A stretch of DNA of 64,000 nt from Candidatus Latescibacterota bacterium. GTDB taxonomy: Bacteria; Latescibacterota; UBA2968; UBA8231. A program made the translations under genes and the position numbers. The stretch covers positions 1,088,001-1,152,000 of the forward strand of contig CBDETK010000013.1 of the NCBI GenBank assembly GCA_965242865.1, in the 5' to 3' direction. Below the pieces are notes generated by a model. That model made no database searches and was not told where the DNA came from. It worked only from the letters and a program-made list of their open reading frames with translations. Shown piece after piece: positions 1 through 64,000 of the stretch; position 1 is the stretch's first letter, and each line of letters opens with the position of its first letter.

Positions 1-673
1 TCGCGTAGCGCGTACCCGGGGGCAGGTGGATCATATCGCCTTCCCGAATCGCCCGCTCGTCGCCGTCGGCTGCCAAGACGCCGCTGTTTTCCAGCACGTA
101 ATAGACCTGCTCCAGCTCGGAGCAGCAGCGCTCGACCGCCCGTCCGCGGGGCTGGACGGCCTCGCGGTCAATGCAGCGCAGCCCCTGCGTAAAGCCCACG
201 CCCTCCTCGCCAACCGGCCCGAGTTGATGCCAGCGCACGGCCCCCGCGCCGTCGCTTATCGCCGGCACATCGCGCCAGTTGCGGATGGCAAACTCCCCGC
301 TGTTGGCCGCGATCCGTTGGCTGATCACGTGGTGTTCGAGCCAGTCCTCGCTGGTGTCGTTGAACATCTGGTGATGGACGCCCGACGGCAGGTACACTGC
401 GTCGCCCTCTTGCACGGGGAAGCGCTCTTTGTCAAAGAGCACGTGGCCCCGGCCCGACAGCACGTAGTACACCTGTTCGAGGTTTTCGTGCTTGTGGTAA
501 TCCGAATTCTTGCGGCCCTGCAGCGCGTGGCGGGCAAAGCCCTGCAGCCGCGCTAGGCAATGGCGCGGCTCCGGGTCGTTGTCGCCGTCGGGGTCGCGCA
601 ACCCGCCCCAATGCACCGCGCTCAGATGGGCTATGTTGGGTTGGACATCGCGCCAGTTGATGATGTATGTCAC
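1..673 (-). CDS. Cupin-domain (bicupin) protein, runs off the left edge
   Basis: Not in the ORF track. GTG at 673 with AGGAGG 8 nt upstream. Open frame MTYIINWRDVQP...HKHENLEQVYYVLSGRG...EGDAVYLPSGVHHQM, then a second repeat ELEQVYYVLENSG...EGDMIHLPPG. Confidence 0.85.
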   Translation of the reverse strand, partial: MTYIINWRDVQPNIAHLSAVHWGGLRDPDGDNDPEPRHCLARLQGFARHALQGRKNSDYHKHENLEQVYYVLSGRGHVLFDKERFPVQEGDAVYLPSGVHHQMFNDTSEDWLEHHVISQRIAANSGEFAIRNWRDVPAISDGAGAVRWHQLGPVGEEGVGFTQGLRCIDREAVQPRGRAVERCCSELEQVYYVLENSGVLAADGDERAIREGDMIHLPPGTRYA

Positions 674-699
674 GTCTCATTCCTCCTGTGTAAGTGCGT

Positions 700-1491
700 T
701 TACAAAGCGGCGATTTGGCGCATGCGCCGGCCGAGATCGATGAGTTCTTCGCGGCTGCCGCCCACCTCGTGAATCAGGGTGGAATCGTAGCCCACCGCTC
801 GCAGGGCGGCCATGACCGCCGGCCAGTCCGTATCCCCATCGAGCAGGTTGACAAAGCGGTGCTCGCCGCGGCGGAAATCCTTGAAGTGGACCTTCTTGAT
901 GCGCGGCCCCAGCTCGCGGATCCAGTGTTCTGGGTAGCCGTAGGCCATCATGTTGGCCGTGTCGAGGTAAATCCCCACCCAGTCGCTGCCGACTTCATCG
1001 ACGAAAACCCGAGCTTCGCGCGGACTGAGCAGGAACTTGTTCCAGACGTTTTCCAAGCCAATGGCCGCCCCCATCTGCTCGGCCAAGGGGGCGGTGTCAA
1101 TCAGCGCGTCCCGCAACCCATCCCAAGCCTGCTGATAGGTCCCTTCGACCGCGAGTTGGCCCGGGTGCAACAACACCCCATTGACCGACAGCGCGCCGGC
1201 GATCTCGAGCGAGCGTCGCAAGCACTGGAGGCACCGCTCCCGCTCGCTGGCATCGCGGCTGAGCAGGTTGCCGCGCTCAGGATACCAGACGATGACGCTG
1301 CCGATGGCAACGCCCGCGTCCGCGCACTGCCGCCCGACCAGCGCGAGCTCGTCGGCGCTCATGCTCGGGTCGAGGTCCTTGCCCTCGGCAAAGACCAATT
1401 CCACGGCTTGGTAGCCCGCGTCCGCGCACAACCGCAGCGTGTCCGCCAGCGACATGCTGCCCAAGACGATTTGGGTAATCCCTATTTTCAT
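700..1491 (-). CDS. Sugar phosphate isomerase/epimerase (xylose-isomerase-like TIM barrel)
   Basis: GLENVW, YLDTAN, VHFKD and HEV metal-binding motifs. Confidence 0.9.
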   Translation of the reverse strand: MKIGITQIVLGSMSLADTLRLCADAGYQAVELVFAEGKDLDPSMSADELALVGRQCADAGVAIGSVIVWYPERGNLLSRDASERERCLQCLRRSLEIAGALSVNGVLLHPGQLAVEGTYQQAWDGLRDALIDTAPLAEQMGAAIGLENVWNKFLLSPREARVFVDEVGSDWVGIYLDTANMMAYGYPEHWIRELGPRIKKVHFKDFRRGEHRFVNLLDGDTDWPAVMAALRAVGYDSTLIHEVGGSREELIDLGRRMRQIAAL

Positions 1492-1597
1492 CAGTATAGC
1501 TCCCTCCTTTTAGACAGAAACGCCCGGCCTAGCCCGTTTGAAGCCCAGGTGCAAAATCGCTACGTTTGTCCCCCTAACTTCAACAAAGGAGGCCATC

Positions 1598-2488
1598 ATG
1601 GCAGAAACAATCGGCTTTGTCGGCGTCGGGCGCATGGGGGCCAACATGGCCCGCAACCTCGCGGACAAAGGCTTCAACCTCTCGGCGGTATTCGACGCCC
1701 ATGCGGCCACGGCCCAAGCACTAGCCCAAGAGCTGGGCTGCGCCGCTCCCCCAACCCTCGCCGAGGTCACGGCCCAATCGGACGTGGTCATCACCGTGGT
1801 GACGGACGACGCAGCCATGCGCTCCATTTTCGCCCCTTCCGGCGACTCCCTGCTCGCCGCGGCCGCGGGCACGACCTTTATCAACTGCGCCACCATTTCG
1901 CCGGCCATCCACGTAGAGGTCGAAGCGCGCGCCGCGGCCGTCGGGGCCTCCTCGCTCGAAGGCTGCATGGCCTCTAGTATCACCCAAGCCCGCGAGGGCA
2001 CCCTGTACCTAATGTGCGGCGGCCAGCGCAGCGTCTTTGACCAAGTGCGGTCCATCCTCGACGCCCTGAGCGTTGACTTGCTGTACATCGGCCCGGCCGG
2101 CCAAGCGGCCCAAGTCAAGGCCCTCGTCAACATGGTCATGAACATCAACACGGCCGGGCTAGCCGAAGGGCTGGGACTAGGGCAAGCCCTCGGACTGGAC
2201 CTAGCCGTGCTGATGAAGGTCTTTTCCCAGACCGGCGCGAACTCGCGGGTGCTGGAAACCGACGGCGAGGACATGACCATCCGCGACCACGAGTGCTATT
2301 TCTCCGCCGACCACGCGGCCAAAGACTCCGGCATCGCCCTCGAACTGGCGCGCCAAGCCGGCCTCAGCCTGCCGCTGGCGCGAGCGACCAAGGATCAGTA
2401 CGAAAAAATGAAAACGCTGGGCTTGGGCGACCTCGACAAATCGGGCGTGGCCGAGCTGACCTTTCCCGGTCGCAAGGGCACCACCTAG
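1598..2488 (+). CDS. NAD(P)-dependent oxidoreductase, 3-hydroxyisobutyrate dehydrogenase family
   Basis: IGFVGVGRMGANMA Rossmann motif; catalytic K in QVKALVN; AAGGAGG before ATG 1598. Confidence 0.9.
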   Translation: MAETIGFVGVGRMGANMARNLADKGFNLSAVFDAHAATAQALAQELGCAAPPTLAEVTAQSDVVITVVTDDAAMRSIFAPSGDSLLAAAAGTTFINCATISPAIHVEVEARAAAVGASSLEGCMASSITQAREGTLYLMCGGQRSVFDQVRSILDALSVDLLYIGPAGQAAQVKALVNMVMNINTAGLAEGLGLGQALGLDLAVLMKVFSQTGANSRVLETDGEDMTIRDHECYFSADHAAKDSGIALELARQAGLSLPLARATKDQYEKMKTLGLGDLDKSGVAELTFPGRKGTT

Positions 2489-2501
2489 TAGCTGATTTGC
2501 G

Positions 2502-2532
2502 AGGGGCAGGTCGCCATCGCCGGCCTGCCCCT
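2502..2532. terminator. GC-rich hairpin between convergent genes (terminator or REP-like)
   Basis: AGGGGCAGG...CCTGCCCCT 9-bp arms between stops at 2488 and 2539. Confidence 0.5.
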
Positions 2533-2538
2533 TCCGCG

Positions 2539-3546
2539 CTAGATTCGCCCGTGTCGGATGTCCACCATCCGCTGGGTCAGTTCAAACCGCAGCGCTTCTC
2601 CGCTAAAAAATCGCACGAATTCATCGACCATCACCGAGAAATAGCGGCCAAACGTCTCGGGCGCGTACCACGCGATATGGGGGCTGACAAAGACATTGGG
2701 CAGGCCGCGCAGGAGGCTGTCTTTAGGCAGCGGCTCCGGGTCAAAGACATCGAGTCCGGCGATGAGCTCGCCCCGCGCGAGCCGCTGCGTCAGTTCGTCG
2801 TAATCCACGACCGGCCCGCGACAGCAATTGATCAGGATGCGGCCCCGGCCCAACAAATCGAGCGCCCGCGCATCGATCATCTTTTCGGTCTTGGGCGTGT
2901 GCGGCACTTGAACGACGAGGATGTCGGCGTGTTGCAACACCTCGTCGAGCGAGCCGCGCACCAAGCCCAACTCAGCAGCCACATCCTCGGGCAAATACGG
3001 GTCGGCAACCCGCAGGTCCACCCGAAAGGGGCCGAGCAATGCGACCAACCGCTGGCCCACGTGCCCGCAGCCGACCAACCCGACCTTCTTGCCGGTCAAT
3101 TCGCCGTGGACAAAATCGTCGTTGCCCGCCTGCGCCCACTGCTCCTCACCCGCCATCATCTGCCGATAGACCGCGGCCCCATTGCGTAGGCACAAAAGCA
3201 TCAGGGCCAAGTCCCACTCAGCCACTGGCGCGGCCGAGGCAATGTTATCGGTATCCACGGCGAGCACCCCGCACTCCCGCGCGGCCGCCAAGTCAAGGCC
3301 CGTGCCAAAGCGATCGCCGCTGACGCCGACGATCCGCAAGTCCGGGGCTGCTGCAAACACCGCCCGCGTCAGCTCGGGCAGCCGCCCCCCGAGGCGAATC
3401 ACACCTTCACAACCAGCCAACGCCTCAATCAGAGCCTGCTCGGACAAGGCTTCCGCCGGCTCGACAACCTCAACCACTTCCCCTAGACGCACCAAATCCT
3501 CTCGCCGCGCATACCCATGCGGATCCACCAACACCTTAGGCTTCAT
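2539..3546 (-). CDS. D-isomer-specific 2-hydroxyacid dehydrogenase family protein
   Basis: GLVGCGHVG, INCCRG, GLDVFDPEP, SPHIA; start placed at MKPKVLVD. Confidence 0.9.
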   Translation of the reverse strand: MKPKVLVDPHGYARREDLVRLGEVVEVVEPAEALSEQALIEALAGCEGVIRLGGRLPELTRAVFAAAPDLRIVGVSGDRFGTGLDLAAARECGVLAVDTDNIASAAPVAEWDLALMLLCLRNGAAVYRQMMAGEEQWAQAGNDDFVHGELTGKKVGLVGCGHVGQRLVALLGPFRVDLRVADPYLPEDVAAELGLVRGSLDEVLQHADILVVQVPHTPKTEKMIDARALDLLGRGRILINCCRGPVVDYDELTQRLARGELIAGLDVFDPEPLPKDSLLRGLPNVFVSPHIAWYAPETFGRYFSVMVDEFVRFFSGEALRFELTQRMVDIRHGRI

Positions 3547-4595
3547 CTTGTGCCTTCTGTGCCTTCTGTGCCTCTTGTGGCATCCCCCCGCCCACCGAGC
3601 CATTCCACCGCCGCCTGCCGCCGCGCCTCCGCCGTCTTTGCGCTAGCCGGCAAGCGGTGCAATTCCCAAGCGATCTCGTGCGTCAAGGTCTCGCCCACCT
3701 GCAAATAGACCCAAGGACTCAACAGCTCTAGTTCGGTGTAATCCGGGCAGGTATAGACCTCGGCACTCAACCCCCCGTCTGGGTAGTGCTGGGTCCCATC
3801 GCGGCGAAAGAACTCGGCCATGACCACGTCGCCGACAATCCCGGCCAGCCAGCGGTCCGAATCGGCCCCGGTCTTCTGCGCCTCCACCGGGTCGGGCACA
3901 AAAATGCCGAGGTCGCCCTCAACGGTGAAGTTGCGCTGGGCCGCGCCCTCGGCAAAACCAAAGGGATGATAGCGCAACTCAAAGTGACTGTGCGGATTGA
4001 GCGGATACAGGGTCTGTTCGGGCTGCTGGATCTGGGTGACGTTCCAAATTGTGTAGCGCAACGGCTCGACTTGGGCGGCGGCCCGCTTTTCGAGCCGCTG
4101 GTGAATTTCCACTCGCGTCCCCCGCTCGGCCAAGCGAATCGCCCGCACGCTACGCGCCCCGTTGTACTCGCTCACCGGGCTGGTGATCACCACCCCCTCG
4201 GGCCGCAACTCAACCTCGTGGGCCGCGCCGTCGAACGCGTGGTCCGGCGGCCAAGCGTGCCCGTTGATTTTGACAAACTCGCTCTGCTGGTTGGGCCAGA
4301 CCTTGTCGCCGCCGAAATTGGTCCACGTGAACTGGCCTTCCTCATCGACGTTGGGGCGACCGTCGGGCAGCACTTGGCCGTAGAGCGCGGGATTGGTCCA
4401 GAGGATGTTTTCGCCTCCGACGAATCCGTAGTACATGATGCGACCAATGGCTGGCACCACGACGACGCGCACATCGGGATTGGCAATTTCAATTGAGTTG
4501 GGCCAGCCTTCGTATTCGATTTCCTCGACCGTGACTTGGGCCAGTGCCGGCACGGCCAGCACCGTCAACACACTGCACAGGTTCATTCGCTTCAT
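3543..4595 (-). CDS. Secreted DUF4380-like beta-sandwich protein
   Basis: Signal peptide MKRMNLCSVLTVLAVPALA; GGDKVWP, WPPD and YTELELLSP motifs. Confidence 0.65.
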   Translation of the reverse strand: MKRMNLCSVLTVLAVPALAQVTVEEIEYEGWPNSIEIANPDVRVVVVPAIGRIMYYGFVGGENILWTNPALYGQVLPDGRPNVDEEGQFTWTNFGGDKVWPNQQSEFVKINGHAWPPDHAFDGAAHEVELRPEGVVITSPVSEYNGARSVRAIRLAERGTRVEIHQRLEKRAAAQVEPLRYTIWNVTQIQQPEQTLYPLNPHSHFELRYHPFGFAEGAAQRNFTVEGDLGIFVPDPVEAQKTGADSDRWLAGIVGDVVMAEFFRRDGTQHYPDGGLSAEVYTCPDYTELELLSPWVYLQVGETLTHEIAWELHRLPASAKTAEARRQAAVEWLGGRGDATRGTEGTEGTR

Positions 4596-4605
4596 CTTAG
4601 CCTCC

Positions 4606-5736
4606 TCATCTGAGCGCTGAAACGCCGCCGCCGCGGACCGCACGCGCCACTTCTTTTTCCACGTCGTCTCGCGTGACCATGGTGGTATCGCCGATGCACT
4701 CCTGCACCAAGATGCCGTGCGCCGCACCCCACTGCACGGCATCGGCCGCCCCTCGGCCATCGAGCAGCGCGGCGATCACGCCCGAGGCAAAGGAATCGCC
4801 GCCGCCGGTGCGATCGGCGATTTCGATGTTTTCGCGCACGGCCGCTTCGTAGATTTTGCCCTCCTCCACGTCAAAGAGCACCGCGCCCCAGTTAATGCGG
4901 TCGGCCGTCAGTGCCCCGCGCAACTGGGTGCCGATGTACTTGAGGTTTGGATAGTCGTTGGCGACTTGGTGCAGCATCTTGGTGTAAATCGCCAACCACT
5001 GCTCAAAGCCGGCGTCCTTGGCCACCTTTTCGGTTTCGTAGCCCAGCGCGTCGTCAAAGTCGTCTTGGTTGCCGACGAGGAACTCGACGTGCGGCACAAT
5101 AGCGCGATTGATCTGGCGGGCGCGCTCCTTGTTCGGCTCCACCTTGGAGCGGTAGTTGAGGTCAAAGGAGCGACCGGCACCGTGCTCGCCGGCTTTCTGC
5201 ATGGCCTCTTGCGCCAGCGCGGCCGTCTTCTCCGACAGCAAGGTGTAAATCCCGCCGGTGCTAAACCAGCGCGTTCCCAACGCGCCGAAAAGATGATCCC
5301 AGTCCACGTCGCCCGGCCCGATCGCGCGCACCGGCGTATGGGCGCGATAGTATTCGGTCACCGACGGCAAGACGCCCTTGCCGGCCCAAGTGAAGTTGAT
5401 CCCGTTGTGCAAGGTTCCCTTGGCGTCGGTGCTGAATTGGCCCTTGCCGCCATTGTCAAACCAGATGATATGCTTGGTGTCGAGCCCGGCTTCGCGCAGT
5501 TGATTTTCAATGTTGCGGCCGACCCCGTCGTCCACAAGGGCCGTAATGACGGCCGCACGCAAGCCAAAGCAATAGCTCAAGCCCTCGGCGACATTGGTCT
5601 CGCCGCCTCCGTGCCAAATCCGGGCGGTGCGCGCCCGAGCCGTGGGCACAGAGCCGGGATCGACGCGCATGAGAACTTCGCCTAAGGCGATGGCGTCGTA
5701 ATGGGTTTGATCGGCTGATTTGAGTTGAATGGTCAT
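4606..5736 (-). CDS. kdgK: PfkB-family sugar kinase (2-keto-3-deoxygluconate kinase-like)
   Basis: LGEVLMR, GGGETNVA, FDLNYR, DRTGGGDSF PfkB signature. Confidence 0.85.
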   Translation of the reverse strand: MTIQLKSADQTHYDAIALGEVLMRVDPGSVPTARARTARIWHGGGETNVAEGLSYCFGLRAAVITALVDDGVGRNIENQLREAGLDTKHIIWFDNGGKGQFSTDAKGTLHNGINFTWAGKGVLPSVTEYYRAHTPVRAIGPGDVDWDHLFGALGTRWFSTGGIYTLLSEKTAALAQEAMQKAGEHGAGRSFDLNYRSKVEPNKERARQINRAIVPHVEFLVGNQDDFDDALGYETEKVAKDAGFEQWLAIYTKMLHQVANDYPNLKYIGTQLRGALTADRINWGAVLFDVEEGKIYEAAVRENIEIADRTGGGDSFASGVIAALLDGRGAADAVQWGAAHGILVQECIGDTTMVTRDDVEKEVARAVRGGGVSALR

Positions 5737-5771
5737 GTACCTTTTTCCTCCTTGTGTAATTGTAATTGGCG

Positions 5772-6365
5772 TTATGGTAGGTTGCCCAATGCACAGAGCC
5801 GTTCGACAAAGTAATCGGCACTAGGGCACTGGGCGTGTTGGGCGGCTCGTCTGACATCAAACCTGTGGTCGCGAATGAATTTTCTGGTAAAAACGAATCG
5901 GTCTTTCCCCGGCCCTCTGCCTTTTGCGTCGCGAAGTTCCTTCAGCCGATCCCAAGGCATTCCCGCCAGCGTTTCCGGGGCGGCCTCCCAGAAGGTGTCG
6001 TCGCCCAACCATCGACGCATGGCCTCTGTATCGGCGAGAAACCAAGATTCTATCGCCTTTCTCGCAATTGCGACTAAATCAATGTCTTGGGAACCAATAA
6101 TGTCCTTGCGCGCTTGCACGCACGGCGCACAGGTATCGGGATCGAGGTCGGCCAGTACAACCACCTTGTCGGGGTTTGCCTCCGCCCTAAGATTCCCGAC
6201 GAGGACTCCGATATTACGGCTGCACATATTACCGCTCCCAGCCGCATCAATCACCGGATCAACCACTTCCAAGTTGCAATCTTCGCGTAGCCATTGCCGA
6301 AACACTGCGCTTTGGACTAGCCGCTTTTCTGAGTCCCCTTCCACCACGAATCCCACAGTCACCAT
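5772..6365 (-). CDS. DUF4276-like TOPRIM-fold protein, partner of the AAA ATPase
   Basis: VVEGDSE...LADLD TOPRIM-type E/DxD; IESWFLAD; overlaps the ATPase stop. Confidence 0.7.
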   Translation of the reverse strand: MVTVGFVVEGDSEKRLVQSAVFRQWLREDCNLEVVDPVIDAAGSGNMCSRNIGVLVGNLRAEANPDKVVVLADLDPDTCAPCVQARKDIIGSQDIDLVAIARKAIESWFLADTEAMRRWLGDDTFWEAAPETLAGMPWDRLKELRDAKGRGPGKDRFVFTRKFIRDHRFDVRRAAQHAQCPSADYFVERLCALGNLP

Positions 6366-7516
6366 GGCAATCCCCCGGCCAGCAGGTTCGACTGCCACAC
6401 TTCGTCAAGGCCCAACGGGGCTAGACTCTTTTGGGAGATGTTCCCGGCATCGGCTGACTTCATGGTAGTACGACCACCAATTTTATCCACGAGAACGAGT
6501 TCGCTGAGCTTGAGTGCTCGAACAACCGACTCGCTATGAGTGGTCAGCCAGATAGGATTTTCCGGCGACGCCTGCTGCCGCATCAAATCTATCAACTTGC
6601 GGATGGCCATGGGATGCAGCCCTCGCTCCGGCTCCTCAATCAACGTCATTCCGCCACCTGAAGGCGCGTCGAGCGCGGCAACCAGCAAACAGAGCGCGTA
6701 CATCGTTCCGTCTGAAACTAGATGGGCGGGAAACGCTTGCTCAAACCCTTCCTCCTTGAACAGCAGGGCGGTCCTGCCATCCAATCTCTGCTGTTCCGTC
6801 TGGATGTCCTCGATCCCTGGGACAATCATTTCCATCCAGTCGAGAATTTCTTCGCAGATCTCCTGATCGCCCTCTAAACGATGCAAGACACTCGCCAGAT
6901 TGTGCCCCTTGTGAGCTAACTGCGTTGGATCAAGGTCGGATTTATCTGGTGCCTTTGCGCCTATAGGGTCAATCCTATACACGTGCAAATTTTTAAGGAG
7001 CTTAGTCAACGGATCCTCCCTAAAAAGCGAGAGTTCCTCCTCAAAAAGCGAGAGTACCGAGTAGATAGTCTGGCCCCCTCCAAGTTTAACCTTTTCCAAG
7101 ACTATCGACTTTTCGCCCCTTTTTCGCGTAATGCGTTGTTTCCCGTTGACTCTCAAGCATTCTTCAATCTTAGGTTCCCTATCAAGATCGTGAATACGTA
7201 GCGAGTAATGAAAAGAGGATGGCTCTTCTTTTTGCTCTTGCAAAAGATCGCATTCGATCTCAAAGCTAAACGTTTTGGCATCGGCCCCCTCGCGTTTCTT
7301 TGAATGGATATTTGCAAAGCCCCCATGCGCTCGCAACGCGATTTCAATTCCGCCGCGCACGAAGAGACTGACAAAGCCCAGCGCGTCAAAAAAATTGCTC
7401 TTGCCCGAGCCATTCGCTCCCGCAAACACCGAAAAGGGCGCAAGCCCCTCCACTTCCAACGAGTCAATGCTCTTGAAGTTTTCGATCTTCAATCTGCGAA
7501 TGGTCTTCGCGGTCAT
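6359..7516 (-). CDS. AAA_21/ABC-type ATPase
   Basis: IENFKSI, Walker A GANGSGKS, signature VSDGT, Walker B LIEEPE, TTHS. Confidence 0.9.
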   Translation of the reverse strand: MTAKTIRRLKIENFKSIDSLEVEGLAPFSVFAGANGSGKSNFFDALGFVSLFVRGGIEIALRAHGGFANIHSKKREGADAKTFSFEIECDLLQEQKEEPSSFHYSLRIHDLDREPKIEECLRVNGKQRITRKRGEKSIVLEKVKLGGGQTIYSVLSLFEEELSLFREDPLTKLLKNLHVYRIDPIGAKAPDKSDLDPTQLAHKGHNLASVLHRLEGDQEICEEILDWMEMIVPGIEDIQTEQQRLDGRTALLFKEEGFEQAFPAHLVSDGTMYALCLLVAALDAPSGGGMTLIEEPERGLHPMAIRKLIDLMRQQASPENPIWLTTHSESVVRALKLSELVLVDKIGGRTTMKSADAGNISQKSLAPLGLDEVWQSNLLAGGLPW

Positions 7517-8394
7517 AGCGACACCCGCACTCGGCTCTTTTTTGCCAAGGATTTCTCCAGCGCCTCCAGCACCACCACCGGCCCCAACATGGTCTGGGCG
7601 GTCTCGTTGGTTTTGCCGGTGCGGAACATGGCGCAAAAATCGCGAATGCCGCTCAAGTATTGGCTCTCGTCAAAGGTGATGGGCGCGTCAATGCGGCCCT
7701 GCTCGCCGATGGCGCTCAGATGGAAACCGGGCGCAGCCCCGCCCACCAAATTCAGGGTGGCCACGCAGCCGTTGCGGTACGCGAGGGTCGCTGTGTGGTT
7801 GGCCCCGGCCCCGCGATGGACCTCGGCCCAGCGCACATCCGCGCCGAGCAGGCGCAGCACCATATCCACTTGGTGAATGCCGTAAAAAAAGACCCCGCCC
7901 CACTTCGACTTGATGTCGCAGGGGCCGGTGGCAACTACGGCCTGAATGGGGCCGAGCCGGCGCATCTTTTGGGCAAAATCCTGGTACGCGGCCTGTTTGG
8001 GCAACGTCGAAAAAGAGCAGACTGGCACGCCCAACGCTTCAGCCCGCGCCAAAAAACGCTGCCCCTCGGCCCGGCGGTAGCAGAACGGCTTGTCGATAAA
8101 AAGCGGGATTTTGGCTTCGAGCAGGGGGCGGGCTGCCGGCAGGTGCTCCTTGCCGTGGCGCTGATCGACCACCGCCGCATCGACTTGGCCGATCAGTGCT
8201 TCGGGCGTGCGGACAATGTGCGGGATTTGACCGGCGGCCGCCGCGGCCTGCGCGTATTGGGCGGTCTCGCCCCACACGTGGGTCACCCGCACACCGCGCA
8301 CCCTTTTTTCGACGTTGAGCACCTTGGCGATGGCGGCCGTGTGGCTGTTTTCCGCCCCGACGATGCCGATGGTCAGCACCTTATGCCTCGCCAA
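7513..8394 (-). CDS. Gfo/Idh/MocA-family oxidoreductase
   Basis: IGIVGAENSH, FIDKPF, FYGIH. Confidence 0.8.
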   Translation of the reverse strand: MARHKVLTIGIVGAENSHTAAIAKVLNVEKRVRGVRVTHVWGETAQYAQAAAAAGQIPHIVRTPEALIGQVDAAVVDQRHGKEHLPAARPLLEAKIPLFIDKPFCYRRAEGQRFLARAEALGVPVCSFSTLPKQAAYQDFAQKMRRLGPIQAVVATGPCDIKSKWGGVFFYGIHQVDMVLRLLGADVRWAEVHRGAGANHTATLAYRNGCVATLNLVGGAAPGFHLSAIGEQGRIDAPITFDESQYLSGIRDFCAMFRTGKTNETAQTMLGPVVVLEALEKSLAKKSRVRVSL

Positions 8395-9205
8395 ACGGCC
8401 ACAGCTTCAACGCGGTCTTGCCCAGCACCCACTCCAGATCTTCCGGCGCGATGAACTTCATCTCGTCGCGCACCACCGTCAGGGGCTGGGCGTATTCGGC
8501 CCTCGACAAGCACACCGGCCAGTCCGTGCCCCACATAATGCGCTGCGGCCCAAAGGTCTGATAGACCTCTTCGACCATCTCGTGCGTATCGGCCCAAGGA
8601 TAGCTCTGCTTGGACAGGGACCAAGTGTGGCTAATTTTGACATACACCCGGGGATACCGGGCCATGTCCATCAGCAATCGCCGCTCCTGCGGGTTGTCCG
8701 GGTGGGCGCTGGCCATGTGGTCGATACAGCAATCCACCTGTGGGTAGCGGTCGAGAATCCGCGCCAAATCCGGCAACCGGCTCGGCCCGGTCAGAAGCAA
8801 CATTGGGATCCCCAACGCCTCGGCGCGGGCGAAAATCGGGTCCATTTCCGGCCCCTTGAACCAATCGCCCCGCTCGTCCTGGGACGGCGACAGCCGCATC
8901 CCGTGCAGGCCGCGTTCTTCGGTCCACATCGAGATGTGCTCGGGAGCGGCCGGGTCTTCGGGATTGATGCGTCCCACGGCCATGAAGCGGTCGGGATATT
9001 GCTCGATGACGTGGGCGACATAGCTGTTGTCCCAGCGGTAGTGGATGACCTGCACCAGCACGGTCTTTTCCACGCCGTTGGCGTCCATCAGCGCCAGTAG
9101 GTCTTCGGCGGTGTGGTTTTCGGCCGGTGGATTGGGGTTTTCGGCCGGCCAAGGAAAGGCCGGATCGTTGATCCATACGTGAACATGCGGGTCGATAACG
9201 CGCAT
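8381..9205 (-). CDS. Amidohydrolase_2 family protein (sugar lactonase-like)
   Basis: IDPHVHVW, IDH, MWGTDWP. Confidence 0.88.
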   Translation of the reverse strand: MRVIDPHVHVWINDPAFPWPAENPNPPAENHTAEDLLALMDANGVEKTVLVQVIHYRWDNSYVAHVIEQYPDRFMAVGRINPEDPAAPEHISMWTEERGLHGMRLSPSQDERGDWFKGPEMDPIFARAEALGIPMLLLTGPSRLPDLARILDRYPQVDCCIDHMASAHPDNPQERRLLMDMARYPRVYVKISHTWSLSKQSYPWADTHEMVEEVYQTFGPQRIMWGTDWPVCLSRAEYAQPLTVVRDEMKFIAPEDLEWVLGKTALKLWPFGEA

Positions 9206-9348
9206 TGGACATCCTTTCTGCGAAGGGTTGGCGATAACATGCGAAAAACCGGGCGGCTCGTCCAGCGACGCGCCGCTTGCGAGCCAGCGGCCGGCCGCCT
9301 AGATTGACCAACCCCTTTCTTCGCCCTACGGCCCACAGGAGCTTTGCT

Positions 9349-10917
9349 TTGTTCGACTTGACCATCCGCAACGGCACCCTCATCGACGGCACCCGCGCCG
9401 ACCGCTACCCCGCGGACATCGGCCTGCGCGCCGACCGCATCGCCGCCATCGGCAACCTCAGCCACGCCGCATCCGAGCACAGCATTGACGCGCGCGGCAA
9501 AATCGTGGCCCCGGGCTTTGTCGATGTTCACACCCACTCCGACGGCTGGCTCTTGCAGCAGCCCAATTTCCTCCCCAAGACCCTCCAGGGCTTTACCACC
9601 GAAGTCCTCATGGCCGACGGCATTTCCTACGCCCCGCTCGACCCGGGCACCCGCGCCCACTGGCTCTACTACATGCGCGCCCTCAACGGCCTGCTGCAAC
9701 GCCACTACACCGGCTGGGAGAGCCTCGCCGACTACATGCAGCAACTCGACGGCCGCACCGCGCAAAACACCATCACCCACCTCCCGTACGCCCACCTGCG
9801 GGCCTCGGCCTGCGGCTGGAGCCGCTGCGTCCCCGACGACGTGCAGATGGAAGAGATTCTCGCCGGGGTCGAGCGCGGCATGGCCGAAGGCGCGGTCGGC
9901 CTTTCGACCGGCCTCGACTACATCGCCGAGTGCTTTGCCACCACGGACGAACTCGTCGAAGCCTGCGCTGCCATGGCCGCGCAACAGGGCCTTTACGCCA
10001 CCCATGTTCGCTACAAAAAGGGCACCCTCGCCGGGGTGCAGGAGGCCGTGGAAATCGGCCGGCGCGCCCAAGTCCCGGTCCACATTTCCCACTTCAAGGG
10101 CACCTCGCCCCAGCAAATCGACGCCCTGCTGTCGTACGTCGATCAAGTCGCGGTCCACGAGGTGGATTTCAGCTTTGACGTGTACCCGTACCTGCCCGGT
10201 TCGACCATGCTCAACTTCATGTTGCCGTACGAGGTGTGGGAGGACGGCCCGCTGGGGGTCTTGCCCAAGCTCAACGAGCCCGCGCTCCGCCGCCGCTTTG
10301 CCCGCGTCCTCAGCCGCTACGCCAACCCCCTCGACCAGATGACCATTGCTTGGCTGCCCGGGCGCGACAACGCCCGCTTTATCGGCCGCACCCTAGGCGA
10401 ATACGTCCAACAGGCCGACGCCCCCCCGGCCGACGCGCTGTGCGACCTGCTCATTGAGGAAAACTTGGCGGTCCTCCTCGTCTTTCACCACGGCGACGAC
10501 GCCTTGGTCCATCCCTTTCTGGCGCACGAAAAGTACATGATGGGCAGCGATGGGATTTACTTCCCGGACGGGGCGGTCCACCCCCGGGTGTACGGCTCGG
10601 CCGCCCGCCTGCTCGGGCCTTGCGTCCGCGACCACCAGCTGTTCTCGCTCGAAGACGCGGTCCACAAGCTGAGCGCGTATCCCGCGGCGCGCTTCGGCCT
10701 AGCGCAACGGGGGCAAATCGCCGAAGGCTTCTACGCGGACTTAGTCGTCTTTGACGCGGCGACCATTGCGGACCGCGCCACCTACCAAGACCCCCATCAA
10801 CACTCGGTCGGCGTCGAGCACGTCCTCGTCAACGGGGTGCCCATCGTCCGCAACGGCTGCGCGGTCGAGAGCTTGGGCCCGCGCTGGCCGGGCCGCTATC
10901 TCAAGTTCAGGGCCTGA
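9349..10917 (+). CDS. N-acyl-D-amino-acid deacylase (D-aminoacylase) family
   Basis: PGFVDVHTHSD, GLSTGLDY, HISH, GSDG, HPRVYG, ADLVVFD; TTG start after AGGAG. Confidence 0.9.
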   Translation: MFDLTIRNGTLIDGTRADRYPADIGLRADRIAAIGNLSHAASEHSIDARGKIVAPGFVDVHTHSDGWLLQQPNFLPKTLQGFTTEVLMADGISYAPLDPGTRAHWLYYMRALNGLLQRHYTGWESLADYMQQLDGRTAQNTITHLPYAHLRASACGWSRCVPDDVQMEEILAGVERGMAEGAVGLSTGLDYIAECFATTDELVEACAAMAAQQGLYATHVRYKKGTLAGVQEAVEIGRRAQVPVHISHFKGTSPQQIDALLSYVDQVAVHEVDFSFDVYPYLPGSTMLNFMLPYEVWEDGPLGVLPKLNEPALRRRFARVLSRYANPLDQMTIAWLPGRDNARFIGRTLGEYVQQADAPPADALCDLLIEENLAVLLVFHHGDDALVHPFLAHEKYMMGSDGIYFPDGAVHPRVYGSAARLLGPCVRDHQLFSLEDAVHKLSAYPAARFGLAQRGQIAEGFYADLVVFDAATIADRATYQDPHQHSVGVEHVLVNGVPIVRNGCAVESLGPRWPGRYLKFRA

Positions 10918-10950
10918 TCGGATCGGCCCGCCGGGTTGACGAGCGCGGCA

Positions 10951-13101
10951 TCACGGCTGCAAGAACCAATAGTGAAACGAAACAACCGGCCGCAACGCGC
11001 CGCCCACGTGCTGCGGCTGGGTCTCAATCTCGACGCGGCCGCTCACCTCCGCGGCCGCGAGTTGGCCGATGGCCCGCTCAATCCACTGGCGGCCCGGCCC
11101 ACCCGGCAGCTCCACCGTGGCAATTTTCTTGCCATTGGCCAGCACGGCAAAGCGCTGGGCAATGCCCGTAACCGTGCGCATGACGATAACCGCCGGTTGG
11201 CCGGCATTCAGCACCACCTCCATGCGCTCGCCTCCTGTTACCGTCCGGCCCCCGTCCAGGTATATCGCTTGGGGATCGTCGGCCGCGCTCAGCGCCAGCA
11301 GCAAATTCGCCTCCCCGCTGCCGGGAACCCGCACCGTGGACTGGTATCCGTGCCGACGCTCGCTTGCCAGATCGGCCACATCCACTGCATCGACCACCTG
11401 CCAGCCCTCGGCTAAGAGCGTCCGGTTGCGGATGGCTTGGCCGCTGAGCTCGGCGTCCCAACGCGCCTGATACAACACCTTCTCCGCGTCGATGATCGAC
11501 GGCTCAAAGACGCGAATGCGGTGCAGCGGCTGCAAAAACAGGCCCTCGGGAAAGTTGAACCAGTTGGGGAAAATGGCGAAGTACTGGGGGCGCTGGTCCG
11601 GCGGCATGGCTTCGAGCCGCTCAAATAGCGACCCGCTCCCGTGCCGCCACGACGCGCTGATCCCGGCCGTAGTCAGCCCGACTAAATCGACGGTTGAGCG
11701 GCGGCCGAAGTAGCGCAGGGCCCCGGCGTCGTTGACGGCGATGCGGGCGGCGGGCGGCAACTCGGCGTCGATAAAGCGCGCCAGCTCGACCTGCTGGTTG
11801 CGTATATCGCTGCAATTCTCCCCGTACGCAACGGCGAAAAACCCCACCGACAGCAACCCCCAGAAACCGAAAAAGCACGCCAAGCCCCGCGCCAGCTTGC
11901 CGCTCCATGCTTCCAAGCGGCCCAAGCCCAAGGCGACAAAGAGCAGGTAGAGTGGCAAGAAGGGCTGTTGGTAGCGGTTGAAGTGGGCGTCGTATTCGAC
12001 GAGGGTGCAGGTAAGTAGGACGCCGCCGACCAACCACGCGCCGCCCAGTGCCGCCACCCCGAGCTGCCGCTCGGACAGTTCGCCCCAGAGCCGATAGCTC
12101 AACTCGGCCACAAAAACGAGCGCGACAAACGGGGCAAACACCATGCGGCGATAATTGCCGTCGTACGCGTATAGATTGGCGCTCGTCTGGTGCCCCAGCG
12201 ACCCGGCGAGAATGCCCTTGACAAATTCGGCAAAGTCAAAAAAAACCGCGCGGATTTGCTCGGGCAGCGAGCCATGCGGCTCGGCAAAGCGCCACTTGGC
12301 CTCGATCCCAGACGCCCCGGCCTGTCCCGTCCACCAAGCTAGCAGCAGCACTTGGAGCGCGTACGCCGCCAACGGCACCCCCCACTGCCAGTTCAGGCCC
12401 CGGCGATAGGCGACCAGCGCCAGCAGCAGCAAGACCAAGGCGATCCCCTCGGGCCGCGCCAACGCCAGCAAGGCCGCGGCCAGCGGCGCACGTGGGTCGT
12501 CCGCTAGGTATAGATACAGGGTCAGCAAGATCGCGAAGGCCAAGAGGCCGATGGCCATGCCGCTGTAGTAGCCCCACAGCAGCGGGCCGCACGACAAAAA
12601 CAGGAGCGAGGCCACCCAGCCGCTGAACGGCCCACTCAATCGGCGGCCCAGCAACAGGAGCAGCCGGGCACTCCACCCGAGCCACACCCCCCCTAACGCC
12701 CACGCGTACAGGGCCATTTCCATCCCGTCCAGCCCCAGCCAAAAGCCCGGCACCAGCAGCAGGGTGTACAGCAGGCTCGTCGCGCCGGACGTTGGCTCCG
12801 CGCCGGTATTGTATTCGAGGAAGTGCCCTTGGGCCGCTTGCCGCGCGTATTGGAAATAGATGAAGGAATCGTCTAGCGGCAGGGCCAAACGACCGCCCGT
12901 GTGGTAGAGCATGGAGGCCGCAAACACCACGAGCCACAACAGGGCCAAGCCCCAAAGGATGGCCCCCTCTCGTCGAATTTCAGCCTCAGCGCAAAGTCGG
13001 TCGGCAAAGCGGTGTGCCCTCTGAGCGACTTTGCAGAGACCGCGCCAAATAACCGGCCGCATCCGTCGTCGTGCCGGCCGACAGGCGCACTTACCCCTCA
13101 A
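10951..13101 (-). CDS. Multi-pass membrane protein, GT-C glycosyltransferase-like; start uncertain
   Basis: DDSFIYFQYAR acidic motif after TM1, LARPEG, many TM segments, periplasmic C-terminal domain. Confidence 0.6.
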   Translation of the reverse strand: MRGKCACRPARRRMRPVIWRGLCKVAQRAHRFADRLCAEAEIRREGAILWGLALLWLVVFAASMLYHTGGRLALPLDDSFIYFQYARQAAQGHFLEYNTGAEPTSGATSLLYTLLLVPGFWLGLDGMEMALYAWALGGVWLGWSARLLLLLGRRLSGPFSGWVASLLFLSCGPLLWGYYSGMAIGLLAFAILLTLYLYLADDPRAPLAAALLALARPEGIALVLLLLALVAYRRGLNWQWGVPLAAYALQVLLLAWWTGQAGASGIEAKWRFAEPHGSLPEQIRAVFFDFAEFVKGILAGSLGHQTSANLYAYDGNYRRMVFAPFVALVFVAELSYRLWGELSERQLGVAALGGAWLVGGVLLTCTLVEYDAHFNRYQQPFLPLYLLFVALGLGRLEAWSGKLARGLACFFGFWGLLSVGFFAVAYGENCSDIRNQQVELARFIDAELPPAARIAVNDAGALRYFGRRSTVDLVGLTTAGISASWRHGSGSLFERLEAMPPDQRPQYFAIFPNWFNFPEGLFLQPLHRIRVFEPSIIDAEKVLYQARWDAELSGQAIRNRTLLAEGWQVVDAVDVADLASERRHGYQSTVRVPGSGEANLLLALSAADDPQAIYLDGGRTVTGGERMEVVLNAGQPAVIVMRTVTGIAQRFAVLANGKKIATVELPGGPGRQWIERAIGQLAAAEVSGRVEIETQPQHVGGALRPVVSFHYWFLQP

Positions 13102-13202
13102 GCCGCCGCGCCGACGTGAACGCGCAACAACAGATCGATGAAACCGCCGATAAACACCGTCATAAGGTCCGTTCCTTCATATACCTGAAATTACGCGGTG
13201 CC

Positions 13203-14162
13203 CTACTCGGCTTGGTCTAACAGATGCCTAAAGGCGTCGAGGCTGGGCACCTGTATGGCCGCCCGAAACAATCGCTTGAGGTGCTGCACATCGCCGATGC
13301 CCCCAATGCGAGCGGCCAACGGATCGGACGCCGCTAGCCCGAAGCGAATCGCTAGCACCTCGAGCAGATCTTCAACGGCGCGTTCTCGGCCGCCTCGCTC
13401 AATGCCCTGCTCAATGCCCTGCTCGATGCCCTGCTCGATGCCCTGCTCAATGCCTTGCTCAATGCCCTGCTTGATACCCTGCTCAATGCCCTTTTCCGTG
13501 AAATACTGCACTACCGACGACTCGTACATGGTCTCCTCCGCGATGATGGTCGTAATCGTGTCTAAGTTATACACCAACCCGCTCAATATCGCAAGATTGG
13601 CCAAGTAATTGGCCTGGCGGGATTCGGCCAGCGGCACCTGCTGTGCCCGGTTGACACACTGGCGCAACCACCCCTCGGCATCCAGTCCGGCGGGCGGCTG
13701 CATCAATGGCGCAAATGGCAGCAAGCCCGAAGGCCCCTTCTCAAGCATGCGTTGGCCATCGAGCTCAATCAGCCGACTCACCTTGTATTGCACCAACACG
13801 CGGTAGCCGGACCGCTCTTGGAGATAATACCCCGGATCGCTCCGACCCGCGTCCGGGCGCAAGTAGATGACGTTAGAGTAGATCGGGCACTTGTGCTGCT
13901 CAATGCCGCGCCCGATATAGCCGACCATGCGGAGGGGCATGGGTGGTTTGCTGTCGGTGGTTTGAAACTCGTGATGGACCAACGCGTCCACGCCATTGAC
14001 GTGGACGCGAATGAGGCTATCGGTGCGATGGGTTTCGATGGTGGTTTGCTCGGTCTCGACGACGCCGAGGACTTGGATGTCGTCTTGTTGGAGGGCGAAT
14101 CGGGCGAAGTCCGTTGGGTACGTGTGGATGAGGTGTTTGGCGATGGTATCGAATTCGGCCAT
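13203..14162 (-). CDS. Rpn-family (YhgA-like) PD-(D/E)XK nuclease with (IEQG)n repeats
   Basis: FDTIAKHL, RTDSL...HHEFQT catalytic-type motif, GLLPFAPLM, EQGI repeats. Confidence 0.85.
   Translation of the reverse strand: MAEFDTIAKHLIHTYPTDFARFALQQDDIQVLGVVETEQTTIETHRTDSLIRVHVNGVDALVHHEFQTTDSKPPMPLRMVGYIGRGIEQHKCPIYSNVIYLRPDAGRSDPGYYLQERSGYRVLVQYKVSRLIELDGQRMLEKGPSGLLPFAPLMQPPAGLDAEGWLRQCVNRAQQVPLAESRQANYLANLAILSGLVYNLDTITTIIAEETMYESSVVQYFTEKGIEQGIKQGIEQGIEQGIEQGIEQGIEQGIERGGRERAVEDLLEVLAIRFGLAASDPLAARIGGIGDVQHLKRLFRAAIQVPSLDAFRHLLDQAE
13399..13495. repeat. 12-bp tandem repeat encoding (GIEQ)n
   Basis: About 8 copies of TGCTC(A/G)ATGCCC. Confidence 0.9.
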
Positions 14163-14210
14163 GAGCCATGCCTTGGTTGCGAGTGGACCAGATAAGGACC
14201 CTAATACACC

Positions 14211-15947
14211 CTAGTACGTCCTGTACACCACCCTAGTACCACTTGCTCGAATGGCGGGGATGTGAGTGGTGATTGATGCTCTGCTGAGGGGATTGTCCAC
14301 CAGATACAGGACGCCTAGGTTGGTTAGGCCGGCCAACGGACTCACGTCCTCAATCTCATTCTCGTCCAGACTCAACGATTTTAGGTTGGTCAGGCTCGCC
14401 AGCGAACCCACATCCGAAATCTCGTTATTATCCAGGGTCAACCATTTTAGGTTGGTCAGGCTCGCCAACGAACCCACGCCCGAAATCTCGTTACCGCCCA
14501 GACGCAACCATTCTAGGTTGGTCAGGCTGGCCAACGGACTTATATCCGAAATCTCGTTACTGGCCAGATAAAGATGATCTTTTAGGTTGGTCAGGCTCGC
14601 CAGCGAACCCACGTCCGAAATCTCGTTATTATCCAGCTTCAGCCCTTTTAGGTTGGTCAGGCTCGCCAACGAACCCACGTCCGAAATCTCGTTGTTCGAC
14701 AGGTCCAGCGTTCGCAGGTTGGTCAGGCTCGCCAACGAACCCACGTCCGAAATCTCGTTGTTCGACAGGTCCAGCGTTCGCAGGTTGGTCAGGCCGGCCA
14801 ACGGACGCAAATCCGTAATTTCGTTGCGCGACAGATATAGCTCTTGCAGTGCCGTCGCGTGTTCGAGGCCGGCCAAGCTCCGAATGTTGGTACCATTCGC
14901 TGAGAGCACGGTCAAGTGAGCCAGATCCGCCGGGTAAAGGGGCTGCCCGTGCGGGAGACGCGGGAAAGCCAGCACCGCCCGCACCTCCTCCTCCAGATTG
15001 GGGTCGGCGAACTCAACGGCTACCGCGCCCAGGTCCGCTTCCCTTTCTATCACAACGGCTACCGCGCCCAGGTCCGCTTCCGGTTCTATGGACTCGCTGA
15101 TGAGGTCGTTCGTGCCCAGCCATTGCAGGTTAGTCAGGCTCGCTAACGGACTCGTGTCCGCAATCTCGTTCTTCTCTAGCTGCAGCCATCGCAGGTTAGT
15201 TAGGCTGGCTAACGGACGCACGTCCGTAATTTGGTTCCCCCACAGCGACAGCACTCGCAGGTTGGTCAGGCTCGCCAACGGACGCACGTCCGTAATCTTG
15301 TTCCCCCACAGCGACAGCTTCCAAAGGTTGGTCAGGCTCGCCAGCGGACGCACGTCCGTAATTTGGTTGCGCCGCAGATATAGCTCTTGCAGTGCCGTCG
15401 CGTGTTCGAGGCCGGCCAAGCTCTGAATGTTTCTATCGCTCGCGTCGAGATAGGTCAGGGACGCCAGACCGGCCGCGGTAAGAGGCTGCCCGTGCGGGAG
15501 TTCCAATGCCTCCCGCACCGCCGCCGCCAGATTGGCGTCGGCGAACACAATGGCGTCGGCGGTTTCGGCTGGAGTGCTATCGGTTTCGTCGTCGGTCTCG
15601 CCATCGGTTTCGTCGTCGGTCTCGCCATCGGTCTCGCCATCGGTCTGGGTGCTATCGGGGCTTTCTACCGGCCCCTGCCCGCCCGCCTCGGTGCTATCGG
15701 CGGCGGTCTCGGTCTGGGTACTATCGGGCTCGGCGGTCTGGGTGCTATCGGGGCTTTCTATCGGCTCCTGCCCGTCAGCCGCGATGTAGGTCTCGTCGTC
15801 CAAGAAATCGCACAAGGCACAGGTGGCTTTGCCCGCCGGACGAGAGGCCACCGGCGCGGAGGTCCGTTCCGAGCAGCCCATCCAAGCCCCGACGAGGCCC
15901 AAAAGGACGAACCCAAGCAGGGTTTTTATCGATTTCAACAGTGGCAT
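14211..15947 (-). CDS. Internalin-like leucine-rich-repeat lipoprotein
   Basis: Lipobox-like AWMGC; acidic repeat linker; two FAD(A/P)NL caps; many 22-aa LASLTNLxxLxLxxNxIxD repeats; AAGGAG RBS. Confidence 0.9.
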   Translation of the reverse strand: MPLLKSIKTLLGFVLLGLVGAWMGCSERTSAPVASRPAGKATCALCDFLDDETYIAADGQEPIESPDSTQTAEPDSTQTETAADSTEAGGQGPVESPDSTQTDGETDGETDDETDGETDDETDSTPAETADAIVFADANLAAAVREALELPHGQPLTAAGLASLTYLDASDRNIQSLAGLEHATALQELYLRRNQITDVRPLASLTNLWKLSLWGNKITDVRPLASLTNLRVLSLWGNQITDVRPLASLTNLRWLQLEKNEIADTSPLASLTNLQWLGTNDLISESIEPEADLGAVAVVIEREADLGAVAVEFADPNLEEEVRAVLAFPRLPHGQPLYPADLAHLTVLSANGTNIRSLAGLEHATALQELYLSRNEITDLRPLAGLTNLRTLDLSNNEISDVGSLASLTNLRTLDLSNNEISDVGSLASLTNLKGLKLDNNEISDVGSLASLTNLKDHLYLASNEISDISPLASLTNLEWLRLGGNEISGVGSLASLTNLKWLTLDNNEISDVGSLASLTNLKSLSLDENEIEDVSPLAGLTNLGVLYLVDNPLSRASITTHIPAIRASGTRVVYRTY

Positions 15948-16097
15948 TTTATGCTCCTTATGGAGGGTAGATACCAATCGCTTTTTGCAGTTCAGAAAAA
16001 CCATCATCAAGTTGCTTTTCAAGCCGATCCAAGCGAGGCAGAAGCTAATCTACGATCCCTTCCGGCCGCCCCACGCGCCTGCTAAAGAACAAAAAGT

Positions 16098-16574
16098 TCA
16101 GCCGCCTCTCAAGAGGATGGTTACAAGCAAGCCGACAACGCCAAACTGAATGCTAATCACCCAGTACAGTAGCCGGTCAAAGCGGCGGTTGCTTTCCTCA
16201 AAGCGGCGATTGCTTTCGGCATTGATCGCGTCAAAGCGGCGATTGCTCTCCTCGTGGCGGCGATTGCTCTCCTCGTGGCGGCGATTGCTCTCCTCGTTGA
16301 TCGCGTCAAAGCGGCGGCGGCTTTCCTCAAAGCGGCGGTTGCTTTCCTCGTTGATCGCGTCAAAGCGGCGATTGCTCTCCTCGTGGCGGCGGTTGCTCTC
16401 CTCAATCGCTTGCCGCAGTTCTTCTCGAGTTGCAGTAATCATTTGCCGCAGTTCTTCAAGGCTGCGATCCACGGCATCAAAACGCTTATCCAACTGTACG
16501 ACGACCTCTTCCAGCCGCCCCACGCGCCGCTCCAAATCGCGGTCTTGATCTTGATCCAGCGTAGGAACACTCAT
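16098..16574 (-). CDS. Coiled-coil repeat protein with C-terminal TM anchor
   Basis: EESNRR(H/F) repeats followed by a hydrophobic C-terminal helix; AAGGAG RBS. Confidence 0.75.
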   Translation of the reverse strand: MSVPTLDQDQDRDLERRVGRLEEVVVQLDKRFDAVDRSLEELRQMITATREELRQAIEESNRRHEESNRRFDAINEESNRRFEESRRRFDAINEESNRRHEESNRRHEESNRRFDAINAESNRRFEESNRRFDRLLYWVISIQFGVVGLLVTILLRGG

Positions 16575-16629
16575 TGCCCAAACTCCTTTCTTGAGGTGGG
16601 ATATGGGGTAACGTCAATGATAGTGTAAT

Positions 16630-16642
16630 ATTATAGTATAAT
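16630..16642. promoter_or_regulatory. Back-to-back -10 boxes of a divergent promoter
   Basis: ATTATA (TATAAT on the minus strand) at 16630-35 and TATAAT at 16637-42, between divergent genes. Confidence 0.5.
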
Positions 16643-16695
16643 ACATAGATCGCCCTAATAGCGTCGGCATCCTCCTCCTAACCCACGGAAAAACC

Positions 16696-17499
16696 ATGCG
16701 CCCACTCTATTTTTTGCTCTTATGGCTGCTCCTCAGCGCGGCCGCTCCCTTTGACCACGGCCCTTTTGACCAAGTGCTGCAAGAATACGTCGACGACCAA
16801 GGCTTCGTCCGCTACGCCGCCTTAGCCAAAGACCGCGCCCAACTCGACGCTTACCTCGATAGCCTCGGCCGCTACAGCCCCCCCAGCCATCCCGACCGCT
16901 TCCCGACCCGCGAGCACGAACTGGCCTACTGGATCAATGCGTACAATGCCTTCGTCTTGCAAGGCGTCATCGACTCCTATCCCATCGCCAGCGTCAAAGA
17001 CGCCTTTGTATTCAGCGGCTTTTTTAACCGCCAGACCTTTGTCGCCGGGGGGCGCGAGATGACGCTCGACCACGTCGAAAACAAAATCATCCGACCTACC
17101 TACCAAGAGCCGCGCATTCACTTTGCGGTCAACTGCGCGGCCCTTAGCTGCCCGCAGCTCGAAAACCGCGCCTTTACCGGCCCCGACCTCGACGCCCGCT
17201 TGGAACGAGCACTAACGCGCTTTGCCCAAGACCCCAACCACGTGCGCTTGCAGGGAAAGCGGCTCTACCTATCCAAAATTCTCGACTGGTACGGAGAAGA
17301 CTTCTCGGCATGGTTCCCGACCGACCGACCCAATCCCGAAGACGTGCCCACCATCGTCAACTACCTGCGCCCGTATCTCCCCCCGGACGTAGCCGCTGGG
17401 CTGAGCGCGGACCTCGCCATCGAATACAACGACTACGACTGGACGCTCAACGAGGACAAAAAAACGGGGAGCCCCCGCCCAGCGGCAGACTCCCCGTAA
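16696..17499 (+). CDS. DUF547-domain secreted protein
   Basis: LAYWINAYNA, TLDHVEN, EPRIHFAVNCAALSCP, SKILDWY, YDWTLN. Confidence 0.9.
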   Translation: MRPLYFLLLWLLLSAAAPFDHGPFDQVLQEYVDDQGFVRYAALAKDRAQLDAYLDSLGRYSPPSHPDRFPTREHELAYWINAYNAFVLQGVIDSYPIASVKDAFVFSGFFNRQTFVAGGREMTLDHVENKIIRPTYQEPRIHFAVNCAALSCPQLENRAFTGPDLDARLERALTRFAQDPNHVRLQGKRLYLSKILDWYGEDFSAWFPTDRPNPEDVPTIVNYLRPYLPPDVAAGLSADLAIEYNDYDWTLNEDKKTGSPRPAADSP

Positions 17500-17516
17500 G
17501 CGTTTGGACGGTTGGT

Positions 17517-18359
17517 TTACCAAAAGAACGGATTGTGCTCCCGTTCCTCGCCGACCGTAGTAGCCGGCCCATGGCCGGGAAAAAGCGCGACCTTTGCGTC
17601 CAAGCCGAGGAGCTTGTCGGCCACGGCTCGGTGCTGCATCCGGTAGTTGGCCCCGTTGCGCGTCCCCCCGAGCGACCCCGCGAACAGCGCGTCCCCGACA
17701 AAGGCCAGGTCCTCGTGGACTAAGCTGATGCCACCCGCCGTATGCCCGGGCGTAGAGCGCACCTCAAAGCGCAAGGTGCCGATGGCTACGACTTCGCCTT
17801 CGGCTAGCTCGCCCGCGATGGAGGGAGCCAAGCCGCCGATGAGGGCCAAGTCGCCGCGGTGGATCCACGCTGGCGCGGCCGTGGCGCGCGCCACCTCGGC
17901 GAGGGCGCCGACGTGGTCGTGGTGCCCGTGCGTCAGCACGATCTGCTCCACCGTTAGCCCGGAAGCGGCCACGCGCTGGAGAATTTTATCCGCGTCAAAC
18001 CCCGGGTCGATGATCGCGGCTTGGCCCGTTGTTGCACAGCCGACGATGTAGCCGTTCATCAGAAAGCCGTGCCCGAGGACCATCATCTCCACCTGCGCCC
18101 CGGCAAGCGGGCGGCCCGCCGGATTGCGCGGAAAGAAGGCCCGCGCGGCACTCGCCTGCAATTTGCCCGGGTGCAACCCCAGAGCGCGGGCCAGCCGCTC
18201 AATGCCAGCGGTGCCCGGGATCAGTTCGTAGGCTTCGATCTGTGCGATGTCCCCGGTCGGCATCCCCACCTGCTCGGCCAGTGCGGCGACCGCCAGCTCC
18301 TGCCCGCGCCGGGCCTTGGCGATCACGTCGCCGAACTCGTCTTCTAATTGCTCGTACAT
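17517..18359 (-). CDS. XRE-HTH fused to MBL-fold (glyoxalase II-like) hydrolase
   Basis: N-terminal HTH-like segment; THGHHDH, PGHT, GDALF, PGHG. Confidence 0.85.
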   Translation of the reverse strand: MYEQLEDEFGDVIAKARRGQELAVAALAEQVGMPTGDIAQIEAYELIPGTAGIERLARALGLHPGKLQASAARAFFPRNPAGRPLAGAQVEMMVLGHGFLMNGYIVGCATTGQAAIIDPGFDADKILQRVAASGLTVEQIVLTHGHHDHVGALAEVARATAAPAWIHRGDLALIGGLAPSIAGELAEGEVVAIGTLRFEVRSTPGHTAGGISLVHEDLAFVGDALFAGSLGGTRNGANYRMQHRAVADKLLGLDAKVALFPGHGPATTVGEEREHNPFFW

Positions 18360-18371
18360 GGTCCCTCCCCT

Positions 18372-19019
18372 TCAAAGCTCGACCGAGTCGGCTCGCAAAC
18401 TGTCCAAGAACTCGTCAAAGCTAACGGCCCACTGCTCAACGGTCTGCGCCGGTCCCGTCATCTTGAAAAACACCGCGCCCGAGCGGTGAACCGCTATGGC
18501 CCCGAGCATCCGGTAACCGGCTTGGGGCGTCGCCTCGCCCATGCCCATGCCCCCGGAAAAGGTGCCGCTTATATCGACGCCGGTTATCGCTATATCTTCC
18601 ACTTGCCGCGTCCAACGCCGCCCGGCCGGCTGGCCGTCCTCCTGCTTGAACTGGCCGTACCAGCGCTCGATGTTGGCCTCGACGCCCCCGCCTTGCCCCG
18701 GGCCAAAGAAAAATATGCCCAGCGTCGCCTCGCCGGCCGGGCCGGGGAGGCCGTATTGGGCCACGCGCATAGAACTGGACGGCGGCTGCGCCACCCAGCC
18801 AGCAGGGGCCACCGCGCTGAGCGGCCCCAGCGTCTGGCGTCCACTCGCCTGCGCGGGCGTCGCCGGGGGTGGTGTGGTGGATTGAGCGGTGAATCCCCGC
18901 TCCGCCATGGCCGCGGCCGGCTCTTGGTCACTGAAATTTTGGCTGCACCCGAAAGCTCCGAGGATTCCAGCGCATATCCACACCAATCGGCTTCGAGGTC
19001 GAAGATCGTCTTTTAGCAT
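18372..19019 (-). CDS. Hypothetical lipoprotein
   Basis: Possible lipobox AFGC; SSSMRVAQY, GGGVEANIERWYGQF, FFKMTGP. Confidence 0.6.
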   Translation of the reverse strand: MLKDDLRPRSRLVWICAGILGAFGCSQNFSDQEPAAAMAERGFTAQSTTPPPATPAQASGRQTLGPLSAVAPAGWVAQPPSSSMRVAQYGLPGPAGEATLGIFFFGPGQGGGVEANIERWYGQFKQEDGQPAGRRWTRQVEDIAITGVDISGTFSGGMGMGEATPQAGYRMLGAIAVHRSGAVFFKMTGPAQTVEQWAVSFDEFLDSLRADSVEL

Positions 19020-19208
19020 CACAGGCTTCTCCAAGCGGTAAGGGCGGCGAGGGCCGCTGTCTTGTAGGCGAGGGCGCGCAAATAAGGCCGTTCCCATCCG
19101 GGCTGTCAACTTTTGTGCGGCGCACTTGGGCATCAGGAAGCCCCAAAATACCGCTTGTAGCAGGCATCCTCCTGGGTCTTACTTGAGCTTGACGCTGTTT
19201 TATTCACT

Positions 19209-19400
19209 TCGTTCCATCAGTGCCGAAATCTCGATGGCGCATTCAAAGTCGTCGGCAGAGTTTCGGCTTCGCCTGTCTTACTCGTTGACGATGTAGTTGA
19301 CTCGCGCTGGACGATGACTGTTCTGGCAGCCCTCCTGCGGCAAGCCGGAAGCGGCTTGGTTTATCCGGTAGGGCTGGCGTCCGCTAGCACAGGAGGTTGA
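19209..19400 (+). pseudogene. 3' remnant of a phosphoribosyltransferase domain (RecQ-PRTase/ComF type)
   Basis: Frame with no evident start for the domain: SFHQCRNLDGAFKVVGRVSASPVLLVDDVVDSRWTMTVLAALLRQAG...GG*. PRPP-binding motif VLLVDDVVDS; stop lies 1 nt before the dprA ATG. Confidence 0.75.
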
Positions 19401-19401
19401 T

Positions 19402-20733
19402 ATGGCTACATCTGACACCAGCGATGCGGTGCTGCTCCTAACGGCGCACCTTTCCCGCTCTGAGGACAGCGAAGCAAAGCCCTTAACGACGGAGGAATGG
19501 GGAGCGTTTGCGAGTTGGCTCAAGAAACAGAATGCAGCCCCAGAGCACCTCTTAGCGCACGCGGAGGACGTCTTGAGAGGCTGGTTCAACCCTAAGATAA
19601 CTACCGAGCGGATCAAGAGGCTGCTAGGCCGCGGCAGTGCCTTGGGGCTTGCCAAGGATAGGTGGGCGCAAGCTGGCTTGTGGTGGTTGACGAGGGCCGA
19701 CGAGGATTATCCAGCCCGCCTAAAGAAGCGGCTCGGCCAAGCATCCCCTGCGGTGCTGTATGGCTGTGGTCGCCGAACGCTGCTGGGAGCTGGAGGAATC
19801 GCGGTCGTCGGCTCTCGAGCGGCCTCGGAGAACGATCTTGCTTGGACCGCGGCGTTCGGCGGAGCCGTGGCTGATGCCGGTTGCTCCGTCGTATCGGGCG
19901 GAGCGAGGGGGGTTGACCGAGCCGCGATGTTTGGGGCATTGGATAAGGGAGGCACGGTTGTCGGCATTCTTGCGGACAGCCTGCTACGCGCGTCGTCGAG
20001 CAAGATGTACCGGCCCCATCTTCGGTCTCAGGATCTGGTGCTCGTCTCGCCATTCCACCCCGAGGCAGGCTTCACCGTCGGCAGGGCTATGCAGAGGAAT
20101 CGGTACATCTACTGCCTGTCTGACAAAGCGTTGGTGGTTCATTCCGGCATAAAAGGCGGCACTTGGGAAGGTGCTATCGAAAACATCAAGAGACAATGGG
20201 TGCCGCTCTGGGTCCGCCAAGACAGCGATGGTTCCCTTGGCAATGCGGCTCTTTTAAGCGTCCATCACGCACAAGGTCCCCCGCAGGAGGTAATCGAGCG
20301 GCTTGGTGCCTCGGATCAACCATCGGAGTCCAGTACAGTGCCTATCCAGCACCGGACCGCGGATCAATCAGCCACCTCATCAGGGCAGCGAGAGGACGGC
20401 TCCTTGGCCCCGGACACCGCACGGACCGCAATAGAGACCGCTCCTTCCGGTCCCGGCAACGGCTCGGAACAGTCCGATCCCCTTAGCCCACAGGCACCGT
20501 CTGGCACACCTGACCTATACGGGTACTTCATTCAGACACTTCAAGAACGGCTTGCAACCGGAAACGGGTCGGTCGAAAAATCAGAATTGGAACGCCACTA
20601 TGGCCTTGTAAAGGGTCAGGTCCACATTTGGATGAAGAGGGCGGTCGCGGAAGGAGTGGTCGTCGTGAAGTCTCGGCCAGTGCGTTTTGAGCTGCCCGAG
20701 CAAAAGGAGGAACAGCTATCCTTTTCGATTTAA
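19402..20733 (+). CDS. dprA: DprA/SMF-like (SLOG) protein with long linker and C-terminal wHTH-like domain
   Basis: YPARLK, AVVGSR, VSGGARGVD, AMQRNRYI, GGTWEGA. Confidence 0.85.
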   Translation: MATSDTSDAVLLLTAHLSRSEDSEAKPLTTEEWGAFASWLKKQNAAPEHLLAHAEDVLRGWFNPKITTERIKRLLGRGSALGLAKDRWAQAGLWWLTRADEDYPARLKKRLGQASPAVLYGCGRRTLLGAGGIAVVGSRAASENDLAWTAAFGGAVADAGCSVVSGGARGVDRAAMFGALDKGGTVVGILADSLLRASSSKMYRPHLRSQDLVLVSPFHPEAGFTVGRAMQRNRYIYCLSDKALVVHSGIKGGTWEGAIENIKRQWVPLWVRQDSDGSLGNAALLSVHHAQGPPQEVIERLGASDQPSESSTVPIQHRTADQSATSSGQREDGSLAPDTARTAIETAPSGPGNGSEQSDPLSPQAPSGTPDLYGYFIQTLQERLATGNGSVEKSELERHYGLVKGQVHIWMKRAVAEGVVVVKSRPVRFELPEQKEEQLSFSI

Positions 20734-20874
20734 GAAGCGGTCTGCTCCGCAAATCCTACCTTGGGTCGTTTTGAACAAGCCGTAGAGGCGGTCGCCGTCC
20801 TTCCCACTCGGCCTTAGCCCGTTCTGCCGCGTCGCCTCAAGGCCATGCCAGCCGAGCAGGTGAACCTTCCATGC

Positions 20875-22524
20875 CTACCAAATACCCAGCGCGAGGCGAT
20901 ATGGATACTCCAACCCCGTGGCGATGAAGTCTTCGACCATTATTGTGCCATCCAAGTTGGCCCGCTGAATTTTACCCGAGCCCCAGTCCGCCCAGTATAT
21001 CTTTCCACGCGCCGCATCCACTGCGAGGCCCCATGGCGTCGTCACCCCCGTGGCGATGAAGTCTTCGACCATTATTGTGCCATCCAAGTTGGCCCGCTGA
21101 ATTTTACCCGGGCCCGGATGCACCCAGGTCACCCAGTATATCTTTCTGTTCACCAAATCCAGCGCGAGGCCCGATGCATTATTCAATCCCGTGATGAGGT
21201 CTTGGTCCTCTGAGCCATCCAACTTGGCATACCGAATCTTATTCAAGCTCCAGTCCGTCCAGTATATCTTTCCGCCCACCACATCCAGCGCGATGCTCTG
21301 TGGCGTACCCAATCCCATGGTGACGATGTTTTGGCGTTCTGAGCCATCCAAGTTGGCACGCCCAATATGATCCGGGCTGCCCCCGTCCGTCCAGTATATC
21401 TTTCTGTTCACCGAATCCACCGCGATGCCATTTGGACTATCCAATCCCATGGTGATGATGTCTCGGCGGTCTGAGCCATCCAAGTTGGCACGCCCAATCG
21501 TACCCGGGTCGCCGTTCGTCCAGTATATCTTTCCGCGCACCACATCCAGCGCGATGTCATTTGGAACACCCAATCCCGTAAGGAAGTCTTGGCGGCCTGA
21601 GTCATCCAAGTTGACACGCCCAATCTTACCCGTGCCCAGGCCAAGGTTAAGGTCCGTCCAGTATAGGGCGGGCACTGGTTCCGGTTCCGGCGGCTCTGGA
21701 TAGACTTGGACGGTTTCGACGCGGGGGTATTTTTCTAGTACCGCTTCGACGCGGAGGCCGCTTGTTATCGCGGCGGCGAGTTGTTGGTTGGCCGCGTGCT
21801 GGCTAAGGGCGTTTTCCATCACGCCCAGCCATTGCAGGTTGGTCAGGCTGGCCAAGGGACTCACGTCCGCAATGTCGTTGTCACCTAGATTGAGAAATTG
21901 CAGCTTGATTAGGCCCGCTAACGGCTGCACATCCGTAATTTCATTGCCCCACATATCCAACGTGCGCAAGCGGATCAGGCTGGCCAGCGGACTCGCATCC
22001 GCCACCTTGTTGCCCCACAGCGACAACGTTTGCAGGTTGGTCAAGCGGGCCAACGGCTGCACGTCGGTAATCGCGTTGCCTCGCAGATACAACGTTGTCA
22101 GGGCCGTTGCGTGTTCAAGGCCGGCCACGCTCTCAATGTTTTTATAACTCGCGTCAAGTTCGGTTAGGGTCGCCAAGTCCGCCGGGGTAATCGGCCCTTG
22201 TGGGCGGTCCAACGCTTCCCGTACCGCTCGCTCCAGATTGGCGTCGGCAAACTCCACGGCAGCCGATTGGGTGCTATCGGCGTCGGCGTCGGTCTGGGTG
22301 CTATCGGCGTCGGCGTCGGTCTGAGTGGTGTCAGGGCTTTCAGGGGCGGGCAGCCCGTCGGTAGCAGTGTAGGCGTCGTCGCCCAAGAACTCGCACAAGG
22401 AACAGGTGGCTTTGCCCGCCGGCCGAGAGGCCACCGGCGCGGAGTCTGAGCAGCCCGTCCAAGCCCCGACGATGCCCAAAAGGACGAACGCAAACAGGGT
22501 TTTGAGAGATTTCAACGAAAGCAT
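20875..22524 (-). CDS. LRR + YWTD (LDL-receptor class B) beta-propeller lipoprotein
   Basis: Lipobox-like AWTGC; internalin LRRs; six YWTD-type repeats (LYWTD, IYWTN, IYWTD, IYWTD, IYWVT, IYWAD) with RANLDG. Confidence 0.9.
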   Translation of the reverse strand: MLSLKSLKTLFAFVLLGIVGAWTGCSDSAPVASRPAGKATCSLCEFLGDDAYTATDGLPAPESPDTTQTDADADSTQTDADADSTQSAAVEFADANLERAVREALDRPQGPITPADLATLTELDASYKNIESVAGLEHATALTTLYLRGNAITDVQPLARLTNLQTLSLWGNKVADASPLASLIRLRTLDMWGNEITDVQPLAGLIKLQFLNLGDNDIADVSPLASLTNLQWLGVMENALSQHAANQQLAAAITSGLRVEAVLEKYPRVETVQVYPEPPEPEPVPALYWTDLNLGLGTGKIGRVNLDDSGRQDFLTGLGVPNDIALDVVRGKIYWTNGDPGTIGRANLDGSDRRDIITMGLDSPNGIAVDSVNRKIYWTDGGSPDHIGRANLDGSERQNIVTMGLGTPQSIALDVVGGKIYWTDWSLNKIRYAKLDGSEDQDLITGLNNASGLALDLVNRKIYWVTWVHPGPGKIQRANLDGTIMVEDFIATGVTTPWGLAVDAARGKIYWADWGSGKIQRANLDGTIMVEDFIATGLEYPYRLALGIW

Positions 22525-22601
22525 TTTTTGCTCCTTTGTATGGTTGGGGAAGAAATGGTATGGAGGTGTGGAAGAGGGGCAGGACGCCCCGAAAGAGGCA
22601 G

Positions 22602-22621
22602 AGTTAGCCCTAGGGCTAACT
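22602..22621. promoter_or_regulatory. Perfect 20-bp palindrome, candidate operator
   Basis: AGTTAGCCCTAGGGCTAACT, about 78 bp upstream of the LRR-YWTD start. Confidence 0.45.
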
Positions 22622-22886
22622 TGGAGTGCTCAGGACGCGCCCCTTGCTGTGGGTACGCCTTTGCTAGTGTTCTCGCGGTGTCTGGAGCGAAGAGATTCCG
22701 CCCTCGGTCCTTGGCAGACAGCTTGCGGGGGTGGTGCAGTAAACGGGGATCAGCATAAAGGCCGCACGGTAGCGTGCGCTTGGGGTCGTGCGGCCAGACC
22801 GACGCGCCGCCCAACAGCCGCACACGAGCCGTCGGCCTATGCTGAGAAGTGGAGCGTTTAGTGCTTGGTGCTAGCGGATAATTTTC

Positions 22887-22906
22887 GGGGGGGGGGGGGG
22901 GGGGGG
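22887..22906. repeat. G20 homopolymer
   Basis: 20 consecutive G. Confidence 0.9.
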
Positions 22907-22931
22907 TAAGTCGTTGTTTTTCAAGGACTTA
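22907..22931. promoter_or_regulatory. TAAGTC-N13-GACTTA palindrome (inverted IHF-like sites)
   Basis: TAAGTCGTTGTTTTTCAAGGACTTA; related copy at 41388. Confidence 0.45.
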
Positions 22932-23064
22932 CGACACATTAAATTTGACGACGATTCCAAGCACCCAACAGGGTTTTGCCCCATAGCAAGGCCCCTGCCT
23001 GATGTGAAATGCTTAACCATCGTCTCGTTCATTACGTCAACCGATCGTGCCAAATTTGCCGCTG

Positions 23065-23165
23065 TAACGGGCAGGCACGGGGGCCTGCCCCAACGGGATT
23101 CTAACGGGCAGGCACGGGGGCCTGCCCCAACGGGATTCTAACGGGCAGGCACGGGGGGCCGCCCC
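23065..23165. repeat. Tandem 37-bp REP-like hairpin units (2 full, 1 partial)
   Basis: TAACGGGCAGGCACGGGGGCCTGCCCCAACGGGATTC twice plus a partial copy; internal GGGCAGGC/GCCTGCCC stem. Confidence 0.85.
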
Positions 23166-23323
23166 TGATTTCGGTTATTTGCCGTCGGGCCATAATTAAA
23201 AGCCTAAACACAGAAGCCGCAATCTGCTTACTTCTAAGAAGCATATAGTTTTCAGACAACTTCTAACGATACACGCCTGAGATACTCGGCCTCCTGTTTT
23301 TCGTATGTGAAGCAACGTTCGCG

Positions 23324-24547
23324 CTACCGTCTTGGGCTCCGCCAATAGGTTAGTTCCCGCCAACTCCATTCCAACGGGCCGTACCGGAAACGCCTCAGTA
23401 CCAGCGGCGACCACCAGAGCTGGATGCCCCACACAGCGAAGACAACAATGGCCTGTTGCCAGCGGTCAACGCGCCCGAATAACCCAAATCCATGCCCATA
23501 AAAAATAGTCGTGCAGATCAGGGTTTGCGCGATGTAATTGGTAAACGCCATCCGACCCGTAGCGGCCAAGCGCATCTGTAACGCCGAGAACCATCGGCGT
23601 CGAACCGCCAGCATCGCGAGGCCAACGTATCCAAACGCCATAGCGAGGCTGCCCCAATAGCTGAACTGCGACCCCAGAAACATTGAACGCTCCCAACTCC
23701 ACCCGACCGCAAAATTCCACCATGCACCCGCAGCAACGACCGGTACACTAACACCGAACCCGATGAGCGCGAGCCTGCGATAGAATACAGCGCTTCGGGC
23801 CGCGCTCAGGATTTGCCAGCGGTAGAGGGCCATGCCCAGCAGCATGAGGCCCGCGGACTGCCAGAGAAGCCTGATTGGCAGGGCCATCGTGTGCATGGCC
23901 AGCGTATCCGTGCTCCGCTGCGCCTGCTGGGTGAACCATCCGCCGCGGTACGCGAGCAACTCCGCATCAATTTTGGCCGCGTCCGGCGCCCAAAACGCTA
24001 TGATTTCCGCGGCGTCCTTATCGGAGATAAACTCCGTTGTCATGCCTGTTGCGGTGTAGAGAATGCTCGCCACTGAAAAGACCGCGAGGCCGCTGACCAC
24101 CAAGGTGCGCGGCGAGCGGTTGCGCAACAAAAAGAGGACGGAGCCGCAAAGCGCGTACGTGACTAATATATCGCCCGACCACAGGAAATAGGCATGTACC
24201 AGGCCGAAGAGGAGCAGACAGAACATGCGCCGGTAGTGCAAGCCGGCCGAGCGACCGCTGCGAGCCTCTACGCGATCGGCAAACAAGCAGATGCCCGCCC
24301 CAAAAAGAAGCGAGAACATCGACAAAAACTTCTGATCGACGAACAGGTAGCTAACCAGCCAGACAAAAAAGTTGATACCGCTGAGATCGCCATATACCGT
24401 GGGGTTAAAATACGCGGCCAAAGGCATTGCAAACGCCTGGATGTTCATAACCAGTATGCCAAGCACGGCGAAGCCGCGGAGCACATCCAAGCTCGCGATG
24501 CGATCCGAGGCCGCAACTGGACTGTTTAGCTCGCGTTTGTGGTACAT
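23324..24547 (-). CDS. DUF418 (YeiB-like) membrane protein
   Basis: RIASLDVLRGFAVLGI, FSLLFGAG, GDIL, GRMAFTNY, GPLEW. Confidence 0.9.
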   Translation of the reverse strand: MYHKRELNSPVAASDRIASLDVLRGFAVLGILVMNIQAFAMPLAAYFNPTVYGDLSGINFFVWLVSYLFVDQKFLSMFSLLFGAGICLFADRVEARSGRSAGLHYRRMFCLLLFGLVHAYFLWSGDILVTYALCGSVLFLLRNRSPRTLVVSGLAVFSVASILYTATGMTTEFISDKDAAEIIAFWAPDAAKIDAELLAYRGGWFTQQAQRSTDTLAMHTMALPIRLLWQSAGLMLLGMALYRWQILSAARSAVFYRRLALIGFGVSVPVVAAGAWWNFAVGWSWERSMFLGSQFSYWGSLAMAFGYVGLAMLAVRRRWFSALQMRLAATGRMAFTNYIAQTLICTTIFYGHGFGLFGRVDRWQQAIVVFAVWGIQLWWSPLVLRRFRYGPLEWSWRELTYWRSPRR

Positions 24548-24585
24548 ACATCCTCTTTGAAGCGGGTAAAAATACCTTAGGACGG

Positions 24586-25782
24586 CTATATCACGCCCTC
24601 AGCCCGCAACCCCTCCAACTCCCCGACCGTCAGCCCCAAGACGCCGCTCAAGACCTCCTCGGTGTGCTGCCCCAGCAAGGGGGCTGGCCCGCGCAACTGG
24701 ACCGGCGTCGCGGAAAACCGCAGCGGCGAATTGGCCACCACCTGCCGGCCGGCGACCGGATGCTCCAGCTCGACGATCATCTCCCGCGCCGCTACCTGCT
24801 CGTCGCCAAAGACCTGTTCCACATCGCACAACGGCCCGCTCGGGACGCCCGCCGCCGCGAGGAGGGCGCACCATTCATCCACCGTCTTCTCGGCCAGCAC
24901 CTCTTCCAACACCGGCTCCAAGGCCGCGTGGTTTTCGGTGCGAAGCGCGTTGTTGGCAAAGCGCGGGTCGTCGGCCAACGCGCCCAAGCCCAAGGCGTCG
25001 CAGAGCCGACGCCAGAGCCGGTCGTTGCCCGCGGCCACGACGATGTACCCATCGCGGGCGGCAAAGAACTGGAACGGGGTAATGGCCGGATGCCGCGACC
25101 CGAGCGGCTGGGGCACTTCGCCGGATACGGCGTAGCGGGCGAGGGCGTTTTCCAACAGGGCCACCTGACAGTCGAGCATGGAAATATCGACCTGCTGCCC
25201 CTCGCCCGTGCGCCGCGCCCGCTCTAAGGCCGCGAGAATGCCAATGGCCCCAAAGAGCGCCGCGCTCAAATCGGCAATCGACGAGCCGACCCGCACCGGC
25301 GGCCCAGCGGGCTGCCCGGTGATGCTGGCCAGCCCCCCCATCGCCTGAATGAGCACATCGTATGCGGGCCGCTGGGCGTACGGGCCGGTCTGACCAAACC
25401 CGGAAATCGACGCATGCACCAAGCGCGGATACAGCGCGTGGAGGGCGGCGTACCCCAACCCAAAGCGCTCCATGCTGCCGGGGCGAAAGTTCTCGATCAA
25501 CACGTCGCACTCGCCGGCCAAACGCCGCGCCAAATCCTGACCCCGCGCCTGTCGCAGATCGATCGTCGCGCTCTTCTTGCCGCGATTGACGCTGGCAAAG
25601 TACGCGCTCTCGCCGTTTTGGAACGGCCCGAACCCCCGCGCCTCGTCGCCGGCGCCCGGCAGCTCGATCTTGATCACTTCTGCGCCCAAATCGGCCAACA
25701 CCATAGACGCGTACGGCCCGGCCAACACCCGCGTCAAGTCGAGCACCCGCACGCCGGCCAGCAAAGATTCCAGCTCAATCAT
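24586..25782 (-). CDS. CaiB/BaiF family III CoA-transferase
   Basis: RVLDLTRVLAGP, DLGAEVIKIE, NRGKKS, ENFRPG, catalytic D in IADL, APLLGQHT. Confidence 0.92.
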   Translation of the reverse strand: MIELESLLAGVRVLDLTRVLAGPYASMVLADLGAEVIKIELPGAGDEARGFGPFQNGESAYFASVNRGKKSATIDLRQARGQDLARRLAGECDVLIENFRPGSMERFGLGYAALHALYPRLVHASISGFGQTGPYAQRPAYDVLIQAMGGLASITGQPAGPPVRVGSSIADLSAALFGAIGILAALERARRTGEGQQVDISMLDCQVALLENALARYAVSGEVPQPLGSRHPAITPFQFFAARDGYIVVAAGNDRLWRRLCDALGLGALADDPRFANNALRTENHAALEPVLEEVLAEKTVDEWCALLAAAGVPSGPLCDVEQVFGDEQVAAREMIVELEHPVAGRQVVANSPLRFSATPVQLRGPAPLLGQHTEEVLSGVLGLTVGELEGLRAEGVI

Positions 25783-25783
25783 C

Positions 25784-27478
25784 TCAACCTCCTCGCGGGG
25801 CGGCGAGCAAACCGGCCCCTTCCCCGGGCACGGCCGCCGCCAGCGCCGGCTCATACCCCAGCTCCGCCCGCAGCAGGTCGGCAAATGCGGCCCGGCGGTC
25901 CCCATCAATGAACGCCCGGTGGACCAACCCGCCGATATTGCCGCCCCAGCCAGCCCCCAGCCGCTGCACCGCCCCGGCCGTGGGGCCTTCGGCCGCGAAA
26001 AACCGATTGACGGCCCGCACCCTGCGGTCGTAGGCCGGCGTCATCCGGCCGTAGCCGCCCGGCAAAAAGCGCAGCTCGGCCCGCGCTTGCCCGCGCTCGG
26101 CCTGCTCGGCGCGCCGCGCCAACACCTCGTCTTCGACTTCTCGGTCCAAATCGCCCGCGTGCGAAATGCGGATCAGCTCCAAGGCCCGGGCCATGTCGCC
26201 CGCGGCGAGGGATGCCAGCATCCCGGCCACCCGGTCCTGCTCGGCCAAGCCATACACGCAGCGCCGCCGCAGAAACAAGGGCGTGTCCGCGGCGAGGTGC
26301 TGGAACTTGCCGGCGATCTCGCGCTGGCACATGGCGTCAAAACACGCCCCAACGCCAGCGGCCCGCGCTTCGGCCGCCAACTGCGCCAGACTGGTCTGCC
26401 GCGGGAGTTGGCCCAAAACCCGGTACAACTCGGCCAGCGACAGGCCCAGCCGCTCGGGGGTGAGGTCCCGGATATAGCGCACGGCGCGGCTTTGGCCCAG
26501 CCGCGGCAAAATCAGCGCCCGGGCGACAAACGCGCCGAGCGGATAGGCAATGACCGTCTCTTCCTTGACGGCTTCGTCGTATTCGCGGGCAACCCCGCTG
26601 TCGAGCACGATGGCGGCGTATTCATCGGGCAAGGCGGCCTCCCCTTGCGCCCGGGCCGGAAAGACCCCGACGCCGACTAGCTTGCCCGCTCGGCCCAAGA
26701 TCATCCCGCCGTGGTCGGCCGTGCCGCCGCGCGTGCCGCGCATCCACTCGGAGGTGCCCAGCCCATCGATCCAGTCCGCTTCGGGCAGGTCGCGGCGCGG
26801 CGTCAAGCCGTGAACCCCCAACGCCGCCAGCGCCGTCGCCACGACCAAGGCCGAGGACGAGCTCATGCCTCCGCTGGGCGACACATTGCTCCACACCAGC
26901 CCGTCGAAGCCGCCCCAAGCCACGCGACCGCGGAAATAACTCTCCAAATACACGAGCTGCCCCTCAACGAGCACCGACCAGTTGCCGGCCAAGGCGCGCC
27001 CCGTGTGTTCTAGCCGCTGGCGGCACACTTGACCGGCGTAGGCCATCAGCGCCGGCCGCTCGGCCACGCGGGCCTTGGGCAAAATCGTCCCCAAATCGAG
27101 CTCCAGCGGCGCGAAGCGATCCACCGGCTCGCCCGGACAGCGCAGGAAGCTGGCGAGCCGCACCCGCCGGTTAGGGGCCGCCCGCGCCACCACCAACGTA
27201 TCCGCGCCGCGCACGGCCATCCGCACCGAGGGCATGCCGCCGTAGTCAATGTGCATACCCATGACGTTGATCTGCCCGGGGCAGCGCACCACGACCAAGC
27301 CCCCTCCTCGGCCGTACCGAGCGGCAAAGTGCCGCAGGGCCTCCAAGTAATTGGCTCGCCAAGCCGCCACCTGCTCCCGGCCGTAGAGCCGTGCGAACTC
27401 GCGGTCGAAGCGGCCCTGCTCAAGGGCGGCCTGCCACTGGCCTAGACTCGCTGTATAGGGATTGTTAGAGCGCACCAT
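25784..27478 (-). CDS. Divergent GHMP kinase (galactokinase-like)
   Basis: PGQINVMGMHIDY, SPSGGMSSSSA (GHMP motif II), GGTADH, GAGWGG. Confidence 0.75.
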   Translation of the reverse strand: MVRSNNPYTASLGQWQAALEQGRFDREFARLYGREQVAAWRANYLEALRHFAARYGRGGGLVVVRCPGQINVMGMHIDYGGMPSVRMAVRGADTLVVARAAPNRRVRLASFLRCPGEPVDRFAPLELDLGTILPKARVAERPALMAYAGQVCRQRLEHTGRALAGNWSVLVEGQLVYLESYFRGRVAWGGFDGLVWSNVSPSGGMSSSSALVVATALAALGVHGLTPRRDLPEADWIDGLGTSEWMRGTRGGTADHGGMILGRAGKLVGVGVFPARAQGEAALPDEYAAIVLDSGVAREYDEAVKEETVIAYPLGAFVARALILPRLGQSRAVRYIRDLTPERLGLSLAELYRVLGQLPRQTSLAQLAAEARAAGVGACFDAMCQREIAGKFQHLAADTPLFLRRRCVYGLAEQDRVAGMLASLAAGDMARALELIRISHAGDLDREVEDEVLARRAEQAERGQARAELRFLPGGYGRMTPAYDRRVRAVNRFFAAEGPTAGAVQRLGAGWGGNIGGLVHRAFIDGDRRAAFADLLRAELGYEPALAAAVPGEGAGLLAAPRGG

Positions 27479-29717
27479 CCACGCTCAGCGAGATCCGCCG
27501 CAAGGGGCGTAGCTTGCGCTCGATCGTCGCGTGATAGTATTGCAGGGCATTATCGACGCGCAGGTTGAGCCGCACCGGGCCTAGCTGGCGGCTCAACTGC
27601 ACGTCGAGCAAGTAAATGGGCACGTAGTCGCGCCCGCACTCGGCAAAGAGACCGGACACCCGTTCAAACCGGCTGAGGTACTGGAAATTTACCCGCCCAC
27701 TCGTGGGGCCGCGCTCCCCCAACAGGCCCAGATTGAGGACGTGGCGCGCCCGATAGGGCAGCGGCGCCCGCTCCCGGTAGTCGCCGTGGCAGTACGGCGG
27801 CAGCGCTTGGGCTGCATCAAGGAACTCCACGCCATCCACCAAGGTATAAGCCGCCCTAGCCCCTAGGCCGTGCGGCAAGGCGACCAAAAGCTCGCTTTCA
27901 ACCCCGGCGACCCGCGCCCGCGCCAAATTCAGGAAGCGCGCCACGGGCACCGCCCCGCCGGCAAAGGGGTCGGGACGCGCCTCGATCAGCCCGCGGTATT
28001 CGTTCCAAAACAGGGCCAGGTCCAAGGCCAACCACGTGGCCAGCCCCTGTTTGACCCCGACCTCGCCGGACCAAGCCCGCTCGGGATTTAGGGCGGGATT
28101 GGGACAGACGCGGATTCCCGAGGCCTCGGCCTGCGAAAAGACCTCCAGCACCGACGGCACCCGAAAGCCCCGGCCGAGCGAAGCCCGCAATGCGGTCGCC
28201 TCGGACAGCCGATAGGAAAAGCCGACTTGGGGGCTAAACTCCCCGGTGGTTTTGCTCTCGACCGGCGGCGCCCCGCACGGCCCCTCGGCCAGCCGAGAAG
28301 CCGCAGAGAGCCGGCTCCAGTCGTAGCGCAACCCAACCGTCCCCTCGGCCAGCGGGCTGATTTCATACACGCCTTGGGCGTAGCCGGAGACGGTCAGCAG
28401 GGAGCGCGTCCCGAGAAAATCGCCGGGCGAGCGCACCAAGTCGGCCACGGACGAAAGCCCCAGCGTCCAATTCCAGCCGCGCAACCCGGTGTAGTCGAAC
28501 TGACCTTCGCCCGAAATTTTGTGCCCTTCCGAGGCCAAGCCCCCAGCGGCCGCATTGTTGGTAAAATCCGTGCGGTAATACCCCCCCTTGAGCCGATAGC
28601 CCAAGTCGCTGTGGACCAAGTGGTAGTACTCGGAATTGAGGTGCAGTTTCCACGAGGTGGAATGGGCGGAAGCGTCGCTTGCGGGCACGGCCAGCGGCTG
28701 GCTGCGGTCGCGCCACTGAACGAAAACCCCAAAATCGTCGAGTGCCCAGTGGCCCATCACGCGCCAATAGCTCGTCGGGGAGAAGCGATGCACGGCCTTG
28801 GCGTAGAGGTGGTAGCGGCGGCCATCGCCGTTTTGGTGGTAGCCCGTGCCCCGGTTGTGCCCCCCGCTCAAGGCCAAGCCGGTCCGGCCCAACACCCGGT
28901 TGTGGCTTGCGTCAAAGCCGACAAAGTGCATCGGGGAATCGGTCCAGCGCCATGGGCGGTAGGTCGGCGGGCTGTACAAGCCGCTGAGCAGGCGGAAGCG
29001 GGTGCCGGGTGCCCGCGCCGGATCGCGGGTAAGCACGTTGATTACCCCACCCAGAGCCCCCGTGCCGTACAGGGCCGAGCCGGCCCCTTTGACCACCTCC
29101 ACGCGCTCGACTTGCTGCAGGGGCACGGCATCCCACTTGATGTCGCCCAAGTCTGACGACAGCAGGGGGAAGCCATCTACCAGCATGAGCAGCCGACTGC
29201 CCGTACCGCGGCTGAACCCGCTCGACCCGCGGATGACCGGCTCGCTGCCTACTTGGCTGACGCCCGAGACATAGCGCAGGGGGCCGGTCAGGGAGAACGC
29301 GTTGTGGTCGGCGATGCGCTCGGCATCGGCGACTGAAATGCTAATGGGAGCTTGGGCAAAGGTCTGGGAGCGGCGGGCCGCCGAGACGACCAGCTCGGGC
29401 ACTTCGACGGCCGTAGGTTCGAGGGCGACGACGCGCTCGTCCGCTCCGGGGGCTACCTCGCGCAGGGTGTGCGAGCGGTAGCCAATGTGCGAACAGAGCA
29501 GATCGTAGCGGCCGGGGGGCAAGCCCTCGATTCGGCAGTAGCCCTCTTCGTTGGCGTACCCCCCGAACTCCGTGCCCAGCACCGCCAACGTCGCCCCGGG
29601 CAGCGGGGTTTGGTCGCTGGCGTCGCGGACGCGGACGACGATGTCAGCGGCCGAGCTCGGCCAGCAGGTCAGCAGGCAAAGCGCGCTCGCACAGAGCAAT
29701 GCTCGGGTCGGTTTCAT
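27465..29717 (-). CDS. TonB-dependent receptor with N-terminal carboxypeptidase-regulatory-like domain
   Basis: Signal peptide; plug motifs IRG, VDG and VERVEVVKGAGSALYGTGALGGVINV; LNPE. Confidence 0.9.
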   Translation of the reverse strand: MKPTRALLCASALCLLTCWPSSAADIVVRVRDASDQTPLPGATLAVLGTEFGGYANEEGYCRIEGLPPGRYDLLCSHIGYRSHTLREVAPGADERVVALEPTAVEVPELVVSAARRSQTFAQAPISISVADAERIADHNAFSLTGPLRYVSGVSQVGSEPVIRGSSGFSRGTGSRLLMLVDGFPLLSSDLGDIKWDAVPLQQVERVEVVKGAGSALYGTGALGGVINVLTRDPARAPGTRFRLLSGLYSPPTYRPWRWTDSPMHFVGFDASHNRVLGRTGLALSGGHNRGTGYHQNGDGRRYHLYAKAVHRFSPTSYWRVMGHWALDDFGVFVQWRDRSQPLAVPASDASAHSTSWKLHLNSEYYHLVHSDLGYRLKGGYYRTDFTNNAAAGGLASEGHKISGEGQFDYTGLRGWNWTLGLSSVADLVRSPGDFLGTRSLLTVSGYAQGVYEISPLAEGTVGLRYDWSRLSAASRLAEGPCGAPPVESKTTGEFSPQVGFSYRLSEATALRASLGRGFRVPSVLEVFSQAEASGIRVCPNPALNPERAWSGEVGVKQGLATWLALDLALFWNEYRGLIEARPDPFAGGAVPVARFLNLARARVAGVESELLVALPHGLGARAAYTLVDGVEFLDAAQALPPYCHGDYRERAPLPYRARHVLNLGLLGERGPTSGRVNFQYLSRFERVSGLFAECGRDYVPIYLLDVQLSRQLGPVRLNLRVDNALQYYHATIERKLRPLRRISLSVDGAL

Positions 29718-30135
29718 CGTCCAACACCGCGAAATTGACCTCAATGTCGATATCAGGGGTGATCTGGCCGGGTTCTACTTCCACCGGCGTCGGATAGCAG
29801 CCCAGCAGCGAGGTAAGGTTCCAAACTTGGCCCTCCGCACGCCAAGCCACGATAATCCATTGATAGACGCCTTCCCCGTCTAAGGGAACGAAGTAGTTGT
29901 AGGATTCAACGCCGAGCTCGACGGCCGTATCCCAGCCGTTGATGTTAAAAAAATCGGCCAACGCAGCCGGTGGCTCGCGATAGACAGCCACGGCCACCTC
30001 CCCCACATCGGCCGGCCACGCGCCGACAAAACTCAGCCGGCCGGCAATCCCGGGCTGCACGGGGGCCTCGGCATTGAGCCCGCGGTCGCAGCCCCAGCAC
30101 AAAGCCAAGGCCGCGACCCAACGCCAAACCGGCAC
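29644..30135 (-). CDS. Hypothetical lipoprotein
   Basis: LALCWGC lipobox-like; in the operon with the TonB receptor. Confidence 0.55.
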   Translation of the reverse strand: MPVWRWVAALALCWGCDRGLNAEAPVQPGIAGRLSFVGAWPADVGEVAVAVYREPPAALADFFNINGWDTAVELGVESYNYFVPLDGEGVYQWIIVAWRAEGQVWNLTSLLGCYPTPVEVEPGQITPDIDIEVNFAVLDDETDPSIALCERALPADLLAELGR

Positions 30136-30137
30136 TA

Positions 30138-30656
30138 CTATCCAGCCGCCTCGGCGGCCGCTGCTGCTGCCGCTGCTGCCGAGAGCTCGGCGACGTCAAA
30201 CTCGGCGTCGTTGATGGTGATCGTCCCGGTCGCCGAAAGGCCGTCGGTCCCAACCGAAATCTCCATATTGAGCACGAGTTCGGCGTCCTGTGATCCAGAC
30301 AGAGTAATCTCCCCGGTCAACGGAATGGGCGTCTCGGTCACGCCGACGTTCAAGGTGCCGTTGATGATCAACGTGCCATCGGGCGAGAAATCCTGCAACG
30401 TCCATTGGTTGCCCTCGACTGCCACCGAGCCGCCGCCCTCCCCGTCCACCGACGTCTGACCGACTGCCACTGCGAAAAAGACATTTGTAAAACTGGAAAC
30501 CAGCGTGCCGTATAAGCCGACGATTTCAGGCGTTATCTCGGCCACCGGGGCCGGCTCGGGCTCCACCGGCGTGGGTTCGTCGTCGTCGCCACAAGCGGCC
30601 AACGCGAGAACACTACACAGGACTAGGGCCGTGGTTTTATCCAGCCATTTGCGCAT
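30138..30656 (-). CDS. Hypothetical acidic lipoprotein
   Basis: LALAACGDDD lipobox; GAGGAGG RBS. Confidence 0.75.
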   Translation of the reverse strand: MRKWLDKTTALVLCSVLALAACGDDDEPTPVEPEPAPVAEITPEIVGLYGTLVSSFTNVFFAVAVGQTSVDGEGGGSVAVEGNQWTLQDFSPDGTLIINGTLNVGVTETPIPLTGEITLSGSQDAELVLNMEISVGTDGLSATGTITINDAEFDVAELSAAAAAAAAAEAAG

Positions 30657-30708
30657 GATATTATCCTCCTCAAAAGATTAAATGAGCTGAGCCGTTAGGA
30701 CGCCCCGC

Positions 30709-31815
30709 TCAAGAGACGGTTTCGCTTCCCCGAACATAGCGCACCAGTGCTTCTTCGTCCAGCACACAACCCAACCCCGGCTGCATGGGCGTGGGCACGT
30801 ACCCATCGACAAACGGAATCGGCTCCACGATCAGGTCGTCCTCGCGGGTCCAGCTCCCCACAAAATCCGAGGCCATCGTGCAGTTGGGCGCGGCCGCGGC
30901 CGCGTGGATGTACGCGGTATCGACGATGCCCAAGTCGTTGCCCGAGCCGTGCCAGCAGCGCAAGCCGGCCGCGGCCGCTACGGCCGCATACTTCTGAAAG
31001 CCCACGAGGCTGCCGCCCAAGTTCAGGCAATCGACCACCTCGGCCTTGATGGCGCGGACGATGGCCGGCCCGCTCCCCAAGTGCATGGCCACCGGCAGGT
31101 CAATCGCCTCGTGGATTTGAACATACCCGGCCAAGTCGGACTTGGGGATGGGATCTTCAAAGACTTCGACATTGCCCACCTCCGCGAGCTGCTCGGCGAG
31201 CGCAATGGTCTGCTCGGCCGTGTGGAAGCGCTCGTTGGGATCCACCGTCACCTTAAAATCCACGCCGCCCACCGCGCGCATAGCCTCCAGCCGCTCGACC
31301 ATCGGCTCTTCGATTTTGCACTTGATCTTGACGCCTTTGAACCCGTGCGCGAGCGCCCGCTCAACCGCCCGCTGGCCATCTTCCGGCGTCTGATGCCCCA
31401 TCCAATAATCGGCCCGCACCCGGTCGCGCACCGCGCCGCCCAGCAGCGCGTGTACGGGCACGCCACGCGCCTTGCCCACCAAGTCGAAGACCGCCATCTC
31501 AAAGGCGTCGTACGCCGGGCCAGCCCCCACGGTTGGCAACTCCTCGGTGCCGTCGTGGCGGGCGGCGAAAATGTCCTGCAAGGTCAGGTGCTCCGGGTCT
31601 TGGCCCAGCAACCGGGCCGCTCCTTCCCGAACTTGCGCGACCGGCACGCCGCGCCCGGTCTCGCCCAAGCCGCCCCACTCGGTATCCGTATTCAGACGCA
31701 CGATGTGCTTGGGCACTTGGTCCCATCCGGTCTCGGGCACCCACTCCGGGCTGTGTACCCGCCCGGGAATGGTCGGCACCACTACGGTCCAAACATCGAC
31801 AGACGTTATCTTCAT
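30709..31815 (-). CDS. Mandelate racemase/muconate lactonizing enzyme family
   Basis: GLGE, DLVGKARGVPVHALLGG, KIK, VDPN, FEDP, PGLG. Confidence 0.9.
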   Translation of the reverse strand: MKITSVDVWTVVVPTIPGRVHSPEWVPETGWDQVPKHIVRLNTDTEWGGLGETGRGVPVAQVREGAARLLGQDPEHLTLQDIFAARHDGTEELPTVGAGPAYDAFEMAVFDLVGKARGVPVHALLGGAVRDRVRADYWMGHQTPEDGQRAVERALAHGFKGVKIKCKIEEPMVERLEAMRAVGGVDFKVTVDPNERFHTAEQTIALAEQLAEVGNVEVFEDPIPKSDLAGYVQIHEAIDLPVAMHLGSGPAIVRAIKAEVVDCLNLGGSLVGFQKYAAVAAAAGLRCWHGSGNDLGIVDTAYIHAAAAAPNCTMASDFVGSWTREDDLIVEPIPFVDGYVPTPMQPGLGCVLDEEALVRYVRGSETVS

Positions 31816-31846
31816 AATCCAATCCCCTCGCGTGAACGCCGGTGGG

Positions 31847-32044
31847 CTATTTGCTGAAAATCTGAAAGAGAACCCCCACCACAGAAACCAACGCCGCGGC
31901 CACCGCCACAAACAGCACTTGGCGCAACTCGCGGATATCTTGGCGCAACTCGCGAATATCGCCCTTCAAGTCTTGATGGCTTTCCGAGATGCGACGCTCT
32001 AAAGACTCAATTTGCTTGTCCCTCAATTCCTCAACAGTCGTCAT
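31847..32044 (-). CDS. Small coiled-coil protein with C-terminal TM helix
   Basis: DIRELRQDIRELRQ then a hydrophobic tail; GAGG RBS. Confidence 0.6.
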   Translation of the reverse strand: MTTVEELRDKQIESLERRISESHQDLKGDIRELRQDIRELRQVLFVAVAAALVSVVGVLFQIFSK

Positions 32045-32174
32045 GGTATCCACCTCGTCCTTTCACGGTTAAGTACGCGACACTCACTTTCTGCGGTTCC
32101 CGCTACATCCGGGATCGAGGGCGTCCCGCCCTCGATCCTTAGGACAACGCGGGCTAGCGTCGCGTAGCAAATTT

Positions 32175-33239
32175 TCACGGTATGAAGCTGGTCTCTTCAT
32201 CGACAGCCAGCGCGAATTCCGCCAACAACTGGGCAGTGTGGTCCAAGTCGGCCCAAGACGCGATCTCGACCGGCGTGTGCATATAGCGCTGCGGCACGCT
32301 GACCAAGCCGGTGGCCACCCCGGCCCGACTGAGCTGGATGGCGTTGGCGTCCGTGCCCGTGCCGCCGGGGTCGGCTTGGATCTGATGGGGAATTTTCTTC
32401 TTTGTCGCCACCTGCACCAGCCGCTCGGACACGACCGGGTTGGCGTTGGCCCCGCGCAAAATGACCGGCCCCCCGCCCAGCTTGCACTCCCCAACTTGGC
32501 GCTTATCCATATCGGGATGATCCGTGGCCCACGTGACATCCACGGCAATGCCCACCAGCGGATCGATTCCGTAGGTGCTGGTCTTGGCCCCGCGGATTCC
32601 CACTTCCTCCTGCGCGGTGGCCACGGCATACACAGCGGCTCGACACGTGCGCTTGGCGCGGCGCACCCGCCGGAGCGCCTCGGCGACCACCCAAGCCCCG
32701 GCCTTATTGTCAATCCCCCGCGACACCACCAGCCCGTTGCGGAGCTCCTCAAAGTTGGCGTCGTAGGTCGCCGGGTCGCCAACGGCCACGAGTTGCCGCG
32801 CCTCGGCCGCGCTGGCCGCGCCAATGTCGATCCACAAGTCGTGTTTGTCCGGTACTTTGGTCCGGTCGGCTTGCTTCATCAGGTGAATGGGCTTTTTGCC
32901 CAACACGCCCAAGACCGGGCCTTGCGCGGTGTGGATATGCACCTTGCGGCCGGGCACGAGCTGCAAGTCAAAACCGCCGATGGTGTCAAAGTAGAGATAG
33001 CCTTGGTCGTCGATGTAAATGATCTGAAAGCCCAGCTCGTCGGCGTGCCCGGCGAACATGATTCTGGGACGACCGGCCTCGTTGTAGCAGCCGATGGTAT
33101 TGCCGTGGACATCGACCTCGACTCGGTCGGCGTACTGTTCAACCTCGGCTTTCCACACCGCCCGCACCGGTCCTTCGTAGCCCGAAGGCCCAGGGGCCTT
33201 GAGCAGATCAACGAGAAACCGCTTAGATGCTGAACGCAT
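32175..33239 (-). CDS. M42 family metallopeptidase
   Basis: PSGYE, GHADE, DNKAG, QEEVG, VDV, GTDA, YMHTPVE. Confidence 0.92.
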   Translation of the reverse strand: MRSASKRFLVDLLKAPGPSGYEGPVRAVWKAEVEQYADRVEVDVHGNTIGCYNEAGRPRIMFAGHADELGFQIIYIDDQGYLYFDTIGGFDLQLVPGRKVHIHTAQGPVLGVLGKKPIHLMKQADRTKVPDKHDLWIDIGAASAAEARQLVAVGDPATYDANFEELRNGLVVSRGIDNKAGAWVVAEALRRVRRAKRTCRAAVYAVATAQEEVGIRGAKTSTYGIDPLVGIAVDVTWATDHPDMDKRQVGECKLGGGPVILRGANANPVVSERLVQVATKKKIPHQIQADPGGTGTDANAIQLSRAGVATGLVSVPQRYMHTPVEIASWADLDHTAQLLAEFALAVDEETSFIP

Positions 33240-33263
33240 AAATCTCCTTTAGCTATTCGGTTC

Positions 33264-33381
33264 GTTGGGCGCACCCCCCGTTGGGCGCACCAATAAACCC
33301 CTCCGCCGCCGCTTCCGCTATTGGGCGCGTCCCCCGTTGGGTGCGCCCCCCGTTGGGTGCGCCCCCTGTGGCGCACCAATA
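33264..33381. repeat. Cluster of ~16-bp TTGGG(C/T)GC(A/G)(C/T)CCCCCG repeats
   Basis: About 5-6 imperfect copies in two blocks, each ending GCGCACCAAT. Confidence 0.75.
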
Positions 33382-33396
33382 CCCCCTCCTCTACGA

Positions 33397-34869
33397 CTAC
33401 GACGCACGATGCGATGATATAGAGGAAGGCAGTTTACAAAAAGTGCCGACAGCGCAGACCGCCGCGTTGACGCCCAATCCAACGACCCCGGCGTGAAAGC
33501 CCCACACCATCGGTTTTCCCCCCAAGGTCAACCCCAGCGCCACCGCCAGCCCGCAGACCATGCCGACCAGCGCGGTCCGCGCCGCAAGCCGCTTCCAGTA
33601 CAAGCCCAAAAAGAAGCACGGCACCACTTGGATCAAAACCTCGAACTTGAGCTCCAGCAGCCGCACCAACGTCGCCTCAGTGCCAATAGCCACTGCGACC
33701 AGCAACGCGACGATAGCCCACGAGCAGAGCTTGCCCACCTTCGTCAACTCGGCTTCGGTCGCCTGCGGCCGGAAATACGGCAGGTACATGTCCTTGGTGA
33801 ACATCGACGAAATCGACAGCAAGGCCGAGTCGGCCGTGGACATCAGCGCGGCCAGCACCGCGGCAAAGATCGCCACCACCAGCCAGTAGCCCAGCGCGGA
33901 TTCGCCCATCACCAGCGCACAGAGCCGGGCCAGGGCTTGTTCGCTTTCGGCTTTGCTCAGGTCGGGCAACACCACCGCGGCCGTCAAGCCGCAGACGAGG
34001 ACCACCAAGGTCGTGGTAAGCGGCATAAAGGCCATCAGGGTCAGCGACCGCTTGAGCACCGCGACCGAGCGGCTGGCGTAGAGCCGCTGGATCGCTTGCG
34101 GGTAAATGGCCGCCCCGCATCCCAAAAGCAGGGCGTAGCTGATCCACTTGTTGGCCCCCTCCCAGTTCGGCACTTGGACCTTGGGCGGATCCATTTCGCT
34201 CAGTTGGGCCACGACCTGCCCCAAGCCCCCTCCTAACTTCTGCGGGATGAGGAAGGCCAAGATGCCAAAGCCCAACAACAGCACCCCCCCCTGCATGACA
34301 TCCGTCCACGCCACCGAGCGCATCCCCCCCAAGGTCTCATAGACGACCATGATCACCGCCAAGCCGATAATGCCGTAGCTGCCCGGGATCGCGCCATCGG
34401 TGATCCCCTCGACGGCCGCGCCCATCGCCTTGAGCTGGGCCAGCGCGTAATTGCCCAGCGCGTAGATCATCAAGACCGTGCTCAACAGCGTCAGCGCCGA
34501 CGAGCGGAAGCGGTGCGTAATGTAGTCGCCCGGGGTGATAAACCCCTCTCGACGCGCCAGCGCGACCAAGCGCGGGGCAAAGAGCATGTAGCCGACGATG
34601 ACCGAGAACATAAAGAGCACCGACGCCGTCCACTCAAAGCCGATGCGGTAAGTCTTGCCGGTGTAGCCAAAGAGCGTATTGCCGCTGTACTGGGTTGCAT
34701 ACAGCGTCAAAAAGAGCACCAGCAGGCCCATCGAGCGCCCGGCCAGATAGAAATCGGCCATGCTGTTGGAGCGGCGGCGCGTGCGCGCAATCCACCCCAC
34801 CCCGATCATCGAGATTAGGTACAGCCCCACGGCGATGAGGGCGCCCGGACCAAACACCATGCCGCCCAT
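33397..34869 (-). CDS. Sodium:solute symporter family (PanF/PutP-like)
   Basis: DFYLAGR, ATQYSG, GGMRSVAWTD, AALMSTADS; many TM helices. Confidence 0.92.
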   Translation of the reverse strand: MGGMVFGPGALIAVGLYLISMIGVGWIARTRRRSNSMADFYLAGRSMGLLVLFLTLYATQYSGNTLFGYTGKTYRIGFEWTASVLFMFSVIVGYMLFAPRLVALARREGFITPGDYITHRFRSSALTLLSTVLMIYALGNYALAQLKAMGAAVEGITDGAIPGSYGIIGLAVIMVVYETLGGMRSVAWTDVMQGGVLLLGFGILAFLIPQKLGGGLGQVVAQLSEMDPPKVQVPNWEGANKWISYALLLGCGAAIYPQAIQRLYASRSVAVLKRSLTLMAFMPLTTTLVVLVCGLTAAVVLPDLSKAESEQALARLCALVMGESALGYWLVVAIFAAVLAALMSTADSALLSISSMFTKDMYLPYFRPQATEAELTKVGKLCSWAIVALLVAVAIGTEATLVRLLELKFEVLIQVVPCFFLGLYWKRLAARTALVGMVCGLAVALGLTLGGKPMVWGFHAGVVGLGVNAAVCAVGTFCKLPSSISSHRAS

Positions 34870-35108
34870 CAGTCTTGCTCCTCTGCATCAATCCAGTAGC
34901 GCTGAATCACCCAGCCCGTCCAAGCGGCCAACAGCAGCACCGCCCCCAGCGACACGGCCACCCATAGCGGAAAGCCCAGCACCAGCGGCCCCCGATACCC
35001 TTCGGGCCAGTACCAAGGCACGGCCAGCGCGTAGAGCAGCAAATAGACGATCCAGACGTAGCCGACCTTGCGCGGCTCCGAAACGAGTTGTTCGTGTGAG
35101 TCATTCAT
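34869..35108 (-). CDS. Small 2-TM symporter accessory protein (DUF3311/DUF997-like)
   Basis: VPWYW...LGFPLW; coupled to the symporter gene. Confidence 0.7.
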   Translation of the reverse strand: MNDSHEQLVSEPRKVGYVWIVYLLLYALAVPWYWPEGYRGPLVLGFPLWVAVSLGAVLLLAAWTGWVIQRYWIDAEEQD

Positions 35109-35118
35109 ACCGAGCAAA

Positions 35119-36330
35119 TCAAAGCGCAGACACCGGAATTGACAAGGCCGCTTCCGCCAGCGGCAGCGATTGTTCGGCCAAACAGACCACGCCGCCGCTC
35201 CCTACAGGCCGGTTTAATTTTTTCAATGCTTGGAAGTGCCGGACGTGGTTTTTAGTGGGCGAAGCGGTCTTTTTGAACTCCAGCGGATAGATCGCGCCAT
35301 CCTGCAGCACGAGCAGATCAATTTCTTTGCCATCTCGATCCCGATAATAATAGAATGGGGCTAGACGCCCGTTGTGCCAGTAACTCTTCAGCAGTTCGCT
35401 CACGATCCAAGACTCCAAGATGGGGCCGGACATGGCCCCGGCTTCGAGCGTCTCCGGGCTAGCCCACTCGGTCAGGTAGGCGCACAGCCCGGTATCGACA
35501 AAATAGAGCTTGGGGCTTTTCACCAGCCGCTTGGTGAGGTTGGTGTAATACGGCTCCAAGAGATAGACCATTCCAGCAGTCTGTAAGATCGACAGCCATG
35601 TTTTCGCGGTATTGGGCGCGACATCCGCATCGCGCGCCAAGTCCGAAAAGTTGACTATTTGTCCGGTTCGGGCCGCCGCGGCCCTCAGAAAGCGAAGAAA
35701 GGCCAGCTCATCGCCGACTCGGGCGAGGTCGCGAATATCGCGCTGGAGGTACGTTTGCAAGTACGCGCTGTAAAAAAGGCCCCAATCCATTTGCTCGTCC
35801 AGCGCAATGGCGGGGAAATCGCCGCGCCATATAATCCGGTAGAGTTCCTTTAAGCCGAGCGAGCCGCCCGTGCGGACCCTATCGCCCACAGCGTCCGGGA
35901 TCGGCAAAAACGGCCCATCCGCCCGCCCTAGCCGCTCGCGCCGCGAAAGCCCCAAAAGCTGCACAATGCCCACTCGCCCGGCCAAGGATTCGGACGCGCC
36001 TTGCATCAAGTGAAAGTGCTGCGAACCTGTGAGCCAAAACTGACCAGGCGTCCGCTCTCGATCTACGGCCATTTTGATATAGGGCAAAAGCTGCGGCGCG
36101 TATTGGATTTCGTCGATGAGCACCGGCGGCGCGAACCGCTGCATGAACAGGGCGGGGTCTTCGCGGGCCAAGCTCTGGACTAGGGGATCGTCTAAGGTGA
36201 CGTAGGTGCGGTCTGATTGGCTTGCGTGTTTCAACAGGGTCGTCTTGCCGACCTGTCTGGCCCCGCAGACCATGAGAACGGGGAATCGGCAAGACGCAAC
36301 AAAGGCTTCGAGCGTTCGGGAGACGTACAT
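35119..36330 (-). CDS. AAA_14 ATPase with DUF4143 C-terminal domain
   Basis: GARQVGKT, IDEIQ, LTGS, ESLAGR, KSPKLYFVDTGL, YYRDRDGKEIDL, PLEFK. Confidence 0.9.
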   Translation of the reverse strand: MYVSRTLEAFVASCRFPVLMVCGARQVGKTTLLKHASQSDRTYVTLDDPLVQSLAREDPALFMQRFAPPVLIDEIQYAPQLLPYIKMAVDRERTPGQFWLTGSQHFHLMQGASESLAGRVGIVQLLGLSRRERLGRADGPFLPIPDAVGDRVRTGGSLGLKELYRIIWRGDFPAIALDEQMDWGLFYSAYLQTYLQRDIRDLARVGDELAFLRFLRAAAARTGQIVNFSDLARDADVAPNTAKTWLSILQTAGMVYLLEPYYTNLTKRLVKSPKLYFVDTGLCAYLTEWASPETLEAGAMSGPILESWIVSELLKSYWHNGRLAPFYYYRDRDGKEIDLLVLQDGAIYPLEFKKTASPTKNHVRHFQALKKLNRPVGSGGVVCLAEQSLPLAEAALSIPVSAL

Positions 36331-36341
36331 GCTGACCTCAA

Positions 36342-36378
36342 ATCGGCTGATTTGCAGTGAGATTGCAAATTAGCCGAT
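36342..36378. promoter_or_regulatory. 15-bp inverted repeat (operator or hairpin)
   Basis: ATCGGCTGATTTGCA-N7-TGCAAATTAGCCGAT (14/15), just upstream of the AAA_14 start. Confidence 0.5.
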
Positions 36379-36557
36379 ATGCAGGTGCTGTCAAGGAGAG
36401 GCTGTCGTACCCTTTAGAATATGTCGGCCAGCTTTAACGCGAAGCCCTTTATCCGGTGCCTGAAATTTTCAAGTTGTTCGGCCCGGCAATGACGAGGTGA
36501 TCTGGAAGTTCAAATTCTAAGTACTCGAATTTCTTAAAATTTTTGATAACCACTTTG

Positions 36558-36920
36558 TTAATCATGCCGATTCTCCTTTGGAACAAAAAAGGGAGGGCTT
36601 TCGCTCCAGACGATGCGCCCTTTTCGCAGCCAATAGTGGCAGCGGCAGGGCAAGCCGGTTACGTGGACTGAGGGTGACAGTGAAATCTGTCCGTCCACAT
36701 GTTCCGTTATGCTCCACCGTTTGTCAACTTGAGGCGACACATCCAAGTGAACAACTTGTCGGCATGTCCTGCGAGGGCAGACAATAGCTGCATAAAACGG
36801 GTGTTTGCGTCCGCCAATGATGTACACCGTATTTTTGTGGAGATCGTCCGGCAAATCCTCTACCCACTCCGTGCGGTAAGGACGGAAACGCGCCCATATA
36901 TTGAAAATCCACCTAAACAT
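36558..36920 (-). CDS. DUF6527-family protein of a Bub-type ubiquitin-like operon
   Basis: CP..C...W...ISLSPSV...CRCHYWLRKGRIVW pattern; last gene of the Ubl-E2-E1 operon. Confidence 0.75.
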   Translation of the reverse strand: MFRWIFNIWARFRPYRTEWVEDLPDDLHKNTVYIIGGRKHPFYAAIVCPRRTCRQVVHLDVSPQVDKRWSITEHVDGQISLSPSVHVTGLPCRCHYWLRKGRIVWSESPPFFVPKENRHD

Positions 36921-38307
36921 GGCTAGTGTTATTTTTCACGAGTAAGCTCCTGTCGCCTGTTCCCATGTATCGTACCATCAATGGATGTGGCCCTCCCTCG
37001 TCCGCGGCGTTTTCATAGCATCCATGCACTAGGCGAAATCGTTGAGTCGCAAATTCGGCATTGGCGTCAAAGCGATAGGCATGAATGCGGGCCATGAAAT
37101 CGTTAAACGCCATACACGCCGCCTGCATGTTGACAGACATAACCGCCGGTTGTTCCTCGCCGACAGCGGCTAAATAGCCGGCCACGCGCTGTTGTTGGTA
37201 GTACGCCGGGTCCTTTCGCTGCCAATTTTCGGCCGTCACCTGTTCCATAGTGTACGCGCCGCGCGATAGCAGGCTTTCACCTTCTGGGTGAATGTAATGC
37301 GATACGGCATCGGCGGCGGTGATACCACCTTTCCCGTCGGCCTCAAGGTGGACTCCTACGTCAAAATAGGGAATCAGATAAGCACTTGCTAGGCAATCGA
37401 GATGATACCGGCCAAAGGCGGAATCCACGCAGCCGAAGATCACATCGCAATCGACTAAAGCGGCGACGACATCCGGTGAATCCGTCAATCCTTGGTGAGC
37501 ATCTACTTTGGTTCCCAGGCCGATCTTCTGAATAGCTCGTTCAATCGCCAGCACCTTTGGCTGCTGTGTGCGGGCGTCATCTATAGTACTGTTGATGAGG
37601 CGGTTCAGGTTTTTCTCTTCTACTATATCATCGTCCACAATGACCAACTCGCTCACGCAATTACGCATGAGTAGTTCAATGATTACGCTTCCTGTGCCAG
37701 AACAGCCCACAACCCCCACTCGCATAGTGTGCAATAAATCCAACGTGCCCTTGCCGAAGGTTTGCGCTAGCTTTTCTTGGTACGCCGTTTGGCTTCGGGA
37801 TTTGTGGGCCTTCCAGATGTGGATATTATCGCCGACTGCGGAGACCGTTGGCATATCGGCGAACGTTCCATGTGCGTCCACCGTGCGGGCCGCGATCTGG
37901 CCATTCGACAACATAATGGCGGAGCCATTTGGCCGCCCGTCGTCAAACCAATTGCATACAGAAGAAAACAATTCCCGGTCGTTGCGGTCGTCAATTTTTG
38001 AAAACCGGCCACATCCTTTGGGATGGGAATGAATAGTGACTACAGACTGTCCATTCCGATCTATATCGCAGATTTTTTCTGGCGGCAGGCAGTCGCCAAA
38101 AGGCCAAGCGACAAAATCCTCTTTTCTGACCGACAGATGATGTGGCGGATACAAAACATCCGCAACGATGAGGCGGCGATGTCTCTTCCCTGTCCCTTGG
38201 TTGCACAACAAAATGGCGGCGGCCTCCAGCCCGTCTCCGGGGAAAAGGTGGTTTTTAACCGCCTCATATTGACTCGCGGTCATGGTCAGGATAGCGGTTG
38301 TCATCAC
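36913..38307 (-). CDS. JAB peptidase-ThiF/E1 fusion (Bub-type)
   Basis: N-terminal JAB E...HSHP...FSKID; ThiF VGCSGTG, DDDIVEEKNLNR, FGCVD, YFDVG. Confidence 0.85.
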   Translation of the reverse strand: MMTTAILTMTASQYEAVKNHLFPGDGLEAAAILLCNQGTGKRHRRLIVADVLYPPHHLSVRKEDFVAWPFGDCLPPEKICDIDRNGQSVVTIHSHPKGCGRFSKIDDRNDRELFSSVCNWFDDGRPNGSAIMLSNGQIAARTVDAHGTFADMPTVSAVGDNIHIWKAHKSRSQTAYQEKLAQTFGKGTLDLLHTMRVGVVGCSGTGSVIIELLMRNCVSELVIVDDDIVEEKNLNRLINSTIDDARTQQPKVLAIERAIQKIGLGTKVDAHQGLTDSPDVVAALVDCDVIFGCVDSAFGRYHLDCLASAYLIPYFDVGVHLEADGKGGITAADAVSHYIHPEGESLLSRGAYTMEQVTAENWQRKDPAYYQQQRVAGYLAAVGEEQPAVMSVNMQAACMAFNDFMARIHAYRFDANAEFATQRFRLVHGCYENAADEGGPHPLMVRYMGTGDRSLLVKNNTSHV

Positions 38308-38690
38308 CCGACTTCGGCTTTTAGCTGATTTTCTACATACTCAATATGACTGACGATGGAATCGACCCCCGGCTGCCATGAGTAATGACGCGACCAACGC
38401 TGCCAAGTCTGACCAAAATGAATCTCAGAGGCCAGAGCACCTATTGCTGAACTATCTGATTTATCAAGCGGAGGATAAAAGTAAAACATGTCCAACATCG
38501 ATCCGGGATAGCCGCTTGGAATGAGCACCATTAGCGTGGATTTTTCTACCGCATAGCCTTTGGGAATGGGAAAGTCGTCAATGAGTAGGCCATACTTACC
38601 ATTACCCTCGGCGACCTTCTTCCATTTGGACGGATAACTCGCATCCAGATATTCGTTATCCTCCGGCGGCAACTCGTAGGGATTAACCAT
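38304..38690 (-). CDS. Prokaryotic E2/UBC-fold protein (Prok-E2_E-like), cysteine-free
   Basis: IPKGY, IPSGYP..MLDMFYF.P, WQRWSRH; start MVNPY overlaps the Ubl stop. Confidence 0.8.
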   Translation of the reverse strand: MVNPYELPPEDNEYLDASYPSKWKKVAEGNGKYGLLIDDFPIPKGYAVEKSTLMVLIPSGYPGSMLDMFYFYPPLDKSDSSAIGALASEIHFGQTWQRWSRHYSWQPGVDSIVSHIEYVENQLKAEVG

Positions 38691-39408
38691 GGCCTTGCTG
38701 TGCCTGTCGCCGAACGGTCTCAAAGCGTTCAATGCCGGGACGGGATAAATCGACCGCATCGTTGGCCTTGATTCTTTCTCTTTTACCGCCGTGCAGCTTC
38801 TGGTTGAGCGACCATTCGTCATCGCGCTTGTCGGCCAGTACCAAAATACCGGCCCCGGTGATTTCTGCAGAATCCACGGTGTACTTGTCGCCGTCTATGC
38901 GGATGCGGTATTGGTGCCCTTTGGGTGGGCGGCGGTCGTTCTTGCCGCACTCCTCAAGGTCAATGGCGTCGTCCGAGGTGGGCGGGATGACGAAAAACGA
39001 GTCCGCATCTTGGACGACAATCGTCATGTCATCCGCAATTTCCACATCCACACCGCCTTCAATGTCGGCAAATAGACGCCCCTGCGGGAACTTGTCGTCC
39101 CGCTCTTTGAGGGCTTTGCCGGTAGTTTTTGCTTGTGGAAGGGCGAGGTTGCGCGATCCATTGAATTCTGGCCGCACTTCATTGCGCAACGGCGGGTTAT
39201 CCCCGATCGAGCTTTTCCCCACTACAAACCGTTCTCCACCGCGAATAATGAGATGCTCCCCTGCCAAGAGAGGAATATCTATGCCATCTTCGCGGCTCAG
39301 AAAAATTCGTCCCTCGCCGCAATCGGCGATTTCATAGAGCGCGTCAATGGAAACAAGCCCCGCACGGATTGGGGTTTCCTGCCCGTCAATTTGGATTGTT
39401 GGTTTCAC
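38683..39408 (-). CDS. Multi-ubiquitin-domain protein (probably 3 beta-grasp domains)
   Basis: Repeated IQIDG/PEFNG/IRIDG domain starts, TG...L motifs, GIERF; C-terminus QAQQG-HG. Confidence 0.8.
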   Translation of the reverse strand: MKPTIQIDGQETPIRAGLVSIDALYEIADCGEGRIFLSREDGIDIPLLAGEHLIIRGGERFVVGKSSIGDNPPLRNEVRPEFNGSRNLALPQAKTTGKALKERDDKFPQGRLFADIEGGVDVEIADDMTIVVQDADSFFVIPPTSDDAIDLEECGKNDRRPPKGHQYRIRIDGDKYTVDSAEITGAGILVLADKRDDEWSLNQKLHGGKRERIKANDAVDLSRPGIERFETVRRQAQQGHG

Positions 39409-39438
39409 GTTGATTTCCTCCGGTGTTGTGTTTAATGG

Positions 39439-39463
39439 GTCTCTTGTCTAGTGTACAAGAGAC
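39439..39463. promoter_or_regulatory. Inverted repeat in the divergent Ubl/higA intergenic region
   Basis: GTCTCTTGT-N7-ACAAGAGAC. Confidence 0.5.
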
Positions 39464-39561
39464 GCCCGCAAGCGCAAGAGGCCATTTGCGATCCAAGTGG
39501 AACGGCAGCGGCGCGAGGAGAGACGCTCGCAGACCCAACTCGCTATAGCAAGGAGTACCCC

Positions 39562-39951
39562 ATGGCTGAAGTACTCGATTTTACCAAACCTCATTTGCTG
39601 AGAAACGAAGAAGAATACGATATCGCTGTCGCCGAGATCGATGCCCTTCTCGACGCCGAGCCGCAGCCTGGGTCGGAAGAATATGAGCGGCTGGAGTTTT
39701 TATCGGTTCTAGTGGAGGCTTACGAAGACGCGCATCTTCCGGCCTACGCAGAGGCCACGCCCCAAGAAGTGGTCGATTTTATGCTGGAGCAGAAGGGTTT
39801 TTCTCGGGACGATCTGGCGCAGTGGCTGGGCAGTAGAATCCGAACAGCGGAATTTTTCAATGGCATCCGTCCGCTCTCTATCCGGCAGATTAGCACATTG
39901 AGAGCACATCTAGGCATTCCAGCGGACTTACTGGTGGACCTTTCCTCATAG
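39562..39951 (+). CDS. higA: HigA-like antitoxin/HTH regulator with no adjacent toxin
   Basis: EEEYDIAVAEIDAL...LSVLVEAYE...FMLEQKG...RPLSIRQISTL...GIPADLL; AAGGAG RBS. Confidence 0.8.
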   Translation: MAEVLDFTKPHLLRNEEEYDIAVAEIDALLDAEPQPGSEEYERLEFLSVLVEAYEDAHLPAYAEATPQEVVDFMLEQKGFSRDDLAQWLGSRIRTAEFFNGIRPLSIRQISTLRAHLGIPADLLVDLSS

Positions 39952-40035
39952 TTATTCCACGGCATCGGAGCACACAAGCGTCCCTCAACAATCTAAAGCA
40001 CCTCTGACCAGTCTCATTGAAACAAGCGGAGCTAG

Positions 40036-40269
40036 ATGATGACCGAAACGAATCCAACTCAAGAACGGCCTTACCCCTTAGACCACGAGGGACGTATTGC
40101 TCGCCTAGAGGGAGTGGTCGAACAAATCGGCGTCCGGTTAGGGCGGCTGGAAACGAAGATTGACGCGGTGGAGGCCAAAATCGACGGGCTGTACCGTTGG
40201 GTAGTGCCGTTGCAGATTACGACGATCTTGGCTATCGCAGGGCTTGCGTTTAAGGCATTCGGCGGCTAG
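40036..40269 (+). CDS. Small coiled-coil protein with C-terminal TM helix
   Basis: RIARLEGVVEQ...KIDGLYRWVV then a hydrophobic tail; resembles 16098..16574. Confidence 0.65.
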   Translation: MMTETNPTQERPYPLDHEGRIARLEGVVEQIGVRLGRLETKIDAVEAKIDGLYRWVVPLQITTILAIAGLAFKAFGG

Positions 40270-40287
40270 TACGTTCTTTCAAGCGGG

Positions 40288-40410
40288 GAGCAGAGCATCG
40301 AGTACGGCGCGGGCCTGTGTGCCGTAGCGGGTGAATAGGTCCCGCTTCTTCACGTTCTCAGCCCGCTCGCGCCGAGTGAGCGGGGCTGGCCATAGACCAC
40401 GTAGCAGATC
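40288..40410 (-). pseudogene. Diverged fragment of the hsdR 3' region (direct repeat of 52083..52206)
   Basis: 123 bp aligns with hsdR with 9 substitutions and a 1-nt deletion; reads ICYVVYGQP/LTRRERAENVKKRDLFTRYGTQARAVLDALL. Confidence 0.85.
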
Positions 40411-40414
40411 CCAA

Positions 40415-40448
40415 ATATTGTAGAAATTGTCAAAGTATCCTACAATAT
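40415..40448 (+). promoter_or_regulatory. Sigma70-like promoter overlapped by a 9-bp inverted repeat
   Basis: TTGTAG(40418)-N17-TACAAT(40441) within ATATTGTAG-N16-CTACAATAT. Confidence 0.45.
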
Positions 40449-40542
40449 ATGGTATTCATCCTCTATAAACTTCGCGGAAGAATCGAGCCATAGAGGGCCG
40501 GAGAGCGCATTAACGACCATGGAGCAAGATTGTGAAGACAAC

Positions 40543-40584
40543 TTTCCGGTTTCCCTTCTGCAATGCGATTATTAGAGAGTAGAA
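40543..40584 (+). promoter_or_regulatory. Bipartite motif TTTCCG-N17-CGATTA, copy 1
   Basis: TTTCCG 40543-48, CGATTA 40566-71, then TTAGAGAGTAGAA; about 62 nt before the sigma-like gene. Confidence 0.65.
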
Positions 40585-40632
40585 GGGGCCTTATGTGCTC
40601 GGAATCCGCCGTTATTTAAGGAAAGGAAGGTA

Positions 40633-41376
40633 ATGGCTTGCCCATTGACTAAACGAAAAGCGACTGGGGACCTATATATCCGTCCTCTTCAAGTAGAGAG
40701 ACAGATTGATGAGGTCCTTTCCCAAGACCCATCGACGCTCCGACGACGCCTCATTGTTGCAGACCCCCAAGCGTCCGACTATCTAAGTTCGGAGTGCCTT
40801 GTCCATCTCGCTCGCTACTACCATAGGCACGGCGACGACTCTAAGACTAATGCGGTACTCTCCGTCTTACTAGGTCGCTGTGAAAAAACCCTATCGGCCA
40901 AAATCCCAGACAATGAACTCCCGACTGCGAGGGAGGTACGAGAGGAAGTGATTGGACAGTTCGGCGAGTTATTTGCTACCGATGGTACGCAAGAGAACCG
41001 CGACGACCTTGACTATTTTGAGTGTCGCTTCAATGGGGCGTTTCGCACTTTTTACATCGATATCGTAAGAAGTGAAACAGCCCCTCTAAAGCGATTAGCC
41101 CCCCTGCCAGACCAAGCCGACGACACCCACAAGGAATTGCAGAGTCCAGAAACAGCAGATAGTGCTTTATTCTGCAAAGAACTCCACGAAGCGATTGATG
41201 CTTTGCCGGATGACATGCGCAAGGCTGTCATCCTTTGCCATATCGAGGGATACAAAATCGAATCTCAGAACCCCAACGAGGCGACAGCAGCGACGATCTG
41301 CAAAGTATCAGGCCGAACCATTCGTAACCGTCTTTTGAGGGCAGCAGGGAAACTTTCTAAATTTAAGGATCAATAA
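40633..41376 (+). CDS. Divergent sigma-70/ECF-like factor (region 4 HTH at C-terminus)
   Basis: LHEAIDALPDDMRKAVILCHIEG...AATICKVSGRTIRNRLLRA region-4 pattern; weak region-2-like F..F..D..R; AAAGGAAGG RBS. Confidence 0.7.
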   Translation: MACPLTKRKATGDLYIRPLQVERQIDEVLSQDPSTLRRRLIVADPQASDYLSSECLVHLARYYHRHGDDSKTNAVLSVLLGRCEKTLSAKIPDNELPTAREVREEVIGQFGELFATDGTQENRDDLDYFECRFNGAFRTFYIDIVRSETAPLKRLAPLPDQADDTHKELQSPETADSALFCKELHEAIDALPDDMRKAVILCHIEGYKIESQNPNEATAATICKVSGRTIRNRLLRAAGKLSKFKDQ

Positions 41377-41387
41377 TTCGGATATTT

Positions 41388-41412
41388 TAAGTCTTTGTTT
41401 ATCAATGACTTA
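41388..41412. promoter_or_regulatory. TAAGTC-N13-GACTTA palindrome containing an IHF consensus
   Basis: TAAGTCTTTGTTTATCAATGACTTA; TATCAATGACTTA fits WATCAANNNNTTR. Confidence 0.5.
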
Positions 41413-41436
41413 ACGTTAAAATACTAAGGAGGAGAC

Positions 41437-42108
41437 ATGTCCGTGACCCCAACCCTCAATGAGTTACCACTACGCGAGGTGTTGTATGAGTTTTCGCTAG
41501 CGAAGACCGTACCTGATGCAGACCTGCTCGACGATTTCGTTCAGCGGTTTCCGCAGTATGCTGACCGCCTCACGGAATTCGCCATCGAACTCGCTATAGA
41601 TGCTCTCCGGCCCGAGCCCGAGATCGACGCGAAGGCGACGGTTGATCTGAACCGTGTGAGTCCCGTTGTCTCGCGGGCAATGAGCCGATACCTGAATCGG
41701 CTACACGCCGTGCGCCAAACAACCGAGCCGACTGTCGACCGCGCTTCGACACCAGAAGTTGCAGATGCTCCAAATCCCTTCGCTAAACTAAACCGATCAG
41801 CGTTTCGGGAGTTAGCAGAGCGGCTCGGCGCGAACACTGTGTTCGTTGCCAAGCTGCGAGACCGCCAAGTCAAGCCGGATACCATCCCAAGCAGTTTTTT
41901 GCGGTACCTTGCAGATGCGCTTGGGACTTCACTTGACTTATTAACTGCCCACTTTGCTGTACCAAGCGCGGAACTTGGGAGCCGACAGTTTTACAAGGCC
42001 GATGACAAGCCTGATGGCAGTCAACGCCAGAGCTTCGTCGAGGCTGTTAAGAGTTCGGCTCTCAACGAGAACCAGCAGCACCAACTTCTTTCTAAGTTTC
42101 TAAACTGA
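41437..42108 (+). CDS. Hypothetical regulator: helical N-domain plus XRE-like HTH (candidate anti-sigma or repressor)
   Basis: DDFVQRFPQYADRL N-terminal helices; ELAERLGANTVFVAKLRD...FLRYLADALG HTH-like; TGATG overlap with the next gene. Confidence 0.55.
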   Translation: MSVTPTLNELPLREVLYEFSLAKTVPDADLLDDFVQRFPQYADRLTEFAIELAIDALRPEPEIDAKATVDLNRVSPVVSRAMSRYLNRLHAVRQTTEPTVDRASTPEVADAPNPFAKLNRSAFRELAERLGANTVFVAKLRDRQVKPDTIPSSFLRYLADALGTSLDLLTAHFAVPSAELGSRQFYKADDKPDGSQRQSFVEAVKSSALNENQQHQLLSKFLN

Positions 42109-45100
42109 TGGACGCATTCGAGCCGATCCGTAAGTCCGCGGCGTGTCTGCACAAGGCTATCGCGGCGCGGACGGACCCTCTAGATACTACGGCACTTATT
42201 ACGGTCGCTGTGGCTCATCTAGATCTTGAACTCGTCTGTCTTGAGCCGGGTGATCCTGCTCTAAAAAATGCCCAGGCGGTGTTCGACGAACAGAGCGGTA
42301 CGATCTGCTGTGAAAAGATAGGGGATGGCACTGACCTTGCCTTGCTTGTGGCTCACGAACTTGGACATGCAGTTGTCCATGCTGGTTCGGCAGTTTGCAA
42401 GACGGATGACATTGATCCAGCTCGTTCGACTGAGACGGTCCCCGTTGGCTTGCAACGTGTCGAGGATTATGGGGCGCGGGAAAGGCGCGAATTACAGGCC
42501 AATGTTTTCGCTCGGGAGCTTCTCTTGCCCCAGAGTCTTGCACGTCGGCTCCATATTGAGGAGACCATGACCGCCTCGGCTATCGCCTCGCGCATGGGCT
42601 TGCCAAAGGCACTCGTCCGACAGCAGATATTTGACGCTCTTCTACTTCCGACGGAAGAGGAAGTAACTCCGGCGGAGACTTCGACCGATACACCGCGTTC
42701 GGATCCCTCGCAGGACCGGGCAGCCGCACATCGTGGTGCCCCGTTCCTGCTTCAGGCCGGGCCGGGAACCGGAAAAACACGGACGCTGGTAAAGCGCGTA
42801 AAATCGCTTCTAGCGGAGGACATTGATCCTTCCTCCCTACTCATCCTGACCTTCTCAAATCGGGCCGCTGGCGAGTTGTTGGAACGGCTTATGGCCATAG
42901 TCCCCGAGGCCGCTGAGCGTATTTGGATCGGAACGTTCCATGCTTTCGGACTTGATCTGATACGACGTCACTATGACCGTCTTGGCCTGTCCCCTAATCC
43001 AGTCCTGTTTGACCGCAGTGATGCGATTGATATGCTGGAGGAGCTCCTCCCAACGCTGCCTCTCGTCCACTACCGCAACTTATGGGATCCGACGATAGTG
43101 CTGCGAGAAGTGCTCCCTGCCATCTCTCGTGCTAAAGATGAGCTCGTAGATCGAAGCCGCTACCGAGAGCTCGCCGAAGCTATGCGAGCGGACGCAGACG
43201 ACAATGACGCTCGCGTGGCAGCCGAGAAGTGCTTGGAGATCGCCGACATTTATGATCTCTACGAAAGTGCCATGAGCGAACGGGATGCTGTTGATTTTGG
43301 CGATCTCATCATGCGGCCGGTATTGCTCTTAGAATCCGATCCAGCACTCAAGCACACTGTTCAGTTGCGGCACCGACACCTTCTAGTTGATGAATATCAG
43401 GACGTAAATCGGGCGAGCGCATGTTTGCTAAAAGCGATTGCTGGTGATGGCAAGCGTCTATGGGTGGTCGGCGACTCGCGTCAATCCATCTACCGCTTTC
43501 GCGGAGCGTCCCCTATCAACATGGCTCGCTTTGGCGACGACTACCCGGGGGCAGTAGTTGACCAACTCTCCGTCAATTACAGATCGACAGACCAGATCGT
43601 CGCCAGTTTCGTCAAGGTAGCTCCCCGGATGGGTGCATCCAAAGGCATGTTGCCACTTGCTCTTGACGCTGACCGAGGTTTGGGACCCGGAAAACCAGAA
43701 ATTCGGTGCTATGACACTCCCGACGACGAAGCTGGAGGTATCGCCGGAAGCATCCAAGAACTCAAAAGGGCGGGGGTTTCTCTCCGCGATCAGGCTGTGC
43801 TTTGTCGCTCGAACCGCCATCTGAATGAAATCGCCACAGCACTTGAAGCACACGGCATTCCTGCACTGCATCTCGGCAGTTTATTTGAGCGTGAGGAAAT
43901 ACGCGATTTGCTAGCACTTCTCAGCCTCGCAGTTGATCGGTTGGGTAATGGTCTCGTGCGGGTGGGAGTAATGCCGCGCTATGATCTCTCGTTGCAAGGC
44001 ATATATACCGCCTTGCACCACCTGCGGGATAGCAAGCAATCGGCCCTTTCGGGTATAGGGACGCTTGCTAAGGCTCAAGGTCTCTCGCCTGACGATTCAT
44101 CGGCATTTGCCCGCCTTGCACAGGATCTATCGGGACTCTCCCCAAGCATTTCCGCATGGGAATTTCTCTCAACGTATTTGCTTGACCACACTAATCTCGT
44201 GTGCGAGATGGCTCAAGCCACTACAGTCACCGACCGCATTCGGAACGTTGCTATTTGGCAATTTCTTAACTTCGCCCGCGAACGGCTCAAGACAGACAAG
44301 GGGTTGCTGATTCAGCGGATGCTGGATCGTATTCGGCAACTCGTACTGCTCGCCGAAGAACGGGATTTGCGCCAAATGCCTGCCGCTGCCCTCCATCTAG
44401 ACGCAGTGCGGCTGATGACCGTTCATGGTAGTAAGGGGCTAGAATTTGAAGCAGTCCATGTCCCTAGACTGACGACTGGAAATTTCCCTTCGTCGTACCG
44501 TGGCGTAAGATGCCCACCACCTATCGGTATGACTGAAGGCGCAGAGAGCTCTTCGGTCTCAAAAGAGGCCAAACAGAAACACAATCACGAGGAAGAGTGC
44601 TTGTTTTTTGTTGCCCTCTCGCGAGCACGAACCCATTTACGCCTTTACTTGGCGCATCGGAACTCTAACGGCAGGAACTGCTCGCCATCGCCTTTCTTGA
44701 ATTGGCTGCCAACGGGGACAATCGACAAAGTTGCCCATCCGGTGATCCTGCCACCGCCAGCCAACATGCACAGCCCAGGGTCTATCCAAGTGAGGCGACC
44801 CACCGAATGGCACGTCACGGACAGTACGCTTATCTCCTACGAGAAATGTCCCCGTCGCTTCTTCTATACCCATGTGTTGGGGCTCGGTGGTGCCCGTAAA
44901 GCGACCGCCTATTCGCAGACTCAGGACTGTCTCTACAAACTCATTCGGTGGGTGGGCGAGCGTCGGCTAACAGCCGAACCTACACTTAGCGAGACTGAAG
45001 ACGCTTTCGATACGATCTGGCATGCACACGGGCCAATCTCCCACAAGTTCGCTGACGAATACCGCCGCCTCGCCTTGCGGTTAATAGGTGTCTTAGTTAA

Positions 45101-45536
45101 TGCCAACACTGGACAGCATTTCCGTGAAGTCAAACCGTTGGTGATTGATTTCTTAAATGGTCGCGTGTCCATAGAGCCAGATGCGATCATCAACTTACCG
45201 GACGGAAAAGTCGCTTTGTGCAAAATCCGCACCGGCGATAAGCGCAACAACGAATATAATCGCCTTGACTACGCACTCTATCAGTTGGCCAGTCAGCAAC
45301 ACTTCGGTAACCATTCAGTGACTCAGGTTCTGTACCTTACAAACACAAACGGGATGTTCAAAGATGTGCAGATCTCGCCGAAAACGCTCAACAATCGGCG
45401 GTGTACGATTGATGGGATGCTCGGTGAGATTGCTAAGGGGAAGTTCCCACCCAAGATCAATGAAATGACATGCCCGCGATGTCCGCACTTTTTCATCTGT
45501 GATGCTATGCCTCGTGGATCTCTGACGCTCCCATAA
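42108..45536 (+). CDS. IrrE/ImmA metallopeptidase + UvrD (SF1A) helicase + C-terminal PD-(D/E)XK-fold Fe-S domain fusion
   Basis: AHELGH and ELQANVFA (IrrE); AGPGTGKT, TFSNRAA, TFH, VDEYQD, GDSRQSIYRFRGA, NYRS, TVHGSKGLEF, VALSRA (UvrD); YEKCPRRF...CPRCPHFFIC. Confidence 0.9.
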   Translation: MDAFEPIRKSAACLHKAIAARTDPLDTTALITVAVAHLDLELVCLEPGDPALKNAQAVFDEQSGTICCEKIGDGTDLALLVAHELGHAVVHAGSAVCKTDDIDPARSTETVPVGLQRVEDYGARERRELQANVFARELLLPQSLARRLHIEETMTASAIASRMGLPKALVRQQIFDALLLPTEEEVTPAETSTDTPRSDPSQDRAAAHRGAPFLLQAGPGTGKTRTLVKRVKSLLAEDIDPSSLLILTFSNRAAGELLERLMAIVPEAAERIWIGTFHAFGLDLIRRHYDRLGLSPNPVLFDRSDAIDMLEELLPTLPLVHYRNLWDPTIVLREVLPAISRAKDELVDRSRYRELAEAMRADADDNDARVAAEKCLEIADIYDLYESAMSERDAVDFGDLIMRPVLLLESDPALKHTVQLRHRHLLVDEYQDVNRASACLLKAIAGDGKRLWVVGDSRQSIYRFRGASPINMARFGDDYPGAVVDQLSVNYRSTDQIVASFVKVAPRMGASKGMLPLALDADRGLGPGKPEIRCYDTPDDEAGGIAGSIQELKRAGVSLRDQAVLCRSNRHLNEIATALEAHGIPALHLGSLFEREEIRDLLALLSLAVDRLGNGLVRVGVMPRYDLSLQGIYTALHHLRDSKQSALSGIGTLAKAQGLSPDDSSAFARLAQDLSGLSPSISAWEFLSTYLLDHTNLVCEMAQATTVTDRIRNVAIWQFLNFARERLKTDKGLLIQRMLDRIRQLVLLAEERDLRQMPAAALHLDAVRLMTVHGSKGLEFEAVHVPRLTTGNFPSSYRGVRCPPPIGMTEGAESSSVSKEAKQKHNHEEECLFFVALSRARTHLRLYLAHRNSNGRNCSPSPFLNWLPTGTIDKVAHPVILPPPANMHSPGSIQVRRPTEWHVTDSTLISYEKCPRRFFYTHVLGLGGARKATAYSQTQDCLYKLIRWVGERRLTAEPTLSETEDAFDTIWHAHGPISHKFADEYRRLALRLIGVLVNANTGQHFREVKPLVIDFLNGRVSIEPDAIINLPDGKVALCKIRTGDKRNNEYNRLDYALYQLASQQHFGNHSVTQVLYLTNTNGMFKDVQISPKTLNNRRCTIDGMLGEIAKGKFPPKINEMTCPRCPHFFICDAMPRGSLTLP

Positions 45537-45551
45537 ATTTTTTGCGACGGC

Positions 45552-45591
45552 TTTCCGTTTTCTTCCGTTCTATCCGATTAATAGAGTAGAA
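45552..45591 (+). promoter_or_regulatory. Bipartite motif TTTCCG-N17-CGATTA, copy 2
   Basis: TTTCCG 45552-57, CGATTA 45575-80, then ATAGAGTAGAA; about 69 nt before the Ubl gene. Confidence 0.65.
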
Positions 45592-45648
45592 AGCAGAGAC
45601 AGGCAATGGAGCCTATATCTAGCTCTAAGGTCAAGGAGGCCTTATATA

Positions 45649-46155
45649 ATGGATCGTATCGATGTGTTTTACCAATGTGAGGGGATCAGCGAGATCGGGC
45701 AGATCGATGTTGACGCTGACGCTACCTTCGCGACGGTCAAATCCGAGCTCGCCGACAAGCACGGCCTCGCCGAGGAAGTGATCATCTCTCTAGAGGATGA
45801 TGACGAACGAATCGACGAAAACAGGCAAGTGAAGGAATTCGCCGACCTGACCGTCATTATGGTCCACCTGAATCGCTGCCGTTGCATCGAAGCCAGTGTG
45901 AACTATAACGGTCGTACTGTCGATCACAGCTTCGGACCGAGCGCGACTATCGCCCGTGTCAAAAAATGGGCGGCTGAGGAGTATGGAATGAGTCCCGAAG
46001 ATGCCGGTGAACATTCCCTGCAAATCGTCGACACTCAAAACAGGCCAGCACCGGGGACTCATATTGGTAGGCTGGTTTGCTGCCCTGATTGCAACTTGGC
46101 CTTCGACCTCGTTGCCGACGAGCGCGTGAACGGGTCGACCGGGAGCACAGCTTGA
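45649..46155 (+). CDS. bilA: Ubiquitin-like protein, two-domain ISG15-like (Bil system)
   Basis: Two [16 protein letters not shown] beta-grasp-like units; ERVNG followed by a 6-aa extension; first gene of the Ubl-E2-JAB-E1 operon; AAGGAGG RBS. Confidence 0.75.
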
Positions 46156-46619
46156 GCCCCCCTGACCAACGGGCATTCGAGGCGGACGTGGCAAAGGCCA
46201 CGTTCCGCCTTGGAGAACGACAAGGGCGTTGGTGCTTGATCTGCATAGATTGGCCCTTCGTCTTGATCTCTGTGACTGCAAAAGACAGACGCGAATATGT
46301 GCTACGCTTCAACTGTGCAGGTTATCCGCAAGACCCGCCCACGGGCGGCCTGTGGGATCGCACCCGGAATGCGATCTTGGAACCCAATTGCTGGCCACAG
46401 GGCCAAGGGGGTCGCGTTTCGGCAGTTTTCCGCTCCGACTGGAAGAGTGGATCTGCTTTGTACTTACCTTGCGACCGTGAAAGCATTGCTGGACACGATG
46501 GCTGGCGAACCGAGATGCCGTCAAAAATCTGGCGTCCGGCTGACGGGATCATCCAATACTTGGAAATCGTTTATGAACTTCTCCATAGCCCAGATTATAC
46601 GCCGCTGCCTTGCACCTAA
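46152..46619 (+). CDS. bilB: E2-like conjugating enzyme
   Basis: [23 protein letters not shown] (candidate catalytic Cys), H.GW; TTGA overlap with the Ubl gene. Confidence 0.75.
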
Positions 46620-47091
46620 GCATGAACTGTCCTGTTCTTGGTTTCTCTGGCGTCGCTTGCTCACCGGCTTACGGGAGCGCGGTCACAGCGAGTCGCGGGA
46701 AAGCGGTGCTTTTCTACTAGGTTACCATAACGGCCAACGTGCCCGCATCGTTGATTTTGTCTTGTATGATGATCTCGATCCGCACTGCCTTGATACCGGC
46801 ATCGTCCGATTCGACGGGCGATATTTCGGAAAACTTTGGGATATTTGCAAAAACCGTGATCTGATTGTCGTGGCCGATGTTCATGTCCATCCGAGGGGAT
46901 CACAGCAAAGTGAGTCGGATCGCACCCATCCTATGATTTCGTGTAAAGGGCACTTGGCACTAATCCTGCCGCGTTTTGCAGCCAATCCGCTCCCAAGGCG
47001 CGAAATTGGTATCTACCGATACCAAGGGGCCAAGCAGTGGCAGAATATTGCGTCCACTGACCGGAGGGCTTTTTTCCATATCGGCCTATAG
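46573..47091 (+). CDS. bilC: JAB/MPN deubiquitinase-like peptidase
   Basis: RESGAFLLG...DVHVHP....QSESD JAMM motif. Confidence 0.8.
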
Positions 47092-47101
47092 GGAATTATC
47101 T

Positions 47102-48466
47102 ATGAACGCTAAACCGAATGCCGACAGCCTGCACCGCTTGGTTAAGTACGCGCTCGATAGCGGAGAGGCCAAGACTCTCGCCGAGGCGGAGAAGCTATTT
47201 CGTGGCTATCGCCTTGCGCTTACCATTCACGGGGCCGAATCTCGAAGTTCACTCAATCAAGTCGCGTTGTTGACGGCGGTTGCTCTTGGCCGCCGTGTAT
47301 TCCTCGGCGGAGTTTCCGTAGAAGGCGACTTAGATGTACCGCTGAAAGTACCGCTACCGCTCCGCTCTAGGCTTCACGAGGCTGTGGGCGATCTCGGTGG
47401 ATCGGTTACGCCTTCTGACGACGAAACGCCGACCATTGCTATTGGTGGCGGCCCTCGCCCACGACAGCCTGGGTTTCACATCCGTACGGCAATCGCCGGA
47501 TGGCGCGGTGGCATCCTTCCGGCGCACTCAGAATTGGTGCCGACCCCTGGACCTACGATTCCGTTAGCGGCTATGCTGTCCGCTGGCCTCGCGGTCAATG
47601 AAGCCTTCCAGTTTGTGGACAGCGGCGGTCCTGCGGTGGGACGACGACCAATAGGATTGTCGCTGTGGCGGCCCGATGCAGACTGGCTGGCATCCGACTT
47701 AGACGGGCCTCAGATTGCCTATCTTCCATCGCGGCTTTGGCTGATCGGGCTCGGGCACCTAGGACAAGCGTATCTTTGGGGGCTTGGGTTACTGCCCTAT
47801 AAGGATCCGGGGAAGCTCTCTCTCGTCCTGCAAGATATAGATAAGATCACGCCATCGACCGAAAGCACATCGATCTTGAGCGGCGCGGGCACGGTGGGCC
47901 AAAAAAAGACCCGTGCTATGGCAGCTTGGGCAGAAAAACGTGGGTTTGCGACAGCGTTGCACGAGCGACTGTTCGATGCCAGTTTCCGCCGCCAAGATAG
48001 AGAACCAACCGTCGCGTTGTGTGGTTTGGATAATGCGCCAGGACGGCAAGCACTTGATCAAGTGGGCTTTGAGTTGATTGTCGAGGCTGGGCTTGGGAGA
48101 GGGCAACAAGACTTCCGTACCATGCGCCTGCACGTACTACCGGGGGCACGTTCGGCGAAGGAGCTTTGGAAACTGGCAGCACCTGCTGAAACAGCTACGG
48201 ATCGCCCCGCCTATCAAGAGATGCTCAAAAGTGGCGAATTGGATCGTTGCGGCGTTACGCTTCTAGCCGGTAAGGCGGTCGGTGCTCCCTTTGTAGGCAC
48301 CGTGGCTGCTACGCTGGTACTGTCTCAAGTGCTACGCTTACTCCACGGCGAGAGCCCCTATCAGCTAATCGATCTTAATCTGCTCTCTGTTGACCATTGC
48401 TCTACCGTTCCTAGTTCCAAGTGCTTTCAGTCTCTCAACCCCGGATACACTGCCGAACTCTATTGA
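47102..48466 (+). CDS. bilD: E1-like activating enzyme (N-terminal inactive domain + ThiF + Cys domain)
   Basis: LIGLGHLG, LQDID, CGLDNAPGR, EAGLG, LDRCG (candidate catalytic Cys), GAPFVG. Confidence 0.78.
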   Translation: MNAKPNADSLHRLVKYALDSGEAKTLAEAEKLFRGYRLALTIHGAESRSSLNQVALLTAVALGRRVFLGGVSVEGDLDVPLKVPLPLRSRLHEAVGDLGGSVTPSDDETPTIAIGGGPRPRQPGFHIRTAIAGWRGGILPAHSELVPTPGPTIPLAAMLSAGLAVNEAFQFVDSGGPAVGRRPIGLSLWRPDADWLASDLDGPQIAYLPSRLWLIGLGHLGQAYLWGLGLLPYKDPGKLSLVLQDIDKITPSTESTSILSGAGTVGQKKTRAMAAWAEKRGFATALHERLFDASFRRQDREPTVALCGLDNAPGRQALDQVGFELIVEAGLGRGQQDFRTMRLHVLPGARSAKELWKLAAPAETATDRPAYQEMLKSGELDRCGVTLLAGKAVGAPFVGTVAATLVLSQVLRLLHGESPYQLIDLNLLSVDHCSTVPSSKCFQSLNPGYTAELY

Positions 48467-48573
48467 GGATTAAAAGATAAGATGCCGAACCTTAATTACA
48501 CCGCGAATAGCTTCCCTTCGAGTTGGGGCCGCTACTCCATGGCTCGCGTTCCATTGAGTAGTAAGACCGTTCT

Positions 48574-50241
48574 TCAAACGACGTTGGTTGCGGCTACAGC
48601 GGAGGCGTCGTGATGTTTCCTTTTATCGACGAGGTGTTGCTCCAATTGGTCAATCAGCCCCATCAGTTCATCGACTTTGGCGACGATGCGGTGCTGTTCG
48701 GCAGTCGGCGGGAGTGGCACAGGCGCACGAAGGAGGTCGGTATCATTGATGGCGGGATACGCGACCCCTTTCATTTGGGCCGTGACGAAATCGACAAAAA
48801 ATGGAGCGCGGAGATAGAAGAACAAGAGACGGCTATGCACCCCAGAGTGCGGATGTAAAACGGCGAATGCCGTGGAGGCAATCGGCGTTGGAGAGTATTC
48901 GCAATCAACTACGGCGATGTTGAGTAGATATGGACGAACAGTAGAGTAGATGACCGATTCAAGACGAACCAACTTTCGGGCACGGGAAGGAGCCTCGCTG
49001 GGGTCGAGAATAGGAACTGCGCTGATGATTGCACCGCGTTTGTTGTCAATCGCGCTTACGTCAATGTACGAGAACGTTTTATCAGGCACCTTCTGGCCGA
49101 GATCGTGCGCCAGATCGTGGAGCCGCACCCAAGTCCAAGACCGGGGAATCTCAAAAGGAATCTCGGCGGACATAAGAGGGCCATAGGACTTGCGCTTTCG
49201 CACCTTCTTCTTTTTAACCAGTTCCGCCTTCTCAGCAACGATCAATTCGAGCAATCGGCCCGCTGGTTCGTCCCCCGAATCCTGCTCCACCAACCGCCCC
49301 CGTACCGCAAGCTGAAGCACGGCCTCGCGCAACGGCACCAGATCGGCCGGATCCGTGAACAAGTCGTCCATCCGCTCGGCAATGCACATCCATGCAGCCG
49401 AGACCTCTTTGGGGGTAGCAGCATTCCGAAGCGTGGCGAGTGCTGAGTCTCGGCCGGCGATGCGGGCGGCCTCGCGGCTACTCCGCGCAGCCTCCAGCCG
49501 GTCAATTAAACCCATCAATTCATCGACTTTGGCGACGATGCGGTGTTGTTCTGCTTCAGGCGGCAACGGAAATAGTGCTTGGCGAGCCTTGTCCGTTCCC
49601 AGTCGCGGCAGGTTCATGCCGTGTGTTGAGGAGTTGGCATACTGCACAAAGTACGGTGACTTCAATACAAGTCGAATGAATTGTGGAGTGAGACCGACGA
49701 ATCCTCTTATTGGCATTATCTCAGAAGTACATACACCATCTTCATTGGCGATAATTACCTTGTCGAGATACGGACGTAGCTTTCCGTATAAGACATCGCC
49801 TTTGTAGAAGCGATTTTTGGCACTCTTGAAGGGTCTCATTCCATAGCGCACCCGGTTAAGAAGCCGAGAAGACACCTTCTCTATATCTTCAAGTTCAAGT
49901 ACCCAGGTCTCTTTACTGACTTCGCTAGGCTCGGCTTTCTTGGTCGTCCCGTAACTAGTGATCTCCCCCAAGTGCGTCCATTCCCAACTGACGGGGATTC
50001 CAAAAGGAAACTCGGCGTCTTTTATCGTCGGTAGCGGTTTCCTCGTTCTGATCTGATGACTTCGACGCGCTTTTTCATCCGCAATGCGTTCCAGAAGCAC
50101 CGAGGCCGATTCGTCCCCCGCATCCTGCGGCACCAGCCTCCCCCGCACCGCAAGCTGAAGCACCAACGCCCGCAGCCGCTCAACCCCTCCCGGCGCCTCG
50201 GCGATCACATCAAACGCGGCGATGAACTCCCCCGGCGTCAT
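48574..50241 (-). CDS. hsdS: Type I R-M specificity subunit (two TRDs)
   Basis: Duplicated conserved blocks LQLAVRGRLV.QD, PF.IP.SW.W and PLPP.AEQHRIVAKVDELMGLID. Confidence 0.93.
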   Translation of the reverse strand: MTPGEFIAAFDVIAEAPGGVERLRALVLQLAVRGRLVPQDAGDESASVLLERIADEKARRSHQIRTRKPLPTIKDAEFPFGIPVSWEWTHLGEITSYGTTKKAEPSEVSKETWVLELEDIEKVSSRLLNRVRYGMRPFKSAKNRFYKGDVLYGKLRPYLDKVIIANEDGVCTSEIMPIRGFVGLTPQFIRLVLKSPYFVQYANSSTHGMNLPRLGTDKARQALFPLPPEAEQHRIVAKVDELMGLIDRLEAARSSREAARIAGRDSALATLRNAATPKEVSAAWMCIAERMDDLFTDPADLVPLREAVLQLAVRGRLVEQDSGDEPAGRLLELIVAEKAELVKKKKVRKRKSYGPLMSAEIPFEIPRSWTWVRLHDLAHDLGQKVPDKTFSYIDVSAIDNKRGAIISAVPILDPSEAPSRARKLVRLESVIYSTVRPYLLNIAVVDCEYSPTPIASTAFAVLHPHSGVHSRLLFFYLRAPFFVDFVTAQMKGVAYPAINDTDLLRAPVPLPPTAEQHRIVAKVDELMGLIDQLEQHLVDKRKHHDASAVAATNVV

Positions 50242-51746
50242 GCCGTCCGCTCCAATGCCTCGGCCAACGCCCGCTTTAGCTGCGCCCGCACGTTTGCCGC
50301 GGCAGCCCGTTCCTTCTCGTACAAGGCCAGCAATTCATTTGGGTCGCCGTGACCAGCCTCCGCCGCATTGGGGTTGGCGATGTCGAGGTTGAAGCCGCGC
50401 TCCCTGATTGCGTCGATGCCGACCTTCCAAGCGAACTCGTTTTCAGCCCGATAGTTCCACCACGCCTTCTCCGGTGCAAACTCCTCAATCCGCATCGGCT
50501 TGGTCTTGGAATAGGACTTGTAGCCCTCCGGGTAGGGATGCTCGTAGTACCACACCTCAGTAGTCGGCCTGCCCTTCTCAAAGAACAGCACATTGGTCTT
50601 GATCCCGGTGTACGGCGCGAACACCCCGTTGGGCAAGCGCACGATGGTGTGCAACTCGCACTCGGCGAGCAGTCGCTCTTTCAGGCGCGTTTTCACCCCC
50701 TCGCCAAACAAGGTGCCGTCCGGCAGCACCACCGCAGCCCGGCCCCCGGGCTTGAGCAACTCGACGATCAGCACCAAAAACAAGTCCGCGGTCTCCCGCG
50801 TGCGGAACTCGGCCGGGAAGTTGCGCTCAATGCCGTCCTCCTCCATGCCGCCAAACGGCGGATTGGTGAGCACCACATCGACCCGGTCGCCCATGCCGAT
50901 GTCGCGCAGGGGCCGGGCGAGGGTGTTGTCGTGCCGAATGCCCGTCGGCACGTCGAGGCCGTGGACGATCATGTTGGTGACACACAGCAGATGCGGCAGC
51001 GGCTTCTTCTCGACCCCTTGCATGCTCGCCTGAAGCTGCGCCTCTTGCGCTGGCGTCTTCACGTCCTGCCGCCGAATGTGCTCAATGGCGCACGTCAAAA
51101 AGCCGCCGGTGCCGCAGGCCGGGTCGAGGACCGATTCCCCGAGGCGAGGATTGAGCATGTCAACCGCGAATTGCGTCACCGCTCGTGGCGTGTAGTATTC
51201 GCCAGCATTGCCGGCACTCTGGAGGTCTTTGAGCAGTTGCTCGTAGATGTTGCCGAACAAGTGCCGGTTGGTGGCGTCGTTGAAATCAATGTCGGCCTCG
51301 ATCTTGTTGACCACCTGCCGCAGCAGGATGCCGGACTTCATGTACTGGTAAGCGTCCTCAAAAACGCCGCGCACCAAGCGACAGCGGCTCATCCGCACAT
51401 CCTCTTCCGCACTCGGCGGCTCAACCTCCATGCCCTTGAGCGCGGGAAACAGCGTTTCGTTGACAAAGGCGAGCAGCCTATCGCCGGTGGCCCCTTCCCG
51501 ATCCGCAGCCCACGCGCTCCAGCGCAAGTCCGCAGCGGTGCGAGTCTCGCCTTCCTCCATCCAAGTTACGTCAACCAACGGAGACGCGAAGCCCTCTTCG
51601 AGCAGTTCCAATTCCTGCTCGCGGTCGTTCCATATCTTGAGGAACAGCAGCCAGACGAGCTGACCAATGCGCTGGGCATCGCCATCGACGCCCACGTCCT
51701 TGCGCATGATGTCTTGAATGGACTTGATGGTGGTAGATAGAGACAC
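50238..51746 (-). CDS. hsdM: Type I R-M N6-adenine methyltransferase
   Basis: IKSIQDIMRKDVGVDGDAQR, GEYYTPR, DPACGTGGF, NPPF. Confidence 0.95.
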   Translation of the reverse strand: MSLSTTIKSIQDIMRKDVGVDGDAQRIGQLVWLLFLKIWNDREQELELLEEGFASPLVDVTWMEEGETRTAADLRWSAWAADREGATGDRLLAFVNETLFPALKGMEVEPPSAEEDVRMSRCRLVRGVFEDAYQYMKSGILLRQVVNKIEADIDFNDATNRHLFGNIYEQLLKDLQSAGNAGEYYTPRAVTQFAVDMLNPRLGESVLDPACGTGGFLTCAIEHIRRQDVKTPAQEAQLQASMQGVEKKPLPHLLCVTNMIVHGLDVPTGIRHDNTLARPLRDIGMGDRVDVVLTNPPFGGMEEDGIERNFPAEFRTRETADLFLVLIVELLKPGGRAAVVLPDGTLFGEGVKTRLKERLLAECELHTIVRLPNGVFAPYTGIKTNVLFFEKGRPTTEVWYYEHPYPEGYKSYSKTKPMRIEEFAPEKAWWNYRAENEFAWKVGIDAIRERGFNLDIANPNAAEAGHGDPNELLALYEKERAAAANVRAQLKRALAEALERTA

Positions 51747-51771
51747 GGCTTAGGATCATCCTTTCGCTATA

Positions 51772-51894
51772 TATATAGCAGTCCTAAATAACTTGAAGGC
51801 ATGAAATGTTGATCGGCACCGTCTTTTTCGCCTATGAAAAGTCATTCCCGCGAACGCGGGAATCCAGTCTTGAATGATGTAGGATTGCTATATA
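51772..51894. mobile_element. MITE-like element with ~15-bp terminal inverted repeats, TA-flanked, carrying an internal palindrome
   Basis: TATAGCAGTCCTAAA ... TGTAGGATTGCTATA (13/15) with TA on each side; internal GTCATTCCCGCGAACGCGGGAATCCAG. Confidence 0.6.
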
Positions 51895-51908
51895 AATGAA
51901 CTCAGGCA

Positions 51909-54245
51909 CTAGGCGGCGGTATCGTAAATGGCCGCTGCGAGCTCCTGCACGGCGGCGATGTACTCGTCTCTGCCGCCAAAGTGCCGAACCAACTCCAGCG
52001 GGGTCCCGAGGTCCGACAGCGGCTGCACACGCAGAACGCCCAGATCTTCAACCGAGGCCAGCCCTTCGTCCGCATACTTATCGAGCAGCGCATCGAGCAC
52101 GGCGCGGGCCGGTGCGCCGTAGCGGGTAAATACATCCCGCTTCTTCACGTTCTCAGCCCGCTCGCGCCGAGTGAGCGGGGGCTGGCCATAGACCACGCGG
52201 CAGATCAGGTCAAAGGCGTCCAAGTCTTGGCCGCCCTGCTCGCGCAACTCCTCAAACAGTACGCCCTGCTCGCGCAACTCCTCGAGCACCTCGGCCTTGC
52301 GGTCCGCCTCAGACCAGCGGCGCAAAAAGGCGTCTAAGGTGGCGTACTCTCGCTGCACGGTCTTGCGCGTGTAGTCGGTCAGGGACTCGGTGATGAGCCG
52401 GCCATCGCGGTCGAGATACTGGACGCGCTCGGCCATGACCTCGACCGCAACCCCGCTGACGACGTACCGCGTCGCGCCCTCCACCGCTGGCCCGTCCCTA
52501 TCTCTGCCATCACCCTCATAGCCATCAACGACATCGGACGCAATGGAATCGCCACTGTCAGGCTCATAAACGACGACCGGCTCGCCGTCAAAGTCCGGGT
52601 CGGCAAACAACTCGGTCGCCTTTTTGAAATCCATGATGGTAAACCAAAACTTGCCCGCGTCCTCGTGAATGCGGGTGCCGCGCCCGATGATCTGCTTGAA
52701 CTCAATAAGCGACTCAATGCGCTGGTCGAGCACGATGAGTTTGCAGGTCCTCACATCTACTCCGGTCGTCAACAGCTTCGAGGTCGTGGCAATGACTGGA
52801 TAACGCCGCTCAGGGTGAATGAAGTCGTCGAGCGCGAGCCGCCCCTCGTCGCTGTCGCCGGTGATGCGAACCACGAACTTCGAGACGTTACTCGCTTCCT
52901 GCGGCAGCCGCTTAGCGACCTCGTTGACTAGGGCCGAACGCATCCGCTCGGCATGGTCGATGGTCTCGCAGAAGACGATGGTTTTGCCGTAGGGATCGGT
53001 CGCCAACAGCTGCGCGACGACCTTCTCGGCGACGCGCCGGGTGCGCTCGTTTAGGACCAGCACCCGGTCCATGTCGCGCTGGTTGTAGATGCGATCTTCG
53101 AGCTCTCGACCGAGGTCATCGGTCATGCCCGTCGGGGGCCGCCACCCCTGCAAGTCCTTGTCGAGATCAACGCGCACGACCTTGAACGGCGCGAGAAAAC
53201 CGTCGTCAATGCCCTGCTTGAGACTGTAGGTGTAGATGGGGTCGCCAAAGTAACGGAGCGTACTGACCTCGGCGGTCTCCCTCGGCGTCGCCGTAAGCCC
53301 GAGTTGGACCGCCGGCTCAAAGTAATCGAGGATTTCCCGCCACGCACTCGCCTCGCGGGCACTGCCCCGGTGGCACTCGTCAATGACCACCAAGTCGAAA
53401 AATTCCCGGCTGAACTGCCGGTACACATCCTGCTCCTCCTCGTTGCCGCTGACGGCTTGGTAGAGCGCGATGTAAATCTCGTAACTCGGGTCCAAGTCGC
53501 GGTTGCGGACCTTGGTCATCACCGCGCCAAAAGGCTTGAAGTCGTTGGTGGCGGTCTGGTCCGCGAGGATGTTGCGGTCCACGAGGAACAGCACCCGCTT
53601 GACCTTCCCGGCCTTCCACAGCCGCCATATAATCTGAAAGACGGTGAAGGTCTTGCCCGTGCCGGTCGCCATGACCATCAACACCCGGCGCTGTCCCCGC
53701 GCAATGGCTTCGACCGCCCGCTGAATGGCAACCCGCTGATAGTACCGAAGCTCCTTACCGGCTAAATCTGCGTAGTAAGGCTGCCGGGCGAGCTTATCGG
53801 ATGCTTCGTCGAGTCCCTTCCAAGCCCGGTATCGCCGCCACAACTCGTCCGGCGACGGGAACTCGTCCAGCCCGATTTGCTTTTCTTTGGAGGACGACTG
53901 GCCGGTGCGGTCGTGGAACAGGAAGGCGTCGCCATTGGACGAGAAAACAAACGGCACGTCGAGGGCTGCAGCATAGCCAAGTGCCTGCTGCATCCCACCG
54001 CCGACCGGGTGGCTGTTGTCCTTGGCTTCAACTACGGCGAGCGGAAGGTTTGGCTGGCAGAACAGCAAATAGTCAGCGCGCTTCTTGTTGCCGCGCACGC
54101 CCAGCTTGCCCCGAACAATGACCTGCCCAGCAGTAAAGGTGTACTCGCGGCGGACCTGCGTCCGCTGATCCCACCCGGCCCGGACGATCGCTGGAGTGAT
54201 AAAGGCATCGCATATCTCCGCTTCGTTCAGGAGCTTCTTGTCCAT
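51909..54245 (-). CDS. hsdR: Type I R-M restriction subunit (EcoAI/EcoEI-like)
   Basis: RADY...VVEAK nuclease; RYYQ, MATGTGKT, DECHRG, TATP, QIIGRGTR; C-terminal PLTRRERA. Confidence 0.95.
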   Translation of the reverse strand: MDKKLLNEAEICDAFITPAIVRAGWDQRTQVRREYTFTAGQVIVRGKLGVRGNKKRADYLLFCQPNLPLAVVEAKDNSHPVGGGMQQALGYAAALDVPFVFSSNGDAFLFHDRTGQSSSKEKQIGLDEFPSPDELWRRYRAWKGLDEASDKLARQPYYADLAGKELRYYQRVAIQRAVEAIARGQRRVLMVMATGTGKTFTVFQIIWRLWKAGKVKRVLFLVDRNILADQTATNDFKPFGAVMTKVRNRDLDPSYEIYIALYQAVSGNEEEQDVYRQFSREFFDLVVIDECHRGSAREASAWREILDYFEPAVQLGLTATPRETAEVSTLRYFGDPIYTYSLKQGIDDGFLAPFKVVRVDLDKDLQGWRPPTGMTDDLGRELEDRIYNQRDMDRVLVLNERTRRVAEKVVAQLLATDPYGKTIVFCETIDHAERMRSALVNEVAKRLPQEASNVSKFVVRITGDSDEGRLALDDFIHPERRYPVIATTSKLLTTGVDVRTCKLIVLDQRIESLIEFKQIIGRGTRIHEDAGKFWFTIMDFKKATELFADPDFDGEPVVVYEPDSGDSIASDVVDGYEGDGRDRDGPAVEGATRYVVSGVAVEVMAERVQYLDRDGRLITESLTDYTRKTVQREYATLDAFLRRWSEADRKAEVLEELREQGVLFEELREQGGQDLDAFDLICRVVYGQPPLTRRERAENVKKRDVFTRYGAPARAVLDALLDKYADEGLASVEDLGVLRVQPLSDLGTPLELVRHFGGRDEYIAAVQELAAAIYDTAA

Positions 54246-54397
54246 CGCTGGTTATCCAATTGCCCTACCTGTAAGGCCGCGCCGATACAAACTCAGAAGC
54301 TGAAACCCTAATTTGTAAGAACCCTTCCTAAGTTTTCTTTGGCTAGTCTTGCATGACGACTCGTGCCGTCATTTGTATGTTGCCGATTCCTTTTAGG

Positions 54398-54447
54398 TCG
54401 GCACGGTCTTTTTTATTTATGTCATTCCCGCGAAAGCGGGAATCCAG
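54398..54447. repeat. REP/dRS3-like palindrome, second copy
   Basis: TCGGCACGGTCTTTTT...GTCATTCCCGCGAAAGCGGGAATCCAG, matching 51813..51867. Confidence 0.75.
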
Positions 54448-54498
54448 AAAAGGACCAAGCTAAATCAGAGACCGAAAATCTAATTTTAAGAACGCTTC

Positions 54499-55047
54499 TT
54501 AGAATATATCGTCGATCGGCAACGCAAAGCCCCGCAACGTCGGCGACTCCAACGTCTCCCCCTCCCCGTAGATACCTTCGACCGCAAAGCCGCGCTCGCC
54601 CAGCAACAGGACCGTTATGGTTCTTGCGTCCGTATCCACTATCCAGTACTCCCCCACCCCGTGCTCGGCATACAGCGCATATTTGAACGTCTTGTCGCGT
54701 TCTGCCGTTGAGGGCGACAGGATTTCGACGACCAAGTCCGGCGCACCCTGAAGGTTCGCCGGCGTGATGATGGAGGCGCGTCCATGGGAGACGAAGATCA
54801 GATCGGGCTGCACCACATCCCAGTCCGACAGCACCACGTCAAAGGGCGCGGGATACACCTCACCCAAGCGATTCTCATCCACAAATCGAAACAGTTTCGC
54901 TCCGAGCCGCATGGAAACTCTTTGGTGAGGCTCTCCCGGTGCAGGGGTCATAACTAACGCTCCATCCAGAAGCTCGTACCGCTCGTCTTCCGGCGTATTC
55001 AGGTAATCTTCGTACGTAAACTTGATTACAGGATTGGGAAGGCTCAT
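54499..55047 (-). CDS. Uma2-family endonuclease (copy 1)
   Basis: RYELLDG, HQ, VQPD, PDLVVEILSPST, K..LYA..GVGEYWIVD. Confidence 0.92.
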   Translation of the reverse strand: MSLPNPVIKFTYEDYLNTPEDERYELLDGALVMTPAPGEPHQRVSMRLGAKLFRFVDENRLGEVYPAPFDVVLSDWDVVQPDLIFVSHGRASIITPANLQGAPDLVVEILSPSTAERDKTFKYALYAEHGVGEYWIVDTDARTITVLLLGERGFAVEGIYGEGETLESPTLRGFALPIDDIF

Positions 55048-55101
55048 GGTTGCTGTCCTCTCTTCAAACGACGTTGGTTGCAGCGGCAAAGGCCCCGTGA
55101 T

Positions 55102-55650
55102 TTAGAATATATCGTCGATCGGCAACGCAAAGCCCCGCAACGTCGGCGACTCCAACGTCTCTCCCTCTCCGTAGATACCTTCAACCGCAAAGCCGCGCTC
55201 GCCCAGCAACAGGACCGTTATGGTCTTTGCGTCCGTATCCACTATCCAGTACTCCCCCACGCCGTGCTCGGCATACAGCGCATACTTGAACGTCTTGTCG
55301 CGTTCCGCCGTTGAGGGCGACAGGATTTCGACGACCAAGTCCGGCGCACCCTGAATGTTCGCCGGCGTGATGATGGAGGCGCGGGCATTGGAGACGAAGA
55401 TCAGATCGGGCTGCACCACGTCAAAGTTCGACAGCACCACGTCAAAGGGCGCGGGATACACCTCTCCCAAGCGATTCTCAGCCACGAATTGAAGCAGTTT
55501 CCATCCGAGCCAGATGGAAACGCTCTGGTGACGTTCGCCCGGTGCAGGGATCATAACCAACGCTCCATCCAGCAACTCGTACCGCTCGTCTTCCGGCGTA
55601 TTCAGGTAATCTTGATAAGTAAACTTGATTGCGGGATTAAGAAGGCTCAT
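55102..55650 (-). CDS. Uma2-family endonuclease (copy 2)
   Basis: Near-identical tandem copy at a 603-bp period. Confidence 0.92.
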   Translation of the reverse strand: MSLLNPAIKFTYQDYLNTPEDERYELLDGALVMIPAPGERHQSVSIWLGWKLLQFVAENRLGEVYPAPFDVVLSNFDVVQPDLIFVSNARASIITPANIQGAPDLVVEILSPSTAERDKTFKYALYAEHGVGEYWIVDTDAKTITVLLLGERGFAVEGIYGEGETLESPTLRGFALPIDDIF

Positions 55651-55678
55651 GGTTGCTGTCCTCTCTGGTGATGGATGC

Positions 55679-56575
55679 TCAGAACTGGTACTTCAGGCTG
55701 AGGTTCGCTCCCCAGAAGTGGGTGTCGTCCATCGTCACGATATATAAAACCGGTTCGCCCCGGCCGACCGTAGATTCATGGCTGCGGAGTTGGTTCCACT
55801 CCATTTCTTCGCTCTCGAACTCTTCAAACCCATCCACCCAGCGCACCCCCACGTCCAGCGCGACTCGGTCGCCGAGCGGACAGTTCACCCCGGCCAACAC
55901 CTGATAGCCAACGATCCGGTCGCGCAGCCGCGCCGCGCCGATGGTGGTCGAACCCGCGACTTTCGCTTTCAGGATCTCGTCTTCAAACGTCTTGATCCGG
56001 GCGGGATCGTCGTTCCGCTTCCAATGCGTGAAGTAGTAGATCGACGCGCTCGTCAACCCGGCTCCAGCCCCCACGTAAGGCGCGAAGGACGACCCCACAG
56101 CAAAGTCGTAATACAGGTTGGCGAAAACGTTGTGCGCCTGCAGGTCGTCGAGGCCGCCGACGGCCAACTCAATCTCCTGCTCCTGTTTTTCGAGGGTTAC
56201 GTCGTCGCCGATGTTTACGTCGGTTAGATGGTCATAGATCGTGGTTCGATGGAAGTACTCGCCCTCGATTCTGAGCGGCCCCCAAGCATATCCGAGGGCG
56301 AGCCCCGAGCGAATACCCGTGCCGCCGCCGAGGGCCTGCGTCCACGCCGATGGCCCCGGCACCGTATCGCATTCGTTGGTGACCTCCAACCCGTCTGGGT
56401 TGATGATCCGGTCGCACTTGGTGCTCCAGTCGTTGTCGTGGCCTGCTATGTCCATGTCCGGGGCCACGGCCACGCCCCAATCCATCTTGAGGTACAGTCC
56501 GTCCTCCGCTAAGACTGGGCCGAAGAAACCCAACAAAGCGGTCGAGACCATCCACGATAAAATGCTCTTAGACAT
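55679..56575 (-). CDS. Outer-membrane beta-barrel protein (opacity/OmpA-like) with long loops
   Basis: Signal peptide; ALGY, RIEGEY, ANLYYDF, PYVGAGAG, YQVLAG; terminal YQF. Confidence 0.8.
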   Translation of the reverse strand: MSKSILSWMVSTALLGFFGPVLAEDGLYLKMDWGVAVAPDMDIAGHDNDWSTKCDRIINPDGLEVTNECDTVPGPSAWTQALGGGTGIRSGLALGYAWGPLRIEGEYFHRTTIYDHLTDVNIGDDVTLEKQEQEIELAVGGLDDLQAHNVFANLYYDFAVGSSFAPYVGAGAGLTSASIYYFTHWKRNDDPARIKTFEDEILKAKVAGSTTIGAARLRDRIVGYQVLAGVNCPLGDRVALDVGVRWVDGFEEFESEEMEWNQLRSHESTVGRGEPVLYIVTMDDTHFWGANLSLKYQF

Positions 56576-56658
56576 CGCGCTTCCTTTCGTATAAGGATGA
56601 GAGATTTGAGGTGCCTCGTGGGGAAAAAGGCCCAAATAAACGGCACCGTAAAAATTAC

Positions 56659-57446
56659 TTATTGGGTATCCAGCGATTGAACATACGCTCCTAAACTCGC
56701 CAACTCTTCATTTGTAATGTCCTCGTCGGCCAAGCGAGGCATGTTGGTCCCCGGCTGGCCAAAGCGGACTTTGTGCTGAAACTCCCACGGATTCTCATTG
56801 GCAAGTATTTGCGGGAATTCATCGTAATCGGGCGAGGCCCCCGGCTGCCCCGGTATGGCATCAGACGGCTTCGTCCATCCGTCTGCGCCGTGACAGGATG
56901 CACACGCCTGATCGTATTGCATCTCGCCCCCTTCGCCACTGCTCGTAAACGCGCCCTCTGGATCGATGATCCGCTCGGTATCAATCGCGCCTTCAAGGAC
57001 GAACTTGGTTAGGTCCCAAAGCGCGGCATCACTCAAGCCGAGCGAGCCAAACGCATGATCGTCTTTGAGCAGGTCAAAACAAAAATCGCTTGCGGTGATT
57101 TAGTGGCTTCCAAGATGCCGGGAAATCCGGTCCGGTGACTGCCCGCGCCGTACAGCCCACTCACCCCTTTGTAATCCCAGCCGTGGCATTCCTTGCACCG
57201 ATGGGTGTCAGCACCTGTGCGGTCGTTAGACGTTTGATCGGGGCGTTGTGCCCACAGTGGGTGATCTTTGCTCGGTTCGCCGACGCCTGCAACCACCCAC
57301 CACTTATCGTACATTGCACCGCCATCTACGAGGTTGGCCTGGGTAAACTCCTTTGGCTGTGTAGATTCATTAGGCGAACTGGAACAGCCAATCGCCACGA
57401 GCGGCGCGATAAAGAAGATTGCAACCTTCATGATTCTGAACCTCAT
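56659..57446 (-). pseudogene. Di-haem cytochrome c lipoprotein split by a frameshift
   Basis: CKECH in ORF 57033..57446 and CASCH...M in ORF 56659..57036; removing the duplicated CAAAA at 57075-84 joins them (AIFDLLKDDHAFGSLGLSDAALWD). Confidence 0.8.
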
Positions 57447-57534
57447 TTAATAGGGAAATAGGGACAAAATACTCGGGCCGGGCCGCGTCAAAGTACGGGC
57501 TCCACTGTCTCGGCCCAAATTAAAGAGAAGATAT

Positions 57535-57903
57535 AGTTGCGGCAATCCCCAGTACGGGCCGAGCACCACCGGGCGCCGGGGGTGGCCGGGCTTTGGGGCC
57601 ATAGGCGAGCCGGGGCCGCTGGGCGATTCGTGGAAGCTGTTCCACGAGCCCGTCGCGCTGGCCGAGGAGCTGGTCGCGCTGGGTTATAGCGGGTTAAAGG
57701 TCTGGCCGTTTGACCAAGCGGCCCGCGAGTACGGGCCGGCGCACATTCCGCACCGCGCTATTGAGGCCGGCGTCCAGCCCTTGTGTGCGATTCGCGACAA
57801 AGACGGATACGTGAGCCTACCCCAAGGCAGCGGCTTGGGGGTCCGGCTAAATCCCGATTTGTTCAAGCCGGGACGACCGGGCTATCGGATTTCGAAGCGT
57901 TGA
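57535..57903 (+). pseudogene. Enolase-superfamily (dehydratase-like) remnant, 5'-truncated and internally deleted
   Basis: Frame with no evident start: SCGNP...LAEELVALGYSGLKVWPFD...AIRD|KDGYVSLPQGSGLGVRLN...*; barrel metal ligands absent. Confidence 0.7.
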
Positions 57904-57909
57904 GGGGCG

Positions 57910-58515
57910 TTAGGGTTTGGGTAGCGAGGAAGCAGAGGGGTGTGCGAGGATGCGGATTTCGCGCACAAACTTGTCGAATGAAGGGGCCTGCTGCGCTTTC
58001 TTCAAATCAATCTTGCTCGCAAATGCCGCTTGGTCAATGGTCTCGCGATACGTCGAACCCGTAGGCATATTGCTCGAGAGCCAACCTTTCGCGTCTCGAA
58101 TGCGTTCGGCATTTGCGGGTGCTACGAGGCGGTCGGAAAGCCCCCTATAGCCGGCCAGCGAATCGGCGGCCGCAACAAACCACGACTCAAACTCGCTTTT
58201 TGCAACGACGACCGAGATGCGTCTATCAGAGCGGCTTTCGGCGGCCCGGGTCGCCATAGCAGGAGCCAATTCCGCCGGACAGTCGTCGTCGGCATCGACC
58301 AGCACGACAATCCCGTCTGTCGCGGAGATGCGTCTCGCCGCTAAATTGACGGCTCTTTCCAACTCGCCCGGCTTGAGCAGTTTGCCCTTTGGTACGCGAA
58401 TGGGACGCTCTATCCCAACGTCATAGCACTGCAATTGCTCGTGCAAAACCCGGCGCAATAGAACCCGCATTGCTGCGACATCGCCGTAGCCTTCTACTAT
58501 GGCGATAAATTTCAC
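57910..58515 (-). CDS. DUF4276-family TOPRIM-fold protein
   Basis: IVEGYGD, VDADDDCP, EFESWF, YRETIDQ, PSF. Confidence 0.85.
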   Translation of the reverse strand: MKFIAIVEGYGDVAAMRVLLRRVLHEQLQCYDVGIERPIRVPKGKLLKPGELERAVNLAARRISATDGIVVLVDADDDCPAELAPAMATRAAESRSDRRISVVVAKSEFESWFVAAADSLAGYRGLSDRLVAPANAERIRDAKGWLSSNMPTGSTYRETIDQAAFASKIDLKKAQQAPSFDKFVREIRILAHPSASSLPKP

Positions 58516-59705
58516 GGCTCCAACCCGAATAGCTTCAATTGTTTAATGCCGAGTTGGGTCGCTTGGGGATCCGGCCTCAGCTGGTCCATGCGGAGTAGCT
58601 CGCCAGCGGTATATAGGTGTTCGCGCAACGCCGATTGCCCCGCTTCGTCCAAGAGGCCAATTTTTGTATCGCCATCCTCGGAGACGACGGCTTGTATGGC
58701 ACTGTCGGGTAGTCCTGCATCATCGAGCAGATCCGGGCTGTGGCTGGTAATGAGCACTTGTCGGTGCTCGCTCGCGTCGCGCAGACTATCTGTCAAAACG
58801 CCGGCCGCGGCTGGATGCAGGGCGACTTCGGGTTCCTCAATGGCCACCAGCCCTGCGGGGGCTTGGAACAAGGCCACGAGTACGCCGAGAGCACGCAGGG
58901 TGCCGTCTGACATATTGGTCGCGAGGAAGCGCCAAGGATGCGGAGCACCCCGGACAGCCTGCTTAAATTCGAGCATTGTGCGCGGGCCAACGGCCTTGGA
59001 GTCCACCGCGTGGACGCCCGGCACGACCGTTGCGAGGTACTCCTCCACGCGGCGCTTCACCGTGGGGGCGCGGTCCTTGAGTGTGGCGAGAACGCTGGCC
59101 ATGTTCGAGCCATCGCGGTTGAGTAGTTCGCCCGGATCGGGCGGCTGCGGCTCGCGGATGCGTTCGGGATTCAGATTGTAGAACCCCATCGAAATGAGGG
59201 CGTCGTACAAGGGGCGAAACGCCTCCGTGCCAGAAACGTTGACTAGAAAGAGGCGGTCCTTGGGAATGGCGGGGACGGGTTGAATACTGACGCGCTCAAG
59301 TGCGCCGTCTTTTATTCGGTAGTAGGCTTTGCCCTCCCCATCCGTCCCCGGGTAAATGGCGCATTCCTCTTTGGCAACCAGATAAGCCCCTCGTTTCGCA
59401 CCAATTCTGAAGGCGTAGTGGCCAAATCGGCCTTTAGACAACTGGAACTCAATGCGAATGGCAAAATGCGTGGGATGCCCGCTCGACCGCCGGCGCACCT
59501 CGCCAATACCGCCGCGGTCGCGAAGGGCGTGGTCCAGCGAATGGCGGAGCGCGTCGGCGATGAAGCAGAGCGCATCCACGAAATTGCTCTTGCCGCTGCC
59601 GTTGGGGCCGACGAGGATCGCCAGCGGACCGAGGCTCACATCGCACGCGCCAATGCTTTTGTAATTGCGGATAACTACGCGGGTTATTAGACGGGCATCT
59701 GACAT
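58512..59705 (-). CDS. AAA_21/ABC-type ATPase
   Basis: NYKSI, GPNGSGKSN, MSDGTLR, IEEPE..LHP, TSHSPDLL. Confidence 0.9.
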   Translation of the reverse strand: MSDARLITRVVIRNYKSIGACDVSLGPLAILVGPNGSGKSNFVDALCFIADALRHSLDHALRDRGGIGEVRRRSSGHPTHFAIRIEFQLSKGRFGHYAFRIGAKRGAYLVAKEECAIYPGTDGEGKAYYRIKDGALERVSIQPVPAIPKDRLFLVNVSGTEAFRPLYDALISMGFYNLNPERIREPQPPDPGELLNRDGSNMASVLATLKDRAPTVKRRVEEYLATVVPGVHAVDSKAVGPRTMLEFKQAVRGAPHPWRFLATNMSDGTLRALGVLVALFQAPAGLVAIEEPEVALHPAAAGVLTDSLRDASEHRQVLITSHSPDLLDDAGLPDSAIQAVVSEDGDTKIGLLDEAGQSALREHLYTAGELLRMDQLRPDPQATQLGIKQLKLFGLEP

Positions 59706-59908
59706 GGCTGGCAATGGATCGGATCCGTCAAGCTGCACTCAATGAGAATCGCTGGATACAGGACAGCTTTCTCCTTTAGGGACACAAGATAGCCTTGCCC
59801 TAGGAAATCCGCTAATCCGGCTATGTTAAGGTTGCGGCTTAGACGTTACCGTTGTAAAGATAAAGGCGTCTCTAGAGGTCCAATCACCCCGCCACAAAGG
59901 AGCTTCAG

Positions 59909-61132
59909 ATGAAAATCGCCCACATCGAGCAAATCCCCATCGCCATGCCCCTAGCCCAGCGCTATGACAACCACGCCGGTCGCATGCGCATGTACGACAT
60001 GGACCAACACCTAGTGGTTAAAGTTCATGGCGACAACGGGTTAGTCGGCTACGGTGACTACGAGGACAATCCCAATCCCATCCCCCAAGCCGCGATTGAC
60101 GCGCTCATCGGCACCAGCCCTTTCGACTATTTGCTCAACAATTTCCACCTCGCCTTGGGCATGGCGCTCTACGACCTGATGGGCAAGTACTTGGGCGTAC
60201 CCGCGTACAAGCTAATGGGGCAAAAAGTGCGCGACGCCGTCCCCTGCGCCGCTTGGACCCGCCCCTGTCCCCCCGACGTCTTTGCCGGCGAAATCCAGCG
60301 CGCGGTCGCGGAGGGCTACCGCGTCTTCAAAATGCACTCGGACGCCCGCTACGACGTCATCGAGCAAACCCGAGCGGCGGAAAAAGTGGCGCCGCCCGGC
60401 TTCAAATTGCACTGGGATCTCAACCACAACCGCACGCTGGGCACGGTCCTGCCCATCGTCGCCGAGTTGGAAAAATCCCCGATCGTCGGATTTATCGAAG
60501 ACCCGCTGGTGTGGAGTGATATCGATGGCTGGCGCACCCTGCGCGAGAAGACCAAAATCCCCCTCGTCATGCACGTCCCCCAACTGGGCGGCATCCAAGA
60601 AGTAATCCGCGGCGTCGCCGATATTTACATGATTGGCGGGCGCATTGGCGACACCCTGACCTCGGGTTTTGCCTACGGCAAGGCCAATGTCCAGTGCCTA
60701 ATCCAGCAATGCGGCAATACCCTGATGAAGGCCCTCACCCTGCACCAAGCGGCCGTCCTGCCCACGGCTTCGGCCCATACCATCACCCTAGACGACCAGT
60801 TCGAGTCCGATATTGCCGAAAAAATTCCGGTCGTTGAGGGCTTTTCGCCCGTCCCCGAAGGCCCGGGGCTGGGCGTGGAAGTACGAGAAGAAGCCCTGGC
60901 CCAAGCCGCGGCCCGCGCCCACCTGCCCAGCTACGCTTACATCGGCGTGCTGCACTTTGCCGGCGGCCATAAAGCCTACAGCTTGGGCCGCCCCAACATC
61001 CACCGCTTGACCGGCACCGAAGAGGGCCGCCTCGAGGGCCTCAACTTTGAGTACTGGACCGACGACGGCTCAGCCGAATACGCCCGCGTTCTCAAGCGCT
61101 TGCAGGAGGAAGGGCCGTTTATCGAGGGCTAG
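59909..61132 (+). CDS. Mandelate racemase/muconate lactonizing enzyme family
   Basis: GYGD, ALYDLMGK.LGVP, FKMH, WDLN, IEDP, PEGPGLGV; AAGGAG RBS. Confidence 0.88.
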   Translation: MKIAHIEQIPIAMPLAQRYDNHAGRMRMYDMDQHLVVKVHGDNGLVGYGDYEDNPNPIPQAAIDALIGTSPFDYLLNNFHLALGMALYDLMGKYLGVPAYKLMGQKVRDAVPCAAWTRPCPPDVFAGEIQRAVAEGYRVFKMHSDARYDVIEQTRAAEKVAPPGFKLHWDLNHNRTLGTVLPIVAELEKSPIVGFIEDPLVWSDIDGWRTLREKTKIPLVMHVPQLGGIQEVIRGVADIYMIGGRIGDTLTSGFAYGKANVQCLIQQCGNTLMKALTLHQAAVLPTASAHTITLDDQFESDIAEKIPVVEGFSPVPEGPGLGVEVREEALAQAAARAHLPSYAYIGVLHFAGGHKAYSLGRPNIHRLTGTEEGRLEGLNFEYWTDDGSAEYARVLKRLQEEGPFIEG

Positions 61133-61239
61133 GAATGCACACATCGCAATGAAGCGGAACAGGCGGCGATTTTCGCCAGTTGCTGGTGGGATTTGCGTTG
61201 CTTGGCCGAATGTTGCGTTAGGAAGCAAAATTCCGTCGT

Positions 61240-61893
61240 TCAATACCCAGATACGCCGGTTTTTTCTCCGATCCAATCGATCATGTCACAGAACGTCGGG
61301 CACTGTTGCGCCACCTGTTGCAAGTCTGCATCTCTGAGAATGGCAGCACTATCTATAATTTCGCGATAGGGCCGATTGAGATGCCTCCGAAAGAGCTCTT
61401 CGACAACTTTCTTCGGCGGTCTGTCTTGATTCTGCTTTTCTGGAGGCTGCCGCCAGCCGCTGGGCCTGATCTTGAGGCGGGACTGAAGTTGACTCGTCGC
61501 GGCAAGGAGCAGCACTTCCAAGTCGTGCTTCAACGCGCTGGCATAAAAACGCGCCATGTACCTGTCCGTTTGCCGGCCCTTTTTCCGCAAGTTCTGCTTC
61601 ACCAAGCGCGTTTGTACGGCTTGTAGTCCTGCTAAATTGTCGTGCCTGTACTCGGTATTCGCATAATCTCGGTTTGGATAGAGATCGGGTAAGCCAACGA
61701 CGAGGTCGTGCGGATCGTTTGCCAACTTTTCGACTGCTCGGGGTCCAATGTTTCTGAAGTATTTGGACTTGTTTTCAAGAGGTATTAGCTGAATGCCCCA
61801 GCCTTCCTTTGAAAGCCGCTGCTTCCAACCATTCCACAAGGCCGACAGGGCCTGAACGTCCGAGCGTCCTTCCACAAAAATCCACACCTTCAT
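61240..61893 (-). CDS. DUF4276-family TOPRIM-fold protein
   Basis: FVEGRSD, PDLYP, HDLEVLLLA, PE..N...PP, CPTF. Confidence 0.75.
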   Translation of the reverse strand: MKVWIFVEGRSDVQALSALWNGWKQRLSKEGWGIQLIPLENKSKYFRNIGPRAVEKLANDPHDLVVGLPDLYPNRDYANTEYRHDNLAGLQAVQTRLVKQNLRKKGRQTDRYMARFYASALKHDLEVLLLAATSQLQSRLKIRPSGWRQPPEKQNQDRPPKKVVEELFRRHLNRPYREIIDSAAILRDADLQQVAQQCPTFCDMIDWIGEKTGVSGY

Positions 61894-63245
61894 GCGCCGG
61901 CCTCCAACTCGCCAGAGCGGTGCAGGTCGCCCAAGGTGCCGGTTGCAACTTCCCCGAGCATTTGCACGAGCGTCCGGCGGTTCGCGGGACGATGCCACGC
62001 AACTTTCGCGTCATCTGCACTACGCGCCATCACGGCCACATCGGCTATGTCGAAGCAGTTGAGCAGGTCTGGGCTGTGCGTCGTCACCAGCACTTGGGTG
62101 CGCTCGGCCGCGGCCTTGATCATCTCGGCGACAATCGGCAACAGCCCGGGATGCAGGCCCAGTTCGGGTTCGTCAATGGCGATCAGCGGTGGTGGAAGCG
62201 GGTTTAACAGCGCCGTCGCCAAGCACAAGAAGCGCAACATGCCGTCCGACAGCTCCCACATCTCCATAGAGCGAGACATGCCTTGCTCGCGCACCCGGAC
62301 GAGCACTTGCGGCGGCGTTCCGTACGTGGTATCGCAGTGAATTTCCTCGAAGGTGGGATACGCCACGCGCAAAAAGTCGCGCAATTCCTCTGCTGCGGGC
62401 CGGAAATCGTAGCGGGTCAGGATTTCGTGCAGCACGGTCCCCAAATCGTCGCCATTGGACGATAAGGTCGTATCCGGCCTGATCTCAGCGGCTTTGGTGC
62501 GGAGCGCAGAAGACCGCGTCACATCGAACCCCGGATAGCACATTATGTTCGCGAATAAAACGCGTACCCAAGAAGGAACGGGAAACTCGTTGAAGAAGCG
62601 GATTTGCGAAAGCAGTAGCGCGGCCTCTTGTTGTGCGCCCGCCCGCCCGCTTCCCGAGGGGACAGCTTCGCGGACGACAGCGGCAGATTGCGCTTCATCA
62701 AACGGTATTAAGCGAAGCTGTTGGGTGTCAAAGATGCGTCGCTGATACGGGGTTGCCTCTAGATACTTGAGCGGTTCTTCAGGCACTAAATTTTCATATT
62801 CGACAGCACCTATAATTACGTCTTCTGGGATTGCCTCCAGAAACTTGAGCGATCCTTCAGATACTTCAGATACTGGCTTTTGCGTTCTCAGAACCTCGTA
62901 TTGCGAGTGCATCTGGCCCTGTGCATCGGCTTGCAGCACGACCTCGTACACAAGGGCCTCTCCCGCCGTTAGTGGAAAACCATCCCATGCAGGGGGCTTG
63001 CGAAAGGTGACGCTCCAAGCCAATTGCCCATTCCCGTTCCCGGCCGTCAGCAAAGACGCCGCCCCATGATGCCACCCCAGCGCGGTATTGAGCGGAAACT
63101 CGCAACACTCGCCAATCAGTTGCAGGCCATCGATCAGCGTACTCTTGCCAACCGCATTGGCGCCGATCACCACGGTCAGCGGCTTAAAGTCGGCCTTAAA
63201 CCCATCGAGAAGCCGGTAGCCCCCGATCTCAATGTGCGTAATCAT
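61890..63245 (-). CDS. AAA_21/ABC-type ATPase
   Basis: GANAVGKS, LSDGMLR, IDEPELGLHP, TTHSPDLL. Confidence 0.9.
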   Translation of the reverse strand: MITHIEIGGYRLLDGFKADFKPLTVVIGANAVGKSTLIDGLQLIGECCEFPLNTALGWHHGAASLLTAGNGNGQLAWSVTFRKPPAWDGFPLTAGEALVYEVVLQADAQGQMHSQYEVLRTQKPVSEVSEGSLKFLEAIPEDVIIGAVEYENLVPEEPLKYLEATPYQRRIFDTQQLRLIPFDEAQSAAVVREAVPSGSGRAGAQQEAALLLSQIRFFNEFPVPSWVRVLFANIMCYPGFDVTRSSALRTKAAEIRPDTTLSSNGDDLGTVLHEILTRYDFRPAAEELRDFLRVAYPTFEEIHCDTTYGTPPQVLVRVREQGMSRSMEMWELSDGMLRFLCLATALLNPLPPPLIAIDEPELGLHPGLLPIVAEMIKAAAERTQVLVTTHSPDLLNCFDIADVAVMARSADDAKVAWHRPANRRTLVQMLGEVATGTLGDLHRSGELEAGA

Positions 63246-63265
63246 CTTTCGCTCCAATCGCCGAC

Positions 63266-64000
63266 CTAGGCCGGCCCCCGATACCAGTCCCGCAACGCCG
63301 GATACAGCACCCGATAACGCTCAAAAGCCCGCTGGTACTCTGCGGCCCGCGCCCGGTCGCAGCGCACCGTCTCGGCCAACTTGACCGTGCGCTGGCAGGC
63401 GGTGGCAAAATCCGCGTAGAGGCCGCTGCCGACGCCCGCCAACATGGCCGCTCCTACCGCCGACAGATCGTCGGTCGCGATTCGCACCACGTCGCGCCCC
63501 AAAATATCGGCCTGAATCTGCCGCCACACCTCCGAGTGCGAGCCTCCCTCGCCGATGCGCAGCTCGTCGATGGGCAAGCCGATTTCGGCAAAGCAGTCGA
63601 GCGAGTGCCGCAAGTCAAAGACGACCCCCTCCAGCACGGCCCGCACCAAATGCCCCTTTGTGTGCCCCAGCGACAGCCCGACAAAACCGCCGCGAGCGCG
63701 GGCGTCGGGCCGCGGCGTGGCCCTTCCTTCGAGCCACGGCATAAAAAACACGCCCTCGGCCCCGGCCGGCACGGCAGCCGCGGCTGCCGTCAACTCGTCG
63801 TACCGGCCTCCGAACTCCTCCTTGAACCACTTGAGCGAGGCCCCTCCAGTAAACGAGCATCCCAGCCAAGCGTACTTGCCCGGGATGGGATGGCACATCG
63901 GCCAGAGCTGGTCAAAGGCCCGCGGATCCAGCGTCTCGGCAAAAGCCGTGGCGTGTGCGGCCGTGCCAATGCCCAAGCCGATAACGCCCGGCTCAATGAC
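63266..64000 (-). CDS. FGGY-family carbohydrate kinase (xylulokinase-like), 5' part outside the window
   Basis: GIGT, GASLKWF, PWLEGRATP, RAVLEG, GGSHSEVWRQIQAD, GAAMLAG. Confidence 0.88.
   Translation of the reverse strand, partial: VIEPGVIGLGIGTAAHATAFAETLDPRAFDQLWPMCHPIPGKYAWLGCSFTGGASLKWFKEEFGGRYDELTAAAAAVPAGAEGVFFMPWLEGRATPRPDARARGGFVGLSLGHTKGHLVRAVLEGVVFDLRHSLDCFAEIGLPIDELRIGEGGSHSEVWRQIQADILGRDVVRIATDDLSAVGAAMLAGVGSGLYADFATACQRTVKLAETVRCDRARAAEYQRAFERYRVLYPALRDWYRGPA

Follow-up and report, generated by a model that had tools for sequence, protein, structure and literature searches.

In a 64,000-nucleotide stretch of DNA from a Candidatus Latescibacterota bacterium (the window), a Bil operon, a ubiquitin-like anti-phage system, is preceded by three co-oriented genes encoding an ECF-like sigma factor, a 223-amino-acid partner protein and a 1142-amino-acid peptidase-helicase fusion. 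The trio and the operon probably constitute one mobile cassette, in which the trio serves as the built-in regulator of the operon. The explanation that we favour, with some confidence, is that a sigma switch, an anti-sigma partner and a DNA-sensing peptidase-helicase together drive bilABCD. Such a module would appear to be a DNA-sensing on-switch of bacterial immunity that had not been described before; our search of the literature found no description of a module of sigma factor, partner and peptidase-helicase.

According to the proposed mechanism the sigma factor would direct RNA polymerase to two private promoters of the form TTTCCG-N17-CGAT, one for its own operon and one for bilA. At rest, the partner would grip the sigma-2 domain through its own N-terminal domain and so fulfil the anti-sigma role. 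The 1142-residue sensor, built of an SF1 helicase and a Cas4/AddB-like Fe-S domain that appears to have lost its nuclease residues, may engage abnormal DNA (single-stranded DNA or free ends, derived from phage or from damage), and this engagement would activate the fused M78 peptidase to cut the 223-residue protein. The sigma factor set free could then amplify its own operon and turn on bilABCD. DNA sensing by the helicase, cleavage by the peptidase with its target, and de-repression are proposed by analogy with CapH/CapP, ImmR/ImmA and DdrO/IrrE.

The cassette occupies about 8 kb of the plus strand (40536-48470) and comprises, in this order, a promoter, the genes for sigma factor, partner and peptidase-helicase, a second promoter and bilABCD. 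All the genes named in the first-pass annotation are present and co-oriented on that strand, but the start it had placed at 40415 has to be moved: blastn homology to two other loci, L003 and L004, begins at 40536 and stops at 48470-48506. L003 carries the same cassette in a different genomic context (blastn). The window itself is a defence island, in which a type I restriction-modification (R-M) system and a second Bub operon are also located.

The gene order of a Bil operon (Ubl, E2, JAB deubiquitinase, E1) is found at 45649-48466 according to PADLOC. The ubiquitin-like protein BilA (45649..46155, plus strand) was matched over its full length (E 1.2e-51). The longest open reading frames of the other three genes, all on the same strand, overlap their neighbours, and the aligned parts start further downstream: E2-like bilB spans 46089..46619 (aligned from about 46158; PADLOC E 4.9e-60, Pfam DUF7665 E 2e-67), the JAB deubiquitinase-like bilC 46297..47091 (from about 46597; E 4.1e-66) and E1-like bilD 46976..48466 (from about 47111; E 8.9e-170). 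A conserved stem-loop was detected by RNAalifold in the predicted 5' leader of bilA (45590..45626, plus strand). Eight of its 11 pairs show compensatory changes, 89% of cells are paired compared with 33-59% when the structure is slid, and 29 cells are changed on both sides compared with 9.4 in shuffles, none of 500 shuffles reaching as high.

The bipartite motif CTTTCCG(G/T)-N16-CGATTA is present upstream of both the sigma gene and bilA. The predicted promoter P_sig (40542..40571, plus strand) consists of a -35-like element CTTTCCGG (40542-40549), a 16-nt spacer and a -10-like CGATTA (40566-40571); in P_bilA (45551..45580, plus strand) the corresponding elements are CTTTCCGT (45551-45558), again 16 nt, and CGATTA (45575-45580). 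When both strands of the genome (5,997,474 bases) were scanned with a weight matrix derived from 47 unique sites, all belonging to other loci and none to the window, P_bilA ranked first (39.5 bits) and P_sig second (34.5 bits, or 31.3 with the core matrix), whereas the third site scored 21.3 bits and all others at most 16.4. The strict pattern was matched 189 times in 81 sequences (80 loci and the window), as against 10-24 times in 20 shuffles, and 97 of these matches fall upstream of a sigma or Ubl gene. It lies 5' of the sigma gene in 28 of 40 Bil-linked loci. Ahead of the cargo, the motif occurs in 28/40 Bil, 15/15 Bub I and 11/11 Bub II loci from genomes and in 52 of the 53 Bub II loci from metagenomes; the 12 Bil-linked loci without the strict motif before the cargo have variants or are broken. 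The variants follow the clades, with TTTCCGG..CGAT(C/T)A for Bil, CCTTTCCGGT..GCGATTGAC for Bub I and TTACCGGTC..CGATTG for Bub II. A scan for the sigma-70 consensus returned no promoter upstream of either the sigma gene or bilA. The promoter-like motif that had been noticed in front of the first gene and the Ubl is therefore real and far beyond chance, given its genome ranks and its conservation across loci.

The first gene of the cassette (40633..41376, plus strand) encodes a protein of 247 amino acids, extended by about 50 residues at its N terminus. Its region 4 helix-turn-helix is recognized by Pfam (Sigma70_r4_2, 27.7 bits, cutoff 25.7), and a profile search of the PDB returned ECF sigma factors (5uxx, E 3.7e-8), the alignments to 5uxx and 2o8x covering region 4. 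Region 2 went unrecognized by sequence models, with no Pfam Sigma70_r2 match returned, and all 17 NCBIfam matches, ECF models included, stayed under their cutoffs (TIGR02937, 22.1 against 42.9), which distinguishes the protein from known ECF sigma factors. The AlphaFold2 (AF2) model (mean pLDDT 83.5) has the two-domain sigma-2 plus sigma-4 fold, and its top Foldseek matches were all ECF sigma factors (1or7, 8z6g, 6in7 and 5zx2 among them), with about 170-205 aligned columns, probability 1.00 and E-values down to 2.7e-4; the TM-scores of 0.21-0.39 are low, as expected for two domains joined by a flexible linker. In silico the protein also displays ECF-type traits, namely its own -35/-10 motif, putative autoregulation and a predicted co-transcribed inhibitor. 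The sigma fold attributed to it earlier is thus borne out by PDB profiles and Foldseek, and the models point to a divergent ECF-type sigma factor.

The partner gene (41437..42108, plus strand) ends in a stop codon overlapping the start of the fusion gene by one base. Its product belongs to no family in Pfam, PADLOC, NCBIfam or PHROG, the best match in the PDB profile search was an unrelated protein at E 0.16, and Foldseek with the AF2 model (mean pLDDT 83.5) gave no match with an E-value of at most 1, so that no likeness to a known anti-sigma factor was seen by sequence or fold. DdvA was rejected as a fold relative (8rot, E 4.8, probability 0.04, a chance-level match). From the family alignment and the models, the protein appears to comprise an N-terminal helical domain (about residues 10-96), a linker, a weakly XRE-like helical domain (about 118-175) and a C-terminal linear motif of invariant K191, P192 and F200 in a poorly ordered segment. 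The complex of sigma factor and partner, whose modelling had been suggested beforehand, was predicted from unpaired alignments with a score of 0.81 (best control 0.00), above a pass mark that 58 out of 80 solved complexes attained, as did 2 out of 110 mismatched pairs, although part of this score could stem from memorization, since sigma/anti-sigma complexes are present in the PDB. The runs share at least 66% of their contacts, the pLDDT of the partner is at least 73, and in the predicted interface residues 10-96 of the partner meet residues 37-146, 199 and 237 of the sigma factor; the conserved N-terminal extension of the sigma factor contacts the partner in the model.

The first-pass annotation had called the partner an HTH protein; its presence is confirmed, but the HTH label is weak, all matches behind it being sub-threshold. 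Taken at face value these would suit a CapH/CapP-like arrangement, in which the partner is an XRE-type repressor of the cassette promoters, cleaved by the M78 peptidase after DNA damage, and the sigma-like protein activates constitutively, without being held by the partner. The C-terminal helical domain shows local similarity to XRE, 434-repressor, ClgR and YdaS folds (Foldseek probability 0.3-0.6, E above 1), Pfam HTH models match below threshold (for example Phage_CI_repr, E 0.13), an Atlas lead connects the partner to a cluster with HTH_31 in 54% of its members, and CapH with CapP has been reported beside 25 of 162 Bil operons (PMC10557695) and 168 of 544 Bub operons (PMC11601596). We consider this arrangement unlikely, since the high-confidence predicted interface of the partner is with the sigma-2 domain, HTH families stayed below threshold in all 30 partner members scanned (HTH_3, E 0.18, in 1/30), a non-systematic look beside the promoters revealed no conserved palindromic operator, and the genes are co-directional with their cargo, whereas capH and capP are described as usually divergent (PMC10557695).

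The third gene (42108..45536, plus strand) encodes the 1142-residue fusion. Residues 1-190, approximately, form an M78 (ImmA/IrrE-type) peptidase (Pfam Peptidase_M78, 24.8 bits, cutoff 22; PHROG metallo-protease over residues 75-170, 4.5e-7) with HELGH at residues 83-87. They are followed by an SF1 helicase of the UvrD/PcrA type at about 200-870 (Pfam UvrD-helicase, E 3e-62, with UvrD_C; NCBIfam also contributed to the assignment) and by a PD-(D/E)XK/Cas4-like domain with four cysteines at about 900-1142 (Pfam PDDEXK_1, E 3.6e-8, residues 906-1132). Among 59 full-length relatives HExxH and DE(Y/F)QD are present in all 59 and Walker A in 58, which upholds the earlier description of an IrrE-UvrD fusion with an intact HExxH. 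The cysteine cluster is also kept (C914 and CxxCxxxxxC). Where we take the (D/E)xK catalytic motif of the nuclease-like domain to lie, the family reads (R/K)-x-(R/K)-T-G, and the upstream position is a variable Asp/Asn/Ser; this register is taken from the family alignment, and no solved homologue aligned there that could confirm it. The nuclease catalytic positions thus appear degenerate, and the apparent loss of (D/E)xK speaks for a sensor rather than an effector that degrades DNA. Assignment to Gabija (GajA with GajB) was rejected: a GajA-type partner is absent, and the sigma-like and 223-residue proteins match none of the PADLOC families.

The pairing of peptidase and substrate belongs to the proposed part of the mechanism. 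It is conceivable, if quite unlikely, that the partner is never cleaved and that the sigma factor is released by ATP-driven remodelling or partner switching, or that the peptidase cuts itself, the sigma extension or a phage protein; the conserved ATPase motifs of the helicase and the extension touching the partner in the model are compatible with this. In all characterized M78 pairs named in the literature consulted (CapP/CapH, IrrE/DdrO), however, the peptidase is reported to cut the adjacent small regulator, and the segment with K191, P192 and F200 could plausibly serve for docking or cleavage.

The complete trio was detected in 72 of the 81 genomic loci and in 75 of the 80 metagenomic ones. 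Cargo was counted where at least 1.5 kb of downstream sequence was available (72 genomic and 51 metagenomic loci). In 65 of the 72 genomic loci it was a Bil or Bub operon (Bil in 38, Bub I in 15, Bub II in 11 and a partial Bub in one), while L068 carries a variant Ubl set with Multi_ubiq and ThiF and L076 a DUF1508/YegP-like gene; Bub II was the cargo in 50 of the 51 metagenomic loci. The trio is accordingly linked to Bil operons elsewhere, as had been anticipated, but not specifically, since it also precedes Bub I, Bub II and one YegP-like gene. Conversely, Bil operons usually occur without the sigma-partner-helicase module; four genes only were reported for 135 of 162 of them (PMC10557695). 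In the helicase tree the 34 Bil-linked rows form one clade (support 100) and the cargo labels need 5 changes compared with a shuffled mean of 23.0. Much of the co-occurrence reflects inheritance of a shared cassette, because the independent events on the tree are few (about 3-5). L052 and L056 lack the helicase gene but retain sigma, partner and Bub, and in several loci the helicase is truncated.

The trio might also be a helicase-based defence or repair system in its own right, which only happens to travel beside Ubl operons in defence islands. The helicase matches PADLOC GajB models strongly (E 8e-72), the window is such an island, and cargo was not found in 5 of the 72 genomic loci. All five, however, have truncated or missing trio genes, one private motif precedes both trio and cargo, the trio and the type of cargo have diversified together, and the nuclease positions look degenerate; we regard independence as very improbable and a built-in regulator as the better reading.

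Among known systems, CapH (an HTH repressor) and CapP (an ssDNA-activated M78 peptidase) are described upstream of CBASS, Bil and Bub operons (PMC10557695, PMC11601596). As there, an M78 HExxH peptidase and a small regulator are encoded side by side immediately 5' of an immune operon, which is expected to be turned on after DNA damage or infection. In the present cassette, by contrast, a complete SF1 helicase and a Cas4-like Fe-S domain follow the peptidase in one polypeptide, the small partner matches no XRE family and is a predicted sigma binder, and the proposed output is a private sigma factor and promoter instead of relief of repression. The fusion resembles AddA/RecB-type helicase-nucleases and Cas4 in that a UvrD-type SF1 motor precedes a domain of PD-(D/E)XK fold containing a four-Cys cluster, and differs in its N-terminal peptidase, its apparently altered catalytic positions and the lack of a partner subunit. 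The ECF factors sigmaE, AlgU and SigW are among the best structural matches of the 247-residue protein (Foldseek), and the sigmaE-RseA, AlgU-MucA and SigW-RsiW pairs share with it the two-domain fold, autoregulation through a promoter whose -10 contains CG, an inhibitor from the same transcript that is predicted to hold sigma-2 and sigma-4, and a proposed proteolytic release. The partner described here is, however, cytoplasmic, with no membrane segment seen, an M78-helicase fusion takes the place of the site-1/site-2 membrane proteases, and the proposed signal is intracellular DNA, not envelope stress. In Myxococcus xanthus a dedicated ECF sigma factor, DdvS, turns on the anti-phage systems of a CBASS/CRISPR island under the control of DdvA; the latter is a large transmembrane anti-sigma factor, and no helicase-protease is reported to be involved (PMC11506125). 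CapK and CapS, an ssDNA-activated kinase and a STAS-wHTH repressor, resemble the trio in their upstream position, in their cargo (mostly Bub, also Bil and YegP) and in often lying beside R-M systems, but are described as unrelated proteins acting by repressor phosphorylation, with no sigma factor (PMC13373217). The module described here joins features of the protease-gated and the sigma/anti-sigma regulators of immunity.

The seven genes of the cassette lie on the + strand between 40633 and 48466 and, according to the ORF calls in the window, are separated by short or overlapping junctions. They comprise a sigma-like gene (247 aa, 40633-41376), a partner gene (223 aa, 41437-42108) and a gene for a 1142-aa fusion protein (42108-45536), collectively called the trio, followed by bilABCD (45649-48466), whose products are recognized as BilA-BilD by PADLOC with E values of 1e-51 to 9e-170. 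Nucleotide homology to the closest relatives spans 40536 to approximately 48470, beginning at the first promoter and ending at the stop codon of bilD, and the same unit was found in a different genomic context in the related locus L003. The cassette is embedded in an island of low GC content (52-56% vs about 63% on both flanks), in which operons for type I restriction-modification and for a second ubiquitin-like system are also found. A truncated, GC-rich HsdR fragment (40270-40410, minus strand), which corresponds to the C-terminal EcoEI_R_C part, resembles the intact hsdR at 51909-54245, so the cassette sits within a rearranged type I R-M locus; the related loci L002 and L004 share its hsdS/hsdM neighbours (81-89% identity). 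The left edge of the island is occupied by a DUF4143/AAA_14 ATPase gene (35119-36330, minus strand). An inverted repeat, ATTGTAG-N16-CTACAAT, is located at 40417-40446, where the first-pass annotation had begun the region, and outside the conserved part starting at 40536. A sigma-70 promoter spotted by eye at 40417-40452 was rejected, as the consensus scan was silent and the site lies beyond the conserved cassette. Upstream genes vary among the related loci: in L002 (8471-9726, minus strand) a 123-aa ORF with the look of an XRE HTH protein and a 295-aa ORF, by eye similar to a CapH/CapP-type pair, immediately precede the cassette in divergent orientation, and in L074 (7966-9938) an AbiEii toxin and a DUF6088 protein are encoded just upstream of the trio.

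The 247-aa protein contains a Pfam sigma-70 region 4 domain scoring just above the threshold. A search of PDB with the family profile returned ECF sigma factors (5uxx at 3.7e-8), with SigH and sigmaE aligned over late sigma-2 to sigma-4, and the leading Foldseek matches of its AlphaFold model (mean pLDDT 83.5) were sigmaE, AlgU, SigH, SigL, SigW and CnrH, with 170-205 aligned columns and a probability of 1.00 at low TM-scores, consistent with two domains joined by a disordered linker. Region 2 was not detected by the sequence models, which counts against the regulatory model set out below, and the curated ECF models match the protein only below their cutoffs. Taken together, the profile and fold matches and the sub-cutoff curated models indicate that the protein is a divergent ECF-like sigma, extended at its N terminus by about 50 residues, in keeping with the sigma fold proposed for it in the first-pass annotation. 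Its family is small (84 clusters) and mostly unnamed.

A promoter-like motif shared by the first gene of the cassette and the Ubl gene had also been noticed in the first pass, and it proved to be real. P_sig (CTTTCCGG-N16-CGATTA) is placed 62 nt before the sigma start and P_bilA (CTTTCCGT-N16-CGATTA) 69 nt before bilA, in a layout resembling what we take to be that of ECF-type promoters. The bipartite element is kept at the same two places in the 80 related loci drawn from the genome collection, while the intergenic sequence around it diverges freely. The strict pattern (TT[TA]CCG, 15-18 nt, CGAT) gave 189 matches in 81 sequences (the 80 loci and the window) vs 10-24 in 20 shuffles; of these, 38 precede the sigma gene and 59 the Ubl gene. 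When both strands of the whole 6.0-Mb genome were scored with a weight matrix derived from 47 unique Bil-clade sites, the window excluded, the two sites of the window ranked first and second with 39.5 and 34.5 bits, the third match reaching 21.3 bits and all others at most 16.4. Judged by this gap in scores, the regulon in this genome appears to be limited to just two promoters, P_sig and P_bilA. The sigma-70 consensus scan reported nothing upstream of the sigma gene or bilA. Of five sequencing runs listed as containing this stretch, none is from RNA. The predicted bilA leader opens with a conserved nested stem-loop (45590-45626) with compensatory changes in 8/11 pairs; its controls are flattering, because one and the same alignment also yielded the structure.

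The second ubiquitin-like system, a Type I Bub-like operon, is encoded on the minus strand immediately to the left of the cassette (36558-39408) and consists of Multi_ubiq (38683-39408), Prok-E2_E (38304-38822), JAB-ThiF (36913-38307) and DUF6527 (36558-36920). The 140-nt overlap of its Multi_ubiq and Prok-E2_E ORFs could reflect either a frameshifted BubAB fusion or two genes. Membership of this operon in the regulon was rejected, since the motif is absent upstream and the best minus-strand score is -2.2.

Among the genomic loci the strict motif precedes the cargo, i.e. the operon downstream of the trio, in 28/40 loci with Bil and in all loci with the other Ubl operon types, Bub I (15/15) and Bub II (11/11); the same holds for 52/53 metagenomic Bub II loci. 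An additional copy is located within the sigma coding sequence, about 570 nt in, where the codons for (A/L)-(F/Y)-R ... A-I-(D/E) have wobble bases fitting the promoter consensus. It is present in 14/15 Bub I, 11/11 Bub II and 8/40 Bil genomic loci and in 49/53 metagenomic Bub II loci (L047-L081 and L088-L167; also L008, L009, L011, L012, L014, L016, L020, L022, L024 and L046), and is absent from the sigma gene of the window. Transcription of the partner and helicase genes would be driven by this copy. All 15 loci of the Bub I clade lack the motif upstream of the sigma gene. The 3.4 kb or so immediately preceding the sigma gene in this clade (L047-L063 group) encode an AAA ATPase resembling IetA (PADLOC E value 5e-82) and a subtilase resembling IetS (8e-46). 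These genes end about 55 nt short of the sigma start.

Searches of Pfam, PADLOC, NCBIfam and PHROGs assigned the 223-aa partner to no family. In its model (mean pLDDT 83.5) a helical domain at the N terminus is followed by a linker of low confidence and a domain of five helices; the conserved C-terminal motif, with K191, P192 and F200 invariant or nearly so, falls in a poorly ordered segment. Its designation as an HTH protein in the first-pass annotation is weakly supported: hints come from sub-threshold Pfam HTH hits in single members, an Atlas lead and local XRE-type matches of the model (E >1), but there is neither a known family nor a significant match in the fold search. The sigma:partner complex was predicted with a median score of 0.81, the best control giving 0.00, from unpaired alignments and at a time when solved sigma/anti-sigma complexes already exist; the mark applied is reached by 58/80 solved complexes vs 2/110 mismatched pairs. 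At least 66% of contacts agree between runs, the partner pLDDT is at least 73, and the predicted interface joins partner residues 10-96 with sigma residues 37-146 and two sigma-4 residues. The prediction supports binding of sigma by the partner, as the first pass had supposed, and the lack of similarity of the partner to known anti-sigma factors counts against the regulatory model.

In the fusion protein an M78 (ImmA/IrrE-type) peptidase precedes a complete SF1 helicase of the UvrD/PcrA type, which is followed by a domain with the PD-(D/E)XK fold. Among 59 full-length relatives HExxH is retained in 59/59, Walker A in 58/59 and DE(Y/F)QD in 59/59; the Cys cluster is likewise conserved. The positions at which a nuclease would presumably carry (D/E)xK, in the register of the family alignment, read (R/K)-x-(R/K)-T-G in these relatives, and the upstream Asp is variable. 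Single-sequence searches of PDB with the nuclease-like and peptidase domains gave chance-level matches only, and the profile of the nuclease domain found nothing significant there (Cas4 4r5q, E 1.3).

The co-occurrence of the trio with Ubl operons, anticipated in the first pass, was found well beyond this genome. The three genes were detected together in 72/81 genomic loci (the 80 and the window). The cargo was counted in the 72 genomic loci whose sequence extends 1.5 kb or more beyond the trio: Bil in 38, Bub type I in 15, Bub type II in 11, and a partial Bub set, a variant Multi_ubiq+ThiF set (L068) and a DUF1508/YegP-like gene (L076) in one each. Nothing recognizable follows in the remaining five, all of which have truncated or missing trio genes. 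The YegP-like gene (L076:14855-15058) encodes 67 aa, follows the trio and the motif, and scores 29.3 bits vs a cutoff of 22. The trio is thus not confined to Bil, the operon that the first pass had it control, and is also found ahead of Bub I, Bub II and one YegP-like gene. A metagenome scan seeded with sigma sequences of the divergent clade added 80 loci, with the trio in 75/80 and Bub II in 50/51 of those with room downstream; new cargo types were sought with these queries and Bub II was the only cargo returned. In the helicase tree (FastTree, 59 rows) all 34/34 Bil-linked rows form one clade with support of 100, Bub I and Bub II occupy the other two clades, and the cargo label changes 5 times vs 23.0 in shuffles. 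Judged from these clades and the few label changes, the association of trio and cargo is old and stable, yet few independent events stand behind it. Three loci (L052, L056 and L049) have kept sigma, partner and Bub and have wholly or mostly lost the helicase-peptidase gene; in L049 a gene for a 1285-aa AAA/PRTase-CE protein comes next.

Relatives were detected in 155 stretches across genomes of 185,579 species and in 288 metagenomic stretches, the phyla including Latescibacterota, Pseudomonadota, Acidobacteriota, Myxococcota, Planctomycetota and others. Of the 70 plasmid records that carry the cassette, 58 are mobilizable or conjugative; an annotated Rhizobium plasmid carries the trio followed by Bil-sized genes, and an Acinetobacter plasmid the trio followed by multiubiquitin, ThiF and DUF6527, as does, judged by gene size, a Leptolyngbya plasmid. 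It is therefore a widespread cassette, mobile between phyla. None of 40 pattern matches in viral contigs was confirmed as a relative, and the INPHARED phage collection gave no match. BilD occurs in 5/168 genomes of the window's phylum and in 1/400 scored genomes of a sampled class, that one being the centre genome, a rarity that makes the share of Bil operons with the trio not estimable from genome sampling.

The model most likely to account for these data is that of the first-pass annotation in a refined form. The N-terminal domain of the 223-aa protein would hold a private ECF-like sigma; the helicase-plus-Fe-S module of the fusion would read the state of DNA and activate its own M78 peptidase; the peptidase would cut the partner, and the freed sigma would transcribe its own operon and bilABCD. 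Holding of sigma and sigma-driven transcription have in-silico support from the predicted complex and the motif, while DNA sensing and partner cleavage are inferred by analogy with CapH/CapP and IrrE/DdrO. Further points against the model are the few independent events behind the association, the loci L052 and L056 with sigma, partner and Bub and no helicase, and the occurrence of most Bil operons without the module (135/162 are four-gene operons according to PMC10557695).

How costly immune systems are kept inactive in bacteria until the need arises is only partly understood. The cassette offers a testable handle on the signal inducing Bil and Bub, and a compact promoter/sigma pair, apparently orthogonal to the host sigma-70, of interest for synthetic biology; the coupling of an M78 protease to a DNA motor powered by ATP could account for the way in which these proteases read the state of DNA. 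The known regulators of Bil and Bub operons in the available text of three papers are CapW/BrxR, CapH+CapP and CapK+CapS (PMC10557695, PMC11601596, PMC13373217); in that text 'helicase' has 0 occurrences and 'sigma' appears only in anti-sigma analogies or as a reagent supplier. No account of the trio turned up in full-text searches of the literature; Table S1 of PMC11601596 and Datasets EV1 and EV2 of PMC13373217, supplements outside this scope, may list such neighbours. According to the CapK+CapS paper (PMC13373217), protection against phage by Bub operons had yet to be demonstrated.

We regard it as slightly less than an even chance that the trio is a fourth, mechanistically distinct class of immune-operon regulators beside these three families. 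No earlier class would have combined, in one fusion protein, a cytoplasmic motor that tracks along DNA (a helicase like RecB/AddA whose Fe-S nuclease domain is disarmed) and an ImmA/IrrE protease directed at a soluble anti-sigma, which it destroys, linking the sensing of foreign or broken DNA through a private sigma programme to Ubl conjugation; in the Bub-linked clades the motif copy inside the sigma gene would make anti-sigma and sensor sigma-inducible, forming a negative-feedback, re-arming loop. The cassette would join two known kinds of system, protease-gated immune regulators and ECF sigma/anti-sigma switches. Its cargo range matches that of CapK+CapS (Bub, Bil and YegP) in PMC13373217, which argues by analogy for a role as regulator and against one as partner in Ubl chemistry. 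As far as the accessible text of the three papers goes, the proposed logic of the trio differs from that of CapW/BrxR, CapH+CapP and CapK+CapS in being positive control, exerted by a private sigma that would be freed by a helicase-coupled protease.

Follow-up and report, generated by a model that had tools for sequence, protein, structure and literature searches.

Introduction

CapH is a repressor of the XRE type and CapP is a peptidase of the M78 family, and together they act as DNA-damage-responsive regulators of CBASS, Bil and Bub operons. ImmA and IrrE are likewise M78 peptidases, which cut the XRE repressors ImmR and DdrO after DNA damage. In the classical pairs of ECF sigma factor and anti-sigma factor, sigmaE/RseA and AlgU/MucA, the sigma factor is released by regulated proteolysis, and the usual ECF promoter consensus is of the AAC/CGT type. 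Two reports describe CapH/CapP as controlling some Bil and Bub operons (PMC10557695, PMC11601596), and a third describes DdvS/DdvA of Myxococcus xanthus as an ECF sigma/anti-sigma pair controlling a CBASS/CRISPR-Cas island (PMC11506125).

Here, we analyze a locus of Candidatus Latescibacterota bacterium in which a Bil operon lies downstream of an ECF-like sigma gene. The window referred to below is the whole stretch of 64,000 nucleotides that was analyzed. A first-pass annotation of this DNA had noticed the same two-box motif upstream of the sigma-like gene and of bilA and had proposed that it is the cognate promoter of the sigma factor encoded at the locus. The comparison of related loci supports this proposal and suggests that the motif goes with the sigma module rather than with bil.

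The cassette and its proteins

The genes of the cassette and the predicted leader structure of bilA are as follows.

40633..41376, + strand: P0001, ECF-like sigma factor, 247 aa (Pfam Sigma70_r4_2 and fold)
41437..42108, + strand: P0002, candidate anti-sigma factor, 223 aa (complex prediction with sigma)
42108..45536, + strand: P0003, fusion protein, 1142 aa (Pfam and PADLOC GajB-like matches)
45592..45624, + strand: leader stem-loop of bilA (predicted), with a GGC-AAUnnn-GCC hairpin inside an outer stem
45649..46155, + strand: bilA, ubiquitin-like protein (PADLOC BilA, 1.2e-51)
46089..46619, + strand: bilB open frame, E2 (PADLOC BilB, 4.9e-60)
46297..47091, + strand: bilC open frame, JAB deubiquitinase (PADLOC BilC, 4.1e-66, residues 101-263)
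47102..48466, + strand: bilD, E1 (PADLOC BilD, 8.9e-170)

All genes are co-directional, in the order sigma, P0002, P0003 and bilABCD, the last showing the Bil gene order of Ubl, E2, JAB deubiquitinase and E1. The true start of bilB is probably near 46158, since the family match starts at residue 24, and bilC also has a weak Pfam Prok-JAB match. The probable ATG of bilD at 47102 lies within a longer frame (46976-48466), of which residues 46-492 are matched. The cassette, including the sigma/P0002 gene pair, is collinear in related loci across phyla, and bilA comes after the sigma module in 53 of 80 related loci. The predicted stem-loop recurs across loci in single-sequence folds and has no Rfam family match; in the leader alignment (A4), 70% of cells pair as compared with 33-46% when the partners are slid, and the covariation score is 0.187 versus 0.136 in shuffles (0/500).

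The first-pass annotation had called P0001 sigma-like, and the structure model bears this out with the sigma2 and sigma4 fold of ECF sigma factors. By sequence, P0001 passes the Pfam cut-off for Sigma70_r4_2 (27.7 bits, cut-off 25.7) and stays below that of TIGR02937 (22.1 bits, cut-off 42.9); there is no Sigma70_r2 match in Pfam, and the sigma2 part is visible only as a fold. The AF2 model (pLDDT 84.8) shows two helical domains with a disordered linker between them (155-176), and only sigma factors are among the top Foldseek and VIA matches: 1or7_A with Z 10.3 over residues 51-247, 2h27_A with Z 10.2 and rmsd 2.5 over 68 residues, and isolated sigma4 domains with Z 9.6-10.2 and rmsd 1.2-2.5. 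The model thus has the two-domain sigma2 and sigma4 architecture without regions 1.1 and 3, preceded by a conserved N-terminal extension of about 50 residues. Some plasmid records annotate the homologue as a LuxR family regulator (L112, L116).

P0002 has no family match in Pfam, NCBIfam or PADLOC and no HTH family by sequence. It is predicted to clamp the sigma factor in the manner of an anti-sigma factor. In the predicted complex with P0001, ipSAE is 0.80 in three runs as compared with 0.00 for the best control, the mark applied being reached by 116 of 157 solved complexes and by 2 of 215 mismatched pairs. At least 84% of the contacts are common to the runs, and partner pLDDT is 74 or more. 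N-terminal helices 10-96 of P0002 contact sigma residues 73-146 and 183-242, i.e., sigma2 and sigma4, in this prediction, which may draw on known sigma/anti-sigma structures. Residues 110-177 adopt an XRE-like helix-turn-helix fold in structure comparison, with weak matches to 3kxa (Z 6.2), CapH (7t5u, Z 5.0), DdrO (6rnz, Z 4.9) and ImmR (7t8i, Z 4.7), a range that the tool itself calls common.

P0003 combines an M78/IrrE-like peptidase (residues 81-173, HELGH), a UvrD-type helicase (200-865) with Walker A GPGTGKT at residue 218 and motif II DEYQD at 428, and a PD-(D/E)XK nuclease (906-1132). The HExxH signature is kept in 71 of 73 matched P0003 loci. The GajB-like PADLOC matches raise the point that P0003 may act as an effector, in addition to or instead of being a trigger.

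The two-box motif in the window and in related loci

The two copies of the motif in the window, with the putative promoter elements that they form, are listed here.

40542..40552, + strand: putative -35 element upstream of the sigma operon, CTTTCCGGTTT, with TTTCCG at 40543-40548 as its core
40566..40571, + strand: putative -10 element of the same promoter, CGATTA, 17 nt downstream of the TTTCCG core, site score 23.5 bits
40572..40584, + strand: purine-rich tail TTAGAGAGTAGAA, probable start-site region of the sigma-operon promoter
45551..45561, + strand: putative -35 element upstream of bilA, CTTTCCGTTTT, with TTTCCG at 45552-45557 as its core
45575..45580, + strand: putative -10 element of the bil promoter, CGATTA, 17 nt downstream of the TTTCCG core, site score 26.1 bits
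45581-45591, + strand: tail ATAGAGTAGAA after the bil -10 box, read from sequence

Both copies are found on the + strand where the first-pass annotation had placed them, with a spacing of exactly 17 nt and with the tails that it had given, which differ by a 2-nt AG insertion. From the end of the -10 hexamer, the distance to the start codon measures 61 nt for the sigma gene (ATG 40633) and 68 nt for bilA (ATG 45649), which fits the earlier figures of 62 and 69 nt. By our own count, 8 of 17 spacer positions are identical between the two sites, and part of this agreement is accounted for by a conserved G-n-TT directly after the -35 box.

The pattern TTTCCG-N16-18-CGATTA occurs twice in the window, as compared with 0.03 expected, and two or more occurrences were found in none of 100 shuffles. 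The whole 6.0-Mb genome contains six matches to the same pattern. The remaining four all come from copies of a single repeat (contigs C9 and C12) and are counted as a single independent chance match, since they have one common spacer, carry no tail and lie between genes of opposite strand. Sites of other genomes (88 distinct ones, the window being left out) served to build a matrix of 35 columns. The two window sites score 23.5 (sigma) and 26.1 bits (bilA) with this matrix and rank first and second genome-wide on both strands, and all further positions of the window stay below 12 bits. In each of five other carrier genomes, the pattern is matched 2-8 times. By these scans, the motif is rare in the genome.

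In relatives, the motif is found ahead of the sigma gene as well as of bilA, its spacer being constant in length (17 nt) and variable in sequence, as expected for a cognate promoter of the locus. Its consensus is cTTTCCGGnTT-N13-CGAT(C/T)A, and the information sits in the two boxes rather than in the spacer, the columns of C-TTTCCGG-n-TT holding 1.5-1.9 bits each in other loci. The motif was flagged in 59 of 68 sigma-upstream regions, 51 of these with the 17-nt spacer, and in 52 of 53 bilA-upstream regions, where the spacer is 17 nt in 52/52; the start codon follows the -10 box at a median distance of 62-63 nt. The tail WTAGAG(AG)TAGAA, present at both window sites, is only partly conserved: a purine-rich GGTAAGGG lies 4-11 nt past the -10 box upstream of bilA in relatives, whereas the same columns before sigma genes hold little information.

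Matches of at least 15 bits in 80 loci (1.44 Mb) fall before the sigma gene (58), before bilA (54), inside the sigma gene (10), before bubA (4) and elsewhere (7, of which 3 are further promoters within the cassette); since sites of this kind also served as training data for the matrix, the counts at the two canonical positions are in part circular. Three loci outside the training set (L105, L108, L109) score 23.7-40.1 bits at both positions. All four Bil operons without the sigma module are also without a site, with best scores of -12.8, -6.5 and -10.2 bits in three and nothing at or above 10 bits in the fourth. At 27-29% identity, distant relatives have a Bub operon preceded by TT(A/T)CCG-N17-CGATTA, and the Bub-linked motif is present in all nine loci in which a Bub-sized operon comes after P0003, four of these operons being Pfam-confirmed and the others deduced from ORF sizes. 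Such a distribution supports the view that the motif travels with the sigma module and not with bil. The second site of the Bub clade is located within the sigma gene instead of upstream of it (13/13 loci), so autoregulation of the sigma gene would not be universal. This internal match overlaps codons of conserved residues and may partly be a coding effect.

Which protein reads the motif

By the comparison of loci, the motifs are very probably the -35 (cTTTCCGGnTT) and -10 (CGATYA) elements of promoters recognized by P0001. These boxes are unlike the AAC/CGT type usual for ECF sigma factors.

An operator would be the nearest alternative, in which an HTH repressor, namely the XRE-like domain of P0002, binds the motif and is cut by the M78 peptidase as in CapH/CapP, while an ordinary host promoter transcribes the genes. 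Residues 110-177 of P0002 do resemble the DNA-binding domains of XRE proteins, CapH, DdrO and ImmR, the neighbouring P0003 does have an M78 domain, and CapH/CapP is known to control some Bil and Bub operons (PMC10557695, PMC11601596). We nevertheless regard the operator as very improbable. The conserved DNA element is non-palindromic, its boxes being mutually unlike and without dyad symmetry, and a fixed distance of 17 nt with a free spacer, 60-70 nt before start codons, is the geometry of a promoter. A consensus scan of both intergenic regions (40270-40632 and 45537-45648) found no sigma70 promoter of the TTGACA-N16-18-TATAAT kind beside the motif, the motif is absent from Bil loci with true CapH/CapP (L107, L118), and sigma binding is predicted for the N-terminal half of P0002.

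The motif could also be the promoter of an alternative sigma factor encoded by the host, with the cassette protein as another kind of regulator, e.g., a LuxR-like activator. Since the motif is kept in carriers of many phyla, all of these hosts would have to share one sigma specificity. The LuxR annotation in the plasmid records and the fact that only region 4 of P0001 passes a curated sequence cut-off favour such a regulator, but the protein has sigma2-like and sigma4-like domains with a flexible linker, and whole ECF sigma factors come out as its best structural matches. Moreover, rare -10 variants shift jointly at both promoters of a locus, along with the divergence of the cassette protein: CGACTT/CGACTT, CGACTA/CGACTG and TTTGTA/GTTGTA occur as pairs, and one locus (L110) has an 18-nt spacer at both promoters. 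The -10 boxes of the same locus agree at 5.45 of 6 positions, as compared with 4.38 for shuffled partners (0/10000 permutations; 31 pairs, 7 of them read by eye), a significance that is overstated because related loci are not independent. We regard a host sigma factor as about equally improbable as the operator. That the two copies are functionless, products of chance or leftovers of a recent local duplication, has negligible probability and is refuted, although an unrelated repeated element of the same genome bears the 12 specified bases by chance, by the expectation of 0.03 per window, the top genome-wide matrix ranks, and the conservation of both positions over dozens of loci in several phyla with diverged spacers.

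A proposed switch for the Bil system

Recognition of both promoters by P0001, a hold by the anti-sigma factor, release by the M78 peptidase and switch-on of Bil together make the best explanation overall, and we consider it probable. By the comparison of sequences, promoter 1 would drive the operon of sigma factor, candidate anti-sigma factor and M78-helicase-nuclease protein, and promoter 2 would drive bilABCD. Promoter 1 would serve the sigma factor's own operon and so give positive autoregulation. In the resting cell, P0002 would restrain the sigma factor by sitting between sigma2 and sigma4, as the modelled complex suggests. By analogy with described systems, the helicase-nuclease part of P0003 may meet phage or damaged DNA, upon which the M78 domain would cut the anti-sigma factor; this cut is proposed because P0002 contains an XRE-like domain, the kind cut by M78 peptidases in CapH, ImmR and DdrO. 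The released sigma factor would then amplify its own operon and turn on the Bil ubiquitin-like conjugation system. With its own sigma factor and its own promoters, the cassette could work in hosts of many phyla, and the switch would turn on a ubiquitin-like anti-phage system in such bacteria.

A broader reading, to which we give a little less than an even chance, is that the cassette is a portable, host-independent alarm circuit, in which the DNA-sensing P0003 cuts a hybrid anti-sigma/XRE-like protein and frees a private sigma factor for private promoters, turning on whichever ubiquitin-like system is plugged in. Some loci would also add an extra effector, e.g., a caspase-like protease. The literature search did not find the sigma-P0002-P0003 module described, and the alarm circuit, if real, would be the first to work by sigma release.

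Comparison with known systems

The module shares with sigmaE/RseA and AlgU/MucA the sigma fold, an anti-sigma factor between sigma2 and sigma4 (here predicted) and an autoregulated operon. Unlike these, it appears cytoplasmic and DNA-linked rather than envelope-linked, its protease is of the M78 type instead of site-1/site-2 proteases, its promoter boxes are TTTCCGG/CGATYA, and its sigma factor carries the N-terminal extension. DdvS/DdvA, as described in its report, is similarly a dedicated ECF-type sigma/anti-sigma pair that turns on adjoining anti-phage systems. By that description, DdvA is set apart as a transmembrane protein, whereas P0002 matches no family and is a predicted soluble protein with an XRE-like domain; the module here also adds the peptidase-helicase-nuclease protein and serves ubiquitin-like systems.

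Likeness to ImmR/ImmA and DdrO/IrrE lies in the IrrE-like Pfam domain of P0003 and in the HTH-like domain of P0002, which aligns weakly (Z 4.7-4.9) with the DNA-binding domains of ImmR and DdrO. The substrates in those systems are plain repressors without a sigma factor. CapH and CapP resemble the module in arrangement: an HExxH M78/IrrE-type peptidase domain (Pfam Peptidase_M78, P0003 81-173) adjoins a protein of XRE-like fold, a Bil or Bub operon of a defence island comes immediately after the pair, and release is likely by proteolysis. P0002 was rejected as a small free-standing XRE repressor at a divergent promoter, given its predicted N-terminal sigma-binding domain, the co-directional genes and the non-palindromic element. 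In contrast to CapH and CapP, the peptidase here is one part of a fusion with a UvrD helicase and a PD-(D/E)XK nuclease, the protein of XRE-like fold has an N-terminal domain predicted to hold sigma, the genes run co-directionally with bil instead of divergently, and a -35/-10 pair takes the place of a palindromic operator. Since a dedicated sigma factor is encoded, control here would be positive, by sigma release, and not by derepression as in CapH and CapP.

The sigma-bil cassette and its two promoter-like sites

The region is a defence island in which a three-gene sigma module, encoding an ECF-like sigma factor (P0001), a candidate anti-sigma (P0002) and a large peptidase-helicase-nuclease protein (P0003), is followed by bilABCD, a ubiquitin-like (Ubl) conjugation operon.

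Features of the defence island, in window coordinates
36913-38307, minus strand, JAB-ThiF fusion
38304-38822, minus strand, Prok-E2_E protein
38683-39408, minus strand, Multi_ubiq protein
39451-39951, 166-aa ORF with a partial PADLOC match to PD-Lambda-2_B
40543-40571, plus strand, sigma-operon site, TTTCCG-17 nt-CGATTA, from the sequence
40633-41376, P0001, 247 aa, Sigma70_r4_2 as the only curated match
41437-42108, P0002, 223 aa, no family match
42108-45536, P0003, 1142 aa, M78/IrrE-like peptidase, UvrD helicase and PD-(D/E)XK nuclease domains
45552-45580, plus strand, bil site, TTTCCG-17 nt-CGATTA, from the sequence
from 45649, bilA, bilB, bilC and bilD, PADLOC E-values 1e-51 to 9e-170
48574-50241, minus strand, type I restriction-modification specificity subunit, downstream of the bil operon

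A second, different Ubl system adjoins the cassette on the minus strand (36913-39408), giving the island two Ubl conjugation systems that lie back to back. The TTTCCG-N17-CGATTA motif does not precede this second system. The 166-aa ORF is probably a fragment, since it matches only the first 121 positions of PD-Lambda-2_B. This ORF and the restriction-modification subunit are both consistent with a defence island.

The first-pass annotation had reported the same -35/-10 motif before the sigma-like gene and bilA, and this is confirmed, with a spacer of exactly 17 nt in both copies. The tails after the -10 boxes are TTAGAGAGTAGAA on the sigma side and ATAGAGTAGAA on the bilA side. The distance from the end of the -10 hexamer to the ATG is 61 nt for the ORF 40633-41376 and 68 nt for the ORF 45649-46155. 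Allowing a spacer of 16-18 nt gives two occurrences in the window where 0.03 are expected, and none of 100 shuffles held two or more. Neither intergenic region of the window shows a sigma70-like promoter. A search for RNA sequencing runs over 40400-46400 listed none. Sequence comparison shows two promoters of one specificity, the first ahead of the regulatory operon and the second ahead of bilABCD.

The window's bilA site has TTTTTT within the 25 nt upstream of its -35 box. Among related loci, runs of at least four A or T within 25 nt 5' of the -35 box accompany 36 of 46 distinct sigma-upstream sites and 18 of 45 bilA-upstream sites, and may be an UP-element-like feature.

Conservation of the motif across related loci

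Sampling one genome per species gave 80 loci encoding a sigma-factor relative, in the gene order sigma, P0002, P0003 (tblastn). BilA comes next in 53 of the 80, and many of the others are truncated by contig ends. By label, the carriers belong to Latescibacterota, Alpha-, Beta- and Gammaproteobacteria, Acidobacteriota, Binatia, Myxococcales, Chthoniobacterales and others; Novosphingobium and Rhizobium leguminosarum strains are examples of cultured carriers. The motif was flagged before sigma in 59 of 68 loci examined (spacer 17 nt in 51, 18 in four, 16 in two, 19 in one and 15 in one) and before bilA in 52 of 53 (17 nt in all 52), counts that include mis-anchored rows for L058 and L073 on the sigma side and L063 on the bilA side; in L058 and L063 the site is present by eye. 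The sole bilA-side miss is L044, where a weight-matrix scan places a 30.5-bit site 270 nt upstream; the nine sigma-side misses comprise L035 plus eight members of a distant clade linked to Bub, another type of Ubl conjugation operon. The -10 box lies a median of 62-63 nt ahead of the start codon. Information sits in C-TTTCCGG-n-TT and (G)CGAT(C/T)A, and the 13 intervening bases are free. The expectation that the boxes would recur in homologous loci with a free spacer is borne out before both sigma and bilA.

The matrix was trained on 88 distinct sites, all from loci other than the window. Applied to both strands of the 80 loci (1.44 Mb) with a cut-off of 15 bits, it found 58 matches before sigma, 54 before bilA, 10 at a fixed offset within the sigma gene, four before bubA (the gene at the start of the Bub operon) and seven elsewhere. 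There is some circularity in the counts before sigma and bilA, whose sites served to train the matrix; the background count is free of it.

Rarity of the motif in the genome

The 6.0-Mb source genome contains six matches to the pattern with a 16-18 nt spacer, the window pair included. One repeated element accounts for the remaining four, with copies on contigs C9 (5814, 16224) and C12 (2621, 13126), designated loci L001-L004; these copies share one common spacer, lack the tail and lie between opposite-strand genes. These four amount to one independent chance match, which is about the expectation for 12 specified bases in 6 Mb. The repeated element itself is present in at least four copies, spaced by about 10.4 kb on each of the two small contigs.

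The window's own sites score 23.5 and 26.1 bits with the matrix, everything else in the window stays below 12 bits, and the two are ranks 1 and 2 of all matches on both strands of the whole genome. The rank 3 match (C13:4069309, minus strand, 21.0 bits) runs antisense within a long helicase-like ORF, RecD2-like by eye, and was treated as chance. The genome scan thus upholds the rarity of the motif: six pattern matches in all, with the cassette pair ranked highest by the matrix. Chance or duplication as the source of both window sites is rejected, given the expectation of 0.03, the two top genome-wide ranks and the retention of the sites across loci.

Five other carrier genomes hold 2-8 exact pattern matches apiece. 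Four of these genomes include both cassette sites in that count, and the fifth includes the bilA-side site alone; the cassette sites in these carriers start TTTCCGG, followed one or two bases on by TT.

Association of the motif with the sigma module

In the distant clade, whose sigma is 27-29% identical to P0001, the module is followed by a different Ubl operon with Multi_ubiq, DUF6791-ThiF and DUF6527 genes, the layout described for Type II Bub in PMC11601596. The Bub operons were assigned by a Pfam check in L072, L073, L075, L086 and L077 (the last without P0003) and by ORF sizes in the others. TT(A/T)CCG-N17-CGATTA precedes bubA in all nine loci where P0003 precedes such an operon. In all 13 loci (L072-L086) a related match, TTACCG-N17-CGAT(T)A/G, lies inside the sigma gene towards its 3' end, about 570 nt into the gene and about 200 nt before the anti-sigma gene; a site upstream of the sigma gene is found in L073 only. 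In this clade, sigma would drive anti-sigma and P0003 and not itself. The internal match may be partly a coding effect, as it overlaps codons for conserved residues. Six loci without Bub linkage (L024, L025, L027, L028, L035 and L046) have a weaker match at the same place in the gene.

Bil operons without the module have the site in none of four loci (L107, L117, L118 and L119); in the 300 nt before bilA the best scores were -6.5, -10.2 and -12.8 bits, with nothing of at least 10 bits in L107. The neighbouring regulators are divergent CapH/CapP in L107 and L118 and a divergent XRE-family gene in L119, and no regulator was seen beside the L117 operon.

Loci outside the training set have the site at both positions, at 23.7-40.1 bits in L105, L108 and L109 and at 16.6 and 20.4 bits in L111. 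More distant cassette sub-clades keep the -35 core, and the -10 box is altered alike at both promoters of a locus: the pairs are CGACTT/CGACTT in L112, CGACTA/CGACTG in L116 and TTTGTA/GTTGTA in L114, and L110 has an 18-nt spacer at both promoters. Over 31 loci, same-locus -10 hexamers agree at 5.45 of 6 positions against 4.38 with shuffled partners (0 of 10000 permutations), a test in which related loci are non-independent and seven pairs were scored by eye. A third copy stands before the gene just 5' of the sigma gene at L025:8153 (32.3 bits) and L028:8146 (29.3 bits); the L025 copy precedes by about 60 nt the ATG of a gene whose 486-aa product has a Peptidase_C14 caspase domain. Judged by comparison of these loci, it is the sigma module, rather than bil, that the motif accompanies.

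Natural variants of the cassette occur. L113, on a Sphingorhabdus plasmid, has only a 100-aa ORF at the sigma position; an IS256 transposase lies next to this remnant, and insertion seems to have cut the sigma gene. L111, on a Cupriavidus plasmid, has sigma and anti-sigma genes and no helicase-peptidase gene before bilA, and L077 has sigma and anti-sigma genes with the Bub operon directly after. These three loci could act as natural knock-outs.

The sigma factor, its predicted anti-sigma and the helicase-peptidase

An AlphaFold model of P0001 (53 homologues; pLDDT 84.8) has two helical domains joined by a disordered linker. Its leading Foldseek and VIA-align matches are all sigma factors: residues 51-247 match E. 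coli sigmaE (1or7_A) with Z 10.3, and isolated sigma4 domains match with Z 9.6-10.2 and rmsd 1.2-2.5 A. Sequence models see only region 4, and a conserved N-terminal extension spans about 50 residues. The two-domain model and the uniformly sigma-factor matches mark P0001 as a divergent ECF-like sigma factor. A profile search over 1.84 billion entries returned 438 cluster representatives of the family at E <= 1e-30 and 1070 at E <= 1e-10. The family reaches across many phyla and occurs on conjugative plasmids.

Pfam, NCBIfam and PADLOC gave no family match for P0002, a profile search against PDB sequences gave nothing meaningful, and Foldseek gave no match at E <= 0.001. Three runs of its predicted complex with sigma gave ipSAE 0.80, where the best of three controls gave 0.00. 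Among solved complexes 116 of 157 attain that mark, and among mismatched pairs 2 of 215. The prediction may lean on solved sigma/anti-sigma complexes. The runs shared at least 84% of contacts, with partner pLDDT of at least 74. P0002 residues 10-96 are predicted to contact sigma residues 73-146 and 183-242, a placement like that of anti-sigma domains, which sit between sigma2 and sigma4; sigma residues 76-115 and P0002 residues 78-89 fall at the predicted interface. The modelling supports binding of P0002 to sigma as its anti-sigma. Residues 110-177 of P0002 align with XRE-type domains that include CapH, DdrO and ImmR, all substrates of M78-type peptidases, at a Z of only 4.7-6.2, so the likeness in fold is weak.

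HExxH is retained by P0003 in 71 of 73 matched loci, and in the window protein the Walker A motif and motif II are intact. P0003 may also act on DNA as an effector.

The bilA leader RNA

The bilA leader carries a conserved pattern, GGTAAGGGACGAAG...GGCAAU...CUUCGAUCCC (window 45592-45624; leaders of L007-L069). It can form a 5' stem-loop in which, with the structure taken from one sequence, 70% of cells are paired against 33-46% with partners slid, and covariation exceeds that of all 500 shuffles. RNAalifold on a MAFFT alignment of the leaders predicted no pairs, and Rfam over 40300-45800 gave no family and one chance snoRNA match (E 0.73). In many loci, by eye from the folds, the 3' arm can alternatively pair with the GGAG ribosome-binding site (GCACUUCG/CGGAGUGC). 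The folds suggest that the leader may be a translational switch.

Regulatory model and comparison with known systems

The first-pass proposal, in which the locus sigma recognises the motif as its cognate promoter, has good comparative support across loci and is very probably correct. The models support the 247-aa protein as the putative sigma factor reading both promoters and P0002 as its anti-sigma. On the pattern of CapH/CapP, ImmR/ImmA and DdrO/IrrE, the helicase-nuclease part of P0003 would sense DNA and thereby activate the M78 domain, which would then cut P0002 and free sigma, and the freed sigma would provide positive feedback and Bil expression. Such a proteolytic trigger is plausible from these parallels, our judgement being evenly balanced. 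Because the promoter is short, strict and rare, and comes with its own sigma and a predicted anti-sigma, the hypothesis is directly testable by reporter. The pair could also serve as an orthogonal sigma/promoter set for synthetic biology, and the motif as a sequence signature for finding co-controlled genes, such as the caspase-like gene of L025 and L028 (domain seen in L025).

The model bears on how costly anti-phage systems stay silent and are then induced. The regulators named for Bil and Bub operons, in passages of the Bil and Bub preprints (including PMC11601596) and the CapK/CapS paper, are CapW/BrxR, CapH with CapP, and CapK with CapS; those passages make no mention of a sigma factor or a helicase-fused peptidase. 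In the literature text consulted, a sigma/anti-sigma/M78-helicase module is nowhere described alongside Bil or Bub, and supplementary tables of the Bil and Bub papers could list such neighbours. Chambers et al. (PMC10557695) report one CapH/CapP case with non-divergent genes, which could be the present cassette. If the model is true, sigma release would be an added mechanism beside the three named regulator types. On this model the system joins two known kinds of control, that of ECF sigma factors by anti-sigma factors and that of defence operons triggered by M78 peptidases.
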